Shown: in pieces, positions 1 through 22,929 of the stretch
Layout: the number at the start of each line of letters is the position of its first letter
Position numbering within the stretch: the first letter of the stretch is position 1
Source of the DNA: a candidate division WOR-3 bacterium
Lineage (GTDB): Bacteria; Hydrothermota; Tepidihabitantia; SM23-42; JAOAFX01
Direction of reading: 5' to 3'
NCBI GenBank assembly: GCA_037444665.1
Contig: JBBILZ010000039.1
Coordinates: 1-22,929, forward strand
Length of the DNA: 22,929 bases
Position numbers and translations under genes: made by a program
The notes under the pieces: model-generated
Database searches by the model: none
Told to the model about the DNA's origin: nothing
The model's input: only the letters and a program-made list of their open reading frames with translations

Positions 1-1435
1 CAATGATTGATGCACCAAGGGCAAATGTTTTGGTATAGGCAAGCGGTTTGAATAACTTGCCTTCCTGTCCTTGAAGGGCAAAGACCGGTATGAATGAGAT
101 GATGGTGCTCAGGATTCCCGTAACAATTGCCGGACCTACTTCTTTGGCAGCATCGCGTAATAAATCAAATCTGTTTTTATCTTTATAAATAACCGAATGG
201 CGATGGATATTCTCGGTCATTACAATACCTGCATCCACGAGTGTGCCAATGGCAATAGCGATGCCACCCAAGGACATTATGTTTGAATCTATTTTTAAAA
301 TATACATAACAATAAAAGAAATGAGAACCGCAACTGGTAAGCCGAGAGAAATAACAAAGGCAGAACGAAGATGGCCAAGCAGGAGTATTACAACAATAAT
401 ACAGAAGATTATCTCTTGTATCAATGTCTCTTTGAGTGTCTCGATCACCCGATTGACAAGTTCGGTTCGGTCATAGAATGGCACAATCTTCACACCCGGA
501 GGCAAGCCCGGGCTCAATTCTATTATCTTCTCTTTTACTTTCTTTATCACCTTTAAAGGATTCTCTTTATATCGGACAATGACTACCCCACCAACAACCT
601 CTTTTCCTGCCTTATCAAGTGCCCCACGCCGGAATTCAGGTCCAATGCTTATACGCGCAATGTTTTTTAAATATACTGGTGTGCCGTCTTTTACACCCAC
701 ACTAATATTTTTTAAGTCCTCAACTGAACGGATAAAGCCCTTTCCCCGAATAATGTATTCAATCCCACCCCGCTCAATGACCTTTGCACCAACATCAATG
801 TTTGAATTTCTTACGGCATTAAAGACATCTGAGAATCTTATTCCATAAGTTGCAAGTTTATTGGGGTCCACATCTATCTGATATTGTTTTACAAAACCAC
901 CAACCGAGGCAACTTCAGAGACACCTTCTACAGATTGTAACTGGTACTTGATATAGAAATCCTGGATTGAACGGAGCTGGGCAAGTGAATAACCATCGCC
1001 TTCTACTGTATACCAGAAGACCTGACCAAGGCCTGTAGCATCAGGACCTAATGACGGGGTTACACCCTGTGGAAGAATCTTTGATGCCTCCTGTAGTTTT
1101 TCAATGAGCCTGGTGCGTGCCCAGTAGAAGTCTATGTTATCCTTGAACACAACATAGACCATTGAAAAACCAAACTCGCTTGAAGCCCTTATGGTCTTGA
1201 CACCCGGGATACCCTGGAGTTTTGTTGATAATGGATAGGTGATTTGATCTTCAATTGTGAGTGCATCCCTTCCGGGCCAGTCCACAAAAACAATCTGCTG
1301 GTTCTCACCAATATCCGGGATTGCATCAACTGGGATATTTTTTATTGCCTCAAAGCCGGTGATTACTACAATCATTGTAATCACCAGAACGAGGAATCTA
1401 TTATTGAGGCACCAATTGATAAAATATGCTATCAA
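1..1435 (-). CDS. cusA: CusA/CzcA-family heavy-metal RND efflux permease (3' part runs off the window)
   Basis: Absent from the ORF track; translated by hand from TTG at 1435: MIAYFINWCLNNRFLVLVITMIVV...IPVDAIPDIGENQQIVFVDWPGR...IEDQITYPLS...FGFSMVYVVF...YWARTRL...LGPDATGLGQVFWYTV; window edge reads FIPVFALQGQEGKLFKPLAYTKTF. Starts 3 nt after the adaptor stop. Confidence 0.95.
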   Translation of the reverse strand, partial: MIAYFINWCLNNRFLVLVITMIVVITGFEAIKNIPVDAIPDIGENQQIVFVDWPGRDALTIEDQITYPLSTKLQGIPGVKTIRASSEFGFSMVYVVFKDNIDFYWARTRLIEKLQEASKILPQGVTPSLGPDATGLGQVFWYTVEGDGYSLAQLRSIQDFYIKYQLQSVEGVSEVASVGGFVKQYQIDVDPNKLATYGIRFSDVFNAVRNSNIDVGAKVIERGGIEYIIRGKGFIRSVEDLKNISVGVKDGTPVYLKNIARISIGPEFRRGALDKAGKEVVGGVVIVRYKENPLKVIKKVKEKIIELSPGLPPGVKIVPFYDRTELVNRVIETLKETLIQEIIFCIIVVILLLGHLRSAFVISLGLPVAVLISFIVMYILKIDSNIMSLGGIAIAIGTLVDAGIVMTENIHRHSVIYKDKNRFDLLRDAAKEVGPAIVTGILSTIISFIPVFALQGQEGKLFKPLAYTKTFALGASII

Positions 1436-1438
1436 TTT

Positions 1439-2695
1439 TTAGTGATTATGTGGTGTGCGCACTTTATCACTTTCTTTAATCTCCTGGGCAGAGCCGTATA
1501 ACAATGATTGTCCACCAGCAAGTGTTGTCTGTGAATCAAGCAAAAAATTCCCTTCTGCTACAACCATCTCGCCTTCTTTTAATCCGCTTAGCACCTGGAC
1601 ATATTCATCGGTCTCAATGCCCGAGGTGACATTTCTTATTTCATAAGTTCCCGGGCTCTTTTCCACATAGACAACCTTTCTCTTTCCTGTATCAATCAAT
1701 GAAGAATATGGAATTGATAAAATTTTTCCCAACACAATCTCAATGATGGCTTCACCATACATCTCAGAAAAAAGATTTACCCCGGGATAGTTGATAATTA
1801 TGCGCGCCTTTGCACTCCGGGTCTGGGGATTAATCTGTGGTTCAATCGCCATAACAATACCTGAGATTTCTTTATCTGGATACGCAGAAAATTTTATATT
1901 CGCCTTTACCCCTGGCTTCACAAGTGGAATATCCTGTTCATATAACTCAGCAATTAGCCAGGCACGATGGGGATTAGGAATGAGCAGAGATTTATCTATG
2001 GTCTTTTGAGCAATCATTTGCTCTATTGTCTCCTGAGAGAAACCTAACAACTTCAATTTTAAGATTGTCGCATCAAGTAGTTCACTGTTTCCCTGTCGAG
2101 CAGAAACAAGTTCCTGCTGGAGCAGATACAACTCCTCATCCTTGCTAATCCTTGCCGGCAACTGCACCTTTTTCACCAATTGTCTCTTTTCAACAGGTGT
2201 GGTCTTTATGCCCATCAATGCCAATTTCTCTTTATCAACTACAATACGATTTTCACTCCCTTTATAAACTGGTATCAATTCCATACCACAGATAGGGCAT
2301 TTACCGGGCTTATCCGAACGAACCGAGGGGTGCATTGAACAGGTATAATAAATAATTTCTGTAGTATCACCCTGGACCTTAGAACTCTCACTCTGGACTT
2401 GTTTCAGATGTTCTTTTATTGTATCTGGTGGACTCTCCTTTAAATACTTTTGTGGTTCTTTAAGGAATTGTTTATCACATCCTGGGCAGCAGAAATAATA
2501 TCTCTTTCCCTGGTAGTCCACAAATGGTGTATGTTTTGTAATTTTGAATTTTTCACCAGTGACCGGGCAGATTACCTCCTTGCCAATATCAGAGACAGGA
2601 ATCTTTGTCTTTCCATTATTGGCGCAGGCGACTAAAAGTATCACGGCGATCAAAAGAGAGAATAAAACCGCATAGATGTATCTAATGCTTTTCAT
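1439..2695 (-). CDS. cusB: CusB-like RND periplasmic adaptor, lipoprotein with N-terminal YHS domain and heavy-metal-binding domain
   Basis: Lipobox LLVAC; YHS-like CPVTG...YQGKRYYFCCPGC; HMBD YTCSMHP...PGKCPICGMEL; adaptor beta-barrel WLIAELYEQD...PQINPQTRS and C-terminal GLKEGEMVVAEGNFLLDS. Start moved from 2758 to ATG 2695, which has GGAGG 5 nt upstream and lies downstream of the ECF motif. Confidence 0.9.
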   Translation of the reverse strand: MKSIRYIYAVLFSLLIAVILLVACANNGKTKIPVSDIGKEVICPVTGEKFKITKHTPFVDYQGKRYYFCCPGCDKQFLKEPQKYLKESPPDTIKEHLKQVQSESSKVQGDTTEIIYYTCSMHPSVRSDKPGKCPICGMELIPVYKGSENRIVVDKEKLALMGIKTTPVEKRQLVKKVQLPARISKDEELYLLQQELVSARQGNSELLDATILKLKLLGFSQETIEQMIAQKTIDKSLLIPNPHRAWLIAELYEQDIPLVKPGVKANIKFSAYPDKEISGIVMAIEPQINPQTRSAKARIIINYPGVNLFSEMYGEAIIEIVLGKILSIPYSSLIDTGKRKVVYVEKSPGTYEIRNVTSGIETDEYVQVLSGLKEGEMVVAEGNFLLDSQTTLAGGQSLLYGSAQEIKESDKVRTPHNH

Positions 2696-2717
2696 TATGA
2701 CCTCCATCAACAATAAA

Positions 2718-2742
2718 GACGCAAGAATGGCAAAATAGTTAC
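2718..2742 (-). promoter_or_regulatory. Putative ECF-sigma promoter for cusBA (GTAAC-N16-CGTC)
   Basis: Minus strand cGTAAC tattttgccattcttg CGTCtttattgttgatgg; same motif at 4447-4471 and 6035-6059. Confidence 0.75.
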
Positions 2743-2826
2743 GGTTGAGTCTTAGCACATAGGTTTTCCAGGGCTTCGTTTATCATTTTACAGGTTTGCT
2801 GCCCGTATCGTAAACAAGGGTTATCA

Positions 2827-3054
2827 CCCGGATTATTCATACTATTTTTGGCTAAATTCGCTCCGGTGCAGTCCCAGAGCGATTCCACAGCACTTTTCAG
2901 CAAGAAAAATTTTTGACACTCTGTTTTTTTTCTTTTTGTCATTGCGAGGAGCGAAGCGACGAAGCAATCTCATCTGTTATTGCACAGTTCAGGGATTGCC
3001 ACGCCCTTGCCTTCGGCAAGGGCTCGCAATGACATTGAATATGAATAATGCAGG
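2827..3054. mobile_element. 228-bp MITE-like element with IS1380-like terminal IRs, 4-bp target duplication and internal REP-type palindrome
   Basis: Left end CCCGGATTATTCATA (2827-2841) and right end TATGAATAATGCAGG (3040-3054) form a 13/15 inverted match; ATCA flanks both sides (2823-2826, 3055-3058). Internal GTCATTGCGAG...CTCGCAATGAC palindrome at ~2938-3033. Related copy at 21436-21661. Confidence 0.8.
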
Positions 3055-3170
3055 ATCAAGGGCTCTCAGGGATGGGAGAATATGTGGATTTGAAGTTGAG
3101 TGGTTGCGTGGATAGGAGAAGATGAGTAAGTAGCCCGCCTTAAAAAGGCGAGAGTTCTCGTTAAAAAGAC

Positions 3171-3205
3171 AGTAGGTAGTAAGTAGTATGTAGTAGGTAA
3201 TAGGT
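3171..3205 (+). repeat. Degenerate 7-bp tandem repeat (AGTAGGT/AGTAAGT/AGTATGT) x5
   Basis: agtaggt agtaagt agtatgt agtaggt aataggt; the same unit variants occur on the minus strand at 10991-11015. Confidence 0.7.
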
Positions 3206-3245
3206 GTAATAAGCGAAAGAAACCAGAAAGACTAAAAGAGATGGA

Positions 3246-4436
3246 TTACTCGGGCAGAAAATTTATACCCGTAATTTCTTCCAGTTCCGCAATGGTTATA
3301 GCATAATTAAGCAATGTTCTTTGAAGTTCTATCTTCTCTTCAAAGAGCATCTTCTGTGTTTCAAGCACAGTCATAATATCAACTCTGTTTATTTCATAGG
3401 CAGCCATCGCTGACACAAGTGCGGATTCAAAATTAGGGATGATTGAAGTTTCATAGAGTCTGATTTTTCTTTTATTGTTTTCCAGCATTATACTCAATTC
3501 TTTTATCCGATTCATAATCTCATTCTCCATTACATTATATTCTTTTTCTGCCATTTTTAATTCTTGGTCCATTTCTGCTACCATACTCTTTTGTTTAGAC
3601 CAGAACCAGAGGGGTATGGTCAAACCAAACATTATTTTATAATTTTCAAATTCCATTCTTTCTAATCCATACCTTATCATAAAATCGGGCAGATATTCCT
3701 GCCTTGCAAGAGTAAGGTTTATCTTTGCCTTATCTTCTTTCCATTGGTAAGATTTTAGCAGTGAACTATGACTTCTTGCCAGTTGATAGAGTGAATCAAT
3801 CCCTGGTATAAATGGTTTGACCAGTGATTGCAGTTGAATCTCAAATTCTTTATCAATCGGGCGATTGATGAGTCTATTCAATGCGGTTATTAAAACAATC
3901 TTTTCATTCTTCAAGTCCTGGATTTCATTATCAAGTTTTACCAGCACAGTCTGGGTATGGATAACATCTACCTGTGTAACACGGTTTAGACGATAATTGT
4001 GGTTAGCAATTATTGAGAGTTGTTCAAGAATCTTTTTTTGTTTTTCCAATATCTCCAATTCTTTTTGAACAAGATACAATTGAGCATAATTTTCCTTAAT
4101 CTCTTTAATCACACGATTTACCACTGAATAATAATCTGCAAAAATTTCTTCTGCTTCAGTTCGGGCATACCTTGTTCTATAACTCAATTTTGTGGGAAAT
4201 GGAATCTCCTGGGTGATTGAATACATCTCCATATCCATACCAAATTCTACTGCGAGCCAGGGGGCGGGTAGATATCGCATTAATGGGGTTCTTTTTAATG
4301 CTGCTTCATACCTTGATTTTGCCGCACTGATTTCAGGATTATTGGTAAATGCAGAGTCAATCAGGTCATTCAAACCCAGTGATTCGGCAAAAGAAATATT
4401 TATAGTCAAGACAAATAACATTAAGTTTCTTACCAT
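3246..4436 (-). CDS. TolC/CusC-family outer membrane efflux protein
   Basis: Signal peptide MVRNLMLFVLTINISFA; NNPEISAA, SITQEIPFPTK, GLTIPLW and helical OEP repeats; upstream of cusBA. Start moved from 4502 to ATG 4436 because the ECF motif lies inside the longer ORF. Confidence 0.88.
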   Translation of the reverse strand: MVRNLMLFVLTINISFAESLGLNDLIDSAFTNNPEISAAKSRYEAALKRTPLMRYLPAPWLAVEFGMDMEMYSITQEIPFPTKLSYRTRYARTEAEEIFADYYSVVNRVIKEIKENYAQLYLVQKELEILEKQKKILEQLSIIANHNYRLNRVTQVDVIHTQTVLVKLDNEIQDLKNEKIVLITALNRLINRPIDKEFEIQLQSLVKPFIPGIDSLYQLARSHSSLLKSYQWKEDKAKINLTLARQEYLPDFMIRYGLERMEFENYKIMFGLTIPLWFWSKQKSMVAEMDQELKMAEKEYNVMENEIMNRIKELSIMLENNKRKIRLYETSIIPNFESALVSAMAAYEINRVDIMTVLETQKMLFEEKIELQRTLLNYAITIAELEEITGINFLPE

Positions 4437-4446
4437 CAATAATAAA

Positions 4447-4471
4447 GACGGAATTATGCCAGAATGGTTAC
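4447..4471 (-). promoter_or_regulatory. Putative ECF-sigma promoter for the TolC gene (GTAAC-N16-CGTC)
   Basis: Minus strand cGTAAC cattctggcataattc CGTCtttattattgATG. Confidence 0.75.
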
Positions 4472-4580
4472 GAACATCCCTAATCTTCTCCCTGATTTTC
4501 ATCAGGATGGACTTTAGATGGACGATTTTTGATAAAAGGCGAACGCCTTAACTCCAAAAAAATTCGTCCAGAACTTTTTC

Positions 4581-4604
4581 CATCCAGTTGAAACTGGATG
4601 CTAC
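4581..4604 (-). repeat. GTAG-type REP palindrome, within a larger imperfect inverted repeat (~4505-4586)
   Basis: Minus strand GTAG CATCCAG TTTCAA CTGGATG; nearby tggacga/tcgtcca and ggatgg/ccatcc arms. Confidence 0.6.
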
Positions 4605-4700
4605 AACAGAGATATAAAAAACCCGAATGAGTCGTTTATCGTTGGACGGTTTTGTTGCCTGTATCGGCAATTTGGTTAAGTGGTAACTATAGAATACAAT

Positions 4701-5489
4701 CTACCAGCAGGTGCAGGAATCACCACATTCCGGACAGGGTGAGACCTTATCGCCACTTTTCAGTCTATTTTCAAGACACTGGCAACGCTTCTGGCAGATA
4801 TCCAGTGCCCGATTTATTAAAACTGTATCACAAGCACAGGCGATAGTTTTGATATCTTTGAGGATTTTTATCTGGGCATCGTTTATATCCGCAATGTGCT
4901 TATAAAGTTTGAATGCCTTTTCTTCATACACTGATTCAATTAAGCGATACGCACGCTCAGTCTGCTCAAGCATTGAATTGAGCAATCTTTCATCAACTTT
5001 TTTATCTCGGTTGAAGGTATAACTCAATTCACCTGCCCGGCGGTCAGCAAATTTGATATGGAGTTCTACCCTGCCTTCTTTTTCAATGGTCAGTGCATAA
5101 TAGATTTTTTCTGAAAATCTTTTGACCGGGTATAATAGTTCACCGGGCATACTCCGGGCACTGATTGAAAGACCACCACCAATAATAGCAATAATTAATA
5201 ATACAATTGCAAAGGCACGTATGAATGTGGGTTGAAAAACGAAGAACCTTTTAAAGAATGGTAGTTTTTCCTCTTTTTCATATATCGTTTTTGCCTGGAT
5301 GATTGCCCGGGCAATTGAGTCCTGTTCAGGCAGAGGTCTGGGCATTTTATTCATCCGCCTGGCAATCAATAAAAGGGCACTGAGTTCTTCAGCATAATCA
5401 GGATATTCTTTTAAAATTTCTTCAATATCCTTACCTTGCCTGATCTGTTCAATTGCTCTGTCCAGAATATCCTCAATCTTTAATTTCAT
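4701..5489 (-). CDS. Putative anti-sigma factor: cytoplasmic N-domain, single TM, DUF5667-like domain, Cys-rich C-terminal tail
   Basis: Overlaps the ECF sigma stop; TM FAIVLLIIAIIGGGLSISA; SMPGELLYPVKRFSE resembles DUF5667; 9 Cys in the last 45 residues. Start could be 5495 or 5489. Confidence 0.75.
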   Translation of the reverse strand: MKLKIEDILDRAIEQIRQGKDIEEILKEYPDYAEELSALLLIARRMNKMPRPLPEQDSIARAIIQAKTIYEKEEKLPFFKRFFVFQPTFIRAFAIVLLIIAIIGGGLSISARSMPGELLYPVKRFSEKIYYALTIEKEGRVELHIKFADRRAGELSYTFNRDKKVDERLLNSMLEQTERAYRLIESVYEEKAFKLYKHIADINDAQIKILKDIKTIACACDTVLINRALDICQKRCQCLENRLKSGDKVSPCPECGDSCTCW

Positions 5490-6051
5490 AACCATTTTTC
5501 CTGAAATAATCCCTTAATGCCTTTAATGCCCGGTATTGTAGAACCTTAACTGCACCAACTGACTTACCCATTATTCTTGCTATTTCAGCATTATCATATT
5601 CCTGAATAAATTTTAATGTTATCACATCTGCCTGCTCTTTTGTCAAATGACCTATTGCTTCTTTCAATCTATCAATCCTTAAAATTTCTTTAGGTTCCTC
5701 TTCTGCAGGTATTTCCTGAGAAAGATTTTCATAACTTATCTCTTCTTTTGTCTTCTCTTTACGATAATAATCAATCAATGTATTCCTTGCAATTCTGTAA
5801 ATCCAGGCAATAAAATTGCCGTGTTGTTTTTTTAGCGCCTTGACCATTTTTATCATTACCTCGCTCGTTAGGTCTTCTGCATCGTCTTTGTTTCTAACAC
5901 GGTAATACAGATAGTGATATACCTTAACATAGACGCTCCGACACATTTTGTCAAATGCCTCAAGGTTTCCATTCTTAGCCTCAATAAGAAGTTTATTAAA
6001 CTCGTTGTCATTAATCTCTCCTTCTGTATATAAAGACTGAATTTCTGGCAT
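5473..6051 (-). CDS. ECF-family RNA polymerase sigma-70 factor
   Basis: Region 2: DAEDLTSEVMIK, FIAWIYRIARNTLIDYYRK; region 4: LTKEQADVITLKF...EIARIMGKSVGAVKVLQYRALKALR. Start position uncertain (see findings). Confidence 0.95.
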   Translation of the reverse strand: MPEIQSLYTEGEINDNEFNKLLIEAKNGNLEAFDKMCRSVYVKVYHYLYYRVRNKDDAEDLTSEVMIKMVKALKKQHGNFIAWIYRIARNTLIDYYRKEKTKEEISYENLSQEIPAEEEPKEILRIDRLKEAIGHLTKEQADVITLKFIQEYDNAEIARIMGKSVGAVKVLQYRALKALRDYFRKNGYEIKD

Positions 6052-6059
6052 TAAGTTAC
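6035..6059 (-). promoter_or_regulatory. Putative autoregulatory ECF promoter (GTAAC-N16-AGTC)
   Basis: Minus strand aGTAAC ttaatgccagaaattc AGTCtttatat; overlaps ATG 6051. Confidence 0.6.
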
Positions 6060-6174
6060 TCTGAAAATTATCACATTAATCATAGATGCTTTATCCGTTT
6101 TTAATTTCCCCAATTAAAGAGCTGGATTGAATAAGCGATTCTATAATCAAAATTTAATATTTCGTCCATAGTTT

Positions 6175-6202
6175 ATTTTATTCAAATTCTGATTTAGTTC
6201 AA
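6175..6202 (-). promoter_or_regulatory. Possible housekeeping sigma70 promoter for the ECF operon
   Basis: TTGAAC-N16-TAAAAT on the minus strand. Confidence 0.4.
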
Positions 6203-6233
6203 GGTTCAACACACAATGCTAATGAAATTTTCC

Positions 6234-6261
6234 TTGACACAGTTCATTTTTTGAATATAAT
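6234..6261 (+). promoter_or_regulatory. Sigma70 promoter of the oxidoreductase operon
   Basis: TTGACA-N16-TATAAT, 9 nt before ATG 6271. Confidence 0.75.
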
Positions 6262-6270
6262 AGCCCATAT

Positions 6271-6474
6271 ATGTCAGTTTCCACCCAAAAATTTTTAGTG
6301 AAAATTAATGAAACCTGGTGTAAGGGATGCGAAATCTGTGTTGCCTTCTGCCCTAAAAAAGTACTGATTATGGAAAAGGCAAAGGCAAAGGTTGCAAATC
6401 CTGAAGCCTGCACCGGGTGCCAATTATGTGAAATCTATTGTCCTGATTTTGCAATTGAGGTTGAGAAGATATGA
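6271..6474 (+). CDS. korD: 2x[4Fe-4S] ferredoxin, delta subunit of 2-oxoacid:ferredoxin oxidoreductase
   Basis: CKGCEICVAFCP and CTGCQLCEIYCPDFAI; first gene of the operon. Confidence 0.88.
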   Translation: MSVSTQKFLVKINETWCKGCEICVAFCPKKVLIMEKAKAKVANPEACTGCQLCEIYCPDFAIEVEKI

Positions 6475-6530
6475 GGATATCAGGATATCAGGGTATCAGG
6501 GGAGCAGGGAATCAGGGAATCAAGTGAGCA
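6475..6530 (+). repeat. Degenerate 8-bp tandem repeat x7
   Basis: ggatatca ggatatca gggtatca ggggagca gggaatca gggaatca agtgagca, filling the korD-korA gap. Confidence 0.75.
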
Positions 6531-6539
6531 GACGATATT

Positions 6540-7682
6540 ATGAAAGACTCAGAGCATAAGAGAATAAAGATAATGACGGGCAATGAAGCCTGTGCTGAGG
6601 CTGCGATTATTGCTGGCATGCGTTTCTTTGCTGGTTATCCAATTACGCCTTCATCTGAAATTGCTGAGATACTGTCAAAAAGATTACCAGAGATTGGTGG
6701 TGTATTTATCCAGATGGAGGACGAGATTGCCTCAATGGGTGCTTTAATTGGTGCTTCTTTAGCTGGTTTAAAATCAATGACCGCAACGAGTGGTCCGGGG
6801 TTCTCTTTAATGCAGGAAAATATAGGTTATGCATCAATGGCTGAAGTTCCGGTGGTCGTGGTCAATGTTCAGCGTGGAGGACCGAGCACCGGTTTGCCAA
6901 CACTACCATCCCAGGCAGATGTAATGCAGGCAAGGTGGGGAACCCATGGTGACCATCCGGTCATTGCGGTTTCACCAGCCACGGTTCAGGATACTTATGA
7001 ATGGACAATCAAGGCATTTAACTTTTCGGAAAGATATCGGGTTCCCGCAATTATTTTATTAGATGAGATTGTGGCGCATCTTAATGAAAAGGTTATTGTT
7101 CCTGATAAAAATGAGATTGAGATTGTTAATAGATTTCTTACGATCGACCCTCCGGAAAAGTTCGTTCCCTACAAATTTACAGAATCAGACATTCCACCGA
7201 TTGCCCATTATGGGACTGGCTATCGGTTCAATGTTACAGGTTTGAGCCACGATGAAACAGGTTTTCCTACTAACGACCCGAAGAAGATTGATGCCCTGTA
7301 TCGTAGAATAAACCGTAAGATTGAAAGATATAAAAATGAGATAATTGCATATAAAACAGAATTTCTTGATGATGCAGATATCTGTCTTGTTTCCTATGGT
7401 TCAAGTGCCCGTTCTGCAAAAAGGGCAATGCGTGAGGCAAGGACGATGGGTATCAAAGTTGGTCTATTTCAGATATTTGTGCTCTGGCCATTTCCATATC
7501 AGGCACTTTCAGAATTTTCAAATCATATCAAAAAATTTATTGTCCCGGAAATGAATTTAGGACAGGTTGCCCATGAGGTTGACTGTGCAACAAGAAAAGA
7601 ATCTGTAAAAGTGAATAGGGTTGATGGTAGTCCTCTCACACCCGGAGAGATACTGGAGCAGATAAAAAATGTTTCCTTATAA
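6540..7682 (+). CDS. korA: 2-oxoacid:ferredoxin oxidoreductase alpha subunit (2-oxoglutarate type likely)
   Basis: GNEA, FFAGYPITPSSE, QMEDEIAS, TATSGPGFSLMQE, QRGGPSTGLPT, VPEMNLGQ. Confidence 0.93.
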   Translation: MKDSEHKRIKIMTGNEACAEAAIIAGMRFFAGYPITPSSEIAEILSKRLPEIGGVFIQMEDEIASMGALIGASLAGLKSMTATSGPGFSLMQENIGYASMAEVPVVVVNVQRGGPSTGLPTLPSQADVMQARWGTHGDHPVIAVSPATVQDTYEWTIKAFNFSERYRVPAIILLDEIVAHLNEKVIVPDKNEIEIVNRFLTIDPPEKFVPYKFTESDIPPIAHYGTGYRFNVTGLSHDETGFPTNDPKKIDALYRRINRKIERYKNEIIAYKTEFLDDADICLVSYGSSARSAKRAMREARTMGIKVGLFQIFVLWPFPYQALSEFSNHIKKFIVPEMNLGQVAHEVDCATRKESVKVNRVDGSPLTPGEILEQIKNVSL

Positions 7683-8502
7683 AAAATATTTAAGGCTTGA
7701 TAAATTCCCTCACATCTGGTGCACTGGTTGTGGCTGTGGTATTATAATGAAGGCAATGCTCAGGGCGATTGACCGGGCAAAGATTCAAAAAGATGATGTT
7801 GCAATTGTATCGGGTATTGGTTGCTCTTCCCGAACACCCGGCTATATGGATTTCAATACCCTTCATACCCATCATGGCAGGGCAATTGCCTTTGCCACAG
7901 GTTTGAAACTTGCCAAACCGAAACTAAAGGTCATTGTTGTTACGGGTGATGGTGATGCTACAGCGATTGGTGGGAATCATTTTATCCACGCAGCAAGAAG
8001 GAATCTTGATATGACGGTGCTTCTTTATAATAACCACATCTATGGTATGACCGGTGGTCAGGTATCTCCCACCACCCCTTTCGGAAAAAAGGCGAGCACC
8101 GCACCCTATGGTAGTGCTGAGCCGGATTTTGATATTTCCAACCTCGCTATTGCTGCAGGTGCATCATTTGTTGCCCGTTCAACCTGTTATCATGCTACAC
8201 AACTTGATAAACTTATTGAAAAGGCATTGCAGAAAAAAGGATTTTCTTTAATTGAAGTATTGTCGCCCTGCCCAACATATTATGGTCGTCCCAATCGTCT
8301 GGGTAATGCAGTGGATATGCTCAAATTTTACAAAGAGAACAGTATCCCAGTAGAGACTGCAAGAAAGCTGTCTGAGGAAGAAAGAAAAGGTAAGATTACT
8401 ATCGGTGTGCTCCATGATATTGTGCGACCGGAATTCTGTGAAGAGTATCAGAAATTAGTAGAAAGGGTTTGTGAGAAAAAAAAACCAATTAGCAATTTAT
8501 GA
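7669..8502 (+). CDS. korB: 2-oxoacid:ferredoxin oxidoreductase beta subunit (TPP-binding)
   Basis: WCTGCG, VSGIGCSSR, GDGD...IGGNHFIHAARRN, NNHIYGMTGGQ, SPCPT. Confidence 0.93.
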   Translation: MFPYKKYLRLDKFPHIWCTGCGCGIIMKAMLRAIDRAKIQKDDVAIVSGIGCSSRTPGYMDFNTLHTHHGRAIAFATGLKLAKPKLKVIVVTGDGDATAIGGNHFIHAARRNLDMTVLLYNNHIYGMTGGQVSPTTPFGKKASTAPYGSAEPDFDISNLAIAAGASFVARSTCYHATQLDKLIEKALQKKGFSLIEVLSPCPTYYGRPNRLGNAVDMLKFYKENSIPVETARKLSEEERKGKITIGVLHDIVRPEFCEEYQKLVERVCEKKKPISNL

Positions 8503-8523
8503 AATTACATTAAAGGAGGCACT

Positions 8524-9069
8524 GTGTCCTTCCGCTATGAATTTAGATTGAGTGGCTCTGGAGGTCAGGGATTGATTCTTGCAGGCAAGATTCTTGCTGA
8601 GGCAGCAGCAATCTATGATGGCAAGAATGCCACCCAGAGTCAATCCTATGGACCTGAGGCAAGGGGAGGTTCAAGCCGGTCCGAGGTTATAATCAGTGAT
8701 GAGGACATTGATTATCCTAAGGCAGTGAATATAGATTTTTTACTTGCCTTTACCCAGGAGGCATGTGATAAATATCTGCGTGATGTAAAAGAGAATGGAA
8801 TCGTGCTCGTAGATTCATCTTATGTAACTAATTGCCCCCAGGGAAAATATAAGATTTATTCAGTTCCTATTACTGAGATTGCCGAGAAAGAAGTGGGTAA
8901 GACTCTTGTGGCAAATATTGTTGCACTGGGTATGATAACCGAACTTACTGGTGTAGTATCAAAGGAAGCAGTAGAATCAACAATACTTTCGCGCGTTCCA
9001 AAAGGAACTGAAGAATTAAATATCAAGGCATTCCGTACGGGTGTTTCTACTGCCCAGAAACTGAAATAA
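8524..9069 (+). CDS. korC: 2-oxoacid:ferredoxin oxidoreductase gamma subunit
   Basis: GGAGG then GTG start; GSGGQGLILAG, QSYGPEARGG, ANIVALG, NIKAF. Confidence 0.93.
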   Translation: MSFRYEFRLSGSGGQGLILAGKILAEAAAIYDGKNATQSQSYGPEARGGSSRSEVIISDEDIDYPKAVNIDFLLAFTQEACDKYLRDVKENGIVLVDSSYVTNCPQGKYKIYSVPITEIAEKEVGKTLVANIVALGMITELTGVVSKEAVESTILSRVPKGTEELNIKAFRTGVSTAQKLK

Positions 9070-9078
9070 CAGAAATTC

Positions 9079-10977
9079 CTATCTGACAACAATCAGTTTT
9101 CTAAAAACTTTATCAATGTTGATATAATAGATTCCTGCACAGGCAGGTGTATAATTTAATTTATCAGTAATTTTTTTCAAAACACATCTGCCCGTGACAT
9201 CGTAAATCTTCACATCCCTTGGTTGTGAAAATTCCAATTTTATTGTTTTATGAATTGTAGGAATGCTCAAGCCATTAATATAATGGTTCGTGTGTTTCTC
9301 CATAACACCGGTAACCGTGTTCATTTGTATTATCCAGTGGTCGGGGTCTACTACAATGCTCATTGGCTCCTGGCTGAGCAGATATTCAAAATGCTGTGGT
9401 GTTTGATTTATTGGCAATACCACATTTGTATCACTATTAGAAAAATTTATGCGGACAGGCAGGGGAATATGGAATACTGAGGGTCCAATAGTTTGAATCT
9501 GCGAAATATCAAGGCTTAATCGCCAGTTTGGTGTCTCATACAATTTTCCCCAGAGCACACTATATTTTGGATAGCCCATACTATAAACATATTCATCAAA
9601 AAACCAGTCATAGTTGTTATTGAGAACTTGATTCATTATTCGGTTCAGGTCATCAGTAGATGCACTGGCATAGGCAAATGAATCGCGATAAGTTGATAAT
9701 AGATTGAGCCATACACTATCACTTCCACAGAGATAGCGAATCATATGTAGTATCCATGAGCCCTTACAATAACTGTGTCCCCAGGCGAAGATAAGATTTG
9801 AAGGTGGGTTGTAAATTGGATGTGGGTTTGAGTTTTCCGCGCCAAAGTATGCACTCAATCTTGAGAGCATTAGATTAATGAAGGCATTATGCCCTTCCCT
9901 TCTCTCCAGATAGAGTGCATCGCAGTATGTGGCAAATCCTTCATTGAGCCATACATTTTGCCAGCCAAAACAGGTCACCATATCACCCCACCACTGATGG
10001 GAGAGTTCATGTGCCATACCATAATAATCATTGGAAATGAGCCATTGTCTATGGATTGTGCTCATTGTTTGATGTTCCATCCCACCATAGGTAAATGGAT
10101 TTACCACATCCATTCCATATCTTTCAAATGGATAATCACCAAATAGAGAGTCATAAAAATAGAGCATATCAGTAGTTAAAGAGAACGCAGTTGGTGCATA
10201 GATTGAATCCTGTGGCCAGAAGTAATATTTTACCTCAATACTTTCACCTGGTGCAGGATAATACCAATTTGAATAAGTATTATAAATACTTGAGGCAAAA
10301 TGGATGAGATAAGGTGATATTGGATAATTATGCTTCCAGTGGTATGTAGCAAAGCCCTGATTAACAGTCTTACCAAGATATTCGCCAGTAGCACAGACTG
10401 TGAATGAGTCAGGCACTGTGATATAAAACTCAACACCATAATCTGCTTTGTCCCATAATCTATCATAACAAGGAAACCAGCGTTTTTCTGCGAAAGGACA
10501 ACCCAGGGTATATGAGATTGGATGAAGACTTTGATACCAGAGATAGCCCATAGTGCCTGATGCAGTTCCACTGTATCCTACCATTACATTGAATGAGTCA
10601 CCCTGATTGTAACTTTGAGGTAGATTTATGAGCAGGGTATCAGCAATGTGATTATAAGTGGCAGGAATAGCATCAACCTTGATTGAATCAACATTCAATC
10701 CTGCCAGATAAAGGTCTATCTGAGTTAAGTTATACATATTACTACGCATTGCAATGGTTACTGTGCCGGCAAGATAGCGTGATGTCATTGGCAGGTTAAG
10801 TTTTATTAAATAGTGTAATACATCGTATGAATGGGTAGACTCTGCCCTTACCGGTTCAGGATAGAACACCTCTTTGTTTTCAATGTTCTGAAAAGATTGG
10901 CTGAATATAGAACTTGCTCCGAGAATCAGGATTAGAATGAGTTTGTGCCAGTTAAACTTAAAATTTATGTATTTCAT
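9079..10977 (-). CDS. Secreted M1-family zinc aminopeptidase with T9SS-like C-terminal sorting domain
   Basis: Signal peptide; YDVLHY, WFPCYD, GGMEH, HELSHQWWG-x-WLNEGFA (HExxH-x18-E), YCKG; C-terminus VKIYDVTGR...AGIYYI...KLIVVR. Confidence 0.92.
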   Translation of the reverse strand: MKYINFKFNWHKLILILILGASSIFSQSFQNIENKEVFYPEPVRAESTHSYDVLHYLIKLNLPMTSRYLAGTVTIAMRSNMYNLTQIDLYLAGLNVDSIKVDAIPATYNHIADTLLINLPQSYNQGDSFNVMVGYSGTASGTMGYLWYQSLHPISYTLGCPFAEKRWFPCYDRLWDKADYGVEFYITVPDSFTVCATGEYLGKTVNQGFATYHWKHNYPISPYLIHFASSIYNTYSNWYYPAPGESIEVKYYFWPQDSIYAPTAFSLTTDMLYFYDSLFGDYPFERYGMDVVNPFTYGGMEHQTMSTIHRQWLISNDYYGMAHELSHQWWGDMVTCFGWQNVWLNEGFATYCDALYLERREGHNAFINLMLSRLSAYFGAENSNPHPIYNPPSNLIFAWGHSYCKGSWILHMIRYLCGSDSVWLNLLSTYRDSFAYASASTDDLNRIMNQVLNNNYDWFFDEYVYSMGYPKYSVLWGKLYETPNWRLSLDISQIQTIGPSVFHIPLPVRINFSNSDTNVVLPINQTPQHFEYLLSQEPMSIVVDPDHWIIQMNTVTGVMEKHTNHYINGLSIPTIHKTIKLEFSQPRDVKIYDVTGRCVLKKITDKLNYTPACAGIYYINIDKVFRKLIVVR

Positions 10978-10990
10978 AACTCTCCTTTTT

Positions 10991-11015
10991 TACTACTTAC
11001 TACCTACTACATACT
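10991..11015 (-). repeat. 7-bp tandem repeat (AGTATGT AGTAGGT AGTAAGT) overlapping the speB stop
   Basis: Same unit variants as 3171-3205. Confidence 0.6.
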
Positions 11016-11818
11016 ACTAAAACCATTTCTCTCAAAATATCAGCGACGAGTGAACCTGATGCCCAGGGTGATGTTGCGAGAGGATTGTATTCTACAATAT
11101 CAGCACCAATAATCTTTCGGTTTCTTAATAACAAGAGTGAATCTATCAGCTCTTTAAAAGTAATACCATTTGGCTCAGGTGTGGCAACTGCAGGCAATGC
11201 AGACGGGTCAATGACATCTACATCAATGGTAATATATATCGGGTCAGGAATCTTATTAATAATCTTTTTGAGGGGTTGAAATGCGCTAAAGCGGAACAGG
11301 TTTTTATTTAGTCCAAACTCCTGCTCTGTGCCAGAGCGAATACCGAATTGATAAATATTTTTTAAGCCAACAACTTCACTTACCCTTTTTATTGCTGTTG
11401 CATGAGATATCTTTTCACCATGATAATCATCTCTTAAGTCTGCATGGGCATCAAAATGTATAACAGAAAATTTTTTTATAACACGGCTGATACCTTTAAT
11501 TATAGGAAAAGATATGGTATGCTCACCACCAAGGAATATTGTAGTCTTTCCCTTTTTATATAATTCAAATGCCTTTTGTTCCATCTCCTTAATTTGATTT
11601 TCAGTATGAAATTCATAATCACCAAGGTCAGCAATCTTTAATGACTCAAGTGTGCGATTCTGATAAGGTGAAAACCATTCAATATTTTCAGTGCACATTC
11701 TTATATACCTGGGACCGAACCGAGAACCAGGAATAAATGAAGAAGTTCGGTCAAACGGAAAGCCAATGAGCACAATTTCTGCTTGCTTTAGATTTGAATT
11801 GGCATATTCAATTATCAT
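11000..11818 (-). CDS. speB: Agmatinase (ureohydrolase family)
   Basis: PFDRTSSFIPGSRFGP, GGEHTIS, HFDAHADLRD, GIRSG, YITIDVDVIDP, TPEPNG, ADIVEYNP. Confidence 0.92.
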   Translation of the reverse strand: MIIEYANSNLKQAEIVLIGFPFDRTSSFIPGSRFGPRYIRMCTENIEWFSPYQNRTLESLKIADLGDYEFHTENQIKEMEQKAFELYKKGKTTIFLGGEHTISFPIIKGISRVIKKFSVIHFDAHADLRDDYHGEKISHATAIKRVSEVVGLKNIYQFGIRSGTEQEFGLNKNLFRFSAFQPLKKIINKIPDPIYITIDVDVIDPSALPAVATPEPNGITFKELIDSLLLLRNRKIIGADIVEYNPLATSPWASGSLVADILREMVLVVCSR

Positions 11819-11839
11819 ATTTTTTTCCTTTTATAAATT

Positions 11840-12556
11840 TTATGCGACTTTTGTATAACCCAGGGCACCGACCATAGTAATTGCCCTTATTGGACAGACT
11901 TCAAAACATCTACCACAGCCAATACACTTTTCTTTGATAATGATATGGCGATTATTTAATTTTCCTTCTATTGCATCAAACTGGCAGACTTTAACACATT
12001 CACCACAGCCATCACATTTCAGCGAAATAATGCCATAAGGTCTTGCAATGGCACGGTCAACAAAACAATTAACAGGACATTTATGAAAACAGATGCCACA
12101 GGAATTACATTTTTCATAATTTATAATGGGTAGATTATTTTCTATTCTAATCGCACCTTCATAGGGGCAGACATCAACACAGATGCCACAGCCAGTGCAA
12201 CCAAATTTACAAATTGATTTAACGAGATCTTCTTTATCAAGGGATTTACAACCGAGATAGATTAACTGGGCACGAGGGATTAATTCCAGAACATTTCTTG
12301 GACATTCTTTTACACAAATACCACAACCATTACATTTATCCGCGTCAATAATTGGTAGATGGTCTTTGCCCATTGTAATGGCATTGAGCGGGCAGACCTT
12401 AACGCAGTGTCCATCTCCAAGGCAGCCAAATCTACACGCTTTGTTGCCATTAAAAAGTGTATAATTTAACCAGCAATCTTTTGGTCCTTGATACACATAA
12501 AGGTTATGGGCATTTGTGCCGCCCTTGCATCTCAGAACACAGACCAGGTCTTCCAT
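11840..12556 (-). CDS. RnfB-like polyferredoxin lacking the N-terminal membrane anchor
   Basis: KACRFGCLGDGHCVKVCP as in RnfB; five more CxxCxxCxxxC motifs; no TM segment. Confidence 0.85.
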   Translation of the reverse strand: MEDLVCVLRCKGGTNAHNLYVYQGPKDCWLNYTLFNGNKACRFGCLGDGHCVKVCPLNAITMGKDHLPIIDADKCNGCGICVKECPRNVLELIPRAQLIYLGCKSLDKEDLVKSICKFGCTGCGICVDVCPYEGAIRIENNLPIINYEKCNSCGICFHKCPVNCFVDRAIARPYGIISLKCDGCGECVKVCQFDAIEGKLNNRHIIIKEKCIGCGRCFEVCPIRAITMVGALGYTKVA

Positions 12557-12561
12557 TTGGT

Positions 12562-12858
12562 TTAAAGGTCTTTGATCAATTCTAAAAACTTTTTGTATGG
12601 GATTGCGGTCCAGGATTCAGCAGATACTGCACCACCAGAGAGGCTTATCATTGAAACTTTGGCTGCGGTCTCTTCATTTGGTGCTTCATAAATATCCAGA
12701 AAATCATAAGGACCCAGGAGTGCATAATGGGCAAGGAATTTTACTTCAGGGCAATCTTTTTTTACCCTTTCCATCCATTGCCTTCCAATCTCTGCTCTTT
12801 TTTTGACATCTTTGGTCAGTTCAGGTGAAAGTTTTGTTGCTAAAATATATGTTCCCAT
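12562..12858 (-). CDS. GYD domain-containing protein
   Basis: YALLGPYDFLDIYEAPNEETAAKVS; GGAG SD upstream. Confidence 0.85.
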   Translation of the reverse strand: MGTYILATKLSPELTKDVKKRAEIGRQWMERVKKDCPEVKFLAHYALLGPYDFLDIYEAPNEETAAKVSMISLSGGAVSAESWTAIPYKKFLELIKDL

Positions 12859-12876
12859 AAAAACTCCTTTGTAGAG

Positions 12877-12904
12877 ATTATATTCTGATTATGTCTTCAG
12901 TCAA
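12877..12904 (-). promoter_or_regulatory. Sigma70 promoter for the GYD-ferredoxin-speB-peptidase cluster
   Basis: TTGACT-N16-TATAAT on the minus strand. Confidence 0.7.
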
Positions 12905-12981
12905 TACCTGAAATATTTGGGTCTTTACGAGTATCCTCACCTAATAACCAATAACCATCTTTTTGTTTTGGTCAAGATTGC

Positions 12982-13009
12982 TTGACTTCATAATAAATTC
13001 AAGTATAAT
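12982..13009 (+). promoter_or_regulatory. Sigma70 promoter of rfbD
   Basis: TTGACT-N16-TATAAT, 9 nt before ATG 13019. Confidence 0.7.
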
Positions 13010-13018
13010 GATTAACTA

Positions 13019-13864
13019 ATGAAGGTTTTTATCACTGGCGCCCAGGGATGCCTTGGTCTGGCAATGCAACACATATTGAGAAAGAAAAATGTAAATTTTT
13101 TTGGCATTGACCTGCCCCAATTTGATATTACAGATTACCGAAAATTGAACGAAGCAATATTGAATTACCGACCCGATGTCATACTTCACTTTGCCGCAAT
13201 CAGTGATGTGGATGAATGCGAAAGAAACCCTGAACTGGCACTACGCACCAATTGTCTGGCAACCCTTGGTATTGCCACAGTTGCCCACAAAGTTAATGCC
13301 AAACTTTTGTATACAAGCACAAACTTTGTATTTGATGGAAATACTGAAGAGCCATATTTTGAATTTGCTGAACCGAGACCGCTTAGTGAGTATGGAAAAA
13401 CAAAATATCTTGGTGAAAAATATATAAAAGAAATCTATCAACGTTATTTTATTGTGCGGACTGCCTGGCTCTTTGGCAAAAATTCTAAAACTTTTGCCAG
13501 TAGATTTCTTCAACAGAAAGATAAGCCACATTCAATAAGCGTTATCTGTGACCAGATGGGTTCTTTTACTTATGTAGAAGACCTTGCTGAGGCAATCTTT
13601 TTGATTATTAAATCAGAAAACTATGGCACCTATCATATTACTAATGCAGGTTCAGGCACGTGGCTCGATTTTATGCTCAAGGCAAAGGAGTTGATGAAAT
13701 TTAATACAGAATTAATTCCAGTAAAGACCGAAGAACTTAATCTTCCTGCACCCCGTCCGGGATTTGCTGTGCTCGGTTCAAAAAATTATGAATTTTTGTT
13801 TGACAAAAAGATGAGGAGCTGGCAGGAGGCACTTGCCGATTTTATAAAGATTCTGAAAATGTAG
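13019..13864 (+). CDS. rfbD: dTDP-4-dehydrorhamnose reductase
   Basis: ITGAQGCLG, HFAAISDVDECE, STNFVFDG, YGKTK (YxxxK), RTAWLFG, DQMGSFTYVEDLA, APRP. Confidence 0.93.
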   Translation: MKVFITGAQGCLGLAMQHILRKKNVNFFGIDLPQFDITDYRKLNEAILNYRPDVILHFAAISDVDECERNPELALRTNCLATLGIATVAHKVNAKLLYTSTNFVFDGNTEEPYFEFAEPRPLSEYGKTKYLGEKYIKEIYQRYFIVRTAWLFGKNSKTFASRFLQQKDKPHSISVICDQMGSFTYVEDLAEAIFLIIKSENYGTYHITNAGSGTWLDFMLKAKELMKFNTELIPVKTEELNLPAPRPGFAVLGSKNYEFLFDKKMRSWQEALADFIKILKM

Positions 13865-14047
13865 TTGCCCGATTTATCGGGCATAAACAAAATTTTTTTC
13901 TCTGTAGGGACAGGGCTTGCCCCTGTCCAAAAATGTTTTCGGACAACCACAAGAGCTTACCCTGAACCCTGGCCTGGCGCCAGGCCAGGGTTGATTCAGG
14001 GGGTTGTCCCTACAAAAAATAGAAAGCCTCATAAATGAGGCAACTAC
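13861..14047. repeat. Nested REP/REPIN-like palindrome cluster
   Basis: Outer inverted GTAGTTGCC REP pair (13861-13882, 14026-14047); inner GTAGGGACA pair (13904-13928, 13941-14013); 48-bp insert containing a perfect 28-bp palindrome (13965-13992). Confidence 0.85.
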
Positions 14048-14130
14048 AATAATATTGACAATATTAAACAGACTGTGAAGTTGGAAAGGACCCAGGGTTT
14101 GACCACCACTGTATTCAGGATTTCTTTTTA

Positions 14131-14158
14131 TTGACAAAATGGAAAAAAGGGATAGACT
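14131..14158 (+). promoter_or_regulatory. Sigma70 promoter of the kinase-activator gene
   Basis: TTGACA-N16-TAGACT; the ORF-track TTG start coincides with the -35 box; in-frame GTG 8 nt after the -10. Confidence 0.6.
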
Positions 14159-14166
14159 ATTTTATT

Positions 14167-17100
14167 GTGGCTAAACCGAGCGTGCAAATCCCGGGTTATA
14201 AATTAAAAACAAGACTGGAGATAGGCAATTATGCCATAGTATATGAAGCACAGGATAAAAAGGGTAATGATTTAATTATAAAAATTTCCCGTGAGAACAC
14301 AAAGGAATTTAACGAACTTGTCAGCCGTGAATTTCAAATCCTTGCGAAATTTAAACATCCCAATATTGTTCGGGTTGAAGACTATGGAACAACCAAGCAG
14401 GGAAGGGCATTCTTTACACTTGAATATGTGAAAGGAAAACCGATAAATAAATGTTTTCACGAATTCAATCAAGAATTTATTCTTGCAATTATTCAGGTGC
14501 TCAATGGTATAGGTGCATTCCATAATAAAAACTTTATTCATTGTGACCTGAAACCAGAGCATATACTTTATGATGCAGAGCAGAAAAAATGTGTTATTAT
14601 TGATTTTGGTTTTGCCGGCATCTCAACGAGTAGAATAAAAGAGTATGGCACTATTGGATACATTGCCCCTGAGGTACTAAAGGGGATTGGTATTGACCAG
14701 CGTAGTGACCTATATTCGCTTGGTGTGATAATCTATGAAGTATTATCAGGAAATAGGCCGGTCAAACCATACAAAGATATCATCAATATTCCGGCTGAGA
14801 TAAATAATATTATCAAAATGTTACTCTCTGATGAGCCATCAGTGCGACCTGCGGTTCCCTTTTTATATGAAACCTTCACACGGTATCTTCCCAAAAAACT
14901 GATTGAGGTACCTTATTATCAGGTCCAATTGCCCATTACCAGTTTTGTGAAGAGTCCTGAGTTTATGGAAAATCTATTAAATCTAAGAGCCGGGACCGTG
15001 GTTGTGAGCGGTGATATGGGTTCAGGTAAGACCCGTTTATTAAAGGAATTGACATATGAGTTTATATTCAGGGATTATGAAGTCTTCTTTTTTACAGGTG
15101 AAACACCATTTCATACTTCATTGTGCAATTATATTGATTGCCCGGACCTGGACCTTTCTCAAAAAGAGGACAGGTACCAGGTCTATGCCGAGATTACAGA
15201 ACAGGTCCTCCAATATGGCAGAAACAAAAATTTTGTTATGATGGTTGATGACCTTGATAATCTGAGTGATTACGACCTCGGTCTATTCCGTTATCTTGGA
15301 CACTGTTTGCAGAAAACATCAATATCTTTAATCGGTGCGGGCAAGCCTGACCCGAGAATAAAAGATTTAAATTTTTTTGAGTTATTTTTAAATCCTTTTT
15401 CAAAAGATGAAATTAAAGAATTGATTGAGAAGACATTTTTCCAGTTCAATATAAAAGGGGATAAAGACCTGAACTGGTTTGTTGATTGGTTACATAAACA
15501 TAGTGGTGGCAATCCCTTGTTCATAACAGAGATTTTAAAGACTCTCTGTAGTCAGGGTGTATTATATTATATTGTAAACAGATGGGAGATAAACGCAGAT
15601 AAACTGGAGGGCATTGTAATTCCTGAGAAAATAGAGGAGGCTATAAATAGAAGATTAGAGGGATTGAATCAAAAAGAGATAGAACTTTTAGAAATCCTCA
15701 CACTGACAGATTGTTTATTAGAACTGGGCACTATTCAGGGCATCATTTCATCGTCACCAGATGTTGAACTGGAAATATTGAAGATACTCGGTCTGATACG
15801 GGAAGAGCATATTGGAGGAAAGAGGTTCTTCAGCCTTTCAAATAAGATATTAAAAATGCTCCTTGAGCAGAAGGTAGAAAGGGGAGAGATAGAGAAGGTC
15901 AGTGAAAAGATTATTCATACACTTGAACAGACTGCGCCATTGCACAAACATTATTATCCAGTGATTGCACATCTATGTGAACGGGTCAATGATAAAGAAA
16001 GGGCATTCAGATATTTTCTTATGTCTGCAAATGAGGCTGAGATTGCCAGGGACTTTAATAATGCAATAGCATACTACATAAAGATAATTGACCGTGCAAA
16101 GGATTTTGAACCTGCACATTATCCTGAATTTTTATTGACCATTGCTGACCTATATTATAAGAGCGGCAAGTATGCGCAGGCGATTGAATATTACAGTGAT
16201 GTGATTAAAAAGGCAGATGGTGTATTAAAGATTAAAGGTCTGTCAGGTCTGGGTAAGGTCTATTCTACTACAGGTGAGCATAAACTTGCCATCCAATATC
16301 TTCAGGAAGCACTGAAGAGGATTAAAAATAAGAAGACCAGGGAATATCTTGAGAACATTAATCGGCTCGCATATTCAATGGCACAGCTCAAAGATTTTGA
16401 TAGTGCAGAAAACCTTTTAAAAGAGTCTTTAATCTTATCACAGGAGGCAAAAGATTATGAATCAGAAGCAGAGGCACTCTATTATTCAGCGAGCCTTGCC
16501 TGGTTCAAGAACGAGATTGAGAAGGGCAAAGGGCTCTGTGAAAGTTTGATTCGTTTCTGTGAGACACATAAACTGAATAAACAACTAACATACGCAGCAA
16601 ACCTCTTGAGTTCTTTTGCTATCCAGACCAGTGATATTGATACAGGCTTAAACGCAATTGAAACGGCGATAACAGGGTTTGAACAATTAAAAAATGATGA
16701 TGCACTTGTGAATGCATTGATAAATAAGGGGTTGCTCCTGATGCATAAGGAAAACTTGAAAACTGTAATAGATATTTATGAAGATGCACTTACAAAGGCA
16801 CAGAAGACCGATAACAAACCGAGCCATAACTCTATATTTATGAGTCTCGCAAGTCTATATGAAGAGTCAGGAAACTTTGAAAAGGCAATTGAATACTATT
16901 GTAAATGCCTTGAGATTGAGCCTGATGCAGTATATGCAAATTATAATATTGCAATGGTCTATATAAAGATGGGTGATTTTAATAAGGCAGAGCAGGTTTT
17001 TGAACAGAAGATTAAGAATAATGATGAGGTATTATATAATATTGGCACTGGTATGTTATATTTGTTTATGGACAAAAAAGAGCGAGCAAGACAGATAATT

Positions 17101-19026
17101 AATAACTACCTTGTGCAATTAGAAAAAGAGAAACCGAGCCAATTGACAATAGTGGAGGCATATCTCAGTGCAAGTATGATATTTTATCAGAACTCTGATT
17201 ATGAAAAGGCAATCCATTATGCACAAAGAGCAAAAGACATTGGATATAGAACTTATCTTGAATCATCCATTGCTGAAGTCTTAATCCAGTTGAGCAGGTT
17301 AAGGTCAAATCAGACAAAGACGATTGATATAACTGATGTTCTGAATAGCTTAAAACAAAAGGGCTATAATTATTATTATGCACTGCTCAAGAGAATTTAT
17401 TTTGAAGCAATGGTTGATATGGATATTGAACTGGATATGTTGAACAATATTGCAAAGGAGAGTGATATACTGGAAAATCTTGTATTGTCAATCAATGCAA
17501 AATATGAAGTGCAAAGGATTCAACAACTAAAATTAAAAATATATCCATTAATCATTGAAAGACTCTCAAAAAGGGGTGTTTCAAGCCAGTACCTTGAGAT
17601 ATTTTCACGACTTGCAGAGATAATCCACAAGAATCTTGGTGATGAGAATCTTGCTGAATATATCCTTGATTTAGTAATAAAGGCTACTGGTGCTGAAAGG
17701 GGCGCACTATTTTTAAAGGCAGATGATAAAATGGAATTGATTGCAGGAAGGAATTTAGATAAACGGACAATAAAGGATGCCAGTGAATTGTCAAAGACTG
17801 CAATTGAGGAGATAAAAAAGGGTAAGATAGTCTTTGTGCCCAATGCACTTGAAGACCCTGATTTTAATATAAAAAAGAGTGTGGTCCTAAATCAGATTCG
17901 CTCAATCCTTTGTATGCCTCTTCTCATCAGTGATAATGTTGTTGGTGCGATATATCTTGATTCAAAGATGCTCGGCTCTATATTTGGAGAACAGGACCGG
18001 GACTTTCTTTTAACCACTGCCAAATTTCTTGCTTCGGTCATTGATAGAGCAAAGGCATATAGAAGATTGGTCCAGGAATTAATACAGGTGAGGGATGGAA
18101 TAATAATGGAGATTGGTAAAGGATACATTCTGGGTAAGTCACGGGCAATAAAAGGAGTTTATAAATTGGTTGATAGTATTGGCCCTTCTGATTCACCTGT
18201 GCTCATTACTGGCGAAACTGGCGTTGGTAAAGGAATGATTGCGCGCTTGATCCACTATCAAAGTAAAAGAAAGGACCGGAAATTTGTCAGTATAAACTGT
18301 GGAACTATTCCTGAGACCCTGCTTGAATCTGAACTTTTCGGTTATAAAAAGGGTGCATTCACAGGTGCGGTAGCGGACAAAAAAGGTTTATTAGAAGAGG
18401 GTGAAGCAGGCACTGTATTCCTTGATGAGATAACAAACACGAGCCCGGCATTCCAGGCAAAGATTCTTGAAGCAGTAGAAGACAAGGTTATCCGCAGGCT
18501 TGGTGAGACGCAGACCAGGAATATTGATGTCAGATTTTTATTTGCAACGAACAAGGATATAGAGATTGAGGTTGAAGAAGGAAGATTTAGAAAGGACCTT
18601 TATTTCCGAATAAATATCTTTATCATCAGGGTGCCAAGTTTAAGGGAAAGAATTGAAGATATCCCAATACTCGCCCAATTCTTCCTTGAATTGAAATCCA
18701 GAGATATGAATAAAAAAGTGCAGGGCATTTCACCAGAGGCGGTCAGGATGTTAAAAGAGTACCCCTGGCCCGGAAATGTGCGTGAACTACAAAATGTCAT
18801 TGAAAGGGCAGTGGTGCTCGCTGAATCAGAGATTATAATGCCCAAACATATAGGCTTTACAAAGGAAAGGGATATATTACCAATAAAGGATATGATTAAA
18901 GAGGCAGTCTTGACTGTGCTCAATCTTACGGGCTGGAAAATAAAAGAGACTGCACAGAGGCTTGGCGTAAATAGAAGGACCATAGAGCGTTACATTAAAA
19001 AATATGGACTCAAAAAGATAGACTGA
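14167..19026 (+). CDS. Ser/Thr kinase - STAND-type ATPase - TPR array - GAF - sigma54 AAA+ activator - Fis HTH fusion (~1619 aa)
   Basis: Kinase: HPNIV, IHCDLKPEHI, IDFG, GTIGYIAPE, DLYSLG. ATPase: GDMGSGKT, MMVDDLD, SGGNPLF. Many TPR-like helices. GAF: AERGALFL...SILCMPL...VGAIYLD. Activator: GETGVGKG, ESELFGYKKGAFTGA, FLDEI, RKDLYFRI, WPGNVRELQN. HTH: TAQRLGVNRRTI. Confidence 0.93.
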   Translation: MAKPSVQIPGYKLKTRLEIGNYAIVYEAQDKKGNDLIIKISRENTKEFNELVSREFQILAKFKHPNIVRVEDYGTTKQGRAFFTLEYVKGKPINKCFHEFNQEFILAIIQVLNGIGAFHNKNFIHCDLKPEHILYDAEQKKCVIIDFGFAGISTSRIKEYGTIGYIAPEVLKGIGIDQRSDLYSLGVIIYEVLSGNRPVKPYKDIINIPAEINNIIKMLLSDEPSVRPAVPFLYETFTRYLPKKLIEVPYYQVQLPITSFVKSPEFMENLLNLRAGTVVVSGDMGSGKTRLLKELTYEFIFRDYEVFFFTGETPFHTSLCNYIDCPDLDLSQKEDRYQVYAEITEQVLQYGRNKNFVMMVDDLDNLSDYDLGLFRYLGHCLQKTSISLIGAGKPDPRIKDLNFFELFLNPFSKDEIKELIEKTFFQFNIKGDKDLNWFVDWLHKHSGGNPLFITEILKTLCSQGVLYYIVNRWEINADKLEGIVIPEKIEEAINRRLEGLNQKEIELLEILTLTDCLLELGTIQGIISSSPDVELEILKILGLIREEHIGGKRFFSLSNKILKMLLEQKVERGEIEKVSEKIIHTLEQTAPLHKHYYPVIAHLCERVNDKERAFRYFLMSANEAEIARDFNNAIAYYIKIIDRAKDFEPAHYPEFLLTIADLYYKSGKYAQAIEYYSDVIKKADGVLKIKGLSGLGKVYSTTGEHKLAIQYLQEALKRIKNKKTREYLENINRLAYSMAQLKDFDSAENLLKESLILSQEAKDYESEAEALYYSASLAWFKNEIEKGKGLCESLIRFCETHKLNKQLTYAANLLSSFAIQTSDIDTGLNAIETAITGFEQLKNDDALVNALINKGLLLMHKENLKTVIDIYEDALTKAQKTDNKPSHNSIFMSLASLYEESGNFEKAIEYYCKCLEIEPDAVYANYNIAMVYIKMGDFNKAEQVFEQKIKNNDEVLYNIGTGMLYLFMDKKERARQIINNYLVQLEKEKPSQLTIVEAYLSASMIFYQNSDYEKAIHYAQRAKDIGYRTYLESSIAEVLIQLSRLRSNQTKTIDITDVLNSLKQKGYNYYYALLKRIYFEAMVDMDIELDMLNNIAKESDILENLVLSINAKYEVQRIQQLKLKIYPLIIERLSKRGVSSQYLEIFSRLAEIIHKNLGDENLAEYILDLVIKATGAERGALFLKADDKMELIAGRNLDKRTIKDASELSKTAIEEIKKGKIVFVPNALEDPDFNIKKSVVLNQIRSILCMPLLISDNVVGAIYLDSKMLGSIFGEQDRDFLLTTAKFLASVIDRAKAYRRLVQELIQVRDGIIMEIGKGYILGKSRAIKGVYKLVDSIGPSDSPVLITGETGVGKGMIARLIHYQSKRKDRKFVSINCGTIPETLLESELFGYKKGAFTGAVADKKGLLEEGEAGTVFLDEITNTSPAFQAKILEAVEDKVIRRLGETQTRNIDVRFLFATNKDIEIEVEEGRFRKDLYFRINIFIIRVPSLRERIEDIPILAQFFLELKSRDMNKKVQGISPEAVRMLKEYPWPGNVRELQNVIERAVVLAESEIIMPKHIGFTKERDILPIKDMIKEAVLTVLNLTGWKIKETAQRLGVNRRTIERYIKKYGLKKID

Positions 19027-19053
19027 GGTAAAGAACTTAATAAAATAATACCA

Positions 19054-19215
19054 ATGCGGCAAATTGTCGCATTGGTATGTTGAAAACTACAATAAATTTC
19101 ATACATTTTTTACAGCACTAAAATTATGCGACAGGTTGTCGCATCTATACTTCTAAAATTTTATGAAATTACACCACTTTTTTTAGACGCTGGATTATGC
19201 GACAAATTGTCGCAT
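19054..19215. promoter_or_regulatory. Three 19-bp palindromes ATGCGACA-N3-TGTCGCAT, probable upstream activator sites
   Basis: 19054-19072 ATGCGGCAAATTGTCGCAT; 19126-19144 ATGCGACAGGTTGTCGCAT; 19197-19215 ATGCGACAAATTGTCGCAT; start-to-start spacing 72 and 71 bp. Confidence 0.8.
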
Positions 19216-19263
19216 TTTATAAAGGCAAATTAAAAAAACTCCTGAAATTTCAAGGGTTTTTTC

Positions 19264-19279
19264 TGGCACGAAAATTGCA
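19264..19279 (+). promoter_or_regulatory. Sigma54 (-24/-12) promoter
   Basis: TGGCACG-AAAA-TTGCA matches TGGCACG-N4-TTGCW; followed by AAGGAG SD and ATG 19306. Confidence 0.9.
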
Positions 19280-19305
19280 TATAGAGAATGTAAAAGGAGA
19301 CTACG

Positions 19306-19506
19306 ATGAAAAAAAGAATCATATCAACAGTTATCATCATCCTGGTGCTCGGGACCATATTTGGTCTGAGCCTGCACCAGCATAATAATAACCCGGTTAC
19401 GGGTTCATTAATTGATATTATCAGCCCTGCACTTGCCTATGCTGATTCAGATACGGTCAAAGGTATTTCACCACCACCACCTCCACCACCACCACCAATA
19501 AAATAG
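19306..19506 (+). CDS. Small membrane/secreted peptide with C-terminal nona-proline tract
   Basis: Strong SD downstream of the sigma54 promoter; MKKR plus a hydrophobic stretch; ALAYA motif; ends SPPPPPPPPPIK. Confidence 0.8.
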   Translation: MKKRIISTVIIILVLGTIFGLSLHQHNNNPVTGSLIDIISPALAYADSDTVKGISPPPPPPPPPIK

Positions 19507-19526
19507 TGCTGCAGAAAGGGGCAATT

Positions 19527-19727
19527 ATGGCGCCTGTGCATTTATACGAAATAAAGATGATAGATGGCTCAAAATACCGTGGAGAGATTGCATACAAGGA
19601 CGATAGAATGATTGTTCTGCGCACAAGCAATGGGTTTGGAAGGTCTGCAGGACTCTTTACAAAAGTTCGGTTATTTTATAACGGAATAATCAGTATCCAG
19701 GAACTGGGCTGGCAAAGGAGGATATAA
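19527..19727 (+). CDS. Small hypothetical protein, Sm/LSM-like fold suspected
   Basis: YEIKMIDGSKYRGEIAYKDDRMIVL resembles Sm1 and VRLFYNGIISI resembles Sm2. AAAGGGG before ATG 19527; an alternative GTG at 19506 overlaps the upstream stop. Confidence 0.65.
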   Translation: MAPVHLYEIKMIDGSKYRGEIAYKDDRMIVLRTSNGFGRSAGLFTKVRLFYNGIISIQELGWQRRI

Positions 19728-19733
19728 TAATCC

Positions 19734-19783
19734 CCCCTGAAATGGCTATCCTATCCTGTTACAGGATAGGATAGCCATAGGGG
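19734..19783. terminator. Strong hairpin (18-bp perfect arms) between the LSM-like and HD-GYP genes
   Basis: ATGGCTATCCTATCCTGT-T-ACAGGATAGGATAGCCAT (19742-19778), extended by CCCCT/AGGGG; only a weak U-tract follows. Confidence 0.55.
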
Positions 19784-19791
19784 AATTATTT

Positions 19792-21141
19792 ATGGCTATA
19801 ATTATAATCATTCTTTTAACTATTTTAATACAATTAATCGCAGGGGTATTTTCGTTTATTCATTATAGATACTACAAAGAAATTGTATGGTTATTTATTG
19901 CAATTGCAATTTTTTTAATGGCATTCACAGGAATAGTAAATTTATCTGCTCATTCAAATATTTCAATAATTTCTGCCATCATTGGAACTTTGACCAGTAT
20001 ATTTTTATTATTGGCGGTCTTATTTGGTAAAAAGGTTTTAATAGAATACAAAAAGACCGATGCCCATCTTAAGTCACTCTGGGAGATTGACCGTATAATG
20101 CTCACAAGTTTGACACCACAGACTGTGATAAATTCTATAAAATCTCGCATCCCGGAAATGATTAATTGCGATGCCCTTGCAATTTATGCACTGGATAAAT
20201 TTACCCATACATATTCGGTCTTTGCGAATTACAACCTGACTCAGGATTTTCATAATCAAGTTTTATCAAAAGAAAATGATTTTTTCTGGAATGTTATTGA
20301 TAAAAGAAAGACCAATGTGTTATCTAATCTTTCCGCAGATACTAACTTTGGTTTTCCTGCTATTTTAAAGAATGCTGGATTTACAACCTGTGTAGGCGTG
20401 CCATTAGTGCTCAGGGGTCTGCCTGTGGGCTGTCTCTTTGTATTTTCTTCACGGGCAATTGTATATAACAAAAAAGAAATAAAATTTGTTGAAGGCATAG
20501 CAAGGCAGATTGTTATTGCAATGGAGCGGATGGAGATATTTGAGCGTATCAAAGCAGAATGTTGAGAGTCAGTTCTTGCCCTGGTCCAAGCAATTGAGAT
20601 TCGTGACCCCTGCACAAGAGGCCATTCCCAGCAGGTGGCTAATCTTGCCATTGAAGTTTATAAATATATAAATGGCTCGGACCAAAATTTAGAATTGATT
20701 AAGTATGCTGGGCTATTACATGATGTGGGAAAGATTGCAGTGCCAGAATCAATCCTGAACAAACCTGCCTCATTGAGTAAAGAAGAATGGTTAATTATGA
20801 AAAAACATCCAGTCCAGAGTGCAGAGATAATAAAACCTATCAAGGCACTGGAAAAGATTGTTCCCTGGGTTCTTTATCACCACGAACGACTGGATGGAAG
20901 TGGTTATCCCCAGGGACTGAAGTCCAGTGAGATTCCCATTGAATCAAAGGTGCTTGCAATATGCGATGCATTTTCAGCAATGGTTGGAAAGAGGCCCTAC
21001 CGTGATGGTTTTACAATTGAGCAGGCAATAGATGAAATAAAGAGATTTGCTGGTAAACAGTTTGACCCGGAGGTTGTAAAGATATTTTTAAAGTTACCTG
21101 AAGAGAAATTAAAATTCGTAACGCCGGAGAAACCTTCATAA
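19792..21141 (+). pseudogene. Membrane GAF + HD-GYP cyclic-dinucleotide phosphodiesterase interrupted by one in-frame TGA (20563-20565)
   Basis: ORFs 19792-20565 and 20635-21141 share a frame. Reading through gives ERIKAEC*ESVLALVQAIEIRDPCTRGHSQQVANLA...HDVGKI...HHERLDGSGYPQGL; three N-terminal TM segments and a GAF domain. Confidence 0.8.
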
Positions 21142-21155
21142 AACACTCCCTCCGG

Positions 21156-21206
21156 AGGGGGCTGAGAAAGGTACACTCTGACGGGATAGGGGTCACTCAG
21201 CCCCCT
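21156..21206. terminator. GC-rich inverted repeat downstream of the HD-GYP gene
   Basis: AGGGGGCTGAG (21156-21166) / CTCAGCCCCCT (21196-21206), 29-nt interior with a small tgac/gtca stem. Confidence 0.45.
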
Positions 21207-21267
21207 TTACAAAAAAATATTTTTGGAATATAATGGAGACGGCGAAGATTAAGGAAAGGAGGAAAAA

Positions 21268-21353
21268 ATGATGGACTGTCCAGTGGTGTCTACTTCCTAG
21301 TCCTCAGTCAAAATAATGAGAAGATTAGTAAAAAATTCTTGCTCGTTAAATAG
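21268..21353 (+). pseudogene. Remnant of a T9SS-cargo gene: SD and ATG joined out of frame to the last 27 codons of a C-terminal sorting domain
   Basis: TTTACA-N17-TATAAT (21206-21234), GGAGG, ATG 21268; frame from 21270 reads DGLSSGVYFLVLSQNNEKISKKFLLVK*. Confidence 0.7.
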
Positions 21354-21435
21354 TGAGCATTCTTTCTTTTTAATCTCTCTACTCGCTCTTTTCTACTTGC
21401 TGCTATTATGTAACCCTTTTTAGTTCTGGTTCTAA

Positions 21436-21661
21436 CCCACATTATTCATAGTCAATGCCTGTTCTTGCCTCAATCAAGAATCATTGCGTGGCAATCCTTG
21501 AGCTGTGCGATAACAGATGAGATTGCTTTGTCGCTTCGCTCCTCGCAATGACAAAGAAAAAAAACAGAGTGTTAAATTTTTGTATGGCCTAATAAAAGTG
21601 CAAAGTAAATCTGGTATTATGTTTGCTGAAAATTAAGTAAATTTAGTATGAATAATGCGGG
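21436..21661. mobile_element. 226-bp MITE-like element, inverted relative of 2827-3054
   Basis: Ends CCCACATTATTCATA / TATGAATAATGCGGG (14/15 inverted match); ~21486-21572 is close to the reverse complement of ~2916-3004; no target duplication seen. Confidence 0.75.
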
Positions 21662-21748
21662 TGAAAACTTCTCATTTTTATGTTTATATAATTACAAAAT
21701 TGTTGAATAAGTGGAATTTCAGCTTTCAGCATAATTATTTGAGACATT

Positions 21749-21784
21749 GAGATTCTTCGGGCACTTCGTGCCCTCAGAATGACA
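21749..21784. repeat. Single GTCATT-type REP-like palindrome
   Basis: GAGATTCTTCGGGCACTTCGTGCCCTCAGAATGACA; same architecture as the REP arms inside the MITEs. Confidence 0.6.
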
Positions 21785-21827
21785 GGGAAAAGAAATAAAA
21801 GTGGGGAGTGGTCAGAGATTTATCTTA

Positions 21828-21855
21828 TTGACAAATATAATTATTTAGATATTAT
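21828..21855 (+). promoter_or_regulatory. Sigma70 promoter for lipoprotein-pilT
   Basis: TTGACA-N16-TATTAT, then AAGGAGG SD. Confidence 0.55.
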
Positions 21856-21884
21856 TATAAAATTGAACAACAAAGGAGGCCCTT

Positions 21885-22610
21885 ATGAAAAAGCTATCCT
21901 GGCTATTGGTTTTCTTTTTATTATTTATTGCCTGTGAATCTGGTTTTGAAATTAATCTTGAATGCTGGGTCAAACATACGAGCGAGGTTATTGGTGTTGA
22001 GACCAGTATCCTCGGTGAAAAGTCTCAGGTTTTTGTTAATCTTACCTGGGGTTGGGTCTATCAAAGACCCGCAATAGATGCCGTGATTATTGACCGAAGT
22101 ATTGGTGATTCTTTACATTATGTGACGATTGACACGGTTGTTATTGATACGGTAATGTATTTCAATGATGCAGATTCTGTGCTCCAGCCTAACAGCACAG
22201 TATTTTACCGCTTAAATTCATTGAATGGCAAGGCAGTAGAGATATTCAAAGAAGTCAAAGTTGAAATTCCACCTGCCCAGATTTTTCACAAACCAGATAC
22301 TGAATTTATTTCAATTACCAATGATACCCTTTATATCAGTTTTGCCCGGCTGTCAGGTTTTGATACCACAGATATCGCAATCTATAAGGGTGCACCAAAA
22401 TCCATAGATAGTCTTATCAATTATCTAACCGATCCTCTGTATGATACTACAATTGCAGATACAATTCTCAATATCAGTAATGCGGATTCATTGTTTCCTG
22501 CAGATACAATTCCTTATACAATTAAAATCAGTTCTTCACGGATTGCATTACTTGATTATATCACTGATACCTCTATTGGGTTCCGTGCCTTTATTAGACA
22601 ACAGAAATAA
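21885..22610 (+). CDS. Hypothetical lipoprotein, beta-rich (possibly Fn3-like)
   Basis: AAGGAGG SD; MKKLSWLLVFFLLFIAC lipobox; VNLTW...FND...VFYRL pattern. Confidence 0.8.
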   Translation: MKKLSWLLVFFLLFIACESGFEINLECWVKHTSEVIGVETSILGEKSQVFVNLTWGWVYQRPAIDAVIIDRSIGDSLHYVTIDTVVIDTVMYFNDADSVLQPNSTVFYRLNSLNGKAVEIFKEVKVEIPPAQIFHKPDTEFISITNDTLYISFARLSGFDTTDIAIYKGAPKSIDSLINYLTDPLYDTTIADTILNISNADSLFPADTIPYTIKISSSRIALLDYITDTSIGFRAFIRQQK

Positions 22611-22612
22611 AT

Positions 22613-22929
22613 ATGCCCGGCGTTGAACTTGATGTTCTCTTAGAAGAACTGGTTTTAAAAGAAGGTTCTGATTTGCATCTCCGGGTTGGTGAGCCACCAG
22701 TATATCGGGTAGCAGGTGAATTAGAACGAGCTGAATGTCCACCGATTACCAGAGAAGATATGGAAAGTTTGATATATGGTTTGATGAAACCAGCACAGCG
22801 TCAGGTATTTGATGCCAATCTTGAATTTGATATGGCTTATGAAATTTCTGGTGTAGCACGATTCAGAGTGAATATCTTTAAGCAGATGGGAAATATCGGT
22901 GTGGTGTTAAGGATTATTCCTTTGAAGAT
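22613..22929 (+). CDS. pilT: Type IV pilus retraction ATPase PilT/PilU family (5' part)
   Basis: Hand translation: MPGVELDVLLEELVLKEGSDLHLRVGEPPVYRVAGEL...LEFDMAYEISGVARFRVNIFKQMGNIGVVLRIIP; runs off the window. Confidence 0.9.
   Translation, partial: MPGVELDVLLEELVLKEGSDLHLRVGEPPVYRVAGELERAECPPITREDMESLIYGLMKPAQRQVFDANLEFDMAYEISGVARFRVNIFKQMGNIGVVLRIIPLK

Follow-up and report, generated by a model that had tools for sequence, protein, structure and literature searches.

The locus raises the question of whether a short open reading frame that ends in a run of prolines is a gene at all and, if so, what its product does beside the giant regulator that precedes it. The window, which is the whole stretch of 22,929 nucleotides analysed here, comes from a member of candidate division WOR-3. 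The frame (19306..19506, plus strand; 66 residues and a stop) begins 279 nt past the stop of the gene for a 1631-residue regulator. A sequence-only reading had described a basic N-terminus, a hydrophobic segment, a linker, an AYA motif and a 20-residue tail with nine prolines. Translation bears this anatomy out, with the polar linker lying between the hydrophobic segment and PALAYA, and the proline tract does consist of eight CCA codons and one CCT, followed by two codons and TAG. The same reading left two options for the product: release of the tail at AYA as a Pro-rich peptide, or ribosome stalling that couples EF-P status to translation of an LSM-like gene behind it. The features of the locus are as follows, with the basis of each assignment in brackets.

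14131..19026, plus strand: gene for a 1631-residue protein made up of Ser/Thr kinase, STAND-type AAA ATPase, TPR solenoid, GAF, sigma-54 AAA+ and HTH parts (Pfam)
19055..19071, no strand: enhancer palindrome 1, 17 bp (sequence)
19127..19143, no strand: enhancer palindrome 2, 72 bp after the first (sequence)
19198..19214, no strand: enhancer palindrome 3, 71 bp after the second (sequence)
19264..19279, plus strand: sigma-54 -24/-12 promoter (motif)
19294..19299, plus strand: ribosome-binding site AAGGAG of the pre-peptide gene (sequence)
19306..19506, plus strand: pre-peptide gene, 66 residues (translation, homologues, codon and pN/pS analysis)
19318..19371, plus strand: hydrophobic signal or anchor segment, about residues 5-22 (sequence, alignment)
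19393..19443, plus strand: amphipathic segment (residues 30-40) and signal-peptidase-I-type site PALAYA (residues 41-46) (motif conservation, shuffles)
19444..19503, plus strand: predicted mature peptide of 20 residues, Asp-led and Pro-rich (putative cleavage)
19471-19497, plus strand: nine-proline run of the predicted mature peptide (sequence)
about 19516-19521, plus strand: the Sm gene's own ribosome site (sequence)
19527..19727, plus strand: gene for a 66-residue Sm/Hfq-fold protein, ATG start at 19527 (homologue starts, structure model)
19742..19778, plus strand: hairpin in the gap that separates the Sm gene from the HD-GYP gene, with a perfect 18-bp stem and no U-tract (z = -5.75)
19792..21141, plus strand: membrane-GAF-HD-GYP gene, c-di-GMP phosphodiesterase-like (Pfam, NCBIfam)

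Judged from comparison of homologues, the pre-peptide frame is a genuine gene, conserved within candidate phylum WOR-3 and under purifying selection. A search of 61 related genomes gave 29 full-length homologues in 27 genomes, the source genome counted. Two genomes (G031 and G038) contribute two copies each, one further copy is truncated by a contig end, and six weak loci without an Sm gene (L031-L036) were excluded from the set. Most homologues have a GGAG-like site ahead of the start codon, and pooled pN/pS is 0.33 over the 10 same-genus copies. The longest proline runs of the homologues measure 3-9 residues and are written with all four codons (CCA 82, CCG 60, CCT 19, CCC 10), which indicates that selection maintains proline rather than a CCA repeat; a neutral CCA microsatellite was rejected on this ground. 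The sequence-only reading had asked whether the AYA site and the proline run are conserved, and both are kept across the homologues. It had also named an unconserved frame or a neutral CCA tract as fatal to its proposal; neither was found, and the gene therefore stands. The source genome has 902 short frames with a ribosome site, of which 37 are signal-peptide-like, and among those 37 only the pre-peptide and one lipoprotein-like frame have 10 Pro or Gly in the last 20 residues. Searches of Pfam and NCBIfam returned no family for the pre-peptide, and an Atlas search returned no usable match.

The precursor is probably exported and cleaved between AYA and the aspartate that follows. The pattern P/S-x-x-small-x-A followed by Asp is kept in 28/29 homologues, with predicted tails of 15-23 residues. 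In three paralogues (L053, L062 and L071) the linker is absent and AYA stands directly behind the hydrophobic core, as in a canonical short signal peptide, which supports cleavage at the same junction. The first option of the sequence-only reading thus gains ground from both observations. In other precursors (L056, L058, L060, L061, L098 and L117), Pro-rich cores are repeated behind an ordinary signal, and signal peptidase I is encoded in the source genome. The earlier concern about the distance of AYA from the membrane segment was well placed, the site lying 22-32 residues beyond the hydrophobic core in the homologues. Compared with shuffled sequences, the 11-residue stretch leading up to the site is significantly amphipathic (p<0.05) in 17/28 copies, the window copy having p = 0.098. 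RsiV is likewise cut by signal peptidase beyond its membrane helix and next to amphipathic helices, which block cleavage until lysozyme binds (PMC6066255). The likeness is one of cleavage geometry only: RsiV is an anti-sigma factor and has a large sensor domain. The precursor might instead escape cleavage and remain in the membrane as an anchored microprotein with an exposed polyproline rod. The distance of AYA from the core would suit such an anchor, as would the block that helices of this kind impose in RsiV until ligand binding (PMC6066255). However, paralogues with canonical spacing retain the same site, and 28/29 copies preserve the pattern of Pro at -6, a small residue at both -3 and -1, and Asp at +1, so that an uncleaved anchor appears very unlikely.

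The pre-peptide gene is very probably switched on by the adjacent regulator, to judge from the promoter region and the regulator's own motifs. The regulator carries Walker A/B and GAFTGA motifs, and the attributes of a sigma-54 enhancer-binding protein (EBP), namely a GAFTGA-bearing AAA+ domain, a C-terminal HTH and a -24/-12 target, are all recognizable in sequence. It lies directly upstream of the pre-peptide in 23/30 loci; in the remaining 7/30 the regulator is on another contig (G016, G022 and G025), the locus is cut by a contig end (two) or the pre-peptide is a second copy (two). A -24/-12 motif precedes 26/29 pre-peptide homologues and is accompanied by pairs of palindromes spaced by about 70 bp, and rpoN is present in the source genome. 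Only five matches to the palindrome, with up to 2 mismatches, occur in that genome; three of them are the sites listed above, so the local regulon would be nearly one promoter. The palindrome sequence follows the DNA-binding helix of the neighbouring regulator's HTH in the loci compared: an [NS]R[RK]T[IV][EQ]RY helix goes with TGCG[AG]CA arms in 8/8 loci, which come from related genomes and are non-independent, and of the 15 helices that could be read, the remaining 7 pair with other arms. A AAATTTCA element at 19245-19260, just upstream of the -24 box and kept in many homologues, resembles the IHF-site consensus.

In having GAF, GAFTGA-bearing AAA+ and HTH domains and palindromic enhancers upstream of a -24/-12 promoter, the regulator resembles NifA, NorR and FhlA, but it has about 1150 extra N-terminal residues that comprise the kinase, STAND and TPR parts. 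The NCBIfam equivalog scores listed for it are all below cut-off. The TPR region is modelled as a long solenoid (mean pLDDT 91.8) that resembles LGN (TM 0.72-0.73 on target) and OGT, a generic likeness to peptide-binding solenoids. It is the most divergent part of the protein, with 22-41% identity vs 65-78% for the AAA+ domain among 10 distant orthologues, which is weak evidence because TPRs drift fast. Prediction of a complex between this region (residues 590-1160) and peptide residues 37-66 gave a score of 0.02 in two runs, which counts neither for nor against binding. In the kinase part (14131-14900 of the window), a D[LI]KPEH catalytic loop is found in 10/10 aligned rows that cover it and the Gly-rich loop is degenerate. 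Hanks kinases usually carry Asn where this loop has His, and the kinase activity may be atypical.

The pairing of regulator and peptide reaches across much of the phylum and has the look of a peptide-based feedback or signalling circuit not described before. The regulator's GAF profile matches 177/272 WOR-3 genomes. Among the 150 matches listed, 40 regulator loci were hand-picked for spread, and 38 could be judged for a partner frame, defined as short, provided with a ribosome site, rich in Pro or Pro/Gly and within 900 nt of the regulator. Such a frame follows 24/38 of these regulators vs 13/1048 ends of long frames in the source genome (window included), a control that flatters the contrast since that genome is AT-rich. 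A hydrophobic signal-like segment is present in 16/24 partner frames and absent from 8/24, the signal-less ones being 16-38 residues long. No qualifying peptide was found at 14/38 regulator loci. At some of these, HD-GYP genes or larger secreted proteins follow the regulator; at L109-L111 a larger secreted protein occupies the peptide's place, and at L120 and L121 short signal-bearing frames fall below the cut-off. L103 and L095 share a near-identical core led by MDAPI, preceded by a signal in the former and by none in the latter. Together with the canonical-signal, multi-core and signal-less forms, this marks the core as the conserved unit, and the core can apparently act where the cytoplasmic regulator is. 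The Sm gene is confined to part of the phylum, so the constant pair is regulator and peptide and not peptide and Sm protein. After the regulator at L088, a 330-residue secreted protein (L088:1770-2760, oriented) has at its start a short Pro-rich motif that recalls the free peptides, and L111 is similar. At the distant metagenome locus L079, the regulator is followed by a 60-residue, signal-bearing, Pro-rich frame.

Within the order, the Sm-like gene stands behind the pre-peptide in 30/30 loci. Its product is modelled as a five-stranded barrel with no N-terminal helix (pLDDT 79.6), for which the top Foldseek rows are all Hfq (TM about 0.68, E about 0.003), and VIA-align gives a Z of about 7 against Hfq, with one unrelated chain scoring 8.7. 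The predicted five-stranded Sm barrel is shared with Hfq, whereas the modelled lack of an N-terminal helix, the lack of a Pfam Hfq match and a conserved C-terminal GW set the protein apart. No family for it was found in Pfam or NCBIfam, a PDB sequence search with its profile gave nothing below E 0.2, and an Atlas search led to unnamed clusters. It represents an unannotated Sm/Hfq-fold family in a genome in which canonical Hfq was not found. The gene occurs in 55/272 WOR-3 genomes at E 0.001, and distant forms align to the near profile with a probability of 98%. Solo Sm genes with sigma-70-like promoters exist, as do second copies with their own sigma-54 promoter. The L062 locus (G035:C1:868000-880000) is an array with repeated enhancer and sigma-54 sites, under which lie a single gene for a short signal peptide, two genes of HD-GYP type and four of the Sm fold. 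A viral contig (L082) carries a weak match (34%) to the Sm protein.

The second option of the sequence-only reading, in which stalling on the proline run makes translation of the Sm gene depend on EF-P status (or, in a wider form considered here, on export force), much as a SecM or MifM leader would, is extremely unlikely. PPP stalls ribosomes in the absence of EF-P; in most order-level copies, 1-3 codons separate the end of the PPP run from the stop, and an Sm gene comes next in 30/30 such loci. EF-P is encoded in the source genome and may thus be required to translate the pre-peptide, yet there is no sign of coupling. The GTG at 19506 does overlap the TAG by one base, as had been described, but the conserved start of the Sm gene lies elsewhere. 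The overlap is found in 2/29 loci, the window and its 98%-identical relative, and coupling through it was rejected. The conserved ATG of the Sm gene lies 7-26 nt past the peptide stop with its own purine-rich site in 27/29 loci, the search pattern having missed two. In SecM and MifM arrest leaders, a hairpin hides the downstream ribosome site until the ribosome stalls; in the loci compared, no conserved hairpin covers the Sm ribosome site, and a hidden site was rejected on this ground. The Sm start region is less accessible than in synonymous controls in only 10/27 loci, and its pairing with the peptide tail (the Pro codons) is 0.0 in the window. Furthermore, Sm genes also follow Gly-rich tails without PPP, Pro-rich homologous peptides often lack an Sm gene behind them, and solo Sm genes occur.

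For the function of the pair, the reading put forward here, as possible rather than probable, is that the pre-peptide is the dedicated partner of the adjacent EBP and that the exported peptide returns to switch its own activator. In the initial step, for which sequence support is strong, the EBP would bind the three palindromes and fire the sigma-54 promoter, from which a single mRNA would carry both the peptide gene and the gene of the Sm/Hfq-fold protein; the putative regulon of relatives includes an HD-GYP c-di-GMP enzyme. The precursor would then, as is likely, be exported by Sec, the amphipathic helix presenting AYA to signal peptidase I, and a 20-residue, Asp-led polyproline peptide would be freed outside the inner membrane. 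WOR-3 is a phylum with TonB-type (diderm) envelope proteins. Finally, the peptide would accumulate as a self or kin signal, re-enter the cytoplasm, bind the TPR sensor and switch the STAND-EBP, and the resulting autoinduction loop would tune the Hfq-like protein and c-di-GMP. For most bacterial STAND-TPR regulators, no activating ligand is known to us. The regulator, promoter, enhancer and candidate 20-residue ligand lie in one 5.6-kb piece that could be rebuilt in a laboratory host, and the signal-bearing, signal-less and multi-core variants, together with the matched HTH and enhancer pairs, are natural built-in controls.

Two known systems resemble this arrangement. In Streptomyces, AfsR, a SARP-STAND-TPR protein phosphorylated by AfsK, activates the adjacent afsS (PMC10832544; bioRxiv 10.64898/2026.09.02.748808), and AfsS binds back to AfsR through its repeats (PMC10832544). 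The WOR-3 pair shares with it the plan of a kinase-controlled STAND-TPR activator that fires a small, poorly conserved and often repeat-bearing gene directly downstream. The WOR-3 regulator has the STAND ATPase and TPR sensor within a transcription activator, and the promoter, palindromes and HTH point, by sequence, to activation of the small downstream gene through upstream sites; repeats are found in some pre-peptide homologues and not in the window copy. In contrast to AfsR, the kinase is fused and the output is a sigma-54 AAA+/HTH with GAF, without a SARP domain; the peptide is Pro-rich and often has a Sec signal, an Sm-fold gene follows, and binding back is only predicted. The RRNPP family, such as Rap-Phr, PlcR-PapR and NprR-NprX, consists of adjacent pairs of propeptide and TPR receptor (250-500 residues, Firmicutes) in which the receptor binds re-imported secreted peptides on its TPRs, and peptide signalling through a cytoplasmic receptor is described mainly for Firmicutes (PMC10075063). 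A gene for a propeptide of 10-100 residues beside that of a cytoplasmic TPR regulator is common to RRNPP and WOR-3, the WOR-3 precursor having 66 residues and a putative Sec signal that motif conservation and the canonical paralogues favour. The candidate WOR-3 receptor, TPR-bearing as well, has 1631 residues with kinase, STAND, GAF and sigma-54 modules, and its host is not one of the Firmicutes. Further differences are that no Opp permease was found in the order genomes searched and that the predicted product has 15-23 residues and is Pro-rich. The cassette works like AfsR/AfsS or RRNPP, yet fails membership of both on the features tested. A literature search, with most subscription papers outside its reach, found no description of a regulator-peptide cassette of this kind.

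Re-import of RRNPP peptides is usually by Opp. OppC_N was above cut-off in 0/49 order genomes, the ABC permeases of the source genome look like phosphate and sugar types, and neither PTR2 nor SbmA was found there; Opp, PTR2 and SbmA were rejected as importers, none being found in the genomes searched. An OPT-family transporter is encoded once in the source genome and in 61/272 WOR-3 genomes, but in only 2/31 genomes of one family (f2) in which signal-bearing peptides are common; with so patchy a distribution it was rejected as the general importer. In three close kin, an OPT gene adjoins the regulator divergently (G005, L038:42-1958; G011, L132:6826-8730; G004, L133:6947-8410). The source genome encodes five OppA-like domains, tied to kinases, chemoreceptors or TonB. 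Two SBP_bac_5 lipoproteins (C20:34550-37557 and C68:7672-10579) directly precede membrane histidine kinases and not ABC permeases, and such orphans could serve to sense peptides outside the cytoplasm. An MCP signalling domain is fused to an OppA-like SBP_bac_5 domain in two proteins of about 1050 residues (C12:7212-10352 and C44:9333-12479), and another (C37:4842-6911) is an SBP_bac_5-TonB_C fusion.

Export and return are favoured by the conservation of the gene, the sigma-54 motif, the match of HTH and palindrome, the phylum-wide pairing, the existence of signal-bearing and signal-less cores, the likeness of the TPR model, the AfsR/AfsS and RRNPP precedents and the OPT adjacency. Against them stand the missing Opp-type importer, PTR2 and SbmA, the rarity of OPT in f2, the loci without a peptide, the four paralogues that sit directly before HD-GYP, the little address information that low-complexity tails carry and the distance of AYA from the core. 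Two further accounts are retained because no Opp importer was found and binding is only predicted. The Pro-rich core may bind the EBP in the cytoplasm as a cell-autonomous, AfsS-like feedback for which the signal sequence is a sink; the core would build up only if export or signal peptidase were impaired, and the loop would monitor secretion or the envelope. This is unlikely, though the signal-less third of the partner frames suits it, no known peptide importer tracks the signal-bearing forms, and AfsS acts intracellularly through its repeats (PMC10832544). Precursors with several cores behind a signal are easier to explain with the exported cores as the product, and a sink that could remain anchored has no need of a conserved cleavage site. 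That the peptide is an exported regulon output without feedback on the EBP, sensed outside by another receptor (the orphan OppA-like lipoproteins beside histidine kinases are an example) or acting in the envelope, is quite unlikely. The position of the two SBP_bac_5 proteins beside membrane kinases would agree with it, as would the larger secreted proteins at L109-L111 and the fusion at L088; however, homologues that share the core but lack a signal have no Sec route to receptors of this kind, and the tight pairing with one regulator family fits a ligand and its receptor. In its widest form, export and return would amount to a peptide-pheromone system of WOR-3, in which an NLR-like kinase-STAND-TPR protein is the sigma-54 activator, a polyproline peptide is its ligand and import proceeds without Opp. 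Lineages would toggle between cell-to-cell signalling, where a signal is gained, sometimes with several cores, and private feedback, where it is lost. This joint proposal is doubtful.

HD-GYP genes recur in the surroundings of the cassette. They share the same enhancer and sigma-54 promoter in L056, L057, L062 and L029, and they lie directly behind the four paralogous regulators (L084-L087). The copy in the window is broken by an in-frame TGA at 20563-20565, with a local 2-nt shift, while a near-identical copy in G008 is intact; the TGA is either a mark of a recent pseudogene or an assembly slip.
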